Assembly (NCBI GenBank): GCA_012401045.1
Contig: GCA_012401045.1_4704.1
DNA from: a phage
DNA length: 64,000 bases
Direction: 5' to 3' (one strand)
The position numbers were made by a program, and so were the translations under genes. Below, piece after piece: positions 1-64,000 of this stretch. The notes under the pieces were generated by a model. That model did not search any database. It had not been told where the DNA came from and saw only the letters and a program-made list of their open reading frames with translations. How positions within the stretch are numbered: the stretch's first letter is position 1; each line of letters opens with the position of its first letter.

Positions 1-26
1 AATCCGTTCCTTCGCTAACGTTGCTG

Positions 27-434
27 TTAGTTTGGCGCGCCTTCATTTACTTCCTCCTGCCACTTGATAAAATTACCACGCTCGGATCGCAGAACACCAC
101 CCAGATCGTACGATATACCTTTCTCTGTGACAATCCCCCCAATCTGGAGATCAACACGTTCCGTCGTCGGATCGATATACTTGACACGGACTTTCAATTC
201 CACGCGATCGTAATAACGCATTAAATAATCATACAACATCCGGTACGTCGCATCTTCCAATTTGGGTGCGCTATACTGCGACGTTGCAATGAGGTACGGT
301 AGTGAAACGATGGAACCTTGATAGCAATACGACTGGGAATAATTCGATATTGCGAAATTGGTCATTAACCCATCCAGCTTTTTACCCGACGCGGTTAAAA
401 AGCTCGACAGTCCCGGTAACGGATTCGATGCCAT
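27..434 (-). CDS. hypothetical protein (135 aa)
   Basis: Complete ORF packed 13 nt downstream of the next minus-strand ORF. No motif recognised. Confidence 0.55.
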   Translation of the reverse strand: MASNPLPGLSSFLTASGKKLDGLMTNFAISNYSQSYCYQGSIVSLPYLIATSQYSAPKLEDATYRMLYDYLMRYYDRVELKVRVKYIDPTTERVDLQIGGIVTEKGISYDLGGVLRSERGNFIKWQEEVNEGAPN

Positions 435-447
435 GAGGAACTCCTCT

Positions 448-897
448 TTAAGCGTAATTCATTCCAACCAATCTATCGTAGTTAGGCATATGCCCTAACT
501 CCAGTTCGACGGGCATGGATACATTGGTGCGTGGTGCGTAAAATGTTCGCGTATGCATATCGATATACCCACAGTCCAAATAAACAATATCGGACAACTC
601 CGTCGGATGTTTAGGTGCGGGAATCTTTAGTCGATTATAACACTCAAGCTGCCACCAGGCATGAAAAAAGTTATTGTAGGCGTACGATTTACTGTTGGCA
701 ATTTTAAGACCGTAGATCACCCATAACGCCGCCATGAAGTTGGTCGCATTAATTCGCATCGGTTGTTCATTATTGAGCATGTACGTGTAGGTAAACAACG
801 GTGTGTTACCATCACCGAAACGTCCGACCAAGGTATTGTTCGTGTGTTCGACCTCAAAGGAAAAATGCTGGCTGCTATTGCCATCAAAATGGATCAT
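448..897 (-). CDS. hypothetical protein (149 aa)
   Basis: Complete ORF. GAGGAG RBS lies 6 nt upstream of the ATG. Confidence 0.6.
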   Translation of the reverse strand: MIHFDGNSSQHFSFEVEHTNNTLVGRFGDGNTPLFTYTYMLNNEQPMRINATNFMAALWVIYGLKIANSKSYAYNNFFHAWWQLECYNRLKIPAPKHPTELSDIVYLDCGYIDMHTRTFYAPRTNVSMPVELELGHMPNYDRLVGMNYA

Positions 898-978
898 TCC
901 GTTCTCCTCAAGCTTTTCATTTCATAGAGTGGTGGAAATTCGTAGAAAGTTACAAAAATAAAAAAGAATGGGCAGCCC

Positions 979-1000
979 CTCCCCACCCGAAGGTAGGGAG
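979..1000 (-). terminator. intrinsic terminator
   Basis: CTCCCCACC-CGAA-GGTAGGGAG hairpin followed on the minus strand by TTCTTTTTTATTTTT. Confidence 0.7.
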
Positions 1001-1015
1001 AGACCGCAAATATAC

Positions 1016-1480
1016 TTAAACCAAAGCTGCGATAACGTCGTTAACATTACGGCCTCGCAACTCTGCCGCTAAACGAATAACTTCATCCAGGGAACGGTTT
1101 GTACGAATCTTGGCCACTTTCCAATTTTCAGGATACTGTTCGAAGTTAAGCAACCAAGTCATTACCTTTGCTTGTTCCATACCGTTGAGTTTGATTGTCG
1201 TGCGCGGATTGGCTTTGAACCACTTCTTGCTCAGCTGCGCCATACGGCGAACAGGGTAAGCGTAAGCGCGAGTCCAGTCTTTGGACAGATTGTCGAGTAA
1301 TTCACAGTAGCTGCTGTCGTAGTCTTTATTGATACGACGTAATAACCAGTTGGCGGTCATCTGATAAAGTTTATCATCTTCACGTAACCGCATACCTGCT
1401 ACTGCTAAATAAATGATAAGACCTGCGCCCAGGATGAGAGACAGGATAAACAGAATTTGGGTTTCTTGTGCTAAAGTCAT
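1016..1480 (-). CDS. membrane protein, N-terminal transmembrane helix (154 aa)
   Basis: N-terminus ILFILSLILGAGLIIYLAVAGM is a clear hydrophobic helix. GAGGA RBS is present. The gene has its own upstream TATATTAC motif and a downstream terminator. Confidence 0.65.
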   Translation of the reverse strand: MTLAQETQILFILSLILGAGLIIYLAVAGMRLREDDKLYQMTANWLLRRINKDYDSSYCELLDNLSKDWTRAYAYPVRRMAQLSKKWFKANPRTTIKLNGMEQAKVMTWLLNFEQYPENWKVAKIRTNRSLDEVIRLAAELRGRNVNDVIAALV

Positions 1481-1563
1481 TTTACTATCCTCGGATTTCG
1501 TTAGGATTTAATTTCCAATATAAGGGCAATGTGATATGCCTTATACAGTCGATTGATGTTGTA

Positions 1564-1584
1564 CATCACTTAAGTAATATAGCC
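1564..1584 (-). promoter_or_regulatory. early-type promoter motif (TATATTAC family)
   Basis: Minus strand reads GGCTATATTACTTAAGTGATG. It lies 94 nt upstream of the start at 1480, in an intergenic gap. Confidence 0.55.
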
Positions 1585-1599
1585 GTGAAAAATGTTGGA

Positions 1600-2397
1600 T
1601 TAACGTGTTCTCCTATCACGATGCGTATACGACTGAAGACCGATGTCCATATGCGGTAACGTCAGCGTCTGCCAGATCTGTCGTGCGTAACGATCGAGCG
1701 TATGATCATCAGTAACACAATCGACGGGTTCGATGAGGTGAGTCGTATACTGGCTTTTCTCAGAGAAAGGTTCGATGTTAGCTGTATCGCCTAATCCGCT
1801 TTTCACCGTGAAGACAAGACGTGTGACGATCATCGCCTTATGCTGCTGTTCATTATAACGAAGGCTGCGGTATACGGCATAGCTTCCTCCTTTTAGGCTT
1901 CGGGTATAACGAAGGTCGGAGGTCGTCTCGGAAATCTGATACAGCATCCAGTCCAACGTATCACGCCAGTACGCATCATCCACATCAGGAACCGTAATAC
2001 CGTACCGCGTAGGCAGCAATTCTAAAAGCAATTTATAAAGTCCGCGACGTAAGCCATGCTCTTCTGTTTCCGATAAACCGTTTCCAACATAACGTGAAAT
2101 ACGCGTACGTAAATACGTACGGATGAACATATTCGCCATCAGTGTTTTCACTCTGCTACTGGTATCCTCAAAGCGATCAACGCTGAAACTCGTTTCAATC
2201 AGCCGTCCATTAAAATACAATGCAGCAACATACATCGCGTTATTACTATCACGTTCAATGTTTAAACGACCGCAGATATTAGCCGCATCGTTCATGGTAA
2301 ATTCTAATTTATCGTGTTCGATACGATAGATAATATCCTCTTGGGTTGCCAGGCTCGCAATGCGACGGTAGCCCGGAGAAGTACGTTTTACACTCAT
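1600..2397 (-). CDS. hypothetical protein (265 aa)
   Basis: The ORF track starts at 2436, but that ATG lies in the flank of a terminator hairpin. The ATG at 2397 (MSVKRTSPG...) has a GAGGA RBS 5 nt upstream. Confidence 0.6.
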   Translation of the reverse strand: MSVKRTSPGYRRIASLATQEDIIYRIEHDKLEFTMNDAANICGRLNIERDSNNAMYVAALYFNGRLIETSFSVDRFEDTSSRVKTLMANMFIRTYLRTRISRYVGNGLSETEEHGLRRGLYKLLLELLPTRYGITVPDVDDAYWRDTLDWMLYQISETTSDLRYTRSLKGGSYAVYRSLRYNEQQHKAMIVTRLVFTVKSGLGDTANIEPFSEKSQYTTHLIEPVDCVTDDHTLDRYARQIWQTLTLPHMDIGLQSYTHRDRRTR

Positions 2398-2430
2398 AAT
2401 TGTCCTCGTTTTCAATTTTAAGATTGCATG

Positions 2431-2440
2431 CGGCATAAAC
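2431..2440 (-). promoter_or_regulatory. TTTATGCCG motif (middle/late-promoter-like), abutting a terminator hairpin
   Basis: Minus strand reads GGGTTTATGCCGCATGC. It lies 34 nt upstream of the start at 2397. Confidence 0.45.
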
Positions 2441-2465
2441 CCTCCCCGCCTTATGCAGGGAGGGT
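2439..2465 (-). terminator. stem-loop terminator
   Basis: ACCCTCCC / GGGAGGGT 8-bp stem, followed on the minus strand by TTTATG. Confidence 0.55.
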
Positions 2466-2479
2466 AGCCATTAAATGGA

Positions 2480-3118
2480 TTAACCTAATTTACCACCGGC
2501 GATGTTGGTGAAATCTTCGCCATCAGGAACTTGCAGTAGGATACGTGCCATGTCCCAGTTGGTTAATGTAATTGCTTTATCATCGATACTCAGTTCTGGT
2601 AGGTCGAGTTCATGATCATCAAACTCGTAGGAAATACTCCACGTTTCATCTGTTTTAGGATCGGTTATCAACACACCGTCTGTTACACGCATGTAGTCCG
2701 GGTGCAGTTCATTACTGAATGTGCTGAACGGATCGGTGTAACATTCAGCATATCCCTCGATCTGCTGACGCTGTGCCTTCGTACGTAATTCAGGGCACGC
2801 CATGATCAGTTGTCGAGATATACCGTTTGCGGCACGGAAGTCTTCCACGGTGTTACATGGCATAACCACATCGTCATGGAAGATGTTCTCCGATTGTCTC
2901 AACAGCGTCTTACGGAGTTCAGCATAGTTTATCTGATTGAATGCGTCGAACGTTGCTAACGATTCAGCGTAAAAATGCTTTACGTGTTCGCTTGCGCCGC
3001 CGAGGCTATTCATCAACTTGTGACCGTACTCCATGAAGCTTTTATCGAGACCGGAGGACATTTCTCCGAACCTCAGTGCACGATAACTGTCTCGTCCACC
3101 TGTAAATATTTGCGCCAT
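2480..3118 (-). CDS. hypothetical protein (212 aa)
   Basis: Complete ORF with an AAGGAGG RBS. It lies immediately downstream of the beta-prime exon 3 stop. No RNAP motifs seen. Confidence 0.6.
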   Translation of the reverse strand: MAQIFTGGRDSYRALRFGEMSSGLDKSFMEYGHKLMNSLGGASEHVKHFYAESLATFDAFNQINYAELRKTLLRQSENIFHDDVVMPCNTVEDFRAANGISRQLIMACPELRTKAQRQQIEGYAECYTDPFSTFSNELHPDYMRVTDGVLITDPKTDETWSISYEFDDHELDLPELSIDDKAITLTNWDMARILLQVPDGEDFTNIAGGKLG

Positions 3119-3133
3119 TACAGGCGTCCTCCT

Positions 3134-3358
3134 TTAGCAATGGTTGTTAGTTGCTTCTATTTCATCAAGATACGGTTCTACGTCATCGCCCTCCACGAAT
3201 TCGTTGAACCAACAGTCAATGGTAGAAATAACCGGCGACTGGTGTTCACATTTCTTAGATACCTTAAAAGGTACGTTATTATCCATCATACCGAGTTCGG
3301 GTCGAAAACGCCCGAAATGTTTCGCAGTCCAAATGTCTGGGACGATATGGTTGTTCAT
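3134..3358 (-). CDS. non-virion RNA polymerase beta-prime N fragment, exon 3 (74 aa)
   Basis: Begins MNNHIVPD..LGMMDNNVPF. This matches the universal beta-prime segment after the catalytic motif (DGD-x-M-N/A-x-H-x-P ... LMMSTNNILSP in E. coli). It is in frame with exon 2 when joined at 3358. Confidence 0.75.
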   Translation of the reverse strand: MNNHIVPDIWTAKHFGRFRPELGMMDNNVPFKVSKKCEHQSPVISTIDCWFNEFVEGDDVEPYLDEIEATNNHC

Positions 3359-3713
3359 CGTAGTGTTCAGCATGAGTCGCTACCTCATACCCGCAGCTTT
3401 ACCTGCAGCTTCCGGTGTTACCGGAATGTCCAGAATATATCTTATCCATATTCCAAATGGAACGTAGGACTTCCGCGCTGGATCTCGCTTGAGACCACGT
3501 ATTCGTTGAACGTTCTCCTGAACGGAGCTTCGCTGCTGATCGAACATTGTCACGTACGGTAGGCATCCCCGAAGGGATTGTCATTGAAGCCGCGTACATC
3601 CGCTACCTTGTTTCTACCTTATCGGTTCCTCTTACGAGGCGTAGCAGCCTTAGCCCTTCCCAGCAATTCACGGAATCCAAGCTCTTCCTTTCGGAAGGCA
3701 GGGCCTATGATTA
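3359..3713 (-). ncRNA. group I self-splicing intron 2 (ORF-less, 355 nt)
   Basis: Read on the minus strand: P AAUUGCUGGGAAGG (3668..3655), Q GAUCAGCAGC (3541..3532), R GUUCAACGAAUACG (3511..3498), S AAGAUAUAUUC (3443..3433). P7 is GAAUA/UAUUC and P4 is GCUG/CAGC. There is a GAAA-capped P2 and P9-type hairpins (e.g. UUCCGG-UAACA-CCGGAA, 3426..3410). The last nucleotide is G (3359). The boundaries rest mainly on reading frame and motif restoration. Confidence 0.75.
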
Positions 3714-3726
3714 AGCGTCACCGTCG
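3714..3726 (-). CDS. non-virion RNA polymerase beta-prime N fragment, 13-nt micro-exon 2 (completes Phe, encodes Asp-Gly-Asp-Ala)
   Basis: Minus-strand CGACGGUGACGCU. It is the only GAY-GGN-GAY between exon 1 and exon 3. It is complementary to the intron-1 guide sequence CCGUCG (P10). Confidence 0.75.
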
Positions 3727-4103
3727 CTGTTTATCGACTATATCTTCATCCTCGTTGCGAGGAGTCTCCCGTTTTGGTCTGTGTTTAACAGAGCCTACTC
3801 TACTCGACATCGCGTCTTTCGATAGTCTGTGAGCACACATCTTAACAAACATTCGTGGATTCCTAAACAGGTGAATGTTCTTGTTGAGATGCTTCGCTGC
3901 GGATTATTCCCGTCCTACCTCTTTTACCGTACCCAGTTCATTACGCTGGCCCTCATCTATGTCACCACGATGAGTTGGTGTGTAGTCCGATTACAGAAAC
4001 TTCCCGTCAATTAGAGAGCTTTAACTACGTTCCTGTTACCAGAAACCCGACTCCGACGGCATCAATAAATCAACATAAGTTATTGATTTAATTGAAAAAA
4101 CTG
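3727..4103 (-). ncRNA. group I self-splicing intron 1 (ORF-less, 377 nt)
   Basis: Read on the minus strand: P AAUUGACGGGAAG (4012..4000), Q AAUCCGCAGC (3905..3896), R GCUCACAGACUAUCG (3834..3820), S AAGAUAUAGUC (3746..3736). P7 is GACUAU/AUAGUC. The internal guide CCGUCG-GAGUCGG (4059..4047) pairs with the 5' exon end CCGACUU (U.G at the splice site) and with the 3' exon start CGACGG. The intron ends in G (3727). Confidence 0.88.
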
Positions 4104-5359
4104 AAGTCGGCATTATAACCTTTGAGGATCATCACGCTTAACCCGATGGTGTTATCCTGCGGATCGCGTTTAACCTTGGTGATTTCAAGACATTGGTTAC
4201 TGCTTCGGTCAAGTGATGGGTTTCGAACAAAGCCGCACACAATCCCATCGAACGGTGTATCAGCAATAAGCTCATCGTGCAGCTCGCTCATCATCGGATG
4301 ATAATTACGGACATGTTCCGCAACGAACGCACGCGCTGCTCTCGGTGAATAACCACGATGGAATAACTTGGATTGGATATGTTCTTTATTGGTTAAAGTA
4401 AATGGTGCGTATGGGAAATGCAGATGATAATAACGATGGTTCGCTGTTATCGAACTGATTACGGTACGCGTGGTGAATGGATGTAATGTACCTAATATGT
4501 TTTTACGTGTAATACCTTTCTTCTTACCGATGAACTCATCGAAAATCGCCGCGTGGTATTGCAGTAGCTTCAATTGCACTTTCGCCATCCAGTTTTCTTT
4601 CTTTCTGGCGCTCAAAGGTGTTGTTGGATGATAGATACTGTTCAACGTACCGATAGCATCGATCGCACCTTCCATTTTGCTATCCGCATAACGACCGGTT
4701 GGCGTATTCTCGATAACGAACATCATGGCCGCAGGAAAGCTGATATACTGACTGAAGAACTTATCACGATGGATACGGATGAATTCTCGTAGCGTGTCAA
4801 CTTTCTCCGTGTTCTTCGGTCCACGTAACGTCGGTCCTTTATACAAGATCTCCATGATGCGATCGAAGTTCTGTATAAAACTATTTACACCGCGACGTAT
4901 CCCGAATACATCGAATTGCTGCTCCAGATAGTTCTTGAGTTCGATGGGTCGTTTTACATTTGGACGGTAACTGGCATCAATGAGCCACGTCATCGTTTCA
5001 AAGCTTTTGATATTCAACTCGCTTGCCAGCACGAGATGGACCAACGGGTTAATGAACGCATCGATTCCTTCAGGAACACGCGCCCAAACCGTCGAACGAA
5101 TCTCCTGTTCTGCCGGGTAGGTCACAACCGTTTTACAGTTTGGACACACCGTGCCGAGTAGCTCACCACGATTGTAGAAACCACAACCACACTGTGGTGT
5201 GATATCCAGCGTATCGCTGGAGTAAACACGGGTGATAAAACTGTTTAATTTCTTCTTCTCTTCGACGACTTTTGTATCGTAATCATTCAACAAAATCGGC
5301 GTAAAAGGAAGTTCTGCGAGCTGTCTATCGAAACTCACGATATCGAGCATGATGGCCAT
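4104..5359 (-). CDS. non-virion RNA polymerase beta-prime N fragment, exon 1 (phiKZ gp55-like)
   Basis: Zn-ribbon CGCGFYNRGELLGTVCPNCKTVV resembles E. coli beta-prime [23 protein letters not shown]. The uninterrupted ORF ends ...KGYNADF-SFFN*, stopping in the middle of NADFDGD. It sits directly downstream of chimallin, as in phiKZ gp54-gp55. Confidence 0.85.
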
Positions 5360-5401
5360 GGGGTATCTCCTACAAATGAAAAAGAACGTTAGGACGTATA
5401 A

Positions 5402-5425
5402 GGGAGGGAGGTTGCCCTCCCTCCC
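5402..5425 (-). terminator. stem-loop after chimallin (probably partial terminator)
   Basis: Perfect 10-bp GGGAGGGAGG-TTGC-CCTCCCTCCC hairpin 27 nt after the chimallin stop. Confidence 0.65.
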
Positions 5426-5451
5426 GTCAGATTACATCGAACGTTCTTCCA

Positions 5452-7347
5452 TTAGAACAGATTGAATGCCCCACCCATGTTGTTAACGCCAACATTCGGA
5501 CGATCGCTACGTGCGTAGATGTTACCGGAGATGTTACCCAGACCACGAGCACGTGCTGCCATGTTACCACGAACAGCGGTACCTGCCAGATGCTGGATGT
5601 TCTCAGGACGGATGGTGAAGCCAGCATCAGCAGCGGCTTCGATCAGCGCCTGCAGTGCTAACGGATCGAAGTCGTAACGCATTGCCCAGCCGGTTTGTTC
5701 CCAGCTACCAGACAGAACACGATCGATGATTTCGTGACGAGCGACAACACGCTGAGACATCGTCATATCGGTACGGTCGAAGCTGTCTTCCCAAGCTTCT
5801 ACGGTATCCGGGTTAGTGATGTTCATCATGTACAGATCGTCCATATCACGAATATCGTGACGGTGACCATCCTGGTGGTTGTAGTGACCCAGCGGGATAC
5901 GGTTACCGGTAGCGTAGACCAGCGGTTGGCCGTATTGATATTTCTTGCTGAAGCAACCCAGGGTAACATCATCGAACGCACGGAAGAGGGCTTTGTAACC
6001 TTCGGAGATTTCACGGACTTCACCTTCAACTTTGCCCGTATAGATCTTCTCAGCCGCCGGGATCATACGCAGCAGCCAGCTGTACTCACCTTCTTCCGGT
6101 ACGTCGATAGAAATCAGCAGAGACGGATACAGTACCTGTTGCAGGAACTTGTAAATCTGCTCGTTGGTTTGAGTAGACAGATCCAGCGGTGCGGTAACTT
6201 CCGGATCCAGTACCATCGCCAGAGCACCCGGGTTATGCGGACCAATACCACGGGCAGCGTTGCTGATTAAAGACTGTGCCCACGCCATACCGCTGTTCAG
6301 CGTAGCGATGGTGCCAATCAGACCCAACACGAAAGTGTTCGGTGTGAACGCATCCAGCTCCAGCGGGTAAGCGCTGGTCATCACGTAACGCGGCTGGTAT
6401 TGTACAGTCGGCGGTACCGGATAACCGTTAACCAGAACAGGGCCTTGGTTGAAGGTCGGGTTCTGCGGGCTGTAAGTCAGGTCAATGTAACCGGTGGTGG
6501 CGACCAGACGCTGTTGACTATCGTAATCGCTCATCGCTTGACGGATGCGGTTAGAGATAGTTACAGTGATGTCAGAACGCACAGGGTTACCAACAATATC
6601 GCTGTCCTGCATACCGCTGGTGTTGTACTGAACGCTGCTGATTGGCTGATCGCTTGCCATCATGCCCAGGTTGAACTGCGGCAGACCCAGTTTATCACCG
6701 AGACGGATTTCGATCGCGGTTTGGATTGCGTTATCTGCAGCAGACAGCAGGGTGGTTGCCAGATGCGCAGATTCAGCGGTGATTTCATTGGTCACCACAG
6801 CCAGACCAGCGATACGAACAGTACCGTTAGACTTACCGCCAATAGCTGAGTACATTGCCGCCATGACTTCGTTGATGAACGTACCGTTCAGGTTATCAAC
6901 CCAGGTACGCGGTACCAGAATGTTACCATGCGGACCTTGTTCTTCACGACGCGGCAGCGGAGCCAGACCAGCAACCAGCGGAAGCACATAACCAAAGAAG
7001 TGGTTATGGTCACCAACTTTTGCACCACTCATAACGACCAGGGTCGGATACGGTACGCTGTACTGGTTCGGGTCAACCGCAACAAAGATGAAGTCGTTTT
7101 TGAACTGGGTATCTTCCAGATATTTCTCCATCAGACGACGGAGATTCAGTACCTGCTCGGAGCCAGTATTACGGCTAATACGACGGCTCAGTGTACGGTT
7201 GATCGTACGCATCGTATGAGTTACTTTAGGCTGGCCAGCAAAATCTGCAGCGGTTTCCAGCGCCTCATCAGCACGTTGTGCGGTGCGGGTTTCAGCTGCA
7301 CGAATTTCTACATTATCGTTACCGTTATTACGTACGTCTAAGCCCAT
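5452..7347 (-). CDS. chmA: chimallin, phage nucleus shell protein (631 aa)
   Basis: Size about 70 kDa, strongly biased (highly expressed) codon usage, own early-type promoter motif and terminator. It lies immediately upstream of the nvRNAP beta-prime gene, as phiKZ gp54 does. PhuZ and split RNAPs occur in the same window. Not verified by alignment. Confidence 0.72.
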   Translation of the reverse strand: MGLDVRNNGNDNVEIRAAETRTAQRADEALETAADFAGQPKVTHTMRTINRTLSRRISRNTGSEQVLNLRRLMEKYLEDTQFKNDFIFVAVDPNQYSVPYPTLVVMSGAKVGDHNHFFGYVLPLVAGLAPLPRREEQGPHGNILVPRTWVDNLNGTFINEVMAAMYSAIGGKSNGTVRIAGLAVVTNEITAESAHLATTLLSAADNAIQTAIEIRLGDKLGLPQFNLGMMASDQPISSVQYNTSGMQDSDIVGNPVRSDITVTISNRIRQAMSDYDSQQRLVATTGYIDLTYSPQNPTFNQGPVLVNGYPVPPTVQYQPRYVMTSAYPLELDAFTPNTFVLGLIGTIATLNSGMAWAQSLISNAARGIGPHNPGALAMVLDPEVTAPLDLSTQTNEQIYKFLQQVLYPSLLISIDVPEEGEYSWLLRMIPAAEKIYTGKVEGEVREISEGYKALFRAFDDVTLGCFSKKYQYGQPLVYATGNRIPLGHYNHQDGHRHDIRDMDDLYMMNITNPDTVEAWEDSFDRTDMTMSQRVVARHEIIDRVLSGSWEQTGWAMRYDFDPLALQALIEAAADAGFTIRPENIQHLAGTAVRGNMAARARGLGNISGNIYARSDRPNVGVNNMGGAFNLF

Positions 7348-7410
7348 TTGGGATTCCTCTTTTCTTAAACTTTATTAAATGACGTCATTGAATCAGCTTC
7401 TACTCGCTCA

Positions 7411-7430
7411 TTCACCTAGGTAATATAACC
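7411..7430 (-). promoter_or_regulatory. early-type promoter motif upstream of chimallin
   Basis: Minus strand reads GGTTATATTACCTAGGTGAA. It lies 73 nt upstream of the chimallin ATG. Confidence 0.6.
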
Positions 7431-7601
7431 CTGAAATTTTTTTCAATATTGGTGTAACCACATTGAACGATATAAACCCCTAGGCGAACGCTGCCGAGAA
7501 GCAACATTCTTTCTACATATAATCAGGATATGTCTGTAAACTTTTACTTCTCTTATTGAGAGTAAAGTCATATCCGTTTACTACCTTCTTACGGAGTTCG
7601 T

Positions 7602-8696
7602 ATGTTTCGTGTTTTAAATAACCTCCCGCGAACATCATCGGGTGTGCAGCCCGTCCCTCAGAAAGACTATCTAATACGCGAAGTTCAAAGAAACCTACAG
7701 ACAATCCAGAACCACTATCAAGGTTTTACCTTCGCGGTTCAGAGCGATCACATCCTTGCGTTACTGCTCGCACAGCTCCCTATGAGATACGACATCTCAG
7801 TACAAACTTACTACGATATGATTCTCGATCTTACTCCAGAATTGGGTAATCGTGTTAAGTTGACAACATCAAGATACGCGGGTAAGTTATTCGACGGTGC
7901 TTTCTATCCGGGATTGCACGAAGCTATTATCGCAACCGGTGAAAGTCGTCTTATTTCACGTGACGTTCTTGACAACTGGCGTAATTGGTCGCCGGTTAGA
8001 ATCGTGACACACCCATACGCAAATCTTCGTTACATTCCTCTTCACCGAAAGCAGGTTGAAGAAGGACGAGGTTTTGCGGTCATTATGGTTGATGTACCTT
8101 TATTAGCACTACAGTATCGAATGTGGTCTTTGGTCATGGGTCATAACGTCGACGGTAAATGGGTGGTTAAAGAACCGGTTACAAGCTTCCTTGCGAGTTT
8201 TCCGTTGGTCAACGCATTATATTCACACAACGATGTTGTTATACGCAATCGTTGTTTGTGGGTATCTCCGGCTAAGAATCCACTCAAATCACCAATTTAC
8301 GTTAACGACCTTGATAACGTATTCAGCCAAGTCGTTCTGTCCGTACAGCATCATTTATTACGAAGAAGACGAAGCTACACCGATATGCTTAAACAGATAC
8401 CGAGTTTATACGGGGATCAGTACCAAGCAACCCGAATGGGTTACACCGTCGATCTTCGACAAACCCGATGGGCAAGGGATCTGGGCTGTCTGTCGTTATG
8501 GCAACAACTCGTCACACTACAAAACGTATCTGAAAGCGTCGGGTTCAGCAGCCAGATCGATAACGACCTGTACCGTGCTGCCGACCGTAGTCTAAAAGAA
8601 GGTAACTGGGAGTCCTCTCCGTTACCTGGCGATTTAAGACGTGAAGTTATCGCACAGGTTGCCGACCTCTTAAAAATTCTTCCCGCTGGTGCATAA
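7602..8696 (+). CDS. hypothetical protein (364 aa)
   Basis: Complete ORF divergent from chimallin. It ends at a long bidirectional hairpin. Confidence 0.6.
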   Translation: MFRVLNNLPRTSSGVQPVPQKDYLIREVQRNLQTIQNHYQGFTFAVQSDHILALLLAQLPMRYDISVQTYYDMILDLTPELGNRVKLTTSRYAGKLFDGAFYPGLHEAIIATGESRLISRDVLDNWRNWSPVRIVTHPYANLRYIPLHRKQVEEGRGFAVIMVDVPLLALQYRMWSLVMGHNVDGKWVVKEPVTSFLASFPLVNALYSHNDVVIRNRCLWVSPAKNPLKSPIYVNDLDNVFSQVVLSVQHHLLRRRRSYTDMLKQIPSLYGDQYQATRMGYTVDLRQTRWARDLGCLSLWQQLVTLQNVSESVGFSSQIDNDLYRAADRSLKEGNWESSPLPGDLRREVIAQVADLLKILPAGA

Positions 8697-8715
8697 TAAC
8701 CTCCCTCCTCCCTTG

Positions 8716-8747
8716 CATCCTCCCAACCCGTAAGGGAAGGGAGGATG
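8716..8747. terminator. bidirectional stem-loop between convergent genes
   Basis: CATCCTCCC..CCC-GTAA-GGG..GGGAGGATG two-tier hairpin. Confidence 0.6.
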
Positions 8748-8762
8748 GGGTGGTGGGTTATG

Positions 8763-10916
8763 TTACTCTGCGGTTTCTTGCTTCGGTAAATAACTTGCTG
8801 CGATGTCTTGGGCTAACAATGTATTGTTTTTATTCGAGATGAAAATACCATAACTTTCCATTAACGCGTAATACGAACGCACGAGCGTAGAGATCAATCG
8901 ACGAATATCCATACCTTGAATAAAGATATCAGGAAGCCCGGAGGCTTCGATCACCGGTAATGGTATCGTTAAGTTGCTTATCGTTTTCTTATCGTTACGT
9001 ACAATCCAATCACGGAAACGTTGTTGTAACCCTTTATCCTCCCAGGAATCAATCCAATCGTTAAGAAGCGTTTTGTTCTTCGTCGCCAACGGCACACGAA
9101 CCCCAACATAGGGTGGTTCAGGGCAATGGCCGTACGATTGAGCAAACACCTCTTCCCACATATCGTAAGACTGTTTCGTTACTGCAACATGCGGTTTCAC
9201 TTTAACACGCGTTAAGAAATCAGGATCACCACGTTTCATAGACTCAACGATTTCGTTTTCTAACGAGATAATATCGTCAAGAACCAATCGAATGCTGATC
9301 TTCTCGTTACGTAACAGCTTATCCATGATACCACACATCATGCGTTCAACACGTTTGACGATCATTTTTGGTGCTGACGCATCACGCATAACCGGACCTT
9401 TCAATTCCAGCTTCGGTGGATTGATAGGAACCCCCTCACGCATGGTCATGTAACCGTAATAGTTTTTACCCATCGAGGTTAACGACAGAATCAAGAACAT
9501 ATATTCGTTCTTCATTTCCATCACGTACATATGCTCTTTCGCCACACCGATATTACCAGAACACATCGCCATCAGATGAACCGTAATCTGCGTAACCAGA
9601 TAGATAAGCGTGTTTGCTAAGCGCGTCGAAACTGGATTGATCTCCATATTTCCAAATCGCCACTGAACCCACTCCTGGCAGGTAAACACCGTCGAGTCGG
9701 TATCAGACAACACACCCACTTCACGGATTGCTGATGGGAAAGCATAAACACCAGCCGGTTGGTTCTCGGTACGCCAGAACGCCATAATCAAATCAGCATA
9801 GCTTTGAATACGCTGTAGCATTAATTTTGTCGTTGCTGCAGTAAGACGATAACCAAGCTCATTTCCTTTTTCTAGCGCTACGTAAATCGCTTCCCCATTC
9901 AAGAACTCCGTACATTGTGCTGTAATCCAAGCGACCGTGTTGTTATCCATGGAAGCAATAATGGCTTTAGCCTCTTCCATCGTTTCAACAGGTTCGGATG
10001 CCAGCTCGCATAACGAATCAAGAAAATCTCGAACAAATTCAGGATTAAGCTCACGTAACGAGTACAGGTTATTGCTGTACATGTAGCAGGCACGTTCCAA
10101 CGGTGTTAAACCAGTAATTAACTCCCGGATAGTCAGTTCTTTCTCTGGGTCGAAAGTATATCGATGCAAGCATTTCGATACGTTAGCCCAAACCTCTTCC
10201 GGCGTAGGGTAATGTAGTTTGTATTTTACCATTACCTGTTCAATGGCTTTACGATCGCTGTTGCGGACAATACTCACGATGTTTTCAATTGCGATATCAC
10301 AATCGTAATAATGGAAATTGCCCGCAAGGAAGCGTTCGTTGTTCGCATTGGCTGAACCTGAAGCACAGCGACACGTTGTCGTTAAACTTGGATGCGCAAT
10401 TGGATTATAAAAAGGGTTAAACTTGGACGCCTGGGTTCCTGACAAACTGTTGTTATCTAACTTGGTGTTGGTTTGTCGTTTATCGTGTAACTCAGCTTCA
10501 TCTTTACGTCCGTGTGCTTGCGCTATCGACATTTGTTTCTTTTGTTTCTTACGCAACTTACCGTTTTCAACCGCAAAGTCGCTTAGCACACTGGAACGTG
10601 TTTCACGTGGATAACAGTTAGCCCACACCGGCGTGATAATTAAATTATTTTCTTTAATATCATTGAAGTATTGGCTGAACTTGATGACTTCTTTTTCTCG
10701 ATTTCCTTCGGTGCGCTGTGTTAATACAAGGCAGTCGGGATCAACCATCCCGTATTTTCCACCAGGACGAACCGTATCAAGGACAAACTGCAACGCTTCC
10801 TGCTGTGATATCCCACGCATGCGCATTAAGAACAGGGTATAATCCTGTACCGCTTCTTTGGTCATATCCAACGTACGGCCATATCCGTTTTCATCGTAAA
10901 AGAACGGATTTTCCAT
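8763..10916 (-). CDS. DNA polymerase, family-B-like polymerase domain protein (717 aa)
   Basis: KLDNNSLSGTQAS..F resembles motif B (Kx3NSxYG). SLTTTCRCA resembles the TxxGR segment. VLSDTDSTVF resembles motif C (DTDS). No clear exonuclease motifs, so the exonuclease part is probably a separate gene. Confidence 0.5.
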   Translation of the reverse strand: MENPFFYDENGYGRTLDMTKEAVQDYTLFLMRMRGISQQEALQFVLDTVRPGGKYGMVDPDCLVLTQRTEGNREKEVIKFSQYFNDIKENNLIITPVWANCYPRETRSSVLSDFAVENGKLRKKQKKQMSIAQAHGRKDEAELHDKRQTNTKLDNNSLSGTQASKFNPFYNPIAHPSLTTTCRCASGSANANNERFLAGNFHYYDCDIAIENIVSIVRNSDRKAIEQVMVKYKLHYPTPEEVWANVSKCLHRYTFDPEKELTIRELITGLTPLERACYMYSNNLYSLRELNPEFVRDFLDSLCELASEPVETMEEAKAIIASMDNNTVAWITAQCTEFLNGEAIYVALEKGNELGYRLTAATTKLMLQRIQSYADLIMAFWRTENQPAGVYAFPSAIREVGVLSDTDSTVFTCQEWVQWRFGNMEINPVSTRLANTLIYLVTQITVHLMAMCSGNIGVAKEHMYVMEMKNEYMFLILSLTSMGKNYYGYMTMREGVPINPPKLELKGPVMRDASAPKMIVKRVERMMCGIMDKLLRNEKISIRLVLDDIISLENEIVESMKRGDPDFLTRVKVKPHVAVTKQSYDMWEEVFAQSYGHCPEPPYVGVRVPLATKNKTLLNDWIDSWEDKGLQQRFRDWIVRNDKKTISNLTIPLPVIEASGLPDIFIQGMDIRRLISTLVRSYYALMESYGIFISNKNNTLLAQDIAASYLPKQETAE

Positions 10917-10977
10917 AAATCCTCCAAAAGTTATTTAGTCTGTCTACATCATCTCGTATATCTGTTAAAAAAGAAGG

Positions 10978-10987
10978 ACGGCATAAA
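10978..10987 (-). promoter_or_regulatory. TTTATGCCGT motif, abutting a terminator hairpin
   Basis: Minus strand reads GGTTCTTTTTTATGCCGTCC. It lies 62 nt upstream of the DNA polymerase start. Confidence 0.45.
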
Positions 10988-10991
10988 AAAG

Positions 10992-11019
10992 AACCGATCC
11001 AGCCGAAGCCAGATCGGTT
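10992..11019 (-). terminator. intrinsic terminator
   Basis: AACCGATC / GATCGGTT stem followed on the minus strand by CTTTTTTAT. Confidence 0.7.
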
Positions 11020-11214
11020 AAAAAGGATAATAACTGACAGAAAGATATCGATGATGTTCGTGAAACAAGATCTTCTCTCGTGTACAATGATGCTAGATCA
11101 GAGGGAGGTTGTAACACGAGAGGTGGTCCGCCAAAGAAGGAATAAAAACACGAACCTATCTTATTTCACTGATGGCACTAACCACTCAAAATATATAGTA
11201 CCGTATGTAAAAGT

Positions 11215-11628
11215 TTACTGATTAATCAAGTCGTTAGCAACAATCTTGGTGTAACCTGCCTGATTAAGAATTTGATTAATTTTCGTCACGTCGGTCGCAT
11301 CCTCAATAACGATGCTGGGTTTATAGATCAGCGTCTTGGTAACGACGATTGTACTCTCCTTAATCCAAGGAATCCCTAGAATCACATACTCACCATCGGC
11401 TGTAATGACCTCGACGTAATTGTATTTCGTCGGATCGTTCGGTACACTAGACGGGAGCCGGGAATAAATCTGTTGGTGAATGGCGTCTACATCACGGCCG
11501 TTACGCACAGCCGTACGATAGTTGTACACGGCACTAATTTCTACTCCGTTGAAGTTAACCCCAAGTTCTGGGGCGTACACATCAAAACTCACAACAGAGC
11601 CAATCTTTTCTAAATCAGAAGCTGGCAT
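11215..11628 (-). CDS. hypothetical protein (137 aa)
   Basis: Complete ORF followed by a canonical hairpin plus U-run terminator. Confidence 0.6.
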   Translation of the reverse strand: MPASDLEKIGSVVSFDVYAPELGVNFNGVEISAVYNYRTAVRNGRDVDAIHQQIYSRLPSSVPNDPTKYNYVEVITADGEYVILGIPWIKESTIVVTKTLIYKPSIVIEDATDVTKINQILNQAGYTKIVANDLINQ

Positions 11629-11639
11629 AATAGCATCCT

Positions 11640-12161
11640 TTATTTAAAAATGTATTCATATCCGAAAGTCGTCGCTGACCAGACCCGGATAGATGATAGT
11701 GTTCCGCCACGATAAAACGTTTTTGTGAATTCCATATCCTGGACAACACGATAATAAACACGTCCGATAATACGCACGATAAGGTTTCGTGATAACGATC
11801 TCTCCTCGCAGTATTCATCGATAAAGTCATCGTCGATATCCGATAAGACAACATCCGCAATTTCTTGCAGTAGATTCCTCATCAGCATCTGCCTTCCTTC
11901 GGTACCCCACCCAGACAAACAGTAATCGTCTTCTGCCTGACTATAGATGTCGTTAACCGCCTGTTCGAGCAGTTGCTCAAGATAGTAGTCATCGCGTTTT
12001 ATAACGTGGCGACGGCGCTCAGTGGCGTATTTTTCCATCCTGTGTTTCTCTTGTTCGGCGTATGTATTAACGACGCCACAGTCTTTTCTGGATCGTCCCA
12101 CAATGCACGACGAAAACTGGATACTACCATAACGGTAGGATAGATTTGTACAACCTCCCAT
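11640..12161 (-). CDS. hypothetical protein (start uncertain: 12161 or 12038)
   Basis: The ORF overlaps the upstream ORF by 163 nt in the -1 frame. The C-terminal two thirds look protein-like and acidic. Confidence 0.45.
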   Translation of the reverse strand: MGGCTNLSYRYGSIQFSSCIVGRSRKDCGVVNTYAEQEKHRMEKYATERRRHVIKRDDYYLEQLLEQAVNDIYSQAEDDYCLSGWGTEGRQMLMRNLLQEIADVVLSDIDDDFIDEYCEERSLSRNLIVRIIGRVYYRVVQDMEFTKTFYRGGTLSSIRVWSATTFGYEYIFK

Positions 12162-12487
12162 CCGTAACGATGTGCGTTAGTCGTACGTCCGACATTGAAC
12201 AGACATAGCTGATTTAAGAAACAGAGCTGCATCTTCGTAAACAACACCATGTCTTCACGTTTAACGTATCCGAGGATATATGCATTCTCGAACGCCTCGC
12301 GTGACAAGACGGGACGATTAAGATACCGTAACGCTAATACCAACAACGTTGTTATGCGCAACGGATCTTCTGGGTCATTCATGGTGCTCAGCTCTGCTTG
12401 TAACCAGTCAGGGATAGTAACCGTCAGACGATAGGTATCTGTTCCACGATCAACCACATTCAATGTTGAAAAAGGCAACATATCCAT
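11999..12487 (-). CDS. hypothetical protein (162 aa)
   Basis: Complete ORF. Its last roughly 50 codons overlap the next ORF. Confidence 0.5.
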   Translation of the reverse strand: MDMLPFSTLNVVDRGTDTYRLTVTIPDWLQAELSTMNDPEDPLRITTLLVLALRYLNRPVLSREAFENAYILGYVKREDMVLFTKMQLCFLNQLCLFNVGRTTNAHRYGWEVVQIYPTVMVVSSFRRALWDDPEKTVASLIHTPNKRNTGWKNTPLSAVATL

Positions 12488-12944
12488 GAATTCCTTCTAG
12501 CTCGAGGTTGTTCTCGCCGGTCTTCGGTAATAACCCACTGGCCGTTAACATCTGTGTCATCGAGTAGTCAAAGCACGGGAATATCAGGTTAACGGTTTCC
12601 TGGATCGCGTCAACATAACTATAAATGGCTTCATAATACTCACCGTCATGATCTACGCTAACCAGTTCCTGACACAGTTCTTCGCTTATCATTTCATATA
12701 CCGGCGGATACCACGATTGAAATGGTCGCTGCATACGTAACGACCAATACTCGTACGTCGTATACTGAAGCACGTCGTAAGCCGATACGTTAATGCGGTC
12801 GAAGAAAGCATACTTGTCCATATGCTGATACAACATCGCCAGCACGGTTTCCAAGCACACCGATATCCGCACGCCGTCATCTTTCCCGTTAAGAAAATTA
12901 GGTTTCTGCCGATAACGCACAAATGCCGACGGCTTTGATTGCAT
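12450..12944 (-). CDS. hypothetical protein (164 aa)
   Basis: Start moved to the ATG at 12944 (MQSKPSAF...), which forms a TAATG stop-start overlap with the upstream gene. Confidence 0.55.
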   Translation of the reverse strand: MQSKPSAFVRYRQKPNFLNGKDDGVRISVCLETVLAMLYQHMDKYAFFDRINVSAYDVLQYTTYEYWSLRMQRPFQSWYPPVYEMISEELCQELVSVDHDGEYYEAIYSYVDAIQETVNLIFPCFDYSMTQMLTASGLLPKTGENNLELEGIHGYVAFFNIECG

Positions 12945-13429
12945 TATTCCACCACCAACCATAACGTCATACTCGTATCTAACGTAAAATTGAAATGCCA
13001 CCAATCTTCTACACGTGGAATCCACGTACGAAGGATTTGGTTAACTTCGCTTCGCATCACCGATAAACGACAACGAAAATCGAACTTCTCATCGTGGCCG
13101 TAGTCTTCATGCATGAAAACTTCATCCAAAACGAACTCAAGTTGCATGTCGACATCACGGCCAGAGATATTCCGTTTGTACAGATACAGTTCAATCGTGT
13201 CGTAAAGCAACGTGTGAATATCATAATTTCCGTTCGGTGAGAAATAAGGTAATCGCTCATCGAGCATCGTAAACAGATATTCGCTGTAGTTTAATAACGG
13301 GATGATGTACCGACGCCCTGTCTGTGGTGTGCGAATATGTATCGAAACCTGACTTGGGCGCGGAATAACCGACGGCTTAGAATCGTCTCTCTGAAATTGC
13401 TCTAAAGATCGCAACAAAGGTGGCCGCAT
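12944..13429 (-). CDS. hypothetical protein (about 161 aa, start uncertain)
   Basis: The first 66 codons of the tracked ORF are W/R-rich and overlap another ORF. The ATG at 13429 is the first plausible start. Confidence 0.45.
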   Translation of the reverse strand: MRPPLLRSLEQFQRDDSKPSVIPRPSQVSIHIRTPQTGRRYIIPLLNYSEYLFTMLDERLPYFSPNGNYDIHTLLYDTIELYLYKRNISGRDVDMQLEFVLDEVFMHEDYGHDEKFDFRCRLSVMRSEVNQILRTWIPRVEDWWHFNFTLDTSMTLWLVVE

Positions 13430-13808
13430 TGTAACTCTCCAACGCCCAATTGTAAGGCCCTTCCAACATGTGTTCCCATACGTGAATAAACTCACTACCG
13501 AAGACAGGCTCCAGCGCCATGGTGAGATTCGTAAGTTCTGACGCAGCCGCATGGTAAGCATCAACATGTCTTTCCATTGACGGATCGTCTTCATTGAAAA
13601 TACGTTCTGTGTCGCCAGCCCGCTCAATAAGTTCGGTAATGAGATCTGTCCATGTCTCGTGACACGTCATCATTTCCTGTTCTCGACTTAGTATGCCGAT
13701 GTCTGCGTGGACGCTGGACTCGAACCGGTCTAAAAGGACCCGAAGAACGTGCACCTTGTCGATGTATTTCACCGTTATCCAGGAAAGCGGTTGCCACCGA
13801 CTCAGCAT
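13377..13808 (-). CDS. hypothetical protein (start uncertain; possibly the continuation of 13624..14601 after a frame change)
   Basis: The protein-like sequence begins around KYIDKVHVLRVLLDRF. Candidate starts are ATG 13808 and GTG about 13776. Confidence 0.4.
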   Translation of the reverse strand: MLSRWQPLSWITVKYIDKVHVLRVLLDRFESSVHADIGILSREQEMMTCHETWTDLITELIERAGDTERIFNEDDPSMERHVDAYHAAASELTNLTMALEPVFGSEFIHVWEHMLEGPYNWALESYNAATFVAIFRAISERRF

Positions 13809-14601
13809 CCATCCGGTACTCGGGAACCCCAAACTCATATAGTACGGGTTGCACCGGACCGAAGACGGAGCGACGTTGTTTAAATCGCTCCTTAAGGGCA
13901 AGGCCTTGTTTAATATAAACGGGTTCATTGGCGAGTTGTTCCGCTTTTCGTTTTGCGTGAGCCAATCGAAGTTCTTCCAATTGCCCAAGCCATTCAAATT
14001 GTTCATCTGTTAGCTCCTGGGGACGTTCAACAATCGCGCCAGACGGGCAGATATTGATCGTAATGTTAATTGACGGCATCGCCATCACTCGAGGATTACT
14101 ATTACGTACGCGGACAACATGTTCGGTTGCTGATTTACGATCGACGCAATACTCTGTTTCTTGGAACTCAAATGCTTTTAACGGCGTTGGTTTTGTTTGA
14201 CGTTTAGGAACGCGGCCAAGATCAACAATATAGGCATAATCGCACACACGTTCTATTCCGTAAATACGGTTATCCGACCAGTTCTTACCAAACAGCTTGT
14301 TGTGATGATAAGACAAATATTCGGTTACCATACCCTGGACAACATCGAAATCTTCTCGAAATTCAGGTTGGTACCAAATCGGGCCGAGAATATCTGCGAA
14401 CGATTCATGACGATATCGAGGATCATGTCGAGTCCAGGTCATTCTCTGGTTAAGATCGAAATCCACCAACAACTCGGTTAATTGCAATTTTTCCTTCGGA
14501 GAAAGCTGGCGTTGATGATGCAAACTCAGACAATCGATAAGCGGTAATGAAACCCACGATGCTAATGTGTACAAATCGATCCTGGCTAATCTCTTGGTCA
14601 T
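13624..14601 (-). CDS. hypothetical protein (325 aa; last ~45 aa suspicious)
   Basis: Long ORF whose tail (RQGARSSGPFRPVRVQRPRRHRHTKSR...) is Arg-rich. The tail overlaps a better-looking frame. Confidence 0.5.
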   Translation of the reverse strand: MTKRLARIDLYTLASWVSLPLIDCLSLHHQRQLSPKEKLQLTELLVDFDLNQRMTWTRHDPRYRHESFADILGPIWYQPEFREDFDVVQGMVTEYLSYHHNKLFGKNWSDNRIYGIERVCDYAYIVDLGRVPKRQTKPTPLKAFEFQETEYCVDRKSATEHVVRVRNSNPRVMAMPSINITINICPSGAIVERPQELTDEQFEWLGQLEELRLAHAKRKAEQLANEPVYIKQGLALKERFKQRRSVFGPVQPVLYEFGVPEYRMDAESVATAFLDNGEIHRQGARSSGPFRPVRVQRPRRHRHTKSRTGNDDVSRDMDRSHYRTY

Positions 14602-14692
14602 ACTCTTTTCCTAAGTCCCCATTGTTTATACACACGATATCTGGGAATAGTTAAAATATACGGCGTAAAACGAAGCAGGAGAGTTTCTGACG

Positions 14693-15013
14693 TCATTTTC
14701 TCCCTCTTCGAATACTACCGATACCTCTTTCGTCTAAGACGTCCCAGGCACGCTTTATTTCATCCTCCGTTGCTCTGGTATCTGGAGGGACAACCATAAC
14801 ACAGTCGTGGAACGGCCAATGTGTAGGTCTGGGGTTAGCGAACAAATCATCCCATTCAAATGTCCATTCTTTCTTTGAGCGATTGTAGTAGAGTGTAAGG
14901 TACGTGTTGGTATACGCCGGATAACCGCGCATAACTTCAATATCCTTACGATCTTGCCGTTCCTGATTCCAATCGTTAAACCGCTTTCTTATTTTCTCCC
15001 ACCACTTTCCCAT
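14693..15013 (-). CDS. hypothetical protein (106 aa)
   Basis: Complete ORF with a GGAG RBS. A TTTATGCCGT motif lies 13 nt upstream. Confidence 0.6.
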   Translation of the reverse strand: MGKWWEKIRKRFNDWNQERQDRKDIEVMRGYPAYTNTYLTLYYNRSKKEWTFEWDDLFANPRPTHWPFHDCVMVVPPDTRATEDEIKRAWDVLDERGIGSIRRGRK

Positions 15014-15025
15014 GCTTTCTCCTAC

Positions 15026-15035
15026 ACGGCATAAA
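15026..15035 (-). promoter_or_regulatory. TTTATGCCGT motif, abutting a terminator hairpin
   Basis: Minus strand reads GGCTTTTATGCCGTGTAGGAG. It lies 13 nt upstream of the start at 15013. Confidence 0.45.
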
Positions 15036-15057
15036 AGCCTGCCCCGAAGGACAGGCT
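15036..15057 (-). terminator. intrinsic terminator
   Basis: AGCCTGCC..GACAGGCT hairpin followed by TTTTAT on the minus strand. Confidence 0.6.
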
Positions 15058-15066
15058 CGATAGAAC

Positions 15067-15267
15067 TTAACGACCATCCAATTTCAATGAAGGATGGTTG
15101 ACGATATGTGCGTGTTTTGCTGGGTCATATAGCTGATATGGAAAATAGCCATGCCATTGACGGCCTTGGCATTTCGTACACAGGAACTGACCAACACCTT
15201 GTCGATTCTCGTAAGCGAGTTCGGTACTATCAACATGACCGCAACGTTCGCAGATAAACAGCGACAT
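15067..15267 (-). CDS. small zinc-ribbon protein (66 aa)
   Basis: Two CxxC pairs (CERCGH ... CTKCQG). Followed by a terminator. Confidence 0.55.
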   Translation of the reverse strand: MSLFICERCGHVDSTELAYENRQGVGQFLCTKCQGRQWHGYFPYQLYDPAKHAHIVNHPSLKLDGR

Positions 15268-15304
15268 AGCGCATCCCCATTCACTTGAACCTTTTGGTTC
15301 GGCA

Positions 15305-16285
15305 TTAGAAAAGCAAGAAACCGCTATTCTTCGCTTCCGCTACAGTTTCGTCACCAACTTTCGGTGCCTGTTGACGCGCGTTACGATGTTCGATGTAACG
15401 TTTCGCTTCGTCAGCGATTTGTTTGATAATACCCCCTAAACGATCGGTACTTAAAACAAACGACGTCGCTTCACGAATTGGGCTGCTTTCAGGCACAAAA
15501 CCATCGCAGCTGTAAATAGCGCTAACGCCCATGACTTTTGTCGCGTCTTTCGGATAAAGCGTACAGAAAGCAATCGGGCTATCGTTCTCTTTCGTCCAAT
15601 CGTATCCCATGAACGTATTCAGTTCGGTGATCGTTGGTTCCAAACCGGTAACACGTGGATGGTTTAAGAAGTTTTCCAGGTCGGCGCTGTCAAGACGACG
15701 GTTCTCGCCAGAAAACAGAACACAAAGCTGGCTAATAACAACCTGCACGTCCAGGTTGACATCCTGCTCCGATTTCCCATTTTCGCCATTCATGTGATAG
15801 CTAACAATCACTGGACGTTTCAACCCTTCTGCAGCCGCCATCAGTCCTTTGAAGGTGCGATCGGCGTTGATCGTTTGACGCTCATCATCGAACGAGGCAA
15901 CGATGCAACACACCACACGTTCACCACGTTCCAGCAGGTTAGCAACCAACGCAGGACCTGCAACAGAACCTGAACCACCGCTCAGACTAAAGACCACGAT
16001 ATTAAATTTACCTGGCGTATGCTTATTCAGAATACCCGGGATTTGTGAACAGATCAGTTCAGCGTTCTCATCACGCTTCTTACCAGAACCGTCTAACTCA
16101 CGACCGGCTGCATCTTTAAAGATGTAAATATGATCGTCACCCAGTGTGCTATCGCGTAGGTTAGCGCGGCTGGTATCGACATACGTCATGCTGTGTAATC
16201 CTTTCGCGACTTCGCCTTCAAATGCTGAGCCGATTTCGCCACCACAACCACCGACAGCCCAAATATGTACTTGGTTCTCTTGCAT
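15305..16285 (-). CDS. phuZ: PhuZ, phage tubulin-like GTPase (326 aa)
   Basis: N-terminal WAVGGCGGEIG nucleotide-binding loop. Tubulin-signature-like SLSGGSGSVAGP. Acidic C-terminal tail. Length and layout match PhuZ of phiKZ-like phages. Confidence 0.85.
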   Translation of the reverse strand: MQENQVHIWAVGGCGGEIGSAFEGEVAKGLHSMTYVDTSRANLRDSTLGDDHIYIFKDAAGRELDGSGKKRDENAELICSQIPGILNKHTPGKFNIVVFSLSGGSGSVAGPALVANLLERGERVVCCIVASFDDERQTINADRTFKGLMAAAEGLKRPVIVSYHMNGENGKSEQDVNLDVQVVISQLCVLFSGENRRLDSADLENFLNHPRVTGLEPTITELNTFMGYDWTKENDSPIAFCTLYPKDATKVMGVSAIYSCDGFVPESSPIREATSFVLSTDRLGGIIKQIADEAKRYIEHRNARQQAPKVGDETVAEAKNSGFLLF

Positions 16286-16349
16286 GTGAACTCCTAACTT
16301 AATATGTATTTAACGTACAATGAATCTTTCTTTGCTAAAGGGGTGACCC

Positions 16350-17192
16350 ATGGGTGCTATTGACTACAGTGTAGATCGTATCTGTCGTACAATACCGGCA
16401 GATATCCTACAGTATTGCTATATCGATCGTTACGACTGGCGTAATCGCTATCCTCGTTCCGTAGAAGACATCATTACCGATTGGGTAATCCGTAAACGGG
16501 TTATCGGCGACATCGATATCTACGGGGGACTACAAACCGTTATTCCCCTTGATGATGCAGGTGTCACAATCGAAGAAGTCACCATTAACTGTTATGTTTT
16601 CCACATTCCGTTGGAAGCCACACAGGGACGTTATATCACGTCCGCATTATCCATTATTTCAGGGAGCGTGAACAACTACGGAATAAACTATAACGGGCAA
16701 TGGGGCGCTTTCAACCAAACCCAATTTCAACGTCAGCTTTGTGGGTGGAACCCCGCAAGCAACACGTTACAGCAAGGGATGAACGCGTTCGGTCCCATGA
16801 ACGTTCTTAGTACAGCCAACGTTGATATCATCGCCCCTAACACCATCATGGTGAACAACGTCACGCCTGTACAATTTCCCCTGAGCCTACGCTGTTTCCT
16901 TGCCCACGATCCGGAACTTACCAACCTCAGCATGGAGGTTTGGAACGACTTCTACAAACTCTGTTTATACGCCACGCAAAGTGACATCTACAACAGAACC
17001 GTTATCCGTCTCGATAGAGGTGTTACAGCACAAGGACAAGAAGTCGGTGCATTCAAGGAATACATCGATCGCTTTGCTGATGCTGAAAACACATATCAGG
17101 AATTCCTGAACGAAACGTGGGCAGGCGTTGCTGCCTGGAACGATCCGCAAACTAAACGTCGCGCCATTCGACTACAAACCGGTTACTTCTGA
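16350..17192 (+). CDS. hypothetical protein (280 aa)
   Basis: Lone plus-strand ORF with its own terminator (17206..17230). Confidence 0.6.
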   Translation: MGAIDYSVDRICRTIPADILQYCYIDRYDWRNRYPRSVEDIITDWVIRKRVIGDIDIYGGLQTVIPLDDAGVTIEEVTINCYVFHIPLEATQGRYITSALSIISGSVNNYGINYNGQWGAFNQTQFQRQLCGWNPASNTLQQGMNAFGPMNVLSTANVDIIAPNTIMVNNVTPVQFPLSLRCFLAHDPELTNLSMEVWNDFYKLCLYATQSDIYNRTVIRLDRGVTAQGQEVGAFKEYIDRFADAENTYQEFLNETWAGVAAWNDPQTKRRAIRLQTGYF

Positions 17193-17719
17193 TTAACGAC
17201 AGCTTCCTCCCTCGGTGTTTTCGAGGGAGGTATTTGCCGTTTAAACACTTTCAGCACGTTCGCAAATTCAGCGGCAATAATACAGGCCGAGGTTGATAGC
17301 TTATTACTGAAAATGAGATCGTCCGGTAAACAATCGAACTGAATACCGTATTGCGTCTTTGTCTCATCAACGATCAATGACGGTGTCGATCTTGTCTTCG
17401 CGATGTCGGTGATATACAAACGTAGAAATAATTCACCGTCTTCGCTATCCATAAAACGATAGGCGTTACCAGAAAACGCAACACATGGCGTAACGATAAA
17501 TTGAACACGATCGTCGGTCGGATGGATATTTAACCAACGTTCGATATCATTACTACTCACATTTCGCATATTTACTACGGTAAAAGCAAATAGCGTATCG
17601 TGATGTTTGGAATAATGCAGCACGTACGCCGCACCTTTCTTTTTGTGAATCCCTTCAATGTATTCTATTGTCGTATAGCCGGATTTATATAGCTTTACTT
17701 GCGGTTTATCACTCATCAT
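17183..17719 (-). CDS. hypothetical protein (178 aa)
   Basis: Start moved to the ATG at 17719 (MMSDKPQV...), which overlaps the upstream stop (ATGATGA coupling). Confidence 0.55.
   Translation of the reverse strand: MMSDKPQVKLYKSGYTTIEYIEGIHKKKGAAYVLHYSKHHDTLFAFTVVNMRNVSSNDIERWLNIHPTDDRVQFIVTPCVAFSGNAYRFMDSEDGELFLRLYITDIAKTRSTPSLIVDETKTQYGIQFDCLPDDLIFSNKLSTSACIIAAEFANVLKVFKRQIPPSKTPREEAVVNQK
17206..17230 (+). terminator. intrinsic terminator
   Basis: CCTCCCTCG-GTGTTTT-CGAGGGAGG followed by TATTTGCCGTTT. Confidence 0.6.
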
Positions 17720-18015
17720 AACAACCCTTCCCGTTTCATCGCGGCACGCATACTTGCGTAAAGCGCATTCTTCATTGCACCCGGACGCAACGGATAACAA
17801 ATCTCATATCGACGTCCTTGTTTTACAGCAATTTTCCTTCCATTCAGAAACAACGTGCCATTATCCAGCAACAACTCACCTTGTAGTACCATGAGTCCTG
17901 CTTTAACATGACGTCCTTCTTCTTTCGTTAAGACCTTATAGCCGTGTTTATCCAATAACCACAATTCGTAGATACCATGCGCAGCCTTCGGCATTACTTT
18001 CTTCTTCGTCGTCAT
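17716..18015 (-). CDS. hypothetical protein (99 aa)
   Basis: AAGGAGG RBS 7 nt upstream of the ATG. Confidence 0.6.
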   Translation of the reverse strand: MTTKKKVMPKAAHGIYELWLLDKHGYKVLTKEEGRHVKAGLMVLQGELLLDNGTLFLNGRKIAVKQGRRYEICYPLRPGAMKNALYASMRAAMKREGLL

Positions 18016-18027
18016 GGAAGATCCTCC

Positions 18028-18402
18028 TTAAACTCCTTGTCGGATCATCACCAACCGGAGCATGTTGTATTCCAATGTAGCGCTTTCTAATTCGAATTCA
18101 TATCGATACCAGAAATTCGGCTCTAATTGACCTACAACACATTTACGAACATCTGTCTGCACCTTCCTCGACAACACCTGTAACAGTTGTGTTATCTCCG
18201 GCTTGAAGTAATGCGCCAAACCTAACTGATCAGAATAAAACAGGCCACAATCAAAGATGGCCTGTAAAATAACATATTCAACCATCAGGTGACGCGCATC
18301 GGGGTCAGGGAATGGCGAACGTAAAGCGAGATCTAACACATCGACGATTGGGCCGACATAAATGGCGGCACGGTACTCACGAATAACACTGATGTTATCC
18401 AT
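18028..18402 (-). CDS. hypothetical protein (124 aa)
   Basis: Complete ORF within a minus-strand operon. Confidence 0.55.
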   Translation of the reverse strand: MDNISVIREYRAAIYVGPIVDVLDLALRSPFPDPDARHLMVEYVILQAIFDCGLFYSDQLGLAHYFKPEITQLLQVLSRKVQTDVRKCVVGQLEPNFWYRYEFELESATLEYNMLRLVMIRQGV

Positions 18403-18415
18403 GATAACCTATTCG

Positions 18416-19240
18416 TTAACTGTCGCTTTCTGACGTATCGACGTAGTTGAAAATACGATCCCGTAAACACTCGTAACGAGGCAACGCGCTAAGAATGATC
18501 ATCTTCAACTGCATCGCGATCGATACACGTTCTTCATCCGATGCATCGTCTCCCCATTTACCCGGCTTAACCTGAATGGGTTCGTGCGGATCCTGCGGGA
18601 ATATAAAGCTTAACAACAGATAATCCGTGCGGAACTCCCACACTTCTCGACCGTCGTTATCGGTTTCCTTACGCAACGTGAAGAGTTGACGTTCGGTGGT
18701 TGGATCCAACATCAGCGGTCGGCCACGAACAATCTCCAGTTTACGTGGGCTGACGAACGTCGTACGTTCAGGAAGGTATTTTTCAACATCATCCGTATCC
18801 AACAAGAACAAAATGATGTCGTCGAAATACTTCGGTGCGTACGTGTGTATCGGTTCACCGTCGCTATACGAAGAGATCTCTTGAAGTATTGGTGTCTTAC
18901 ACGAAAAGTTCTGGCATGAGCCGCGGGTGATCGGTAAGGTGGTCCATTGATGTTCTGTAGACAATTCAACAGGCACTAACGGATAGTCATCAATGAAAAC
19001 CACACACGTTGTACTAATGGGTATTCTTCCATCATTACCGGGTTCAAAAACCAAACGTATCTTACCGGTAATCAACGCCATCTCATCTGGCATTAAATGG
19101 CTTGCTGAACGGGCAAGTCTGAAACCGGCCGCCTGTTTATAAGGTTCGGGTTTATAGCCACGGACAATAAGAGAGACATCCGCAAGTTCAACGCTCACGA
19201 ACGCATCTTTGGTGTCTTCATTGTTCGTCGTTAACGTCAT
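18416..19240 (-). CDS. hypothetical protein (274 aa)
   Basis: Complete ORF with a 23-nt overlap with the upstream gene. Confidence 0.55.
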   Translation of the reverse strand: MTLTTNNEDTKDAFVSVELADVSLIVRGYKPEPYKQAAGFRLARSASHLMPDEMALITGKIRLVFEPGNDGRIPISTTCVVFIDDYPLVPVELSTEHQWTTLPITRGSCQNFSCKTPILQEISSYSDGEPIHTYAPKYFDDIILFLLDTDDVEKYLPERTTFVSPRKLEIVRGRPLMLDPTTERQLFTLRKETDNDGREVWEFRTDYLLLSFIFPQDPHEPIQVKPGKWGDDASDEERVSIAMQLKMIILSALPRYECLRDRIFNYVDTSESDS

Positions 19241-20255
19241 TGTTCATTTTCTCCATTGCAACGAATCGTTCAAGCTCGCGTAATAAACGCTCTTTTAACG
19301 CAGGATCAACTTCCGGAGCATGTTTATCGCGATACCATTCGGTCCCGTTGTATTGCAGGCTAACATGCCATGTTCCTAACGGGCTTTCCTCTGCAGCGGC
19401 GATGAAATTCTTAACGCCGGTTTTGGTAGGATACTCCATGATAGGAATAGCCTGCTTCAGATCCATTACGGTAAGATCCTGGAAGTTATAATCCAGGAGC
19501 GTTAATGCACGTTTGTCGCGTAACAGTAACCCGCAATCCAAGATAGTGAAATCGATACCCCAAAATTGTAGCTTACCGCCCGTACTGATAGGAATATGAC
19601 CGCGATAAACCGCGAGATAAATCTCACCTTTATCGGTTTCTTTATTGTATCCTGCGATGAATGCTGCGGTAATTAACGGCTGATCGCCTTTCGCAAAGAA
19701 AACAGGATGCGTACGATAAAGCCAATCATTACGGATTAAATCGGATACCTGACCTAAACGTGCCGTGGGCACCATTGTCGATCCTAAGTCACTATTACTA
19801 ACTTCGAATTGGTAATATTCAAACAGAACACCGTCGACTTCTTCTTTAGCGTATGGTTCACGATCCGGATTAGCGAGTATATAACGCAACTTATTATCGA
19901 TTTCGGCTACGCGTTCCTCATGGGTATCCATAAGGCTAGTGACGACGAAAGCAGCCAGATTACGTACGCTAAGGAACACGTCGTCTTTCTCCTGGTCGCT
20001 TAGTCCTTCTTCATCTGCTAGCGTTGTCCAATGCAGTGGTCCCTCCACCATTTTCAACCATTTGTCTTCACGCTCTGGGTAAACAAAGGGCTTGTGTACA
20101 GGAACGCTGGTATGCTGCACACGCAATAGTAACGAACAAGGGGATTGCATTATCGACTCCCATGGCACTATACCACTCGTGACAGCGATGACGTGACGAT
20201 TAAGAACAAGAGAAGCTGAATAAGTAATGTTATCTAATCCTGGTAATTGATCCAT
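19218..20255 (-). CDS. hypothetical protein (345 aa)
   Basis: First gene after the 308-nt AT-rich intergenic region. Confidence 0.6.
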   Translation of the reverse strand: MDQLPGLDNITYSASLVLNRHVIAVTSGIVPWESIMQSPCSLLLRVQHTSVPVHKPFVYPEREDKWLKMVEGPLHWTTLADEEGLSDQEKDDVFLSVRNLAAFVVTSLMDTHEERVAEIDNKLRYILANPDREPYAKEEVDGVLFEYYQFEVSNSDLGSTMVPTARLGQVSDLIRNDWLYRTHPVFFAKGDQPLITAAFIAGYNKETDKGEIYLAVYRGHIPISTGGKLQFWGIDFTILDCGLLLRDKRALTLLDYNFQDLTVMDLKQAIPIMEYPTKTGVKNFIAAAEESPLGTWHVSLQYNGTEWYRDKHAPEVDPALKERLLRELERFVAMEKMNNDVNDEQ

Positions 20256-20510
20256 GATAGAAATCCTTAGTATGTTTGATATGTTGTTTAATTAACATAT
20301 TAAGTTTAAAAGAGGTTATGTTTTACGTATTGTTAATAACGTATTCTTATCTCTATTAAGTTATGTTCTATCTAAAGATAGTAAACAGATATAATGCTCC
20401 CCACCTCCCCATTCTCCCAAGTAATACTGGCCTACCGGCTCTCTCCTTTTTAAGGGAGAGAGTAAGCATTCAGTATTGCTCAAATGAATAAGCAAAACAG
20501 TATAAACTTA

Positions 20511-20534
20511 CCGTCTCGAGTTATCTCGAGACGG
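20511..20534 (-). terminator. stem-loop terminator
   Basis: Perfect 10-bp CCGTCTCGAG-TTAT-CTCGAGACGG hairpin 30 nt after the stop at 20564. A second hairpin lies at 20439..20462. Confidence 0.6.
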
Positions 20535-20563
20535 CGTAGTAGTATCTGTTTATCTCTTTTATG

Positions 20564-20917
20564 CTAACAGCCTATTTCTGCATGAACCTTTAACGATTCG
20601 AATACATCTTGCTTCTTTATCATCGTCTTGTATAAACGTGATTGAGCAATGATCTTTATCCATTGTTGTGGATCGCGTAAATTCACATTTTCAAAACGGG
20701 GTGGGGTATTATCTCCGTCGAGTCGGATATACCCTAAGAGCAATCCTTCATGGTCTCCTCGACGGATTTCGATATGCGGTTTGAGGAAGACATGATTGTC
20801 TGGTGGATACCAGCTTACGGTGTAGTAATGGTTTCCTGAAACAACGAATTCGTGAACGGCTTTTGTCTCATCGTCAATGACCGCATTTACGCTGGGAATC
20901 ATTAATTTTTGAAGCAT
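20564..20917 (-). CDS. hypothetical protein (117 aa)
   Basis: Complete ORF followed by two hairpins. Confidence 0.55.
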   Translation of the reverse strand: MLQKLMIPSVNAVIDDETKAVHEFVVSGNHYYTVSWYPPDNHVFLKPHIEIRRGDHEGLLLGYIRLDGDNTPPRFENVNLRDPQQWIKIIAQSRLYKTMIKKQDVFESLKVHAEIGC

Positions 20918-21501
20918 GGGACATAAACCTCCATCAACATCGCATAAAGCGCACCAAGCCCATGCAGGACTTGGTTAGGTGCAAAGGTCGGAGTGTAGCA
21001 TACTTGTTCGGTTGGTGCTTGTTGACGTAAGTCTAACGGATCTCCGTTGATAAGCATCTGCAGGAGATCAGCATCATCTTGCAATGTGTCTTCATCGATA
21101 TACGCATCAACACAAAGCAGTCGGTGTAACTGTTCTGGTTTAATTGAAATACCTACAACCATGCAGTTGTTGTAGGTGGCGTTGTCCAGAAAGAAGTGAA
21201 TGACGCCCGCTTGAGGATCGCCACCGTAGTGGAGCCAACGCGTAAAACCAGCCGACATCATCCATAGCGGGTTGTGTTGTAACGCACTGACGACGCGGGT
21301 CTCGAAATCCAAACCAAACTTCTGGAAGATTGCGCCCATCTGGAAACGATCTTCATCGAGACGGTAACGGAATATACAGGCATCCGATCCCGTTGAGTTA
21401 TCATACACCGAAAGATACCCACGATGGATTTCCACGGTAACATTGTTGTCGTCAAGCGTGGCGCTCGCAACGCCGTTAGAAAAGGTTGGAACAAAGCTCA
21501 T
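20902..21501 (-). CDS. hypothetical protein (199 aa)
   Basis: Complete ORF with a 4-nt overlap with the upstream gene. Confidence 0.55.
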   Translation of the reverse strand: MSFVPTFSNGVASATLDDNNVTVEIHRGYLSVYDNSTGSDACIFRYRLDEDRFQMGAIFQKFGLDFETRVVSALQHNPLWMMSAGFTRWLHYGGDPQAGVIHFFLDNATYNNCMVVGISIKPEQLHRLLCVDAYIDEDTLQDDADLLQMLINGDPLDLRQQAPTEQVCYTPTFAPNQVLHGLGALYAMLMEVYVPCFKN

Positions 21502-22049
21502 CTTGTAATCCTTAATTTACCTGAATGAATTATCGTTGATGGGTCCACGACGCGACCGTATTTCGCGTTACGTAATACACGATGCCCAAAGAAGTCAGCG
21601 GTTTCCAAAACAACCGTGTAACAACCCAGCTGATGTTGATGTCCCCAAAACCGTTCAATGGGAATCCAGCAGGGCGACATGCCTTTGTGTCGCCAATCCG
21701 TAACACAGCCGAATTCAGCAAACTGTTCAGTAAACCACTCGTCAATGTCGGTATCCGTAAAGAGAAACACGTGGTTTTTAACCAGATAAGCGAACCCAGG
21801 ATAAAAAAGCTGAGGGTCATCTGGGTCACGGAGATAAACACGAAGTTTGTCTAGCGTACCCTCGACAACGATTGTATCGGGTAATCCTGGCGGCGTGAAC
21901 CGAAGTTGGAAGTTATCCTCGTTTGCCGAGGCGTTAACCAAATACCCCAGTTGAAGGGGTCGATGCAATTCGAAAAGGTTAAACGTTAATGCATATTCGA
22001 TATACTCTAATCCTATATTCATGTCTGACCTATGTGGTATGGACGGCAT
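21498..22049 (-). CDS. hypothetical protein (183 aa)
   Basis: GGAAGG RBS. A variant early-type motif lies 32 nt upstream. Confidence 0.55.
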   Translation of the reverse strand: MPSIPHRSDMNIGLEYIEYALTFNLFELHRPLQLGYLVNASANEDNFQLRFTPPGLPDTIVVEGTLDKLRVYLRDPDDPQLFYPGFAYLVKNHVFLFTDTDIDEWFTEQFAEFGCVTDWRHKGMSPCWIPIERFWGHQHQLGCYTVVLETADFFGHRVLRNAKYGRVVDPSTIIHSGKLRITR

Positions 22050-22070
22050 TGCATTGCCTTCCGCGAGTGT

Positions 22071-22091
22071 AATCAGGAAGGTAATGTAGGT
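22071..22091 (-). promoter_or_regulatory. variant early-type motif
   Basis: Minus strand reads ACCTACATTACCTTCCTGATT, one mismatch to TATATTACCT. It lies 32 nt upstream of the start at 22049. Confidence 0.4.
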
Positions 22092-22160
22092 TTATTTTAA
22101 TCTCCATTTCGCGATGATATGACAGTCTTTATTACGTTTACCATCTGAGGGAGCATGCTC

Positions 22161-23399
22161 ATGTCTTCTATTTTACAGGTGTTTAATGCGCATGCGGAAG
22201 GCATTGACATCGACGAGTATTTTGTTAATCAGGTTATCCGTTACGCGACACGCTTCCGTACGCAAGACCAAGAACACATGCGTTTTTTCGGTGGGGTTCT
22301 GTTAGGTGTACAGAAAATCCGATTCACAACAAGACATAACGATACATGGTTTTCAGACGTCTTGATGATGGATGAAGAAAGCTTACGACGCGATTTGAGT
22401 AAACTACCCTTCTACAATACGCAGACCAACCGTGTTGCCTCAAACGCCTTTAACCTAAGTTGCTGTTGGTTGCTTTATGCGATCTTCCACAGCAAACAAA
22501 TCAAAAAAGAAAAGGTTCGTGAAGCCGGGATGCTTGCAGCAATGCAAGTCCTCCATTATAAATTCATTTGCGGTCTGGTAGCACGACGTTATCCTTATAA
22601 CGCCGATCCGGCTATCGCCATTAAGGCGTACGATGAGTTAACCCTCAAATCAGGCATCAAGCGCATGAATAGCTGGAATGAGTACATCGACGAACGCTGT
22701 AACGCCATCATTGCGCGCAATAGCACGCATTTCAGTCGCTGGTCAACCCTGGAACCAGATAGTGTCGCCGAACGTTTTGTGCGTGATGTGAATACCGGAA
22801 TCCGTAAGGTTATCAACCGTATCACCGATACGTACTATGCGATGTATGAAGAGGGTAAGAAGATAGGCACGTCCTCTCAAACTGTAGAATTAGACGACGG
22901 CCTCGCTGTTCGCGATATCAAACGCAACGAAACCACTTATCGTCAATATCTGTTCGAAATCGCTTATGACCGAACAAGTTTCGTTAAACGTGAACTCATG
23001 GTCGTCATCCTCGACGTGCATCATACTACCAATCTTTTATCCCTTGAGCGAGCGTTAAGCTATATCAGCGCTAACGTAGAACGACCGACAAGAGACGGAA
23101 AACAGGTCTCTCAGATGTTGCGGCTTGTAATGGAGCATGCTATCGAGTATATCATCTTGAATAAGGTCGATATGCGCGATCTTACGTTCTTATTCTACAT
23201 GCGTAACGTGTACACGTCCAACCGTACCAGCAACCCGAAACTGTTAGAACTGCGTAAACTTGGCTCTGAAGTCATTAAGAAAGCAACCAACGCGAGAAAC
23301 GACGCTGAAGCTGCAGCGACACGTACCGGTGTCTTTCTGTATATCCTGCTTCGTGTGTTTAGCCGTAACTATTACGTTCGACGTGCGATGTCACGTTAA
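22161..23399 (+). CDS. hypothetical protein (412 aa)
   Basis: Start moved to the ATG at 22161 (MSSILQV...), 7 nt after a GAGGGAG RBS. Confidence 0.6.
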   Translation: MSSILQVFNAHAEGIDIDEYFVNQVIRYATRFRTQDQEHMRFFGGVLLGVQKIRFTTRHNDTWFSDVLMMDEESLRRDLSKLPFYNTQTNRVASNAFNLSCCWLLYAIFHSKQIKKEKVREAGMLAAMQVLHYKFICGLVARRYPYNADPAIAIKAYDELTLKSGIKRMNSWNEYIDERCNAIIARNSTHFSRWSTLEPDSVAERFVRDVNTGIRKVINRITDTYYAMYEEGKKIGTSSQTVELDDGLAVRDIKRNETTYRQYLFEIAYDRTSFVKRELMVVILDVHHTTNLLSLERALSYISANVERPTRDGKQVSQMLRLVMEHAIEYIILNKVDMRDLTFLFYMRNVYTSNRTSNPKLLELRKLGSEVIKKATNARNDAEAAATRTGVFLYILLRVFSRNYYVRRAMSR

Positions 23400-23551
23400 C
23401 AATGTAACGGTAAAACTTTACTGACGTTGGTTATTATTTGAAGCATAGGGCTTCACCCAGGAGTACCATCCCTTTAAGTCGTTTATCCTCTCCTGGTTAA
23501 CTGTCGTTCTCTCACAGTGCTCGACAGACCAAAAATGCTCAGGCCTCATAG

Positions 23552-23580
23552 CCTCCTCTGGGAATGGAACCCAGAGGAGG
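23552..23580. terminator. bidirectional stem-loop between convergent genes
   Basis: 11-bp CCTCCTCTGGG / CCCAGAGGAGG stem. Confidence 0.6.
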
Positions 23581-23592
23581 ACTATGTTTGCC

Positions 23593-23901
23593 TTAAAATT
23601 CAACGCGACCTTTTGTCGTAAACAATACACCTCTTTGCCAACAGAAAAGATCCTCCGATTGAGCGCAAACACGAATACCCGCATCGAATAGATGTTTTGT
23701 TCTAGCGCTTAAACAATCAGGATCTTCTACATACAACAGAAGACGTTGGCATTTATTTTGAATGCGTTCGACAAGGATGTTCTTATCGCTTAAAATAAAA
23801 TGCGCGTTATCTGTTAAGTTATCGTCGGTTTCCAGCTGCTTGACAAGTTTGATTAAAATACGTAATTGCTCAAGTGTGTCATGATCAAGTGAATCACCCA
23901 T
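23593..23901 (-). CDS. hypothetical protein (102 aa)
   Basis: Start moved to the ATG at 23901 (MGDSLDH...) with a GAGG RBS. The tracked start is a TTG. Confidence 0.5.
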   Translation of the reverse strand: MGDSLDHDTLEQLRILIKLVKQLETDDNLTDNAHFILSDKNILVERIQNKCQRLLLYVEDPDCLSARTKHLFDAGIRVCAQSEDLFCWQRGVLFTTKGRVEF

Positions 23902-23948
23902 GGCGTACCTCAACGTTATACGTCGTTTGTATTATAATACGCTATCGT

Positions 23949-23972
23949 CTCCCCGCCAGTATTAACGGGGAG
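23949..23972 (-). terminator. stem-loop after terminase
   Basis: CTCCCCG / CGGGGAG stem 15 nt after the terL stop. Confidence 0.45.
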
Positions 23973-23986
23973 TCTGCAGACTACTC

Positions 23987-26218
23987 TTAGAAAAAACCGC
24001 CCGGGCGGTATTGACCCATCGTCATCCACGCATTACGAGAAATATTCCGTTCATTCGAAGAGCGGCTTATTTGACGATAAGTATTCGCTCGTTCCTCCCT
24101 TGCTTTCGTGATCATCGCATCAATAGAAACAGCCGCTGAATCCTCCCCACGTATTTTTCCTTTATACGTAAGAAGCTCTGCCTCCAATCGATCCAAGATA
24201 AGGCCGTTGGTTTCGGTCTTAAGCAACTCATAGATTTCAGCAACGCGTTGACGTAGCTTCGCCTGCTGTTGGTTAAGATACGCTTCATACGGATCGATTT
24301 CACCCGTTACAGATGCTGGTAAACGACTCATGACTTTAAGTGGATCGATACCGTAATGGATCTGTTTCTTAGCACGCTTGATGAACCACATCGCTAACAT
24401 CCATGCGAACGTCATGTCATCGTGCATTCCATCCTGGTGATCGACACGCCCATCTTTGATAACCAATCCGAGGATCTCGGAACACAGCATCTTGTCACGT
24501 AACTGCCCGCGGGTTTCTACAATACCTTCCATCAAGATGTCGGAATACAACTCCATACGTTTGCGCGCATCCGTTGTGAAGCCTAAATGCCGTTTACGTT
24601 GAGCATACCAACTTTCATCACGCATGCTCAATGGTAATTTCAGGTCTTCGAACATCGCTGGATTATCAGCATGCCTGTCTACAATCGTGTTGTATACGCG
24701 TTTGAACACGTCGATGCCCGCTTGCCGCAAGAACTCTTCAATTGCGTCTAACAGCATGATTGCACTGCTTTTACGTTCAGGAATCAACGTAACGTTCTTA
24801 AAACGCATCATGAAGTTGGCCATCCAACGAGCAAAAGAAAGCAGACTCAGTTTATTAAAACGTCCTGTCGCAACAACTTCTGCTGTTTCTACATCCACCA
24901 TCACCAAACCGATAGCGTCACGACCTATTGCATCGCTGGTGTCTAAACCAGCAACCACCTTATTGTTCTGCATGTATGTCTCGATTTTACCTCGAGGTAT
25001 ATACCAGTTAATGCAGTAGCCTTCAGGTGAGATCTCGATATGGTCGATTTCACGTTGTCCCGCCATGATCATCTCAACCATCTCAGCGGTTAACGGGCTT
25101 TCTGCTGAACCGTTGGTCCAGATGTTCATGTAGTCGCGGTCTTTCTGAAGTTTATCACCTTCCGTTTCGTTCATGGTTTTTGCTAACCATTCATCACTGA
25201 AGCCCAGCTGAGCGTGGTTCCATTGTGCCCCGATCCTGACGGTTGCTTTGCTGAGCTCGCACGGCACGTTGTTCAATACCGTCTGATGCAGATGCTTTTC
25301 ATTACGGCAGTCAAAGAAACTTTCAGAGAACGGCGCTGAACGCATGAAAACTTCATAAGCCCATTTGCCTTCGCGTTTATCCAATTCACCTGCTGTTGTC
25401 GTATAGATGATACTCGTCAGGTCGCCGTTGCTTAATGCTTCATCGCGTGCCGCACCCATCGCACCGATACCAGCAGGAACAATGATTTCGATGTATTTCG
25501 TAAACGCGGTTTCGTCGCTATGAAATAGCGGGGTTGTTAGACCACGGCCGATGTTTGTTGCTTGTTTCTTATCCGAACGTGGAATCTTTACCGATAACTT
25601 GTTCTTGAAACGTGTGTAGGTTACGTTCTCTTTGTTCGATGAATCACGGCTATCCAGCGTCCAGAGATACGCAGGCAGCAGATCACGTATACTACGCACA
25701 TCTTCTACTGTTTTCGTACGGGCATCACCGTCTTTTGTTAACTGAATAACCTCGGTGTTTCGACTACGAACATAGGTTAGATAGCAGAACAATCCTAACA
25801 TGGTCATGGATTTACCCGTCTGACGTATCTGTATCTGATACCAGTTCGTTCGGGTAAATATTCCCCAGAGCATCGGAATGTTACCGCGGTTAGCACGGAA
25901 TGAAATTTTGTTATCACCCGCTTTAGCCGGAACACGCATCACTTCACGGAAGAAGTACCATGGATTAAGATAGCATTCCGCACTGATCATCTGAATCTGT
26001 TCTGACGTCAAATTCGGTGCGTGGGGATCAACACCAATCAATCTTGGGTTTAATAACGCCATGAAAAACGCAGAGTTCCGGACACCGAATTCACGACGAT
26101 ATAAGATCGCTAAATCACGCCAACTTGTGTTTGTTGTTTCCCAGTGTGGAACAGCCTGAGGAAAATAATCCCAATCTTCCTCAAACAAGATGATTTTCTT
26201 CGGATCGACAATCGACAT
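23987..26218 (-). CDS. terL: terminase large subunit (743 aa)
   Basis: Walker-A-like QIRQTGKSMT near residue 130. C-terminal nuclease-like acidic segment (VAGLDTSDAIGRDAIGLVMVD). Size and organisation are typical of jumbo-phage TerL. Confidence 0.75.
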   Translation of the reverse strand: MSIVDPKKIILFEEDWDYFPQAVPHWETTNTSWRDLAILYRREFGVRNSAFFMALLNPRLIGVDPHAPNLTSEQIQMISAECYLNPWYFFREVMRVPAKAGDNKISFRANRGNIPMLWGIFTRTNWYQIQIRQTGKSMTMLGLFCYLTYVRSRNTEVIQLTKDGDARTKTVEDVRSIRDLLPAYLWTLDSRDSSNKENVTYTRFKNKLSVKIPRSDKKQATNIGRGLTTPLFHSDETAFTKYIEIIVPAGIGAMGAARDEALSNGDLTSIIYTTTAGELDKREGKWAYEVFMRSAPFSESFFDCRNEKHLHQTVLNNVPCELSKATVRIGAQWNHAQLGFSDEWLAKTMNETEGDKLQKDRDYMNIWTNGSAESPLTAEMVEMIMAGQREIDHIEISPEGYCINWYIPRGKIETYMQNNKVVAGLDTSDAIGRDAIGLVMVDVETAEVVATGRFNKLSLLSFARWMANFMMRFKNVTLIPERKSSAIMLLDAIEEFLRQAGIDVFKRVYNTIVDRHADNPAMFEDLKLPLSMRDESWYAQRKRHLGFTTDARKRMELYSDILMEGIVETRGQLRDKMLCSEILGLVIKDGRVDHQDGMHDDMTFAWMLAMWFIKRAKKQIHYGIDPLKVMSRLPASVTGEIDPYEAYLNQQQAKLRQRVAEIYELLKTETNGLILDRLEAELLTYKGKIRGEDSAAVSIDAMITKAREERANTYRQISRSSNERNISRNAWMTMGQYRPGGFF

Positions 26219-26230
26219 ATAAACTCCTCC

Positions 26231-26257
26231 GATGGAGGGTGCCGAGCACCCTCCATC
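26231..26257 (-). terminator. stem-loop (partial terminator) upstream of terL
   Basis: Perfect 12-bp GATGGAGGGTGC-CGA-GCACCCTCCATC hairpin. Confidence 0.55.
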
Positions 26258-26268
26258 GTTGTATTACC

Positions 26269-28008
26269 TTATGCGACTTTACTAATAACGACTGCTGTGA
26301 TACCGAGATGTAGGTCGACGCCATTCTGTACTTTAATCCAGCGGATATACAGGTTAGCGTTATCCTGTCCCGTACCACCTGGGACGTTATTGTTCCTATT
26401 CCATTGCGAGATTTCGAAACGTTTCTGCACGTTAGGACCAACCATGATTTCAAAGTGGGTCGGTTCTGGTGCTTTCGATTCCGTTTTCTCAAGATAGAGC
26501 GGATGTGTCGCGTAGTAAAGTTGGTTCAACCATTCACCCAGATCTGAGTGTTTGTTCGTCAAGTCAACATACGCGTTACCAGCAACATCGTAAGTAAACA
26601 ACGCTTTCGTGTTACGACCGTACACATCCGTTGTCGTCGGCGTTGTTTGCGAGCTGAACGTTACTGTCCAGTAATCACCGGATGTTGCCGAACCTGCTTG
26701 CAATAGCGTCATTCGAATAGTCTGCGTATGACGTACGCGTTTGTAAACGGTAGGATCGACTTCATCTAACCAGATGTTGTACGCAAATTCCTGAGGTTGT
26801 CCGTATTTCTTCGGATTAAACTCAGGGCTGTTCAGTGCCAATTGTACTTTATCGGTTACGTTGTAGTAACGTTCACGGTCGACGTTGTACAACCAGAACA
26901 CCAGCTCGTATCCCACAGCATCAGATACCCATTGCGGATAGCAGAACAGTTTAACACTGTAAGCCCCTTTCGCTTCTTTAGAAACGACGGTATAAGGCAC
27001 ACTGATGTGTTTCACCGCTCCTGGTAACGCGTAGGATGTGTCCTCATCGTCGTCCAGGTAGTAGTGTAACGCCAGCGGATGTTTGCTGTTGATGACCTGG
27101 GACGTGAAGACGTTAAGGCCGTCCAACACAACCTTGTTACCAGTAACCGGCCAATGTTTAATGGAACCATCACTGTAAGTGACTTCAGCCTGAAGGTCGA
27201 CGGAATCCAGGTTGACGTTGATCGGTAACTCAAGCAGTTTGGTATCGCTGCTGCTCAGCCACGTTGATTTCAGTCGTACCCCGTCTTCCAGAATATATTT
27301 AATACCCTGGTCTGGGGTGCGTACATAGTCAGTGATACGAACGATCATGCGTTTCATGGATAGCGGCTGCGGACCGTCACCATAACCTACTACCATCACC
27401 TGCTCAAAATCTTCGACAGGCTTAATGCAGTAACCTTCACGAGGTGCCCAGATAGCTTTATTCGTTCCGTCTTTGTAAGCGATAAGCTGACACGGAATGA
27501 AATCGCTGATCTTATTCCCGCTGTTGTCATACATCGCACTGATGATTTCGCCTTTGGCGCTGATATCAGAACCGCGGAACACTGCGATACGTCGAATATC
27601 CGAGCCATGCAGATGGAAACGACGATCGATGTTCATTGTAGCAGGGATCGTGTTCGTATTAATCAATACACGCCATGTATCGTACGACCACGTCGGGTCA
27701 ATACCTTCAAAGGTTGTCGTCCCATCGCCCTGACCATCGAACGGAGCAGACAGCTGACCGATAAGTTTAAGGGTACTTAGTTTTGTGCGATCGTCTACGG
27801 CGATAACACGGTACACCGCATTCGTATCCCAGTCTTCAACTTTATCGTCCACGTTGGGGACGTAAAGTTTCCAGTCTTCTTCAACGCCATTATAGATCTC
27901 TTTATACGCATAGGTGGTATAGCGTCTGTCGAGATCCTGAATAGCGAGTTTATCCGGATGCTGTTGTGCATAAAGCACCGGATTGGTAATCTCTCTTCCC
28001 ATTATCAC
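26269..28008 (-). CDS. putative virion structural protein (579 aa)
   Basis: Large ORF in the operon between the sheath-divergent promoter region and the terminase. Function inferred from context only. Confidence 0.4.
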   Translation of the reverse strand: MIMGREITNPVLYAQQHPDKLAIQDLDRRYTTYAYKEIYNGVEEDWKLYVPNVDDKVEDWDTNAVYRVIAVDDRTKLSTLKLIGQLSAPFDGQGDGTTTFEGIDPTWSYDTWRVLINTNTIPATMNIDRRFHLHGSDIRRIAVFRGSDISAKGEIISAMYDNSGNKISDFIPCQLIAYKDGTNKAIWAPREGYCIKPVEDFEQVMVVGYGDGPQPLSMKRMIVRITDYVRTPDQGIKYILEDGVRLKSTWLSSSDTKLLELPINVNLDSVDLQAEVTYSDGSIKHWPVTGNKVVLDGLNVFTSQVINSKHPLALHYYLDDDEDTSYALPGAVKHISVPYTVVSKEAKGAYSVKLFCYPQWVSDAVGYELVFWLYNVDRERYYNVTDKVQLALNSPEFNPKKYGQPQEFAYNIWLDEVDPTVYKRVRHTQTIRMTLLQAGSATSGDYWTVTFSSQTTPTTTDVYGRNTKALFTYDVAGNAYVDLTNKHSDLGEWLNQLYYATHPLYLEKTESKAPEPTHFEIMVGPNVQKRFEISQWNRNNNVPGGTGQDNANLYIRWIKVQNGVDLHLGITAVVISKVA

Positions 28009-30599
28009 TCACCTTTGATTGTGTAAAACTTCGTGAAGTCCACGCGATCTTTCAAGAACTCACGACTGACGCGTTCTAAGAACCGCAGTTGTTTAACCGT
28101 AACTTCAAGCGGCGTCCAACTGTCGTGTGGATGAATAGAGACCATCCGCCAATCGTAATTACGTAACGCAGGATCGTAGTCATAGAACCATTTATACGGC
28201 TCCATGAAATCCATCAACTTAACGTCCTGCATATCAGGATCGGGATCGATAACACCGTTGATAAGATCGTACGTTACCGCCATCAGCGTTGGACTGATCA
28301 GCTGATATTTGTTTTCGATTGTGACCGGCGTATCGTACTTCACGCGAGGGAAATACAACGACATATAGTCTTCAACGCGTTTGTCGGTTTCAAGACTCTT
28401 ATCGCGTAGGTAATACGTGTCTGTATTAACCAGACCACGGATGGGGGCAATAACACGGTAGATCGCATAAGGCACCCCATCGTTGACTTTGATGTCGGCA
28501 GGGTATTGCGTGTCCTCTGCGGTAACCACTTCGCTACGATCGTAAATACGTCCACCAACCACAATACGAACAACATGGTCGTCACGAACATTAAACACGT
28601 CGTCGTAAGAAAGCTGATTATGCATCGTCCAACCGGTATCGTAAACGGTTTCACCGGTTAAGTCCGTACGTGGAAAACCAGTACATCTCACGGTAACCGT
28701 GTGCGTGTTCCCTTCACTGAAATACCGTTTCGCGTTGATCATGATCGTTGGCCATTTTACGATATAATCGATATCGCGTACCAAGCTGTAGCTTTTGGTT
28801 GCTCGCTCGTCACCTAACCATACTTCGATTTGACCAGGTTCGAAAGGCAGCGGATATTCAACATCAATACCCGTCGTAACATCCAACCATACGGTGTGGT
28901 TACGATGTTGTATTGTGGTCTTATACGCTAAGAAGTAGGTGTCGAACAATACTAAACCGGTTTGCTTTCTTCCATCCAACGACCATTTTATTACCCCGTT
29001 CTCTTCCGTTACCACAGAAGCATCGTCGGTAACATCCTTCCATGTGTTCGCGACAGGTTGTCCGTTACGAAGATTTACGCTATAACAGCGGTAACTCGCC
29101 CATTCACGGATTGGGACGTCGGCAACACCCATCACGTAATCAAGCGTTCTCCCACCAACACCCGATCGACCCTCAACATAGGACGTGGTTTCATATTGCG
29201 GATAAAAATGTCGGCCTGCCGGATGTTGCGTGATACCCAATAATAGACCGTCACTGTCGTACTCAAAGAACGTCGCATTTGCACGTAAACCCCATGGTAC
29301 TTCAGCGGTAGGGGTACCCATATCGTCAGTAACGCGTTGTGGACTATCTGCAACCAGTTTTGCCATCGCGTTATACCCGTAAGCGGAGGTCACCATGTCG
29401 ATCGTGATATTGCTTTCCTTATTACGCATGATGCGTGTATAATCACTGGCTTCAAGCGTGCGTGCAAAGAACTCGGGTATATTAGCGTTCTGTTCTAACA
29501 TCGCACCGACGATGATGTCGTCTGGAAGTTTATACAATTCGTGGATGCGGTTATGTTCAAAGGTTAACTGCGTTTTCAAACCGCTATCACGGACAACCAC
29601 TTCCAGGGTTAAATCACGAAGCGATTCTGCTCCATCAACCCGTTCAACGAAGTAGCTGACATAATCAACAGGAATCCCGTAATCACGATGTGTGAGCATG
29701 CGGATACTATTTTCCTGGTTGGTGTGGTAATAACGTCCTTTTCCGTTAGGCCCTTTCACGTAGATATCAACGTCATCACGATACCGGATTTTAGTATCCG
29801 CTTCATCTTTCGGCGGATGAATAAGATACTTCACTTTTTTGTCCAGATCGCTGTTGTACGTTTTAAGATCTTCTACACGGAAGCTGTACCGATGAACAAC
29901 GGTACCATCATAGACGACCTGAATGCTATCACCGATCTTAAAACTTGACGGTGGAATGTCTTCAACCGCTTCACCATTGATACTGCAGTGCGTCCAGCCG
30001 ATACCGGTTTCCTGAATCTTTTTACGCCAGGCGTATAGCTGACGCTGCCACTGTAGAACCTGTGTCGAGCTGGTTACAATCCCCCCAAGGACATGCACTT
30101 CACGCCCCGTCGGTTTCGTGTATGACGGATAGCCTTCTGCGAAGTCGGCGTTGAGATAGGTGCGCCAGTAATAATCACCAACGCCAAGGTCAGCGATATT
30201 CGGTTGGTCGAGCACACAGACCAGCATCGTTTCGTTTTCCAGATTACCCGTCCACGTTAATGTCAACGGGAATTCTTTACCGTCCTCGGTATAGATATTG
30301 TAATACGATCCCTTCACCTCACAGAACTTGCTGAGTTCTCGCCACCACAACCGACCCGCCCCGACATTAAAATCCTCCCCCATATGTCGTCCAATAACAA
30401 ACACATGGAACGTATTGGTATCATCAGGAAGATTGAATGTACGATGCCAAGCCGTAAAGTTTTTTACTGCGCCGGTCTTTCCGGTAATACGACGCATCTT
30501 GATACGATGCTGGTTGTCCATTAATGGACGGCAGTTCACATTCAGCGCAGCATGATTTATCAAGTATTGCGCTGTAGGATTAGAAGCGTTCAACACCAC
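28005..30599 (-). CDS. putative virion structural protein (864 aa)
   Basis: Large ORF translationally coupled to its neighbours. Function inferred from context only. Confidence 0.4.
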   Translation of the reverse strand: MVLNASNPTAQYLINHAALNVNCRPLMDNQHRIKMRRITGKTGAVKNFTAWHRTFNLPDDTNTFHVFVIGRHMGEDFNVGAGRLWWRELSKFCEVKGSYYNIYTEDGKEFPLTLTWTGNLENETMLVCVLDQPNIADLGVGDYYWRTYLNADFAEGYPSYTKPTGREVHVLGGIVTSSTQVLQWQRQLYAWRKKIQETGIGWTHCSINGEAVEDIPPSSFKIGDSIQVVYDGTVVHRYSFRVEDLKTYNSDLDKKVKYLIHPPKDEADTKIRYRDDVDIYVKGPNGKGRYYHTNQENSIRMLTHRDYGIPVDYVSYFVERVDGAESLRDLTLEVVVRDSGLKTQLTFEHNRIHELYKLPDDIIVGAMLEQNANIPEFFARTLEASDYTRIMRNKESNITIDMVTSAYGYNAMAKLVADSPQRVTDDMGTPTAEVPWGLRANATFFEYDSDGLLLGITQHPAGRHFYPQYETTSYVEGRSGVGGRTLDYVMGVADVPIREWASYRCYSVNLRNGQPVANTWKDVTDDASVVTEENGVIKWSLDGRKQTGLVLFDTYFLAYKTTIQHRNHTVWLDVTTGIDVEYPLPFEPGQIEVWLGDERATKSYSLVRDIDYIVKWPTIMINAKRYFSEGNTHTVTVRCTGFPRTDLTGETVYDTGWTMHNQLSYDDVFNVRDDHVVRIVVGGRIYDRSEVVTAEDTQYPADIKVNDGVPYAIYRVIAPIRGLVNTDTYYLRDKSLETDKRVEDYMSLYFPRVKYDTPVTIENKYQLISPTLMAVTYDLINGVIDPDPDMQDVKLMDFMEPYKWFYDYDPALRNYDWRMVSIHPHDSWTPLEVTVKQLRFLERVSREFLKDRVDFTKFYTIKGE

Positions 30600-31527
30600 G
30601 GCATGCCTCCAGGAGGTATTTCATGTTGGCTTGGAAATCATTGACGTCACGCGCCATACGACGCTGATCCGCCATGAGACGAGCCAACACGGTATCACGG
30701 TAACCACGATCGTGGTCAGCAGCAGAGCATAAAAGAATAAATGTTGGTGGATGCTCTAAAGCAATCCCAGCAACTTCTTTACTATAACCCCCAACCCAGC
30801 TGTAAGCGGTGATTTCAAACAACAACGCTTGGGTTAACGTGTTCAAACGGGGACTAATATTACTTTCTTTTAATGCTGTTACGAAAGCTGCCATGTTAGG
30901 GATATAACCCAGGTTTTCGGTTACGATACCGATGCTCGCAAAATCGTAACGAAGCGTTGTCTGGATGGTGCGCACCATAGTTAGTCTTTCATTATTTGTA
31001 AGGCTATCTTTAAACAGGCAAAGATAATACCATGCTGTTATGATGGCAACATCACGACGTTGTTGAAGGTCCAGCCCTAAACGTTGTGTGATTTGTCCGC
31101 TAATCCAATCACAAAAGACACGCATCGGGATAGGGCCAAGACGTTCAAAAGGACGTGTGCCCAAGGATTCCCATCCTACCTGAAGATACGCACGTGATTG
31201 AAGAAAGTTATATTCACGTTCGTTAACAACGGTAGTACGCGATCCTGGGCGTGAAGTATCTGTTGGGGTGCGCGCGTAAGCGCGTTGGTCGATAACAACG
31301 CGCTGTCCGTCCATCACTGTTTTAATGACCAACGGATGACCAAAAGAAGGGATATCGTCCAACGTATTTTTGTTGCCGATGACTTCGAGAACGGGAGTGT
31401 TTACGCCACTTTCTTCACCGGGTGCACTTAACAATCCGCCGACGTAAGCAACTTCGATAGCGGTTCGGATACGGTCAATGCCTTTTAGTTTTGTTCCAAC
31501 AGTTGTGTCGTAAGGAGAGATGAACAT
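30580..31527 (-). CDS. putative virion structural protein (315 aa)
   Basis: First gene of the operon divergent from the sheath gene. A TATGCCGT motif lies 17 nt upstream. Confidence 0.4.
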   Translation of the reverse strand: MFISPYDTTVGTKLKGIDRIRTAIEVAYVGGLLSAPGEESGVNTPVLEVIGNKNTLDDIPSFGHPLVIKTVMDGQRVVIDQRAYARTPTDTSRPGSRTTVVNEREYNFLQSRAYLQVGWESLGTRPFERLGPIPMRVFCDWISGQITQRLGLDLQQRRDVAIITAWYYLCLFKDSLTNNERLTMVRTIQTTLRYDFASIGIVTENLGYIPNMAAFVTALKESNISPRLNTLTQALLFEITAYSWVGGYSKEVAGIALEHPPTFILLCSAADHDRGYRDTVLARLMADQRRMARDVNDFQANMKYLLEACRGVERF

Positions 31528-31543
31528 ATGTAATTCCTTTATT

Positions 31544-31553
31544 ACGGCATATA
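31544..31553 (-). promoter_or_regulatory. TATATGCCGT motif
   Basis: Minus strand reads TTCTTATATGCCGTAATAAAGG. It lies 17 nt upstream of the start at 31527. Confidence 0.4.
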
Positions 31554-31601
31554 AGAAAACGGGTTAAGCACACAGATTTACGCATAATTGTAATATTTTA
31601 C

Positions 31602-31610
31602 GTTATGCCT
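31602..31610 (+). promoter_or_regulatory. GTTATGCCT motif upstream of the sheath gene
   Basis: Plus strand reads TTTACGTTATGCCTATGAC. It lies 61 nt upstream of the ATG at 31671. Confidence 0.35.
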
Positions 31611-31670
31611 ATGACATTGTGTCACGTGTGCAATTATGTCATACAATTTCCTTAAATTAAGGAGAGTTCC

Positions 31671-33743
31671 ATGAGGCTTAAGAATAGCACGCCTCGCGCG
31701 ATTTTTACGGGCTTTAAAGAGGGTCTTACCACGGATCCGGTTACAGCCCCAGAGATCACGCCCATTCACCTCCCGTATGTTTTCATTCAGGGTGGTCGTG
31801 GTAAAGAGGACACCTTGCTGTTAACAGGGGACGCCCTGTCTACAGTCTACGGTGAAGATATGCTGAACTACCGCAGTAAGTACGCTTCTCCAGCAACACT
31901 GATTGCTCGCCAGGCGGCTTCTACAGGTAGCGCGATCTTCACAAAACGTTTGGTTGCGCCGGATGCAACGGCAGCACGCATCCGTATCGGTGTTGAAGTG
32001 GTCGCCGATAAACTGGTCGTTTACCAGCGTAACGCTGACGGGTCCTTTATGAAGGACACCGACGGCAACAAAATCCCTGACGGCGATAAAACCGTTGACG
32101 GGGTGAAAATGCGTTGGATTGTTAACCACGACAAAGATGCCGTAGCGCCTAACGCCTTCGGTAAAGATGAAGTGGTTATCGGACAAATGACCGCAGCTGA
32201 TGGTACCCAGAGCAACTACTATCCTATTCTGGATGGAATGGTGAGCTGGCGTGGTGCCGAAGGGGACAACATCGGCTTACGTCTGGAAGCACCGACCGCG
32301 CTGAGCAGCAACCCTACCCGTACCGATATCATCGAACGTATCGGTGCTTTCCTGTACCGCATTCAGTTCGTGGAACGTAAGTCTTCACGAACTGCGCCGA
32401 CGGTCATTCGTACGATCAGCGGTATGGAACAAGAAACCTTCGCGTTGCAGGAAGGTGTTATCCAGCCTGATGACGAAACCGATCTGTCCTTCGGTAAAGT
32501 GGTCGTTGATGCCTACGAGTATAATGAAACGGGTAACACCCCGATCTTTGCTCCGATGGATCAGATGCATCTTTATCAGAAGAACATCGATGAAGTCGTC
32601 AAGAAGCTGTACGAATCTGAAAGCAAAGTTAACAAAGATCTGTTAACCGACGTTGAATTCGTCGAAGGTCAGATGAACATCTTCACCGGTGTCGATTACA
32701 ACGGCATCCCGTATCAAACCATCGAAGTTCTCGATGCGGATCAGGGCGGCGTCATCTTTGATGGTACCAGCACCTTCTACGCAATTGATGGTAGCGACGG
32801 TGACGTCGACTGGGATACCTTCGACGCGTTAGCGAAACAGCAGTTCGAATCGTTCGGCAGAATGGGCGAAGATCTGGAAGACATGGCTTTCTATCCGTTC
32901 TCCATCGTGTATGACATTGGTTACAAAGTCGACACGAAGAAAGCGATGGCAAACGTCTTGTCTCTGCGTCCGGATGTCATGATCATTGCGTCAACCCATA
33001 CCTGGAAGGGTGTGGAACTGAATGTCGATGAAGAAAGCTCCATGGGCGCGATGCTGCGTAACTACTATCGTCTGCATCCAGAAAGCGTGCTTTACAATAC
33101 CCCGGCTTGCCGTGCTGCGGTATTCATGCAATACGGTGAAAGCATCGAAGCGCCAAGCCTGGGTAAAGTTCCGTTGACGCTGGAAGTTGCTAATAAACTT
33201 GCAACTTACATGGGTGCTTCGGATGGTGTTATCCGCGGTACCCGCATCGATAACAACCCCGGTAACGTTGTCACAACGATGCGTAAAATCAACAAGACGT
33301 ATCGTAACGCAACGGTCCGCGATCGTGATTGGGAAAACGGCTTGAACTATGTTCAGACCTACAACCGTAATTCCAACTTCTTCCCGGCTTGGGGCACGAT
33401 CTACAATAACGACCGTTCGGTATGGCGTTCGTTGATCAACGTGATCATCGGTTGCGATCTGACTCGCGTGTGCTATCGTCTCTGGGCAGAAACCACCGGT
33501 ACTACAGGAATGGATGAAACCCTGTTCCTGAAACTGATGGGCGAACGCTTCCTGGAATACACCACGGGCCGTTACAACGACCATGTGACTGTTAAGGGAC
33601 GTTTCTACCTGGATAAAGAAGACGGTTACAACGGCTTCAGCTATCACGGCGATATCAGCCTGATCGGCGATCCAGGCATGACCGTGGGTACGTTTACCAT
33701 CACCGGGCTGCGTCGTAACACCGAAGCAGCAGAAGCGGCGTAA
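31671..33743 (+). CDS. probable tail sheath protein (690 aa)
   Basis: AAGGAGAG RBS and highly biased codon usage. The size is close to the phiKZ sheath (about 695 aa as I recall). It is followed directly by a tube-sized gene. Not verified by alignment. Confidence 0.55.
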   Translation: MRLKNSTPRAIFTGFKEGLTTDPVTAPEITPIHLPYVFIQGGRGKEDTLLLTGDALSTVYGEDMLNYRSKYASPATLIARQAASTGSAIFTKRLVAPDATAARIRIGVEVVADKLVVYQRNADGSFMKDTDGNKIPDGDKTVDGVKMRWIVNHDKDAVAPNAFGKDEVVIGQMTAADGTQSNYYPILDGMVSWRGAEGDNIGLRLEAPTALSSNPTRTDIIERIGAFLYRIQFVERKSSRTAPTVIRTISGMEQETFALQEGVIQPDDETDLSFGKVVVDAYEYNETGNTPIFAPMDQMHLYQKNIDEVVKKLYESESKVNKDLLTDVEFVEGQMNIFTGVDYNGIPYQTIEVLDADQGGVIFDGTSTFYAIDGSDGDVDWDTFDALAKQQFESFGRMGEDLEDMAFYPFSIVYDIGYKVDTKKAMANVLSLRPDVMIIASTHTWKGVELNVDEESSMGAMLRNYYRLHPESVLYNTPACRAAVFMQYGESIEAPSLGKVPLTLEVANKLATYMGASDGVIRGTRIDNNPGNVVTTMRKINKTYRNATVRDRDWENGLNYVQTYNRNSNFFPAWGTIYNNDRSVWRSLINVIIGCDLTRVCYRLWAETTGTTGMDETLFLKLMGERFLEYTTGRYNDHVTVKGRFYLDKEDGYNGFSYHGDISLIGDPGMTVGTFTITGLRRNTEAAEAA

Positions 33744-33758
33744 TGAGAGGAGTCCATA

Positions 33759-34649
33759 ATGCGTCCTGATAATACCCTACTCGGTGAACAGGGTGTTGGT
33801 GCTCTTAGCAACGCGGCTATGGTCGATATTCGTGCAGGTGCCCAAAACGGGTACATCAGCAATATCGGTACGTACGTTGCTAACGCCAACTACATTCCGA
33901 ACCAAATGTTCTGTCTCCTGCTGGAGGCACCACGTGGTTTCAACTATCTACCTAACCCGGATGTACAGATTGGTTATCTGAAGGCGTTGGTAGAAGAAGT
34001 TGCGCATTCGATTACCGGTCTGCAACGCGGATTGGAAGTTGAATTCGTTAGCGTCCCGGTTTCTGGTTCCGGTGAAATCCAGGAAGAAGTCTCTGACGTT
34101 AAACGTCCTCGCTCTAACCCGACTTTCGGGATCTATGAGAAAGAAGGTCGTTCCGTTAGTTACTTCCTGGAACAATGGATCACGTATCTGTTGATGGATC
34201 CGGATGCCAAATACCCGATGTTGTCGTCTATCGTATCCACTGGTGGTCCAACCGACCTGCTGGCGGATTATCGTAGCGCAACAATGCTGTTCGTTGAGCC
34301 AGACCGCCAACACAAAAAAGTGGTTAACGCCTGGCTGTGCACGAACATGATGCCTCACGGTACCGGTGACTGGACATCACGTCGTAACAAGAACGATGCG
34401 CCAAACGTGGTAGAATTGAGCATTCAGTTCACAGCGTTAACACAGACCAACTACGGCGTGCGTGCTTTTGCACAACGTCTGCTGGATAAGATGAACCTGC
34501 TCAAAGTGAACCCGGATTTCCGTCCGGCTTATCTGAGCGACATCGATCCGGCTGTGGCAGCGCAGAAGGTTGGCTACACCTTCGACTTTGATAACAACGA
34601 TACCTTTGAGGTACCGAATACTTATCAAAACGTAACACCTCGCGTGTAA
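33759..34649 (+). CDS. probable tail tube protein (296 aa)
   Basis: Immediately downstream of the putative sheath gene. Strong GAGAGGAG RBS, biased codon usage, strong bidirectional terminator after it. Confidence 0.5.
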   Translation: MRPDNTLLGEQGVGALSNAAMVDIRAGAQNGYISNIGTYVANANYIPNQMFCLLLEAPRGFNYLPNPDVQIGYLKALVEEVAHSITGLQRGLEVEFVSVPVSGSGEIQEEVSDVKRPRSNPTFGIYEKEGRSVSYFLEQWITYLLMDPDAKYPMLSSIVSTGGPTDLLADYRSATMLFVEPDRQHKKVVNAWLCTNMMPHGTGDWTSRRNKNDAPNVVELSIQFTALTQTNYGVRAFAQRLLDKMNLLKVNPDFRPAYLSDIDPAVAAQKVGYTFDFDNNDTFEVPNTYQNVTPRV

Positions 34650-34674
34650 CGTAAAAAAAAAAGCATATTAACCT

Positions 34675-34711
34675 CCCTTCCTTCCCCGGCCTTGACGGCT
34701 AGGGAAGGAAG
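34675..34711. terminator. bidirectional intrinsic terminator
   Basis: 11-bp CCTTCCTTCCC / GGGAAGGAAGG stem plus an inner stem. It is flanked by an A-run on the left and a T-rich run on the right. Confidence 0.75.
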
Positions 34712-34724
34712 GTTTATGGTTTAT

Positions 34725-35264
34725 TTACTGTTTGTTCGTGGCTTCACGAATGAAAATGACATCAGGATATTCTTGAGATTCAATGAATTCAGGATTACGA
34801 TAACGACGAATATGACGCATCGTTGTACAAGCAAGTTTGTAAAGATGTTCCTCCTCACGTTGTGTTAATAACATCAGTTGCGCGTCTGGAATCACGAATG
34901 GGAGTCTTTCATTCACGTATTCCCGAAGGTCATCGAGATCATCGTGATGAATGCCCTCTGAGAGCTTATATAACGCTTCCAGCAATTCTAATCCACCGAA
35001 CTGGTAACTTCCTATTGTCGTCTTAAACAATGCGCCAGAACGCGTGGTGGATGCTCTATCGGCGACATCGTATTGTTCTAACATATATCCGTAGACCATG
35101 CTACGTCGATCCAGTGTATCCGTAACGAGATTACGCCACCGTTCCAGTCTTTCGAGCGCTTTGTCGATAGAGTAAACGATCATGCCATGTTCATCCAACT
35201 CTTCCGCAATACCCAATAGTTCATTGTTGTTAGGTTTTGCTGCACCGATAAGAAAAACACTCAT
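34725..35264 (-). CDS. hypothetical protein (179 aa)
   Basis: Complete ORF with a 1-nt stop-start overlap with the upstream gene. Confidence 0.55.
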   Translation of the reverse strand: MSVFLIGAAKPNNNELLGIAEELDEHGMIVYSIDKALERLERWRNLVTDTLDRRSMVYGYMLEQYDVADRASTTRSGALFKTTIGSYQFGGLELLEALYKLSEGIHHDDLDDLREYVNERLPFVIPDAQLMLLTQREEEHLYKLACTTMRHIRRYRNPEFIESQEYPDVIFIREATNKQ

Positions 35265-35677
35265 TACTCAAACTCCTTATTCCAAAACTCGATTAATGAA
35301 TCGAGCTGTTCCTTACTGGTTATCTCACCTCCCCTAACAAAATGAAATCGTTCTTGAATGGCGATCTTTTCAAGGATATCGGTAAGCAAATGACGGTGAC
35401 AGAAATTTCCTGCAGGACAATAACACCCTAACACCACAACCGGATGGGAGAATAAAGCCAACCATTCCGGTGTATGATCAACAAAGCTTTTGCGCATAAG
35501 CGCGTAGTAGCCTGTGGTATATTCATCCTCGGTTAACGTTTTTGATTTGATTCCTGTAACAAGTTCCCATGAAGGTGCGAAGAGTGGGTTACCTGTTTTC
35601 ACCGTCGTGTCCAGTAGGAACGCTCGTGTGTCTGAAAGCCAACGATATTTGGCTAATTGAAGGGTGTATAAAAACAC
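35264..35677 (-). CDS. DUF488-like protein (137 aa)
   Basis: VVLGCYCPAGNFCHRHLLTDIL resembles the conserved LLCxE..CHR segment of the DUF488 family. GTG start. Confidence 0.45.
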   Translation of the reverse strand: MFLYTLQLAKYRWLSDTRAFLLDTTVKTGNPLFAPSWELVTGIKSKTLTEDEYTTGYYALMRKSFVDHTPEWLALFSHPVVVLGCYCPAGNFCHRHLLTDILEKIAIQERFHFVRGGEITSKEQLDSLIEFWNKEFE

Positions 35678-35717
35678 AGCGCTAACCCCAAAGGATAAAA
35701 ATAAAACCTTGACATAA

Positions 35718-35752
35718 CCACCACCGCAACCCCATACAGGGCTACGGTGGGG
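35718..35752 (-). terminator. stem-loop terminator after the 159-aa gene
   Basis: Imperfect CCACCGCAACCCC / GGGCTACGGTGG hairpin. Confidence 0.45.
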
Positions 35753-35780
35753 TCATACAGAGAGACGTGTTAAGTTACAA

Positions 35781-36260
35781 TCAGTCTTTCAGCAGCTCAG
35801 CTGCATACGCACTGATGTTGTCGCGAATATGCTTAACCTGAGTTGTTGGGAAAGATTTCTTATACGCGGTGGTCAGGCGTCCGTAAACCTGTTTCTTCTC
35901 GTTAGAGCCGAAACCAACTTCAGCGCTACGTTGAACCGTTGCGGACACAACGTCTTTGCCCAGCGGCAGGGTTACAGAAACAACGTCAACCTGCTTGTTA
36001 TCCGCCATGAACTGCGCGCCAACGCGACCTACCGCCAGACCATGAGCCAGACCGATATCGGTGGTCAGTTTCTGTGCTTTTTCCAGGATTTCTTTTTCTT
36101 CCGGCGTTACCAGAGTACCCAGGAAATCACTGCCTAACTTCTGGCTACCAGATTCGTCCAGTTTAATACCAGCGGCGATTTTATCAGAAAGAGCCTGAAC
36201 TTCCGGACGTACGTTAGAAGTGGTTTCAGTCGCTACGGTGGTTTCTACAGCTTCAGACAT
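35781..36260 (-). CDS. hypothetical, probably abundant early protein (159 aa)
   Basis: Monocistronic unit with a TATATTACCT motif 124 nt upstream and a hairpin terminator downstream. Codon usage resembles that of chimallin and sheath. Confidence 0.6.
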   Translation of the reverse strand: MSEAVETTVATETTSNVRPEVQALSDKIAAGIKLDESGSQKLGSDFLGTLVTPEEKEILEKAQKLTTDIGLAHGLAVGRVGAQFMADNKQVDVVSVTLPLGKDVVSATVQRSAEVGFGSNEKKQVYGRLTTAYKKSFPTTQVKHIRDNISAYAAELLKD

Positions 36261-36373
36261 GTTAATACTCCAATTAGTTTTTTCGATCGATCAAAAGGAT
36301 AAAATCAGAAGATTCTTTCTTCATAGGGAAAACACAAGTCGGTTAAGGTTTACTTCTTAAACTCCTTGCGTTC

Positions 36374-36394
36374 TATCAGTTAGGTAATATAGAC
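36374..36394 (-). promoter_or_regulatory. early-type promoter motif
   Basis: Minus strand reads GTCTATATTACCTAACTGATA. It lies 124 nt upstream of the start at 36260. Confidence 0.55.
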
Positions 36395-36395
36395 C

Positions 36396-37196
36396 TCAAC
36401 TTTTTTCCAATAATGCTGCAACGTTCCGCGCGAAACGAATTACCTTGTAATTGCGGGTCTGTTTGATATCTTCTTCCCCATCACTGTCACCTTCAGACGG
36501 ATCTTCCCACATGAAGTCTTGTTCGTCCGCTTTCTGTAAGTAGCGGTATAACTGCACCATGCTGCGTGCGGTCGGAGAGATAGCGCGAAGCTCATCCAAT
36601 TCTTCATCCGTGAGCAGAACATGCGGTGAACGCAGTGGTTCCATTGTTGTATTACACAACAGACGAATCAGCAGATCGACGCACGGAATAACCGAACCTG
36701 GTGAGGCGATTTCTGGGTGTAATGTATAACCCCAATATACGGTGTTAAAATACGTCAAAACAGCAGGTAGTGACGGATGTTCCATCGCACGGCCAATTTG
36801 CTGTCTTACGATAGATGCACGATCGTTCAATACATCGAAAGTAATCTGCTGCGGTTCCATAACCGCAAGTGAAATACCGTATGCGTCAGCCACACCCAGG
36901 ATTTCATGAAGGGCCGAACGTTCTTCTTCGGTGGATATTGTCCCGATTGCCTTACGCCCTGCAAGGTCAATCAGCATCGGTGAAACAGCTTCTTTAACCG
37001 CATTAAAAGAAGCCTGGTAAGCGTGTTTGTGAATATACAGTGTCCACGCTAATGCGCGCTCAGCCGCATGAAGCAGATCGACATAAGACAGTTCTTGATG
37101 GCATGGGCCATACACACTCACAGCAAGCTTGGTGGCTTTCTCAGAGGCTTGCATAATAACATCTGGTGATTTAGGCATATCGCGTTCTTCTTGCAT
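36396..37196 (-). CDS. hypothetical protein (266 aa)
   Basis: Complete ORF. An alternative start is MPKSPDV at 37178. Confidence 0.55.
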   Translation of the reverse strand: MQEERDMPKSPDVIMQASEKATKLAVSVYGPCHQELSYVDLLHAAERALAWTLYIHKHAYQASFNAVKEAVSPMLIDLAGRKAIGTISTEEERSALHEILGVADAYGISLAVMEPQQITFDVLNDRASIVRQQIGRAMEHPSLPAVLTYFNTVYWGYTLHPEIASPGSVIPCVDLLIRLLCNTTMEPLRSPHVLLTDEELDELRAISPTARSMVQLYRYLQKADEQDFMWEDPSEGDSDGEEDIKQTRNYKVIRFARNVAALLEKS

Positions 37197-37284
37197 CTTT
37201 TAAATTCCTACTTAACAATAAAGTTCATATACGGCGTATGTATCCGTAGAATAATGGGTTCTGGTAAGATCTTACATCAAAATG

Positions 37285-37294
37285 ACGGCATAAA
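37285..37294 (-). promoter_or_regulatory. TTTATGCCGT motif, abutting a terminator hairpin
   Basis: Minus strand reads GGTACTTTTTATGCCGTCATTT. It lies 89 nt upstream of the start at 37196. Confidence 0.45.
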
Positions 37295-37299
37295 AAGTA

Positions 37300-37325
37300 C
37301 CTCCTTACCCATGTGGGTAAGGAGG
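37300..37325 (-). terminator. intrinsic terminator
   Basis: CCTCCTTACCC / GGGTAAGGAGG stem followed on the minus strand by TACTTTTTAT. Confidence 0.7.
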
Positions 37326-37478
37326 TTCGTCCATCACGACGAAAGGACGTTATGTGACGCGGTGTCCATAACGGCCCTGGTAGCAGGCATCAAAGATAAC
37401 AAAAAGGATGTAAGTTGAGCTAAACCACCTAAATACGGTAACGATTACTTCCGTACACAATATAACGCAACATCTTTT

Positions 37479-38288
37479 TTACCAATGATTAAAGCTGCCC
37501 GCTTTAACGACATCACAACGTAGGTGGTTACGTAACTGATCCAGGAAGACAACCGGACTGTCGCCAGACAACATAGCCAGCGCGTGTTGGCCACCGGAAC
37601 GAACAACAAGCTCATCGACCATTGGTGCTGTAATCGGGAGATCATACGCATCCATGATTGCTTTGGCTTCCTGTTCTACGTCTTTCTGGAACCCTTCCAT
37701 CGTCGGAGAGTCATATTTGGTTGCAAACTCGATCCCAGGCAAGTTAACGTAATCGTAAGTCATGACACGGGTCATAACACGACGGCGCTCACGTTGCCAG
37801 ATCTGAGGATCGGTTAACGCGCGAACCGAAAAACACACGTTCACCAACGGCGTTTCAAAATCTTTACGTAATGGATCACCGTACGGCCCGCAAGGAATAA
37901 CATCCCCCATCACCATCACGACAGGACGACCACGACGATCGCGTCCCGCTTCTTCTAACCAAATCTTAGAAAAGCAATGGCTTACCTTCGTTTCTTCGAT
38001 TCGTAACGCTCGCTGCAAAAAGCTGGTTGCATCCTGACCGATCTCTGGTTTAGGGTGACCGTATTCACCTTTCAACGAACGATTGCGTGCGTTTGTTTGC
38101 AGTAAGCTGTTTTCCAGAAACAGCGGTTTCGAACGCTCAAGTTCGTAATATTCTTCGGTATTGTTAAAACAGTTAAATCCGCCGATAACACAGGTGTAGG
38201 CACCGTCAGCATTAGGACGGATAATACCTTTCTTATTCACACCAAGATAACTGGTGCAAACAAGATTACTAATTGGTGGTTGCATCAT
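37479..38288 (-). CDS. probable prohead protease (269 aa)
   Basis: LKGEYGHP and CFSVRAL resemble the His and Ser blocks of T4 gp21-type prohead proteases. Its position relative to the vRNAP genes mirrors phiKZ gp175 to gp180. Confidence 0.45.
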   Translation of the reverse strand: MMQPPISNLVCTSYLGVNKKGIIRPNADGAYTCVIGGFNCFNNTEEYYELERSKPLFLENSLLQTNARNRSLKGEYGHPKPEIGQDATSFLQRALRIEETKVSHCFSKIWLEEAGRDRRGRPVVMVMGDVIPCGPYGDPLRKDFETPLVNVCFSVRALTDPQIWQRERRRVMTRVMTYDYVNLPGIEFATKYDSPTMEGFQKDVEQEAKAIMDAYDLPITAPMVDELVVRSGGQHALAMLSGDSPVVFLDQLRNHLRCDVVKAGSFNHW

Positions 38289-38366
38289 AACCCCTTTATA
38301 AGCAACTGAATGAAAAAAGCGTTACATTCCCGCTTTTACGTCAGAAGGTGACGCGTAAGCGTTATA

Positions 38367-39098
38367 TCACCATTCATACGATCCGGCGCACTGATGCCCC
38401 AACAGTACCAACGCGTCGTCTTTGGCAGCTAGGTATTTCTCTAACGTTATCCGTGAAACAGACACATTAGAGAAATCCATCACACCTAAGCGATGATCGT
38501 AATGGTTAATTTGCATCCGGTAATAACCTTTCTTTACCACCAGAAACTCGCCTTGACGCAACCATAGCGGAACGTTATCAACCTCCGCATGGATATAAAA
38601 CACCGGACATTCTGTCGTAACGGAGTTTTCCTTCCCATCGCTATCTGTAATCTTCCCTTTGGGAACAGCCGCGATAAAACATTCTCCGATACGCTCGGTT
38701 TGATACCCGTTTGGATAGCGCGGATCGTGAAATAACCAGTGCTCATCGCTAATATCAACATCGGATAATAACGTACGATGTGGACGTAAGGCGATATCAA
38801 ACGGAACACGATAAATAACGTACCCGCCTAACCAATGGGCTAAGTGACCGCCAGAAAAATACTGCTTGATTGCGGTACTGTAACCGTATATACAACCCAT
38901 CAAACTGCTGGACACACAGATCCTTGGAAACGACCCGTCTTCCATACGCAAGGTACGTTGAGGGATACGTGGCATCATCGTTTTCAGTTCGGTATCGGTG
39001 CTAATATGCAATAAACCGAAAGGAAGCGTTTTGCTCGGCACCCACGCACAACGTTCCATAATCGCTCTTGGGACAATAGTCTCGATAGACGATAACAT
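38367..39098 (-). CDS. hypothetical protein (243 aa)
   Basis: Complete ORF. Confidence 0.55.
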   Translation of the reverse strand: MLSSIETIVPRAIMERCAWVPSKTLPFGLLHISTDTELKTMMPRIPQRTLRMEDGSFPRICVSSSLMGCIYGYSTAIKQYFSGGHLAHWLGGYVIYRVPFDIALRPHRTLLSDVDISDEHWLFHDPRYPNGYQTERIGECFIAAVPKGKITDSDGKENSVTTECPVFYIHAEVDNVPLWLRQGEFLVVKKGYYRMQINHYDHRLGVMDFSNVSVSRITLEKYLAAKDDALVLLGHQCAGSYEW

Positions 39099-39099
39099 A

Positions 39100-39810
39100 T
39101 CACCCCCTCAGAATCGCTTCTGTTTCGCTGATCGTATCCGCAGGATAAACCAAACTACTATCGATTGCGTTATTCACGTAACCACCCATTAAGTTGGTGA
39201 TGGTGTTTGTACCACTATCGATAATGTTTCGTAATCCGATATCGATGGCTTTTAACGTGCTGCGTTCCTCATCCGAAAGCAAACGCCATGCTCGACGACG
39301 ATCGTTGGGGTCACGTGTGGTGATAGAAGCCAGAACAGAATAGATGCTGCTATCCGCATTCAGTTTAACGCCTGCCAATTTCGCTGACGTGTAGAGCAGC
39401 TGATATTTTTCTTTCTCAGTGTACCACCATGGCACTTTACCGAGCGTATAGATCTCGTTATACATCAGCCATGGGAAAGAGTTTCGCATCACGACATCGG
39501 TTGACACCAACACCGTGTCACCGGGAAGAAACACAAACTCATAAAACGGCTGGCCATCCATGGTAATTTCACGGATGTCAGACGGGTCGATATGGAGCTG
39601 GGTCAATGCGTGGCTGACACCATACTGACCATCGGGAAGAATAATCGGGCAGCACGCACAAACCCGGTTCTCACTCCCGATGATAGATAAACCCAATCCC
39701 TCGTAACGGACGGGTGTCAGAATCGAACACCCGCCACGAGTAACAACAGATTTATCTTCTTGTATGTCCCAGTCCGCAAGCACCGCAGCACCGTTGCGGA
39801 CAAGCGCCAT
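39100..39810 (-). CDS. hypothetical protein (236 aa)
   Basis: Complete ORF abutting its neighbours. Confidence 0.55.
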   Translation of the reverse strand: MALVRNGAAVLADWDIQEDKSVVTRGGCSILTPVRYEGLGLSIIGSENRVCACCPIILPDGQYGVSHALTQLHIDPSDIREITMDGQPFYEFVFLPGDTVLVSTDVVMRNSFPWLMYNEIYTLGKVPWWYTEKEKYQLLYTSAKLAGVKLNADSSIYSVLASITTRDPNDRRRAWRLLSDEERSTLKAIDIGLRNIIDSGTNTITNLMGGYVNNAIDSSLVYPADTISETEAILRG

Positions 39811-41334
39811 TTACACCTCGCTAATCTGGATAACGTAAAGCTGCTGGGCCACGTAATCGGTGGTCAGATGCATCGTTGCGATGGTCGCTGCTTCGAACAC
39901 CGTGAGTTCAGGACGTTCACGCATAATCAAATCGATCTCATCGATGAGACGGTTAACGCCTTGAGCGTCTTCGTGATGCATGGTTTTCACGTACAGCGTA
40001 CGGAAATACTGCTGGAAGTTAGCTACGTCGGTATCGGTAAGGGTAGCAACTTCACCACGTACGATTTCCATAACCTTCTTACGGGTATCTTCATCGAGGT
40101 CCACTGTAATCAGGTCAGCAAATACGCCCTGCAATGCCAACGCGTATGCACGTAAGCGGTTTGCGGCCTGCTGACTGGCTTTCATGTTGATGTAGTTACG
40201 GTAATGCTGCATGAAGCCTGCACCGTTAGCCAACAGCTCATCTTTACTGATGAGTTCACGTTCTAACAGGACAGCTGCGGTCAGTGCTTCCGGCGAACCA
40301 CCTTCTTGCAGATAACCCATGTAGACATCTGCGTTAACGAAAATCGTCATCGTTGACGCATCTTCAGCACGTTGAATCTGAGAAGCCGACGGTGCAGAAA
40401 GAATCAGCTCACCACGCTCCATACGCAGGATACGATCACGACCGACGCGGGCCATCCCGTTGATCGCCGCAGCGCGAGCTTGTTGCATTTTAGCGCGGTA
40501 GTTTTCAAGCATCATGTCGTTGCCGTCCTGGATATCTTCCAGCAGGTTAACGGCCCACATATAGCAGAGGAATGCAGGAGTTGCCGCAGCGCGGGAACCG
40601 TGGAATGCAACGTTATCGCTATCCGGATATGTAATCAGATAAGCGGTGTTGTTCGAAGAAGGAGCGGAACCACGGAAGAAATAGTTGTAGATGTCTTCCA
40701 GTGCCTGATCGCTCATCCCTTCCGTTGCTTGCTGTACAAAACGATCCAGGTTTTCATTACCGGTATACAGCAACGTACGCAGCTTATCGCCGGTGATAAA
40801 CGCAAGCTTTTCGGTTGGGGTGAAATCGTTATTAATCGAAATCAAGCCATTGAGATCGTAATCGCTAACTAAGGCCTGGTATTCTTCGGAGTTATAAAAC
40901 TCAGGGTAGTAACTCAGACTTACTGTCGGGATCAGTTTCGGTGCCAGGATGATCGAATCGATGCGTTTTTCCAGTTCCGGGTACAGTGCACGGCATTTCG
41001 GCAGGATGGTATTACGCGCCAACTCTTTGGCATACACCACTTTTTCCACCACGTCTTGAACTGCGGTCTGTAAAACTTCATCGTGGATATAAACCTCGCG
41101 TTCGCTGGCAGGTGCTACAGCGCCATCTTCGGTTTCATCAAGTGTTTCAGCAACAACCATACGTTCAGCACTAAGCTGCACCAACGCATCTGCGTCTTCC
41201 GGTGGCTGGTTCCAATGCATGGTTTCACAAACCGCGGCTAACGGCGTGCCCGGAATGGCTGCGACGATTTGATTACGTTTGATAAACCCTTCGACAATGG
41301 GCTCAACAGCATAGACGGTTTTATTGGTGATCAT
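39811..41334 (-). CDS. hypothetical protein (507 aa)
   Basis: Complete ORF with biased codon usage. Possibly a virion protein, judged from context only. Confidence 0.55.
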   Translation of the reverse strand: MITNKTVYAVEPIVEGFIKRNQIVAAIPGTPLAAVCETMHWNQPPEDADALVQLSAERMVVAETLDETEDGAVAPASEREVYIHDEVLQTAVQDVVEKVVYAKELARNTILPKCRALYPELEKRIDSIILAPKLIPTVSLSYYPEFYNSEEYQALVSDYDLNGLISINNDFTPTEKLAFITGDKLRTLLYTGNENLDRFVQQATEGMSDQALEDIYNYFFRGSAPSSNNTAYLITYPDSDNVAFHGSRAAATPAFLCYMWAVNLLEDIQDGNDMMLENYRAKMQQARAAAINGMARVGRDRILRMERGELILSAPSASQIQRAEDASTMTIFVNADVYMGYLQEGGSPEALTAAVLLERELISKDELLANGAGFMQHYRNYINMKASQQAANRLRAYALALQGVFADLITVDLDEDTRKKVMEIVRGEVATLTDTDVANFQQYFRTLYVKTMHHEDAQGVNRLIDEIDLIMRERPELTVFEAATIATMHLTTDYVAQQLYVIQISEV

Positions 41335-41567
41335 TACTGCGCTCCCTCCAACGCATTACTACCTACGGGTTCTTTGGTTTCCAGACGGCTGTTTAAGCGC
41401 GCAGCAACCGCATCTTCCAATCCCAACGGCATAACCTTTTTGTTCACGTCAGGATCGGCGGCATCATTACCAACGGTTTGACGTACGACCTCAGCAACCA
41501 ACGTTACCGCGTTCGTCAGCGCAACAAAGCTCGCTGCCCGAGCCGTGTTAAGTTGTTCTTGGTTCAT
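41334..41567 (-). CDS. hypothetical protein (77 aa)
   Basis: Small ORF with a 1-nt overlap with the downstream gene. Confidence 0.5.
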   Translation of the reverse strand: MNQEQLNTARAASFVALTNAVTLVAEVVRQTVGNDAADPDVNKKVMPLGLEDAVAARLNSRLETKEPVGSNALEGAQ

Positions 41568-41642
41568 TCACTTTTCCTTTTAATGTCAGAGCATCGCATT
41601 CTTGACGTACGTCAAGAAGGTACTGCGTTCAGCGAAATAAAC

Positions 41643-41668
41643 GAGCAGGGGCATGAAGCCCCCTGCTC
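41643..41668 (-). terminator. intrinsic terminator after vRNAP beta
   Basis: GAGCAGGGGC / GCCCCCTGCTC stem followed on the minus strand by GTTTATTT. Confidence 0.65.
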
Positions 41669-44600
41669 TTATTTAGCGTCGTTAAAGTAAATATCAACAG
41701 CTCGTTCCGTTGCGTAGAGGAGACCAAGATTCACAGTCCCAACCACTTCCGGTGAACCGATGATACGGTTAGCGATACTGGTGCCACTGAAGATAGCATC
41801 AAGGGTGTGCCCGTCTTCGGTTTTGTTCACACCATGACCCACGGAAGAGACAACGGATTTCGCTTGAGCTGCGAAGGTACCTTTATCGCCCATCCCCGCA
41901 CCAAGGTCGTAACGCATGAAAATACGGATTGCGATCTGGTTCTCGCCTAACGGATTACCGTCTATTCTCACGTTACTGTTATTGATACGCCCCGTAGCTG
42001 CTTCGTTGAGTTTCAGTTCCTTAACGCGTTTAGCTCGCGCTTTATCTGCATCACCGACGAGCGCCGCCATGGTTTCACTCATATCCTCAATCTGAGCGCG
42101 GTACAACACATCGATCTGTACAACTTCACCATGAACGTCAGCACGTGGGTTATACTGACTCATACGACGTAATGCTTCAACGGCTTCCTGACTCTCATCA
42201 CTCAGATCGGTCGCAATCGGTTCTTCCAGTGTTGCAAGGATCGTTCGTGGTTCAACATGATCGCCGATTTTCACGAGACCACGAATGTTGAGATGGGCGT
42301 CAACGATGAGCGTACGGCTCTTAATCGATGGTGTTACGAGACGATCGGCAAGATTGTCGAAGATATACGAACTGTCCTCGTGAGTCTCTGGAATATCCAG
42401 AATACCGACAAGAGACAGAACACCTGCGCGCCAAACAACCTGACCTGGGTTCCACCAATCGCGTTTAAAATAAAGACGATGGAAGACCACCACATCCTGA
42501 TCCTTAACGCGATCCCCGACTTTATAATCGGTAATAAGATCGTGAGGATAATACTTACCTGGTCCTTTCCCGATTATCGTGCCGAGTTGGAAAACCTCTT
42601 CTCCTAACTCTGGATCGTCGTATTGTATCGTAAGCGCAGTTTTGGTGACCTTCTTAACAACACCATCGCCTTGGGCAGCTGCTGCGAAGAGCTTACCAAC
42701 ACGATGCGCGATAACGGTCTCACCGCCGGTGCGCCACGGTTGTACATCGTAACCCTCAGCGGCAATCATGCGGTTGTGTTGGATCCCGACGAAGACCAGA
42801 CGTTTTCCATCATCACGGTCTACGGCTGGAACAGCTAACGCCGACGTACTCATTACCGATGAGATACCGTCTGTCTTTTCATCGAATGGTCGTGTTTCAC
42901 CATACACCGACACGATATTAGCATTAGGTGCAAGGTAAGCTGAGATACCCACATCCCCACTATCTTTCGTACCCTCTGACACAATACCAACATCGGACTT
43001 GTCGTATTCACGATCACGTGCGCGTCGAAGCGATGTCTTTGAACGACCCCCGATACCGGTCATCGTTGCTTCTTCACCCTGCTTGATATCCAGCATCGGG
43101 TTGGTTTCATCGATCACGATGGACGCGCTGTCGTCGAGAATTTGGTTCCAGACGCTTACCGGACTGATTGAGATTTTCTGGCGATTTCCTTGACTGCTGT
43201 TCTCATTCTGACGAATAGCGCCAACCAGATCCTTATACACCAATTCAGCGAACTTATCGTACGTTTTAAAACGTTGGTAGTTCACATCGTTGGTGTTAGG
43301 TGCCCAGTCATCCAGAAGCAGTTCAACAGCACGCAGTAACAACATGGCGAAATCGGTAGGTTCTCCCATGTTCTGTAGCAACGTACGGCTTACCGGATCA
43401 ACGAAAAGACGCTCCATGAGTTCAAGTTCGCGTAAATGGCGAACCTTAAGTCCAGCACCATCAACAACGTTAAAATAGATATCTCGATTGTCGAAAGCAC
43501 CGCGAGCGTAACCGATGTAGTTACGGTATTCGTTAAACCCACCCAGCAACAACGTCGTCATGCGATCGTCTTTACTGAAGATCAAACTTTCGTCATCAAA
43601 GCTCACCGCGAATTCATCGGGTGCTAATCCCATACGAGAACCGCGAGGTACCGTACGATAGTTCGCTTTAAGATGTTCTAATAACGGGGTAAGTCCACCC
43701 AGATAACTTAGAACGACACCAACCGGAATACGTACACCCATGAATTCAAGATCGGCGGCTTCGATCGGCATCTTAGCCGCATTGATACCGAAGAAATCAG
43801 GGAACGTCCCTACAGGTGTTGGTGTTTGTCCTGACTGACAGATATAGAGCTGATTGCGTTTATCGATTGCTAAGAATTCACCCAGCGTGTTACGCGCAAA
43901 CGTCAGGAGCCCTTCGGCTAACTGTTCGTTGAACCGATCTTCCCCGATGAACTCCGGCAATGTCTTTGTATCGAGACGTATATCCCAATCAGCAAATTGG
44001 ATTTGGGTATAGTTGCGTGCAAGCACAGCGAAGTAATACGGGACTTTGACGGCCGGATCAAAGACGTTACCACGTTTTAACGTGGTTAAGGGTGAGGACT
44101 TATCGTAATACATCGCTGTAAGTTGGCGTGTTAACCAACGACCGGCGTTATTAACGACACGCTCTGAACGTTTAACAAACACCTTACCGTAGGCGGTACT
44201 CAACGCAACTTCGGATGATGATACCTTTCTAATAGGTTTATCAACACGTTGTTTACGCATCCGGTATTTGATGCCGTTAACGACATAAATGCCGTCCTTA
44301 CGAACCTTCGGCAACATCACCGGGAACGTGGTTGGGACACCGCCTACAGGGGCCAGTTTAATCGTGATAACTTGATAATCCCCCATCACGTCAACAACAT
44401 CTTCAACTTTATATCCCGTGACAGGGTAACCTGCCTGTTGTACGGCAACAACAGCGGCTGCGATGTCCTTTTGCATCACGTGTTCAACGTAATGTTTATC
44501 CCACACCGCAAGCGTCGATTTACATAGGCTCTTATCGACGATAACATCCGCTTCCGGCATAACCTTTGCTGGCGCTAATTTCGCGGCTTTTGGTTTAACT

Positions 44601-46015
44601 TCAACATACTCAGCAAGTGTTAATCCAGAACCGTCGGGTGCTTCGATTTCATGGATGGCGTCGGCATTACGCATCGCTGCTTTATATTGGACACCGCTTA
44701 ACTGACCCGCATCCGCCAGATCGCTCGCGCGCACCAACACCGCATCCGATAACGACTGAATATATTCACCGTGTGTTTTTGGTAACGTTGCCGCGTCAAA
44801 GACATCAACCTTTTCTTCTTCGGTATCGTCGGTAACGACCTCGAAGAGATCGTCGGTAATGTCCTGATCTTCATCGGGTTGGAAATCCGGCTGTACTTCT
44901 ACCCCGGGTACTTCACGGACATCTTCGAACGAGCGTTCTACAATGGCGTTCCACGCATCAGCGTCATCGTCTTCATCCGACCCACCAACCAACTCCGCTT
45001 CTAACTCATCGGGATCAAGAACAGTGGCCAGATCCTCACCGTTAGGAAGCACGACGTCGCGATCATCGTACTCTGCATCCGGGCTGTCCGCAAGAATATC
45101 TCGCTCTTGACGAAGAACCTGTTCCTCTTCTTGTTTCTGTTCTTCTTCATTCGCGCTCTGCGACCATAGACGTGTTACCGCCATCATCCAACGACGCTGG
45201 AAGGTTTCGAGTGTCGTTTTATCGAGTTCTTCCCCTTCCTTTACAAGCCCGGTACGCCATTCTTCCAACAGGCCGAGATTCAGCGTAAAGAAGTACACGC
45301 CGTCTGTAAATACAACGTTAAGCTTATCCAGCGTGGCTCTGTCTAACGAAGCCATCGTGCTGTTCTCACGATCGGTTCCCAGCCAGCGGAAGAAGTCAAA
45401 GAACGACAGCTCCTCCGGCGTAGCGAAATTCATGAGGTTGTTACGGGTCGGTGCCTGTTGCGTGGTACGCATCAACGAAATCTTCGGCAATGTTGACGGT
45501 ATACGGAACAACAGAAAGTGTTGGCGATCGCTTTGCTGCGCGATTTCGTTGGCTTTCGACCAAATTGTTTTACGTACGTTGAACCATTCATCATACCAAC
45601 GGGTGAGCGTTGGACGATAGATGTACATGTGGTTAAGATGTGCGTAGTTAGCAACGATCTGAGCGTTGATGTTTTTCTCCACCGTACTTAGATCGGTAAC
45701 CAAACGAAAACGACGATGTGACGCACGATAATCCAATTTCGCTCGTGGGAGCTGGAATCGCTGATCACGTCGAGGTGCACCCTGTTTGGTTGCGAGATCA
45801 TCAGCAAACGAAATCCATAGTTGAGCACTTTCTTTACTCAACATGTATTCGTTTTCTGGAGGACCTATCAATGAAGGATCCGTTGCGGTGTAATGATAGA
45901 CAGCATAACGTGGCAGCTGCAATAGCTGCACTAAACGTAATCTCGGTGACAATAGCTCTTGGTAGCGTCTGACGCCAAACTGTCGGTAGTAATCAAGGTA
46001 TTTAAGTTTTGCCAT
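41669..46015 (-). CDS. virion RNA polymerase beta subunit, N-terminal/major fragment (1448 aa, phiKZ gp178-like)
   Basis: NPMLDIKQGEEATMTGIGGRSKTSLRRARDREYDKSDVGIVSEGTKDSGDVGISAYL aligns by eye to E. coli beta [57 protein letters not shown]. The C-terminal GDKGTFAAQAKSVVS..EDGHTLDAIFSGTSIANR matches [35 protein letters not shown]. The protein ends right after this block. Confidence 0.85.
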   Translation of the reverse strand: MAKLKYLDYYRQFGVRRYQELLSPRLRLVQLLQLPRYAVYHYTATDPSLIGPPENEYMLSKESAQLWISFADDLATKQGAPRRDQRFQLPRAKLDYRASHRRFRLVTDLSTVEKNINAQIVANYAHLNHMYIYRPTLTRWYDEWFNVRKTIWSKANEIAQQSDRQHFLLFRIPSTLPKISLMRTTQQAPTRNNLMNFATPEELSFFDFFRWLGTDRENSTMASLDRATLDKLNVVFTDGVYFFTLNLGLLEEWRTGLVKEGEELDKTTLETFQRRWMMAVTRLWSQSANEEEQKQEEEQVLRQERDILADSPDAEYDDRDVVLPNGEDLATVLDPDELEAELVGGSDEDDDADAWNAIVERSFEDVREVPGVEVQPDFQPDEDQDITDDLFEVVTDDTEEEKVDVFDAATLPKTHGEYIQSLSDAVLVRASDLADAGQLSGVQYKAAMRNADAIHEIEAPDGSGLTLAEYVEVKPKAAKLAPAKVMPEADVIVDKSLCKSTLAVWDKHYVEHVMQKDIAAAVVAVQQAGYPVTGYKVEDVVDVMGDYQVITIKLAPVGGVPTTFPVMLPKVRKDGIYVVNGIKYRMRKQRVDKPIRKVSSSEVALSTAYGKVFVKRSERVVNNAGRWLTRQLTAMYYDKSSPLTTLKRGNVFDPAVKVPYYFAVLARNYTQIQFADWDIRLDTKTLPEFIGEDRFNEQLAEGLLTFARNTLGEFLAIDKRNQLYICQSGQTPTPVGTFPDFFGINAAKMPIEAADLEFMGVRIPVGVVLSYLGGLTPLLEHLKANYRTVPRGSRMGLAPDEFAVSFDDESLIFSKDDRMTTLLLGGFNEYRNYIGYARGAFDNRDIYFNVVDGAGLKVRHLRELELMERLFVDPVSRTLLQNMGEPTDFAMLLLRAVELLLDDWAPNTNDVNYQRFKTYDKFAELVYKDLVGAIRQNENSSQGNRQKISISPVSVWNQILDDSASIVIDETNPMLDIKQGEEATMTGIGGRSKTSLRRARDREYDKSDVGIVSEGTKDSGDVGISAYLAPNANIVSVYGETRPFDEKTDGISSVMSTSALAVPAVDRDDGKRLVFVGIQHNRMIAAEGYDVQPWRTGGETVIAHRVGKLFAAAAQGDGVVKKVTKTALTIQYDDPELGEEVFQLGTIIGKGPGKYYPHDLITDYKVGDRVKDQDVVVFHRLYFKRDWWNPGQVVWRAGVLSLVGILDIPETHEDSSYIFDNLADRLVTPSIKSRTLIVDAHLNIRGLVKIGDHVEPRTILATLEEPIATDLSDESQEAVEALRRMSQYNPRADVHGEVVQIDVLYRAQIEDMSETMAALVGDADKARAKRVKELKLNEAATGRINNSNVRIDGNPLGENQIAIRIFMRYDLGAGMGDKGTFAAQAKSVVSSVGHGVNKTEDGHTLDAIFSGTSIANRIIGSPEVVGTVNLGLLYATERAVDIYFNDAK

Positions 46016-46018
46016 GGG

Positions 46019-47665
46019 TTAGGCTCCACGAGGTCCCGTTAAGTTGCGTAATAGGAACGCAACCGTATCGTAACCAATATCGATGTTGAATTTATTTTTA
46101 CCACTTACCCAGAAAGCTCGCTTCTTGTGCGAGTTGGTAATTTCGTCAATAGCTTCCATGGAATAAAGAACGTTAACCGAGACCGTATCACCATCAAAGT
46201 CCCCACCAAGTCCGGCGAGGTATGGCGCAGGGACAATAGTCGTTTCTACGAACGAAGCATTAGGTAACCAGTCGGGGTATTCCCATGCGATAAATCGTTC
46301 ATCCGTTATTGGTTCCCAGTTACTATCCAGTTCGGTTTTCGGTTTTGCGGCGACGGTTGTACGTGCGTAACAGGTTAACGGGATAACGGATTGCATACCT
46401 GATACCGGATAACGTGTTACCATCGCAGCCAGGTTATTCCAGTACTTATATCCGGCAATATAGATAAGCTCGGTGTAAGTAATGGGGTGAACATCCGCGC
46501 CAGGTTTATTCAACATCTCCGGGGGTAATTCACTCATGCCACGGAATAACCGAAACGAATCGTTGTTCACATAGACGAGGCAAAGATATCGTCCATTGAC
46601 CATGATAGGCTCGTTACGCACGCCAGGATCGCTTAAGGTGTTCAGTAAACGTTCTATTCCGTCCCATGTTGTAAAGTCATCGATGGTGTCTGGATCAAGC
46701 GTGACGCGCTCACGTTCCATCGTTTCGGTATCAGTAAGTTCAACTTCTGTAACATCACGGACAAATATTTCCTGCAAAATACCGGTACGTAACGCATGTT
46801 GCGTTACTGGGAGAGCGGCTTTACTCATCTGGTATAACCCTAACTGAACCGCGGTACAGGAAGGCTGGTTAGGCGACCCTAATACCTCCGTTGTGGGGTT
46901 AATTGCCGAAATAACGTTACGGGTTGAGTTCCAAACGCGACGTGAACCAAACTTACCTTGGAAGATCCCTTTCTTACCCTGGAACATATCCAACAGTAAA
47001 GCGTAGATATCGTTGAATGTTCTCTGTAAGCTCCAGCGCTGGCCGTCGTAAACGGGATCGGAATAATCTTTTAATCCATCAGGGACGGTGTTAGAAATTG
47101 CAAGGAAACGACGATACAACTCCGTGATTTCTTGCTCGCTTTCATACCCACCTTCTTTTACTTCTATTTCACGTAAGCCTGCAGGCAATACCAGTAAGTG
47201 ACGGGTCATCGCTTTGAACATGTTCTCTTCGACAACTTTAATTCGTAGCTCTCGTTGAGCTGAACCCGTTGAAACGAACTTGATATCCGCGACGTGTTGT
47301 GCAAAGAACCCGTATCCTGTTTGTCCTGTTAATGCATCAGACGCAACGAAGTCGCGTTGTTCGGGATCCCACCGAGCGTACGCCTTCCCCGACATGATAT
47401 CGCCATAGAGGTGTTTTAATCGAATGAGACGGTCGTAAATGACAGGATGCAGGATTTCAACCTTGCATTCAATCACCGCAAATCGACGGTCTCGATCTTC
47501 ACTACCCGCACTACCAAAGATGGTGTAAGAATAGAAACCATCATCGTGGAAATTACCGGTGCTTGGGTCACGAATGCTCATGCTCGTGATCTTGGGGAGA
47601 AAACGTAACTGCTGTTTATCGAGGTGTAAAATACTAATATTAAACGGCTCTCTGACTTTAGCCAT
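46019..47665 (-). CDS. virion RNA polymerase beta-prime subunit, N-terminal fragment (548 aa, phiKZ gp180-like)
   Basis: RRFAVIECKVEILHPV resembles RMGHIELAAPVAHIW. An intact catalytic GGDFDGDTVSVNV is present. Start set at the ATG at 47665, 8 nt after an AAAGAGGAG RBS. Confidence 0.85.
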   Translation of the reverse strand: MAKVREPFNISILHLDKQQLRFLPKITSMSIRDPSTGNFHDDGFYSYTIFGSAGSEDRDRRFAVIECKVEILHPVIYDRLIRLKHLYGDIMSGKAYARWDPEQRDFVASDALTGQTGYGFFAQHVADIKFVSTGSAQRELRIKVVEENMFKAMTRHLLVLPAGLREIEVKEGGYESEQEITELYRRFLAISNTVPDGLKDYSDPVYDGQRWSLQRTFNDIYALLLDMFQGKKGIFQGKFGSRRVWNSTRNVISAINPTTEVLGSPNQPSCTAVQLGLYQMSKAALPVTQHALRTGILQEIFVRDVTEVELTDTETMERERVTLDPDTIDDFTTWDGIERLLNTLSDPGVRNEPIMVNGRYLCLVYVNNDSFRLFRGMSELPPEMLNKPGADVHPITYTELIYIAGYKYWNNLAAMVTRYPVSGMQSVIPLTCYARTTVAAKPKTELDSNWEPITDERFIAWEYPDWLPNASFVETTIVPAPYLAGLGGDFDGDTVSVNVLYSMEAIDEITNSHKKRAFWVSGKNKFNIDIGYDTVAFLLRNLTGPRGA

Positions 47666-47910
47666 GGAGACACTCCTCTTTACCACCACCGGCTGCGGCG
47701 GTATCATCTGAACACACGAGAGACGTAATGGGTGATGGCGTCACCCATCGCTTCCTTGCTTGAGGCGAGGAAGTTATTAGGTTACGTACCTGCCTGATTT
47801 TATCAGGTGGGCGATGTGTGAAGTTACGCTTCAACATTATCAATGCCGAAGGTAAACTTCGTGCATCACGTTCCAACGTAACATGGGAACGTATCGAACT
47901 GGAGGTATAC

Positions 47911-50900
47911 ATGGTAGATAAAACCCGTGTTGAGGGTGATGATAATTGGGACAACTGGGATGAAGACTTCTCCCTGGATCTCGATTTTAACGAACCCAAA
48001 GACGATCGTAAACCGATAACACGCTTTGCGATAGGAGCGGTTAAAGGTGCTGCTGAGGATCTTACTTCCTACGAAAGAATGAAGGAGATCGCCAGAAACG
48101 CATTGCCTAAGGGCTACAGCGACGGTATGGATCTTATTGATTCCGCCGTCGGATCCACGAAGGAACTATACAATGAAGCCGTTCGTGACGTTCTTCCTAA
48201 GGTCCAAAGCTCAAAACGGTTAGCCGCACAACTGACCAAGAAATACCGTGCGAGCATGCCCGATTTCTCGAAGAAAATTCTTGAGCAATGGGAGCGAGAA
48301 GCCAAGGAAGAAGACGAACGTAAACAAGCTGAAGAAACCCTTCGTCAACGCATGGCGAGCGCGGGGGACGATGAGATCGCCCGCAAGGTTGCCGAGGCAT
48401 TAGGCGAATCAGCAAACCAAAGCGCGGATCAGTTCGCTGAACAGCAAGCGAAAGAGAGTATCCGTGACGATATCGCTGACAAACGGTACGCTGTAACCAA
48501 CAAACAAATGAGTGCGATGCAAGAAGGCGTCGCCAAGATGGTTGGTTTCAACAATGAATTCGCTGCACGCTACATGCGTAAAAGCCTGGAACTGAAATAT
48601 CGTTCCTTAGCGATTCAACGTGCAAGTTTTGATCAGCATAAAAAGTTAGCCGAAGTCTATATCGGTTTATTACAAAACATCCAGAAGAATACGGCTTTAC
48701 CTGATGCGGCTAAAGCAAAAATGTCGGAAGAATTCCGCCGTAGCGCGTACCAACGTTTCTTTGGTAATGCGTTAGATGCGATGAGTTCTTTCGAGAACCG
48801 TTTCTTTGCCGATGTTAAGAAAAACCTTGCCACCAACGCATTAGGTGCTTTAAAAGGCGTCGTGTCTGGCGCAAACGATGCGTTATACGGTTTAAACGAA
48901 GCACGTGACTCGATATCCATGATGGATGGGATGGGGTCAGATGGCGATATTAAGGAAATGCAAGGAAAGATGTTGGGTCAGTTCATTGGCTCAACTGTCG
49001 CACCATGGATGGCTAATAAAGGCAGGATGGCGTTACGCGATTTAGCAAAACGTCACCCCAATGCTAAATTCGCTAGCGCGTTAAAAGCCGTGGATCAAGG
49101 TGGTGAGGCTGCCGCTTACACAACGCGTAATCTCGGTAAACTGCTCCAGGAAGATATTCGTAAGAACGAATTCAATCTTAGCGATCCGTTTTACAAGCAA
49201 TTGTTACGCGGTGCAGGGCGTTGGGCGTTCAACATGGACAGCGGACGTAACTTCCGCGTGATGAACGACACCGCTGAAACACTGGCAGAGCAAACATCTT
49301 TCGACGGTTTAACCTACCGCAGCATCAACGAGGTTATTCCAGGCTTTCTTGCACGCATTCTGAAAAGCAGTGAAGGCATCCGCACCGGAAACAGCGATCC
49401 TGACTACGAGGTCTATGACGGCATCAGCGGGCAATTCGTGTCTCAGCGCACGCGTGAGCAAAGCGTCAACGACACGCTGTTTAACAAACGTTCATTTGGT
49501 TATTACGCCAGCCGTTTCAACGAGGTTATCTCGGTCATCGATCCCGATAAGCAATTATCGGAAAAAGCCAGGAAGGCACTGGCTAAACAGTTGGCACGAG
49601 ATAGCGACGCGAACATCGCATTCGACCCGGCTCGTTTTACGGATGAAAGCAACTTCGATCGTAGTATCGACCGTGACGCTATTAAGGAACTTTCCACGTA
49701 CTTTCGTGACCGTTACGGTATTCGTGACGATATCAACGATAAGGGGGAACGTCATCAGGTCATTGGAAACCGCGGGCAATATTACACGGAACGTAACCGA
49801 GCCGATCTTCGTTACGGTAATCTGAAATCTTTACAACCGGATATCCAGCGTAACCTTAACCTGCTGAAACGTACTGGTGACGTCCAATATCTGGAACGGA
49901 TCGGGATTGTAACGAGAAATAGCGACGGAAGTTACTCGGTTAATCACGATAGGTATTTCTCTGAAATCGATCGGTACATCGACCGGCCGGAGTACGCTGA
50001 CCGCGGCGATGTTAATACGCGATTAACCGCTCAGGAAACAAGAGCGCTGGCGCTGGGTTATCGTGACGCAAAACCATCAGCTGGTGACGTCCAAAATGTC
50101 GGCCTGCCGAACATCGGTCGTAAGGCTGCTGGAACAGTAACCGTTGATGAAAACATCGGCTACGATAAATGGTGGAACGACACAGGTGTTATCACCACAT
50201 CGCTTGAAGAACAGAATCGAGCGTGGCAAGAGCTTTATCTCGAGGCGTTGTCCGAAGCATCCGAACAACGTGTTGAAATGCTTGCGCTGCTGAAAGCCAT
50301 TTCTGAGAAAGACTGGTCTAATAACGTTTCGCTGGATGGTGAAGATGTACCTGAAGGTACAGCACCCATTTCATTTATCGATCGTGCCAAACAAAAACTC
50401 GGCGGACGCAACCTGTTTAAAGGCGGCCGCAATCTCCTCTGGAAAGGAATTAAAAATACCGCACGTTTAGGTGTTAAAGGCGCACGCTGGGGTGCAGAAC
50501 GCACGTTGGGTAGTTTGGTAAATTCTGGCCGACGCATTATCAATTTCAACCGCTTCGTGTTCGGCGCATTATCCAAGGTTGATCAGGTTCCGTTTGACAT
50601 TTACGTTAAAGGGGAATCCCAACCACGCATATTGGTTGCTAAACTTCGTCAGGGGTTATACTTCGATGAAGCGACAGGAAAAGCCGTAAAACGGATGAAG
50701 GATATCAAAGGCCCACTCGTTGATGCGGATGGAAACATCGTAATCAGCAACGAGGATATCGAGAAAGGGTTGGTCACTCGCGCTGGTCGTGCCTTTGAGA
50801 ATTCAGGACTTAAAGCATGGGCACGTGAAGGTCTTAATGGAATAACGACGGCATTAAGTCTCCCACGGATGTTAAAACGCGGTGCGGTTGAGATCTACAA

Positions 50901-53900
50901 ACAGCTTGACAAAACACCCGACGTTTACGTCAAGGGAGAATCAACGCCTCGTCTGTTGTCCATGGTGTTAGCAGCGGGTGGGTATTTCCGTCGCTCGGAT
51001 GGACAAGTCATCAAAAATCTTGAAGACATCGATGGTGATGTTGTTGATGCACAAGGTAACGTCGTACTTACGCTTGCCGACATGCAGAAAGGACTTGTCG
51101 ATAAATACGGTAAAGCGATTCGTCGTTTAAAAGAAAAGCTCATCAACTTCGGTGTAAAAGCTTTTACGTTACCGTTAACGTTGCTACGTAAGACAAAGGA
51201 CATCCTTAAAGCCCTTCCAGGTAAAACCGTTAACGGTCTACGGCGGATGGGATTAAATTTCCAATCACCTGACGCGTTACTGGTGGGAACAACGTCGAGC
51301 ATGGTAGATCGCCTCGATGCTATTTACCAGCTTCTTGACCAGCGTATGCCGGGAGGTGATAAGGATTACCGCGATTGGAATGGCGATGGTGTTCGAGAAG
51401 GATCGTTGGAAGACCTGAAACGTAAGCGTGAAGCCAAGGAAAACGGTAAGGATGACATCGGCAAAGATTCCAATAAAGGAGAAGAAAAGGAGAAGAAACG
51501 AGGGTTACTCGGAAGCCTTTTCGATATGCTCGGTGATACCGCAATAGGTAAACGTCTCATGGCGAGTCCGCTTGGAAAAATTCTGGGTGGTCTTGGGGCG
51601 GTGTTAAGCGGCGGTGCGTCGTTAACTGGGTTGTTGGGCAAAGGTCTCATTAGAGGAACCGGCGCGCTGGTCAAGGGAGGACTAAGTGCGGCAGGATGGT
51701 TAGGACGTGGTGCGTTAATGGCGGGTGGGGCCGCGTTGAACGCCGTTGGTGGGTTATCGGGATTAGGTGCATTCCTCATCTCACCTGTTGGGCTTGCTAT
51801 CGCTGGCGGTGCGTTGGCTGCTTATGCTGGATGGAAGATCTATCAGCATTTCGCCGAGAAGCCTGACCCGATGCAGAAGCTCCGTCTTATTGCATACGGT
51901 GCAAAAGGGGACGATAAAGACTTCAATAAGAAGCTGCTTGCGACAGAAACATACCTCACCGACCATGTGGTTATGACCGGGGATACCATCGGATTCGATC
52001 CGAAAGCCGACTCGGAAAAGATTCTCGAAATCTGGGAATTGTCTCTGGAAGATTCCGACCGAATGAACGAATGGAAACGCTGGTATCTGCATCGTTTTAT
52101 TCCTGTTTTCGCTCGCGCGTACAAACTCTGGAAAGAGCATATGCCGGACGAGAAGAAATACATGGAAATGGATAAATATCCGAACGGTGAGAACAAAGTG
52201 AAATGGTCGGAAGCGTTTATCTGGCCTTCCGATAGTCCTGATGGTCCGTATTACGTCGAAGCTAACCCGTTGGGTTCTTCTGGTGCGACGCGTTATATTG
52301 CTGGTCAAGACGTCAAAACCTTGATGCTGAAACAACTCGAAGCCATCAAGAAAGAGTACCAGAATCAGATTAAGCAATACACTCATGATGAGGCTATTGC
52401 TGATTGGTCACGGATGTCTGACACACAACGTAAATCCGTTGCGCCTAACGCATTACGTGGTCAGAAAGCGTCATTACGTTTTAACGATAAACGTTACAAC
52501 AGCGCTGGTGCTAAAGGACGACAGAAACTGGATGCAACCGCGGTTATTGAAAGCGTAGACCGCCGTGGTAGGAAATGGGTTGCCGGTGGATACATCGATG
52601 AACTCACCAGTCTTCGTGTTCGTGCGTACGGTATTAAGGTTCCGTTGTTAAGTCAGATAAAAGTGCTGATGGAACTTGAAGACGCTGTAGAACCTGGCGT
52701 TGTCGCTGAAGGTAAAGGTGTTAAATACGGTGGCGATCTTGTCGCGCTCTACAAGAAATTCGCGACGAAGTTCGGAAGAGACGTTAACAGCAAGCATGAT
52801 CAGGATATCTGGTTTGCTTGGATGAACAACCGTTTCCTGCCCGTCTTTTTAACCTATTACCAACAAGTTAGCGACATGGGCGGTCAAGGACTTCTGTCCG
52901 ACGTGGTACAGAACCTGAAAGACAGCCAACGCTGGGAAATCGGTGAAGCACTTGTCGCAACGCAATACCGTGATGAGAAAGGTACACTGCAGCCTGTATG
53001 GTCCTGGAATAGTTGTGGTTTCTCCGGTACTGAAGCTAACACCACCAGCAGTTCAACAAAGAGCCAACTCGATCTGTTAAAAGAATATGCGGATAAAGAG
53101 AAGGTTCGTGAGAAGAACGCGGAAGCATCGCAAGAGGATACCGATAAATTATCGAAGATCCAAGAGCTGATGATGAAGCAGGCTGGGTACGAGAAGAAAG
53201 ACGGTGTCTGGCAGAAGAAATCTCGCATTACCGGCGGGATGAGTAACTCCGAAGCGAATTACAACCCCAATAGGAATAAGGTCGGTGAAAGCAGCTTTAC
53301 GGCTTCGGCTACTTCCAATGCGGGATTAGGGTCAACCGGCGATCTTACCGGATTGCCTAACATGGGCTTACAGAAACCTGCAATGGGACCAGGTCCTGAA
53401 GCTGGACGTCGTGCGCTTGTTAAATCCGCTGTAAAACGCGGCATTACCGATCCGATGGAAATGGCGATGTTCCTTGCGAACATCGAACATGAATCGGGGA
53501 ACTACACTCACGTACGTGAGGGGAACTATAAGACACCAGAGCGTCTTAAACAGGTCTTCCCTTACAAATTCCGTGATGTGCAGGATGCCGCACAGACGAT
53601 CAGCATGGGTCCGGAAGTGGTATTCGAACGTGTGTATGGTAATCGTAAAGATCTCGGAAACACACAGAAAGGAGACGGGGCGAAGTATTTAGGACGTGGC
53701 TTCATTCAGGTTACCGGTAAAGCTAACTACGCTCGTCTGTCCAAGACCTTGAATAAGGATCTTGTCAGCGATCCGACCTACCTGGAAACGCCGGAAGGTG
53801 CAGCGGAAGGTAGTGTCGCATGGTGGCTCAACCGAGGTAACGTATTACGCGATCCCGCAAAACGGGGTGACGTACGCCAAGTTCGTTATCTAGTTAACGG

Positions 53901-54576
53901 TGGCTATAACGGATTACGTGATGTTGAACAACGTTCTGCATATTGGATTCAGGCAGCTAAGAATGGCACCCTGAAGAAAATGATGGACGAGTTATCAGGG
54001 TCAACATCAGACGATCAAGCTGAAGGACCGACCACTGCCGAACAGGTGAAGAACGAAGCAGCACAAGAGGCAAACGGAACACCTGCTGTAAGCAACGATC
54101 CGCAAGCCCCAGTATCTTCTACCACCCCTGAAGCTAAACCGTCTGCGGCTGCCGGGACGGCCCCAGCACCTGGGGAAGCATCACCAACGCCTGGAAGTTT
54201 CGAAACAGCAAAAGCCGCGGCAGGACAACCGACATCAACTCCAGCACCTAGCGATTTGCCGTCAAACCCAGGCGCAAATCGAGGGATATCGGTTCCGAAT
54301 ACACCTGCACAGGTTGCGCAGTCTGCGACACAAACGTCGGCTGCAAGTGAGAACTTCTACGGTAGCGCAGGTGAAATTCTCCGACAGCAGCTGACCACAC
54401 AGCAGAACATCGAGAAGAACACCGGTAGAACGAATGAACTTATTTCGGAATTAATCCAAGCCGTTAAGGGTTCTTCTATCGGTAAGGGTTCTGCAAGTCC
54501 TTCTCAACAACAGACGATGTCACTACCTAATCGTCCGCAAGGAATCTCTCCAACACGGACAAGGTACGCACAGTAG
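47911..54576 (+). CDS. giant virion protein with tape-measure-like Gly-zipper segment and C-terminal GH19-type peptidoglycan hydrolase domain (2221 aa, phiKZ gp181-like)
   Basis: Start at the ATG at 47911, 6 nt after a GGAGG RBS. The N-terminal half is coiled-coil rich. A Gly/Ala/Leu hydrophobic segment spans about 51505..51845. NIEHESGNY...YLGRGFIQVTGKANY is a GH19 signature. The tail is rich in Pro, Ala, Ser and Thr. Confidence 0.75.
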   Translation: MVDKTRVEGDDNWDNWDEDFSLDLDFNEPKDDRKPITRFAIGAVKGAAEDLTSYERMKEIARNALPKGYSDGMDLIDSAVGSTKELYNEAVRDVLPKVQSSKRLAAQLTKKYRASMPDFSKKILEQWEREAKEEDERKQAEETLRQRMASAGDDEIARKVAEALGESANQSADQFAEQQAKESIRDDIADKRYAVTNKQMSAMQEGVAKMVGFNNEFAARYMRKSLELKYRSLAIQRASFDQHKKLAEVYIGLLQNIQKNTALPDAAKAKMSEEFRRSAYQRFFGNALDAMSSFENRFFADVKKNLATNALGALKGVVSGANDALYGLNEARDSISMMDGMGSDGDIKEMQGKMLGQFIGSTVAPWMANKGRMALRDLAKRHPNAKFASALKAVDQGGEAAAYTTRNLGKLLQEDIRKNEFNLSDPFYKQLLRGAGRWAFNMDSGRNFRVMNDTAETLAEQTSFDGLTYRSINEVIPGFLARILKSSEGIRTGNSDPDYEVYDGISGQFVSQRTREQSVNDTLFNKRSFGYYASRFNEVISVIDPDKQLSEKARKALAKQLARDSDANIAFDPARFTDESNFDRSIDRDAIKELSTYFRDRYGIRDDINDKGERHQVIGNRGQYYTERNRADLRYGNLKSLQPDIQRNLNLLKRTGDVQYLERIGIVTRNSDGSYSVNHDRYFSEIDRYIDRPEYADRGDVNTRLTAQETRALALGYRDAKPSAGDVQNVGLPNIGRKAAGTVTVDENIGYDKWWNDTGVITTSLEEQNRAWQELYLEALSEASEQRVEMLALLKAISEKDWSNNVSLDGEDVPEGTAPISFIDRAKQKLGGRNLFKGGRNLLWKGIKNTARLGVKGARWGAERTLGSLVNSGRRIINFNRFVFGALSKVDQVPFDIYVKGESQPRILVAKLRQGLYFDEATGKAVKRMKDIKGPLVDADGNIVISNEDIEKGLVTRAGRAFENSGLKAWAREGLNGITTALSLPRMLKRGAVEIYKQLDKTPDVYVKGESTPRLLSMVLAAGGYFRRSDGQVIKNLEDIDGDVVDAQGNVVLTLADMQKGLVDKYGKAIRRLKEKLINFGVKAFTLPLTLLRKTKDILKALPGKTVNGLRRMGLNFQSPDALLVGTTSSMVDRLDAIYQLLDQRMPGGDKDYRDWNGDGVREGSLEDLKRKREAKENGKDDIGKDSNKGEEKEKKRGLLGSLFDMLGDTAIGKRLMASPLGKILGGLGAVLSGGASLTGLLGKGLIRGTGALVKGGLSAAGWLGRGALMAGGAALNAVGGLSGLGAFLISPVGLAIAGGALAAYAGWKIYQHFAEKPDPMQKLRLIAYGAKGDDKDFNKKLLATETYLTDHVVMTGDTIGFDPKADSEKILEIWELSLEDSDRMNEWKRWYLHRFIPVFARAYKLWKEHMPDEKKYMEMDKYPNGENKVKWSEAFIWPSDSPDGPYYVEANPLGSSGATRYIAGQDVKTLMLKQLEAIKKEYQNQIKQYTHDEAIADWSRMSDTQRKSVAPNALRGQKASLRFNDKRYNSAGAKGRQKLDATAVIESVDRRGRKWVAGGYIDELTSLRVRAYGIKVPLLSQIKVLMELEDAVEPGVVAEGKGVKYGGDLVALYKKFATKFGRDVNSKHDQDIWFAWMNNRFLPVFLTYYQQVSDMGGQGLLSDVVQNLKDSQRWEIGEALVATQYRDEKGTLQPVWSWNSCGFSGTEANTTSSSTKSQLDLLKEYADKEKVREKNAEASQEDTDKLSKIQELMMKQAGYEKKDGVWQKKSRITGGMSNSEANYNPNRNKVGESSFTASATSNAGLGSTGDLTGLPNMGLQKPAMGPGPEAGRRALVKSAVKRGITDPMEMAMFLANIEHESGNYTHVREGNYKTPERLKQVFPYKFRDVQDAAQTISMGPEVVFERVYGNRKDLGNTQKGDGAKYLGRGFIQVTGKANYARLSKTLNKDLVSDPTYLETPEGAAEGSVAWWLNRGNVLRDPAKRGDVRQVRYLVNGGYNGLRDVEQRSAYWIQAAKNGTLKKMMDELSGSTSDDQAEGPTTAEQVKNEAAQEANGTPAVSNDPQAPVSSTTPEAKPSAAAGTAPAPGEASPTPGSFETAKAAAGQPTSTPAPSDLPSNPGANRGISVPNTPAQVAQSATQTSAASENFYGSAGEILRQQLTTQQNIEKNTGRTNELISELIQAVKGSSIGKGSASPSQQQTMSLPNRPQGISPTRTRYAQ
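50596..51243 (+). repeat. internal tandem duplication, 2 x 324 nt (108 aa), inside the giant virion protein
   Basis: DIYVKGESQPRILVAKLRQGLYFDEATGKAVKRMKDIKGPLVDADGNIVISNEDIEKGLVTRAGRAF is repeated as DVYVKGESTPRLLSMVLAAGGYFRRSDGQVIKNLEDIDGDVVDAQGNVVLTLADMQKGLVDKYGKAI, exactly 324 nt later. Confidence 0.8.
53404..53950 (+). other. GH19 (chitinase-like) muramidase domain within 47911..54576
   Basis: Catalytic-Glu region ANIEHESGNYTHVREG and the GRGFIQVTGKANY motif. Confidence 0.65.
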
Positions 54577-54586
54577 TCATTAGTTA

Positions 54587-54607
54587 AGGGCGGGAATCTC
54601 CCGCCCT
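54587..54607 (+). terminator. stem-loop (attenuator-like) between the giant gene and the next gene
   Basis: AGGGCGGGA-ATC-TCCCGCCCT hairpin followed by CTTCTT. The next RBS and ATG lie only 19 nt downstream. Confidence 0.5.
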
Positions 54608-54625
54608 CTTCTTGAGGAATGTTAC

Positions 54626-56767
54626 ATGGGTATTCTTGTTCAAAACGCCCTAATCACCAAACAAGCGTTTTTATTACCAGGCGATAGCAGCACTCTGAGC
54701 GCCGACATGATTAAAGCGAGACATACACCGTATTCCTACGATAACGTCGATGATACCACCTTAGGTGGGAACTGGGTGCTTAACCCGCCGCCGCAATATA
54801 CAAAATTTGCCGACATCAAAGAACGCCGACGTGCGGTTATGCCGGGATCAACGGGCATGGGTCGAGGCTATAGTGAAAGCATTAACAGCTTTAAAGAGGT
54901 CGTTACATTACGATTCGGTAAACCTCGCTTTACAGGCGCAAGTATCTTCTTTACTGATTTCTACGATGCGGATGTTGCCGTAACGGTTAAAACCGGTCGC
55001 GATCCCGGTATTCTTTATTACGCAGCCAAAGCGTATACCACCGTTCTTTCTTACCTCACACCTCTACCCTACTTGTATATGGTTGGACGTATCGGTCGAT
55101 ATTTCCTGGGTAAGCCTACCAGTCAATATTACTATCAAGTACCAACCATGCACGTGTATTGGGCGTCTTTCCAAACACTGGTAAACCAAACAGCGATAAA
55201 CATGGGTCTTATCGCCGGTGCCGGTAAAGATAAAGGCTATGTGGAAGAAGGGGGTACCGTACTCCACCAATATTCAATCGGTGGTCAGAACGTTGAAGAA
55301 TTCATCAACTACGCCTCTAAGACGCTACCGGGGATTTATAAGAAAGGTGGTGGGATCGATATCTACCAGATCGCAACACGACGTCAGCGCATACAGAACG
55401 CATGGGTACGTCGTATTCAATCCATGATGGAAAACGATTACTCGTCTTACGAGGAGTTCTGGAACGATCTTGATAAACGACTTGATAGCGGAGCATTTCC
55501 ATCGGATGTAACCGGCCGTACGTTAACGCAGTATCTCGCCGACACGCAGAAGTCTGCTGTTTACAGTGCGACAGCTGGTGATAATAAACAAACGATGGAC
55601 GACCTTTTATTCGGAAGGGCCTCATACACCAACAAGGACGCTGATGCCAACTTCAATGTCTCTGCAGTCACCTCCGACGGCGGTACGTCAACACAAAGTC
55701 AGGGTACAACAGCCAATGTCGGTAATTCGACATCAGGGACAACGCAAGCTTCAACAGCAGCATCGACGGCTGGAGGTGCGAACGTACAGAGCAAAGGAAT
55801 CGGGCAAACGAACGCAGCCGAAGAAGCTACATTTCTTGATCTGATGGATGCTGAACTGGCTGACGGTGCCCAGTTTATCAGTTTTCGAGTCGATTCTGTC
55901 ACCAGTGTAACCGAAACGTTTTCAAACAGCGCTTCAGAAAGTTCTATTGCACAGACGATGAATAGCCGTGCACAAGCGAACATCGAACGTCGTTTCACCC
56001 TTTCCGGTGGTAATACAGGTTGGGCTGTACTAGACGAAGCAATCAAAGCCGGTTCCGATCTCGTCAACGGTGCTATTTCCGGGATGGGTCTGGATGGTAT
56101 TTTTGGGGCCTTCATGGGTTCCGGCTTCGCTGACATTCCGAAATTCTATTCTGGATCGTCAGTAAGTCTACCGCGCGCCGATCTGACGATGGAATTGCGT
56201 TCCTGGAGTGGGGATCGTTGGTCGATCTTTACGAACCTCATGGTGCCTCTTTTAGCTATCCTTGCAGGTGGTTTACCTCAGGCTACCGGTAAATCGTCCT
56301 ACGGGATGCCGTTCATGTGTGAATGTTATATCCCTGGTAAAGTCCAGATTAAAATGGGTCTTATCGACAACATCACTGTGACGCGTCACGTTGGAAACGT
56401 GCCATCAACACGTGAGCGGTTACCGTTGGGTATCGATGTCAGCTTCAGCGTTTATGACCTGTCGTCCATCGTCGCCATGCCGATCACAACGACGGCCGCA
56501 TCGATCGCAAAATTGGATCCTCGTGGCTTCTTAAGTGATCTTCTTGCTGACGATACCCCACTCAACAACTATCTTGCTGTATTATCAGCATTGACGCTTA
56601 CGGAACAAGTTTACATGATTCCTGATTTAAGTCGTCGCATGCATAAAACCATGGCTGATATCGATAGTTTCTGGAGCAAAGGTAATTTTGCTAGCTGGTT
56701 GTCTGACACCATGCCTGGCAGGATAGCATCAGGGCTGTTATGGAAACGTACAGAACGTCCGTTCTGA
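54626..56767 (+). CDS. putative virion protein (713 aa)
   Basis: Follows the giant protein after a leaky-looking hairpin. Central Ser/Thr/Ala/Gly-rich linker. Function inferred from context only. Confidence 0.45.
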   Translation: MGILVQNALITKQAFLLPGDSSTLSADMIKARHTPYSYDNVDDTTLGGNWVLNPPPQYTKFADIKERRRAVMPGSTGMGRGYSESINSFKEVVTLRFGKPRFTGASIFFTDFYDADVAVTVKTGRDPGILYYAAKAYTTVLSYLTPLPYLYMVGRIGRYFLGKPTSQYYYQVPTMHVYWASFQTLVNQTAINMGLIAGAGKDKGYVEEGGTVLHQYSIGGQNVEEFINYASKTLPGIYKKGGGIDIYQIATRRQRIQNAWVRRIQSMMENDYSSYEEFWNDLDKRLDSGAFPSDVTGRTLTQYLADTQKSAVYSATAGDNKQTMDDLLFGRASYTNKDADANFNVSAVTSDGGTSTQSQGTTANVGNSTSGTTQASTAASTAGGANVQSKGIGQTNAAEEATFLDLMDAELADGAQFISFRVDSVTSVTETFSNSASESSIAQTMNSRAQANIERRFTLSGGNTGWAVLDEAIKAGSDLVNGAISGMGLDGIFGAFMGSGFADIPKFYSGSSVSLPRADLTMELRSWSGDRWSIFTNLMVPLLAILAGGLPQATGKSSYGMPFMCECYIPGKVQIKMGLIDNITVTRHVGNVPSTRERLPLGIDVSFSVYDLSSIVAMPITTTAASIAKLDPRGFLSDLLADDTPLNNYLAVLSALTLTEQVYMIPDLSRRMHKTMADIDSFWSKGNFASWLSDTMPGRIASGLLWKRTERPF

Positions 56768-56780
56768 TATTCACCGCATA

Positions 56781-56818
56781 AACCCCTCTCCCTTCCCTGA
56801 TGGGTTGGGAGAGGGGTT
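56781..56818. terminator. bidirectional stem-loop between convergent genes
   Basis: 12-bp AACCCCTCTCCC / GGGAGAGGGGTT stem with an inner CCC-TGAT-GGG stem. Confidence 0.65.
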
Positions 56819-56821
56819 ATG

Positions 56822-57889
56822 TTAACCCAACGTCACCGTCGGTAAATCAGGATAAAGTTTCTTCAAGCCTGCCATCGTGGTGGCAGTTGTATAATTCTTA
56901 CCCATCGCAGCAAGAGATGCGTATTTCCTACTGCGGGAGAAAAGAGAATAGAACCCACTGGATGTTTCCATCCACATCGTGAGGAGTTCTGCATCATTAC
57001 CGTGATAGTTCGTTTTACTCCATCCTGGTTTAAACGCATCAGCAAAATCAATTAAACGCGATGCTTCAGCGTCGTATTCTTTAAGGGTAATATACGATGG
57101 GATACGGTAGTTACGAAACAATAACGTAATGAGTTCAGGGACAACGCTACGGGCACGTTCAGCAGTAATAAGTTCGGTGATAACGGCAGCTGTACGGAAA
57201 TCGCCGTTAAGGCCAACGCTGCTTAACGATTCCGCTAAAGTGGTTGCCATCGCCACTTTATCCTCCGCTGATCCAGAGTCATACAGACTACGTACGTCGA
57301 TATAGTTGCCCGCTAATGCGGCTTGACGAATCAACGATGTGACAACCGTCCGGTTCGTCTTATAGTCGTTGTAGCTGAATTCGGTTCGCGTTTTCCCTTG
57401 ATCGTCGAGATACCGATCAACAATCGTCGACAGTTTATAATACTCGTCGCCAGACATCAGACTATCGAGAAGCTTAACGTTTCCATCTTTATCAATAAGC
57501 TTCCCTAACGCACCATTGGATTGCTGGTTAATGGTACTGTAAATCTGGTCTTTTACTTGCGATAGAATGTTATCGGTTGACGATATATTCAGGCCAGTAA
57601 CATCTTTGATCTTATTCATCAACGCGTTTTCATTCAGGGAGATTTTGCCTCCGCTGATATCGATGAAAGAATTAAGATCGCTTATGGAAATCAGGTTTCC
57701 TGTTAACGCCGATAATGTACTATTGATACTGTTCGTAATACTGCTGCGAAAACTGGTTAACGCATCCGCCGCTGAAACAGCGGTACCGCTAACCGCTTTA
57801 AGGAGCGTATCACGCCCTGTCGAAAAATCGCTGGTGATGGTTTTGATCTTGGACGTATCTATACTCGGCAGTTTGTCGTAAAGACTCAT
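56822..57889 (-). CDS. hypothetical protein (355 aa)
   Basis: Start moved to the ATG at 57889 (MSLYDKLPS...), 6 nt after an AGGAGG RBS. The tracked start lies in the terminator/promoter region. Confidence 0.6.
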   Translation of the reverse strand: MSLYDKLPSIDTSKIKTITSDFSTGRDTLLKAVSGTAVSAADALTSFRSSITNSINSTLSALTGNLISISDLNSFIDISGGKISLNENALMNKIKDVTGLNISSTDNILSQVKDQIYSTINQQSNGALGKLIDKDGNVKLLDSLMSGDEYYKLSTIVDRYLDDQGKTRTEFSYNDYKTNRTVVTSLIRQAALAGNYIDVRSLYDSGSAEDKVAMATTLAESLSSVGLNGDFRTAAVITELITAERARSVVPELITLLFRNYRIPSYITLKEYDAEASRLIDFADAFKPGWSKTNYHGNDAELLTMWMETSSGFYSLFSRSRKYASLAAMGKNYTTATTMAGLKKLYPDLPTVTLG

Positions 57890-57918
57890 CACGTCCTCCT
57901 GAAAAAGAAAAAAGAAAT

Positions 57919-57928
57919 ACGGCATAAA
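57919..57928 (-). promoter_or_regulatory. TTTATGCCGT motif, abutting a terminator hairpin
   Basis: Minus strand reads GGTAGGCTTTATGCCGTATTTC. It lies 30 nt upstream of the start at 57889. Confidence 0.45.
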
Positions 57929-57955
57929 GCCTACCCACACAATGGTGGGTAGGCT
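57928..57955 (-). terminator. intrinsic terminator
   Basis: 11-bp AGCCTACCCAC / GTGGGTAGGCT stem followed by TTTATGCCGTATTTCTTTTTT on the minus strand. Confidence 0.7.
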
Positions 57956-57971
57956 AAGATCAACATCGATG

Positions 57972-58484
57972 TTAAACTTCTTCGTTTTCTGAACCTAATG
58001 ATTCAGCATCTGGATCGTCAACAGGAATGGTTGCATCAAAATACCGTTTCGTATGCGTGGTTGTATATCCTACGCTATCTGTGATGGAAATCGTAAACGT
58101 GACTTCCCTTGCACGGATTAAGCGTAGTTTATTCATGAAGTTACGGAACGGCATCGATCCCCGATTCAACTCCTTAATGACGTTTCCCCGAATACTGGAA
58201 ATGTCTTTATTCGTTTTATCAGGGTGTCGTTTCTTCACATCACGCATATGTCGGGTAATATACGAATTGAGCTGATTTGCGCCGATCCCTCTCTCCGTAT
58301 AAATCTGCAACAGGAACTCCGTAAGGAAATCCTGTCTACCCGTAGGCGTCCAGAAATTGTTACCGTGATTGTAGTTAGTCGCTCGTCCTCGATTGCTTTG
58401 AGGATTTTCATCATCGCTTTCATCACGACGCTTAAGCGGATTAATGCGTGCGCGGAAAGAGACTTCATTATATTTATTTGTCAT
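57972..58484 (-). CDS. hypothetical basic protein (170 aa)
   Basis: Start moved to the ATG at 58484 (MTNKYNEV...), which forms an ATGA overlap with the upstream stop. Confidence 0.55.
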   Translation of the reverse strand: MTNKYNEVSFRARINPLKRRDESDDENPQSNRGRATNYNHGNNFWTPTGRQDFLTEFLLQIYTERGIGANQLNSYITRHMRDVKKRHPDKTNKDISSIRGNVIKELNRGSMPFRNFMNKLRLIRAREVTFTISITDSVGYTTTHTKRYFDATIPVDDPDAESLGSENEEV

Positions 58485-58996
58485 AATACACCAGTGTACT
58501 GACTGAGTGCGAAGGTTAGGAGTTCGCAACAGTCTCTCGCTAGTTTCCTTGTTTTGCGTAATCCATAAGCCGCATCCAAATCGTCACGTTCCGCCAGCGC
58601 GTCTAACCACGTCGCAAGTATGCGTCCATACTCGATAACGTCACGCATGAGAACGTCGAACCGGATAACACGACCATCGGCATCAGCAAGCCAACGATTG
58701 AACGTGATTTGTGGTGCTAGTATTGCATATGTTCTCTCCTCTAATGCGATTATGTTTATGTTGCCTTCGTTATCGAACGCTTGATGCCAACGGCGAAGGT
58801 CAAGCATCAACGACTCAGCGTCCATATACCACAACGGTAAATACGTTTTACGTGCAACGCGTATATCGTAGATGTTGTGAACCCAGGACGTTGTTTTGTA
58901 AAGCAACAAGAGTTCGTTTAACCGTTGCCTATCATCTTGAAACGTCTTCCTTTTATAACGTTGGAACGCACGCCTCAAGAAAAAGCGATGTAACAT
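58481..58996 (-). CDS. hypothetical protein (171 aa)
   Basis: First gene downstream of a TATATTACCT motif. Confidence 0.55.
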   Translation of the reverse strand: MLHRFFLRRAFQRYKRKTFQDDRQRLNELLLLYKTTSWVHNIYDIRVARKTYLPLWYMDAESLMLDLRRWHQAFDNEGNINIIALEERTYAILAPQITFNRWLADADGRVIRFDVLMRDVIEYGRILATWLDALAERDDLDAAYGLRKTRKLARDCCELLTFALSQYTGVL

Positions 58997-59077
58997 GGCA
59001 TCACCTATGTATCATTCTTGCAGGCATCAATGAAGCCATCACAAGAAGGTAACGTTATACGTCGCCTTCATGACTGT

Positions 59078-59098
59078 CATCATGAAGGTAATATAGTC
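59078..59098 (-). promoter_or_regulatory. early-type promoter motif
   Basis: Minus strand reads GACTATATTACCTTCATGATG. It lies 92 nt upstream of the start at 58996. Confidence 0.55.
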
Positions 59099-59129
59099 CT
59101 GTTATTTTTTTCAATACGGAGAATGTAAA

Positions 59130-59759
59130 ATGAGCGAATATGGTGTTGCCCCCGTAGATGATGAACCGCAAGAAGCACCTGATAAATTCGAGGTCCGTCT
59201 TGACGAAACCCGTAATATCCGCCAACGATTTATTCAACGCCTTGAAATGCTGTTAGATAGCGAATTCAAAGATTTCGAGCTTAATCCTGGCGCTGATAAC
59301 AAAGCCATCGTCGACGTCGAAAACGTCGACCGAATAGGTAAGCTGTTGTTGAAATCGTTGGGCGATAACGACAAAGTCGACTTAACGTTGAAACGTATCA
59401 GTGCCGACCAGGCCATGAATGACAGCGCACTGAAAACAGCACAAGCCCTAACCGAAACCATGCTGCGCCGCTTAGGTCAGATGGATCAACATCCTCTCGC
59501 AGCAGGGGCTGTTTATGAAGGCGAAGTCGTGAAGCCAGTCACGCCTGAAGAACGTGATCGTCGACTTGGTTTTGCGTCATTGGAAGAGTTCGATAGCAAG
59601 GAGTTCTCACCAGGCGTTCTCATCCAGGGACGTGTCGAAGAAACCAGCGATGCTTTCTATGCTAGAATGGCTCAACTGACGGCGTCGGTTCGTGAGGAGG
59701 TATCTCAGAAGATGGCTGCAGATCATCAGTCTTCGGAGGCGTCACACGAGGAGGAATAA
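59130..59759 (+). CDS. hypothetical acidic protein (209 aa)
   Basis: GGAG RBS. The 3' end overlaps the convergent gene by 98 nt. Confidence 0.55.
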   Translation: MSEYGVAPVDDEPQEAPDKFEVRLDETRNIRQRFIQRLEMLLDSEFKDFELNPGADNKAIVDVENVDRIGKLLLKSLGDNDKVDLTLKRISADQAMNDSALKTAQALTETMLRRLGQMDQHPLAAGAVYEGEVVKPVTPEERDRRLGFASLEEFDSKEFSPGVLIQGRVEETSDAFYARMAQLTASVREEVSQKMAADHQSSEASHEEE

Positions 59760-60450
59760 AATAACTGAACCATTTTATTCCAAAGAACCGCATGAACATC
59801 ACAGGCGCGTTAGAAAGTTCGATTGCTTCGTAAAGTTTGTCATAAGCCAGATCGGAATCAGGGATGGTTTCACTGATTCGTCTGGCTACAACCAATACGT
59901 TACAAATCGGATTGTCTTCTAACAGCATCTGATTGGGGAGGTGCCAGCGTTTGAAATCGTAAAAGAACATCGCATTATACGTCTTACGGATTTCTGACGG
60001 ATGCAGTGTGGCCGGATGACGGTAAATAATCTCAACGCTATCTTGCGCGCCGAGGTATTGCTGGATGCCTTCTTTTAACGCAATTGCAGCATCTCCCACA
60101 AATTCAAACGGGTACGTATTCACATGAACCGAAAAATCCGGTGCGGCAATCCCTGTCAAGCGGTCTTTCATGTAGTCCGCAACCACGTAACATAATCGCC
60201 ACATCAACTCCGTCGGAATACATTTATCAAGAATGGTTTCATCGATATTTGCCAACGCACCCTTAAACTCTTCGTAAGTGTAAGTAACACCCGCCTGCTT
60301 TTCCGGCTCCAGGTTATAGGGTCGGTAATGCCATTTCTTCCCCCACTTTCTGATAGCCTCAGGATCCAACGTTGTTGCTACCGCCATTTCGATATCAAGC
60401 AGCGCCTCGAGTTCTACGTACACCGTCACTAACGCCGCATTTCCAGTCAT
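59662..60450 (-). CDS. hypothetical protein (262 aa)
   Basis: Complete ORF. The Pro-rich last ~35 aa run through an AT-rich hairpin and the convergent gene. Confidence 0.5.
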   Translation of the reverse strand: MTGNAALVTVYVELEALLDIEMAVATTLDPEAIRKWGKKWHYRPYNLEPEKQAGVTYTYEEFKGALANIDETILDKCIPTELMWRLCYVVADYMKDRLTGIAAPDFSVHVNTYPFEFVGDAAIALKEGIQQYLGAQDSVEIIYRHPATLHPSEIRKTYNAMFFYDFKRWHLPNQMLLEDNPICNVLVVARRISETIPDSDLAYDKLYEAIELSNAPVMFMRFFGIKWFSYFIPPRVTPPKTDDLQPSSEIPPHEPTPSVEPF

Positions 60451-61154
60451 CGTTGCTCTCCAGCTTCACCGGTTAACATCTGCATATCGGGAGACGTTTT
60501 AATTTTCTTCTCGTACTCTTTTGTTTGTTTGAATACCAACTCACCGATTTCTTCCAATTCTTCAACGGTGACGGTATGCAAATAAAGCAACGGAATAATC
60601 CAGGTATTCGCACGAAGCATATCCCGAATATCATCAACGGTGGGTAATTCCGTAAAGAACTGTTCGTCTACCGCGAATAAATCCCGGGCGATACCATCCA
60701 CCAGTTTATGATTGCTTTCATGGATCCATGCAAAACTTCCAGCAAGATGATCGATAAGCATATCGATGTCATCGACCGTTGAGAACACTGTACGCCGAAC
60801 GTGCGTTGTGAGGTCCATCGTAAAACCCATTAACGAAGGGGTTTCCTCAGAACGGAGTTCACGCCAAAGACGGATCATGTTTTCAGGGATAAACAAATCA
60901 TGGATGAACGTCACACTGAATTTCGTAACCCAGTCACGAATTGTTGCACCTTTGGAATATTGTTGCGGTGGGGAATACAAATACACCCAACGTTTTGTGT
61001 ACGCGATAACTTCCTTTCGCATCGCCGCATCTAAAACAAGCACGTAACGATCGGAAGCAAGCTCTTCTAATAAAAGCTCGAACGCAGTATCACTCTCTGG
61101 GGAGAACGATCGTTTTATTTCTGCGATACGTCGTGATAACCGACCACGTAACAT
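60447..61154 (-). CDS. hypothetical protein (235 aa)
   Basis: Complete ORF with a 4-nt overlap with the downstream gene. Confidence 0.55.
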   Translation of the reverse strand: MLRGRLSRRIAEIKRSFSPESDTAFELLLEELASDRYVLVLDAAMRKEVIAYTKRWVYLYSPPQQYSKGATIRDWVTKFSVTFIHDLFIPENMIRLWRELRSEETPSLMGFTMDLTTHVRRTVFSTVDDIDMLIDHLAGSFAWIHESNHKLVDGIARDLFAVDEQFFTELPTVDDIRDMLRANTWIIPLLYLHTVTVEELEEIGELVFKQTKEYEKKIKTSPDMQMLTGEAGEQR

Positions 61155-61156
61155 AA

Positions 61157-61831
61157 TTAGCCCTCATCAAGGTTATTCTGGAGATGCATCGCGGTGAGGA
61201 TAACGCCAACCGCCGAAACCGATTTTGCCTTGCTGTCTTCAGGGAGCTGCTCCAAGCTTACGGTACCTGTTTCTAACAGCATGCGGTTCATTGCGTTGAA
61301 CTTCTTATCGTCACCACCACGAGCCTGCATCAGCTCTCGGTTCACGTTCGGCATCGACCGTCCTAACGTCGCTTGCATTTCCGGCTGGCTCCAAGTGGAA
61401 CCTTTACTATCACCCGTCGGCTGATTGGTGAGCTGGTCCTTGGTGTTGTTGTTTTTCGGAATCGAAATTTTAGCACTCAACGTTTCGGCTTGTCGGCGGT
61501 TTGGAATCAGGTACAATCTGGTTGGGCGGTCACGAAGCACCAATTGCCCTGTTTTCTGGTCGGTGAGATAAATGCGTTGGAAGAAAGGGAAACCGTATTT
61601 CTTACCGACTTCCAACGCACGTTTTATCGTCACCTCGTTTTTGTTCATGTTGGGTACCCAGATGGGTAGAATCTCTTTCTTATCCCGACATAAACGCATA
61701 TAGGCATCAAACGTCTCATCATCGATTTCAGCAAAACGTTTTTTGTAAATAGCGTAAGTCGGGCTCGATTCACCCACCAGGTCTTTGATATACCCAAGAA
61801 TGAATTTTTCTGCTGCAGCGCGGTTGGACAT
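61157..61831 (-). CDS. RNA polymerase beta subunit, C-terminal fragment (224 aa; phiKZ gp123- or gp149-like)
   Basis: [57 protein letters not shown] aligns by eye to E. coli beta [75 protein letters not shown] matches [38 protein letters not shown] matches EMLTVKSDDVNGRTKM. Confidence 0.7.
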   Translation of the reverse strand: [224 protein letters not shown]

Positions 61832-61840
61832 AAACGTCTC

Positions 61841-62182
61841 CTATTGTCGTGTCTGTTGCGGAAATACCCGAAACACCTGGACAATGATGTTCTTGTCCTC
61901 GCGGTTGGCGATGTCGATCATGTGTTTTGTTCCAGGACTTTTGAAATCCCAGAACGCAATTAAATGCGTAATGACATCGCCCATCCACTCATTGCGTCTG
62001 AATCCAGCACCTTTACGATAAGGACCATCCCAATCGGCAGGAAACGTGGTGTATTTAAACCCGTAATCCTTCGCGTAGCGGCGCACATGCAAATCAGCGC
62101 CTGAATGCGCACCGCCAGCAATGAGATGAACTTTGTCGTGAGGAAGGTTGTGTAACATCTGGTTCATACGCTTTTCGAACAA
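61841..62182 (-). CDS. DUF2493/SLOG-family protein (homology extends upstream to ~62227 without a start codon)
   Basis: LIAGGAHSGADL...FPADWDGPYRKGAGFRRNEWM matches the DUF2493 pattern (hGGAxGAD...FPADW..G..AG..RN..M). The first strand, RVGVSGSRYW, is encoded upstream of the only start candidate (TTG 62182). Confidence 0.55.
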   Translation of the reverse strand: MFEKRMNQMLHNLPHDKVHLIAGGAHSGADLHVRRYAKDYGFKYTTFPADWDGPYRKGAGFRRNEWMGDVITHLIAFWDFKSPGTKHMIDIANREDKNIIVQVFRVFPQQTRQ

Positions 62183-62235
62183 GGGATAATCATCCCAGTA
62201 GCGTGATCCCGATACCCCTACACGATAGGGTTCGC

Positions 62236-62556
62236 TTATCTTCCACCGCGCAATGACTTTACGTTGCGTGCGATAAAGGGTGCAACGTAATCACGGAAAT
62301 TATGGATCCATCCTTTAATGGGTTGGTTGTCTAGTAAGCACTCACGTACCGAAAACGTACTTACTTCTAATACACCAAACTGTAGTCGCCAATAGCGATT
62401 GATTTCAGCTTGGGTATGTTCTAATGTCATGTACTCAGGAACACGAGCCAATAGGTCGTGTTTAAATTGCTCAGCAATCGCTGGTTGATGTGACGCAATT
62501 GTCTGCGTGATAACATCAATCAGTTCATGTGCATGCTTGATAGCAGGTGCGGTCAT
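62236..62556 (-). CDS. hypothetical protein (106 aa)
   Basis: Complete ORF. Its 3' end overlaps the start-less N-terminal coding region of the DUF2493 homologue, which is in the -1 frame. Confidence 0.55.
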   Translation of the reverse strand: MTAPAIKHAHELIDVITQTIASHQPAIAEQFKHDLLARVPEYMTLEHTQAEINRYWRLQFGVLEVSTFSVRECLLDNQPIKGWIHNFRDYVAPFIARNVKSLRGGR

Positions 62557-62568
62557 TTATTTAGCCTT

Positions 62569-64000
62569 TTATTTTTTACTCGGACGATTCAATGCGGGTA
62601 CCGGGTTCTTTGGTTGCTTTGTCTTTTCATCCATCCAGTACGGGAAGTACTCACCAGTACGCATACGCAATAAGTCCATTGTGGACAGGAACGGCAGCGG
62701 GTTAGGATCGTCCAGATACGTCCAGTAACCACGCGTGTTTAACAATACATCCCAATCGAAACCTTTTGCTTTAAGATCGTCGTACAGTTCCTGTGGGGTG
62801 CAATACAGCTGTGGGTTTTCGTAAACCTCTTGACGCCAGAGATTATGCATTTGACACAGCTCCGACGTAATTTCCAGAGCACGCTGTAAATACTCATCCT
62901 CTTCGCAGAGTGAACGAATGGTCGTACGCTGCAACGCAACATCCGGATAAATATCCAAATATACCGTTGAAGCACCATCAGCTGACTTACCACCTGACGC
63001 ATGCATACCCCAACCACGCATCCAATCTTTATCACGCAGGTAGTGGTATTCCGTTAATGATGGTTTAACCCCTTCGCTCTGACTAACCACAATCGGGAAC
63101 GGTAAGCCGGTGGGTCCGTTTTTAGCGCGCATGTTAAAGACTTGAATCAACTGCAGATCGGTATCCCCGATAAGGTTGTCACCAGGCCCACGCGGATAAA
63201 GGACGCGTTTATCCGCGTTCTGAAGAATCGTCAGTTTATCGATTTTCCAGAGGTTATTCGTATAAAACGTGAAGCGTTCCGGGACGTTCTTAAACTTCTC
63301 ATCGCCCTTAAACCCTTTCAGTTTTCGTACCGGTTGCTGTCCCGGCATACCACCAACGTTTACACCGTCACCAAGGTGGGCGGTCATGGTAATGTAGATA
63401 CCCGCCGACGCTGTGAGTACTGGCATCTGTGATAGAATCTGGCTTTTCGCAGCTGCTGAACGCATCGCTTCAGCATTCAGTTTTGCGCCACCCGCGGTTT
63501 CTTTATCGAACAGTGCATCAACGGCATCGATTGGTAATCCAGAGAAACTGTCGATGAGTACAACGGTCGGCAACCACCAGGTATAGTTCTCACCATGTTT
63601 ATTAATAAACGGAACGGCTTTGCGTTGAGATTTATCTTTGACCTTATCGTCACGGAATTTCTTAATCGCATCAAACCAAATGTTACCGCTCATCTGAACA
63701 GCATCGGTGATAAACACACGTTCTTCTTCGAAAAGATCAACACCTGCGATATTAGACATGTTCATCGCAAGCGTTAAGATACGTGTTGTCGTTAACGACA
63801 TTTCGGTGTCGTAAACGCTACTATTGCTGTTTGCGTAACGATCGATAACGCGTAACAAGCGAAACATTATGAACGTGGTTTTGTTCATGTTGCCGCGAGC
63901 GCCTGCGCCCTCAACAAGCATCATGCCGCCGTTACAAATGCTTTCACCGTGTTTACCGATATAGTACCGACCGCCAGATGTGGGAATATCCATTAAGCAA
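62569..64000 (-). CDS. UvsX/RecA-like recombinase (partial, 5' end beyond the window)
   Basis: MMLVEGAGARGNMNKTTF resembles the T4 UvsX Walker A region LLILAGPSKSFKSNF. VVLIDSFSGL resembles Walker B VVFIDSLGNL. AMRSAAAKSQIL resembles the RecA L2-adjacent region. The frame stays open upstream of the ATG at 63993 to the window edge. Confidence 0.65.
   Translation of the reverse strand, partial: CLMDIPTSGGRYYIGKHGESICNGGMMLVEGAGARGNMNKTTFIMFRLLRVIDRYANSNSSVYDTEMSLTTTRILTLAMNMSNIAGVDLFEEERVFITDAVQMSGNIWFDAIKKFRDDKVKDKSQRKAVPFINKHGENYTWWLPTVVLIDSFSGLPIDAVDALFDKETAGGAKLNAEAMRSAAAKSQILSQMPVLTASAGIYITMTAHLGDGVNVGGMPGQQPVRKLKGFKGDEKFKNVPERFTFYTNNLWKIDKLTILQNADKRVLYPRGPGDNLIGDTDLQLIQVFNMRAKNGPTGLPFPIVVSQSEGVKPSLTEYHYLRDKDWMRGWGMHASGGKSADGASTVYLDIYPDVALQRTTIRSLCEEDEYLQRALEITSELCQMHNLWRQEVYENPQLYCTPQELYDDLKAKGFDWDVLLNTRGYWTYLDDPNPLPFLSTMDLLRMRTGEYFPYWMDEKTKQPKNPVPALNRPSKK

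Follow-up and report, generated by a model that had tools for sequence, protein, structure and literature searches.

Why should one short sequence, TTTATGCCGT, be repeated after hairpins whose stems are unrelated, and does it belong to the transcript that ends there or to the one that begins downstream? The question is raised by a hairpin and box at positions 57919..57955 (minus strand) of a stretch of phage DNA of 64,000 nt (hereafter the window). A preliminary description had suggested that the U-tract of the terminator doubles as the upstream part of the next promoter or, alternatively, that the box is an RNA processing site. Here we report an analysis according to which the box very probably forms the 3' half of a type of intrinsic terminator found in chimalliviruses, as judged by homology with phages phiKZ and 201phi2-1, with the promoters located separately further downstream.

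The 4-kb piece around the flagged module is 97.3% identical to Escherichia phage vB_EcoM_Goslar, and all 64,000 nt of the window align to positions 164488-231600 of the Goslar genome with about 97-98% identity. The ORF at 5452-7347 (minus strand) is the Goslar chimallin, which has distant homologues in about 100 phiKZ-like phages; the source is therefore a nucleus-forming jumbo phage (Chimalliviridae). Members of this family have their own virion and non-virion multisubunit RNA polymerases, which transcribe the genome, and RNA polymerase subunit genes are annotated in the Goslar region homologous to the window. The window ORF at 46019-47707 was considered as a counterpart of the phiKZ subunit GP123 and rejected, as it has no similarity to GP123 and represents a different polymerase subunit. 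Genome-wide tests were performed with the full annotated Goslar genome (247 CDS, 92.9% coding). A search of the entire window against Rfam at gathering thresholds gave zero family matches, and the relatives recovered via the gene adjoining the flagged module were only 99%-identical phages, which offered no usefully diverged orthologous intergenic regions.

The repetition of the box after hairpins is real, and every copy listed in the preliminary description was found where it had been placed, those with a preceding hairpin on the minus strand. The flagged module (57919..57955) consists of the hairpin AGCCTACCCACcattgtGTGGGTAGGCT (57928-57955) and, directly after it, the box TTATGCCGT (57919-57927); it has a folding dG of -21.5 kcal/mol, is located 44 nt past the upstream stop codon and 29 nt before the next start codon, and is identical in Goslar. 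The other hairpin-preceded perfect boxes, also on the minus strand, belong to module 37285..37326 (hairpin ACCTCCTTACCCacatGGGTAAGGAGGT at 37299-37326, spacer ACTTT, box TTATGCCGT at 37285-37293; dG -22.8), module 15026..15058 (hairpin GAGCCTGTCCttcgGGGCAGGCTT at 15035-15058, box TTATGCCGT at 15026-15034; dG -21.4), module 10978..11019 (hairpin AACCGATCTGGCttcgGCTGGATCGGTT at 10992-11019, spacer CTTTT, box TTATGCCGT at 10978-10986) and module 2430..2465 (hairpin ACCCTCCCTGCataagGCGGGGAGGGT at 2439-2465, box TTATGCCGC at 2430-2438; dG -23.6). The Goslar annotation has a putative terminator at 15026..15058, where the next start codon is only ~13 nt downstream, and a terminator at 10978..11019. 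At 2430..2465, the ATG of the box opens the longest ORF (1600-2436), and an in-frame ATG preceded by a Shine-Dalgarno sequence is located 39 nt downstream. The five flagged modules have folding energies of -18 to -24 kcal/mol and share the same tail after stems that are unrelated in sequence. The distances of 13-89 nt from box to next start codon given in the preliminary description are correct.

The core sequence TTATGCCG occurs eight times in the window, with 2.15 copies expected (at least eight in 0/100 shuffles), and five of the eight copies are intergenic and preceded by a hairpin, although only ~7% of the genome is non-coding (P=8e-5). The full Goslar genome has 16 copies, of which 10 are intergenic (P=2e-8). 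This is the enrichment of intergenic over coding sequence that had been put forward as a check on the box.

The five flagged copies are the perfect-match subset of a larger set of some 15 modules in the window; the corresponding number for the Goslar genome is about 40. The census allowed two or three mismatches and required an upstream hairpin with an energy cut-off of -14 kcal/mol; a cut-off of -8 kcal/mol was too permissive (266 matches, mostly coding background). The earlier list of copies was therefore right in its members and incomplete, the additional modules being found by degenerate matching. The degenerate relative CTTATACGTCC that it placed after the chimallin hairpin is present downstream of chimallin at 5393..5425 (minus strand; hairpin GGGAGGGAGGgcaaCCTCCCTCCC at 5402-5425, box TTATACGTC at 5393-5401), and its box belongs to the terminator family. 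Another minus-strand module (7467..7517, hairpin and TTATATCGT) is located in a divergent intergenic region, upstream of an early-promoter-like TATATTAC (7420-7427) that precedes chimallin. The module at 8688..8739 (minus strand, convergent region) has a hairpin and then TTATGCACC; it is a weaker member, and its box overlaps the end of a plus-strand gene. Also on the minus strand are 20497..20540 (hairpin and TTATACTGT), where the fifth base of the box is an A and thus incompatible with a TATG promoter, 35709..35753 (hairpin and TTATGTCAA) and 41632..41668 (hairpin GAGCAGGGGgcttcatgCCCCTGCTC, spacer GT, then TTATTTCGC), which follows the gene of a 1448-aa RNA polymerase subunit and is annotated as a terminator in Goslar.

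Modules on the plus strand are found after the gene at 16350-17192 (17206..17240; hairpin CCTCCCTCGgtgttttCGAGGGAGG and ATTTGCCGT), in a convergent context without a downstream plus-strand gene, and after the gene at 33759-34649 (34676..34722; hairpin and TTATGGTTT), again in a convergent context. Some modules serve both strands. The convergent region at 23543..23586 has a bidirectional hairpin, CCTCCTCTGGGaatggaaCCCAGAGGAGG (23552-23580), with ACTATG on the plus strand (TATG at 23583-23586) and CTATGAGGC on the minus strand (23543-23551). A bidirectional terminator at 56773..56821, between convergent genes, has its hairpin at 56782-56817 and the minus-strand box TTATGCGGT at 56773-56781, and the TTATG on the plus strand (56817-56821) abuts the stop codon of the minus-strand gene. 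Two of the copies listed earlier are located close to each other: GTTATGCCT at 31602-31610 (plus strand), and the hairpin-less TATATGCCGT at 31544..31553 (minus strand), which is situated in a divergent region and precedes a virion-protein gene by 14 nt. The hairpin-less copy is not a terminator; it is the only copy placed like a phiKZ-type late promoter (TATG with the G as +1), a role that is uncertain.

The consensus of the Goslar modules is a hairpin followed by TTATGCYGT, with T2, A3, T4 and G8 of the box nearly invariant. Position by position, the matrix gives T2 39/40, A3 39/40, T4 40/40, G5 34/40, C6 32/40, Y7 37/40, G8 39/40 and T9 31/40, counts that overstate conservation because the sites were pre-selected to be at most two mismatches away from TTATGCCGT. 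The C-C/T-G-T after TATG was confirmed independently by a test conditioning on TATG alone. All five flagged copies have TATG on the coding strand, as do 34 of 40 Goslar boxes; an A, C or T takes the place of the fifth base in 6/40. Both the terminator nature of the hairpins and the conservation of the box beyond an ordinary U-tract, as proposed in the preliminary description, hold. Between the window and Goslar, the boxes that were compared are identical and changes are confined to loops, stems and flanks, but the comparison is underpowered (at most one box substitution in 117 nt at 2.6% divergence; P=0.19).

The position of the box is fixed with respect to the hairpin and not with respect to the next gene. 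In Goslar, the gap between stem and box is 0-3 nt in 32 of 40 modules, and 32 of 37 boxes are located 24-58 nt past the upstream co-oriented stop codon. The spacing between the box and the following co-oriented start codon, by contrast, varies from -7 to 241 nt, and 11/40 modules are convergent and have no co-oriented gene downstream. Conversely, in 13 of the 16 Goslar convergent intergenic regions with a gap, TATG is found on the plus strand only a few bases past a strong hairpin (P=1e-17 against background), and many of these hairpins have CATAA on the opposite side, which is TTATG on the minus strand (56773-56821 and 23543-23586 are the examples in the window). The fixed spacing to the hairpin, the variable spacing to the gene and the convergent copies together indicate that the tail belongs to the end of the upstream transcript.

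A motif of this kind has been described. Most intrinsic terminators of phiKZ share the sequence BCCYCCCCHWWDGGGRRGGBYTTATKYYGT (61 regions mapped by ONT-cappable-seq, E=1.7e-212; Putzeys 2024, PMC10914365), classed as factor-independent by ARNold (PMC10914365), and the same motif is present at 59 termination sites of 201phi2-1 (PMC11512511). TTATGCCGT fits TTATKYYGT without a mismatch, and the form CCCTCC.../...GGAGGG is seen in many stems of Goslar. With its stem, its TTATKYYGT tail, its position after genes and its origin from a chimallin-encoding phage, the window element is, on sequence grounds, the Goslar-lineage version of the published terminator motif and not a new kind of element. The statement in the preliminary description that ATGCCGT beyond the U-tract is not needed for termination was an assumption; the extension is part of the published phiKZ motif.

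The transcript ends of phiKZ provide a direct comparison. Start sites (Table S3, promoters P001-P126) and termination sites (Table S4) from the bioRxiv version were placed on two 50-kb stretches of the phiKZ genome. In these 100 kb, 26 of 46 3' ends adjoin a TTAT-type box. Their offsets from the fifth base of the box (the G), in data whose ends are accurate only to ~2 nt, are -1 (7), +1 (7), +2 (5) and -3 (4), and more rarely +3 (1), -4 (1) and -6 (1), which places the RNA 3' ends inside TTAT-G-Y-Y, 7-9 nt past the stem, as would be expected of intrinsic termination. None of the 55 start sites in the mapped 100 kb is located at a terminator box. Likewise, of the 29 modules of a hairpin and TAT[G/T] between 100 and 150 kb of phiKZ, seven have a 3' end mapped no more than 3 nt away, and start sites are absent from this interval in all 29. 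Promoters of phiKZ often follow terminators as separate elements, 10-45 nt further downstream: early promoters (TATATTAC) are found ~40 nt past the boxes at P001, P017 and P028, and late TATG start sites 21 and 26 nt past the boxes at P054 and P016, respectively. In the tightest arrangements (P049 and P075), a second TATG is located 5-10 nt past the box. Among the relatives studied experimentally phiKZ is the closest, and its transcripts terminate within the box and start elsewhere.

The association of hairpin and tail extends across the family. Strong perfect hairpins were collected irrespective of annotation, with TATG within ~12 nt past the stem as the only requirement. TATG is enriched 4-10 fold after such hairpins in the sampled stretches of Goslar (24/189 hairpin ends; P 7e-9), phiKZ (20/49 and 18/50 in separate stretches; P 1e-13 and 6e-11), Erwinia phage RAY (10/53; P 1e-5), Klebsiella phage Eowyn (13/57; P 7e-8), Ralstonia phages RSL2 (6/38; P 2e-4) and RP12 (4/52; P 9e-3), Xanthomonas phage RTH11 (10/83; P 1e-7) and Proteus phage 10 (14/38; P 1e-9). 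The G of TATG is mostly located 5-6 nt past the stem. The bases after TATG were not selected for; phiKZ has T/C-T/C-G-T in this place, and the phages of enterobacteria, Proteus and Xanthomonas have C-C-G(-T). No enrichment of TATG after hairpins was found in 50 kb of E. coli K-12 (2/77, P=0.63), in 50 kb of T4 (0/15) or in the distant Bacillus phage AgentSmith (0/15). The tail is a lineage-specific signal of Gram-negative chimalliviruses, whose genomes range from 38 to 57% G+C, and not a property of host terminators.

The module begins with a GC-rich hairpin, the 5' arm of which is usually C-rich and the 3' arm G-rich, and continues with a short (Y)UUAU and then G-C-Y-G-U. By homology with phiKZ, the transcript would end within UUAU-G-Y-Y, 7-9 nt past the stem. 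With RNA ending at or just after the G, most of GCYGT would be absent from the released RNA, and the element would consequently act via the DNA/polymerase complex or at the step of the incoming nucleotide. The U-tract alone would be too short to stall the polymerase. Instead, the conserved Y-G step of the box, together with G-rich bases 10-11 nt upstream in the 3' arm of the stem, could form a sequence-programmed pause, keeping the phage polymerase at a distance from the hairpin that suits release. Such a pause would make up for the short U-tract in a compartment that lacks host termination factors.

The composition of the modules can be compared with the consensus elemental pause of multisubunit polymerases, G-10Y-1G+1 (PMC9291695, PMC6336406). 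When G8 of the box is taken as +1, the 40 Goslar modules have Y-1 in 37, G+1 in 39, G-10 in 23 and G-11 in 29 cases, where Y-1 and G+1 were partly selected for in the census and G-10 and G-11 were not; the latter two come from the 3' arm of the stem, which is rich in G. By this analogy, the tail is likely a pause and release element for the phage RNA polymerases. The presence of G-10 in just 23/40 modules counts against the pause reading.

The proposal that the box is the promoter of the next gene draws on the late promoters of phiKZ. The preliminary description had correctly named their element TATG, with G as +1 (PMC4666361); all four bases of this core are needed in vitro and no conservation follows it (PMC4666361), and the beta-like subunit GP123 has a pocket that binds the non-template TATG at -3..+1 (PMC12809450). 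A fused terminator and promoter, in which the non-virion RNA polymerase would use the TATG of the box as a late promoter and restart right after termination, is nevertheless unlikely. It would account for the RNA 3' ends of phiKZ lying in the same register as the late-promoter TATG and for the placement of the hairpin-less TATATGCCGT ahead of a structural gene; moreover, some window genes (at 15026 and 57919) start 12-29 nt past the box without another recognisable promoter and would need either read-through or initiation at the box, and the late starts P049 and P075 of phiKZ do use a TATG close to the box. That TATG, however, is a second one, and the 55 mapped phiKZ starts avoid the box in which the 3' ends fall. 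The box is no less present at sites that lack a co-oriented gene downstream, sometimes on both strands, and its spacing is fixed to the hairpin and not to the start codon. The variation at the fifth base (A, C or T in Goslar, K in phiKZ) is at odds with a promoter whose activity is abolished by any change in TATG, as is the conservation of GCYGT with late promoters that conserve nothing past TATG. Counts of TATG in the divergent intergenic regions of Goslar were uninformative as a test for late promoters, as the motif is too short. At some tandem sites with the next start codon 12-29 nt away (15026 and 57919), the box may have a secondary role as a promoter.

Termination and promoter recognition could also be linked through the polymerase itself: it is possible, though doubtful, that the phage polymerases read the non-template TATG(CYG) during elongation, stall exactly 5-8 nt past the hairpin and release the transcript. 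The non-virion enzyme might then reuse the beta-lobe pocket that recognises the late-promoter TATG at -3..+1, so that one module would serve both initiation and termination, with immediate re-initiation possible at tight tandem genes. The register fits a capture of TATG in the GP123 pocket, which is described as incomplete in the transcribing complex. A difficulty for this variant is that the tail would have to work for the virion enzyme, too.

The remaining alternatives move the function of the box to the RNA, to translation or to the history of the sequence. A single-stranded AU-rich stretch beside a hairpin is a common context for nucleases, and the box could in principle be a processing or binding site on read-through RNA, recognised for example by an endoribonuclease or by a phage RNA-binding protein such as ChmC. 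This is very unlikely, as the 3' ends mapped in phiKZ fall within the box with the spacing to the stem that is typical of intrinsic termination, most of GCYGT is missing from the terminated RNA, the phiKZ motif is factor-independent according to ARNold, and eCLIP of ChmC gave no sequence motif and binding that peaked near start codons; the processing site suggested in the preliminary description is superfluous as an explanation of the same 3' ends. The papers on Goslar ChmC and on the Goslar virion structure contain no transcript mapping and no terminator motif, and the Klebsiella jumbo-phage genome paper holds nothing relevant to the terminator box. Passive copying of a duplicated or mobile cassette, with a box conserved only through its recent spread, would explain why a subset of CCCTCCTCCAACCCGTAAGGGAAGGAGGAGGG-like hairpins is nearly identical at many Goslar loci, but it is extremely improbable given the identical box after the unrelated stems of the five flagged modules and after unrelated hairpins across genera of 38-57% G+C. 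Finally, the GGAGG-like 3' arm resembles a Shine-Dalgarno sequence 4-6 nt ahead of the ATG in TTATG, and four Goslar genes, like the window ORF 1600-2436, have their annotated start at this ATG. That the two act as ribosome-binding site and start codon, whether for the next gene or for a small ORF, is almost certainly wrong: the Shine-Dalgarno-like arm is sequestered in the stem, 7/40 boxes lack an ATG, the box also occurs in convergent regions, and the genes annotated from the box ATG have a better ATG downstream that is preceded by a Shine-Dalgarno sequence. The median length of reading frames that begin at the box ATG is 17 codons, on which ground the box was rejected as a start codon; they are long only when they happen to be in frame with the next gene.

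Identification of the box as the terminator tail has practical consequences. It allows transcript boundaries to be assigned from sequence alone, some 15 in the window and some 40 in Goslar, most of which are missed by generic terminator finders because of the short U-tract, and several Goslar gene starts that are annotated at the ATG of a box are probably wrong. The phage polymerases work inside the phage nucleus without host factors, and the occurrence of the tail after unrelated hairpins in chimalliviruses but not in their hosts points to a termination signal that is read by these polymerases. The literature examined here offers no explanation for the conservation of the tail; its agreement with the late-promoter TATG in both sequence and register provides a concrete hypothesis that is testable in vitro.

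Compared with known systems, the module resembles a canonical bacterial intrinsic terminator in its GC-rich hairpin, its U-rich stretch and a release 7-9 nt past the stem. It differs in the brevity of the U-tract, UUAU or UUUAU, with TTTAT and then GCCGT as the typical tail, and in the conservation of a specific sequence downstream; with U-tracts short of ~7-8 nt, only one of the five flagged modules (10978..11019) was found by a generic scan for at least five T in eight positions. Unlike the elemental pause, whose consensus comes from cellular polymerases, the tail would be read by very divergent phage enzymes, and its TTAT lies outside that consensus. A short conserved DNA sequence that is read by a phage polymerase as a pause and termination signal also exists in the class II signal of T7 RNA polymerase, which is a single-subunit enzyme, recognises an unrelated sequence and needs no hairpin. 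With the phiKZ late promoter, the box shares the non-template tetranucleotide, in a register that matches the mapped RNA 3' ends at the active site; that promoter requires no hairpin, is strict in all four bases and conserves none of those after TATG. The closest match is the terminator of phiKZ and 201phi2-1 (motif A). The tail is stricter (G-C-C/T-G-T) in the Goslar-like, enterobacterial, Xanthomonas and Proteus phages than in the AT-rich phiKZ (G-T/C-T/C-G-T), and the Goslar-like stems, known here from their sequence, are longer and more varied. In both cases, a stem-loop with C-rich and G-rich arms is followed by (B)YTTATKYYGT, is located just past stop codons and often acts in both directions between convergent genes, and the phage encodes chimallin as well as multisubunit RNA polymerases of its own.

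The minus strand carries a long hairpin of 16 pairs followed by CCATTCTTTTTTATTTTTG at window positions 972-1007, a classical terminator with a long U-tract that does not have the GCYGT tail, the last part of the conserved box (TTATGCYGT) found directly 3' of the GC-rich hairpins; both terminator styles are therefore present in one phage. In the related Escherichia phage Goslar, convergent regions located at 36814, 48081, 146585 and 200200, of which the final one corresponds to approximately 34650-34675 of the window, have runs of 9-13 A on the plus strand just upstream of the hairpin, so that the minus strand reads as hairpin, box-like ATATGC and long T run.

Three terminator hairpins of the window phage (20497-20540, 34676-34722 and 35709-35753) were compared with their Goslar counterparts (186033-186106, 200214-200290 and 201247-201321, respectively). 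The apical part, comprising loop and inner stem, is reverse-complemented between the two phages, whereas the box and the outer stem have not changed. To judge from the sequences, this reversal looks like flip-inversion at palindromes. At both ends of the Goslar record (27-33 and 237279-237285), TATGCCGTCAAGC is followed by a poly-A run. The hairpin and box at the right end run on into the left end, which suggests either that the linear record was opened within a terminator module or beside one, or that it has a short terminal duplication.

Goslar genes 47, 111, 167 and 183 are annotated as starting at the ATG within the terminator box, right after the hairpin, and the window ORF at 1600-2436 likewise begins on a box ATG, with an alternative in-frame ATG preceded by GAGGA located 39 nt downstream. 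Such starts are probably annotation artefacts that arose from choosing the longest ORF.

The window phage does not have two segments that are present in Goslar. One (Goslar 168217-169281; window position approximately 3728-3731) is a NUMOD1/HNH endonuclease gene that adjoins the annotated group I intron of the beta-prime-like gene, and the other (Goslar 211748-213798; window position approximately 46192-46200) comprises a second annotated group I intron and gp230, between two RNA-polymerase subunit ORFs. Intron and homing-endonuclease elements are polymorphic for presence or absence between the two phages. Zero Rfam families were matched in the whole window at gathering thresholds, despite the 'Intron_gpI' RNA annotated in Goslar at the region homologous to window positions of approximately 3718-4094.

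An early-promoter-like motif occurs in the window at 1574-1581, 7420-7427, 36384-36391 and 59088-59095, always on the minus strand, and one copy of this type lies upstream of chimallin. The extended conserved motif of Goslar, TTTTCACGGCTATATTACTTAnGTGA, is represented by 8 copies (2567, 113797, 142800, 160791, 166069, 172978, 201944 and 226695), all of them intergenic. The copies in both phages are likely early promoters of the Goslar lineage, used by the virion RNA polymerase. The core of the motif, TATATTAC, is the early-promoter core of the published start-site table of the model relative phiKZ.
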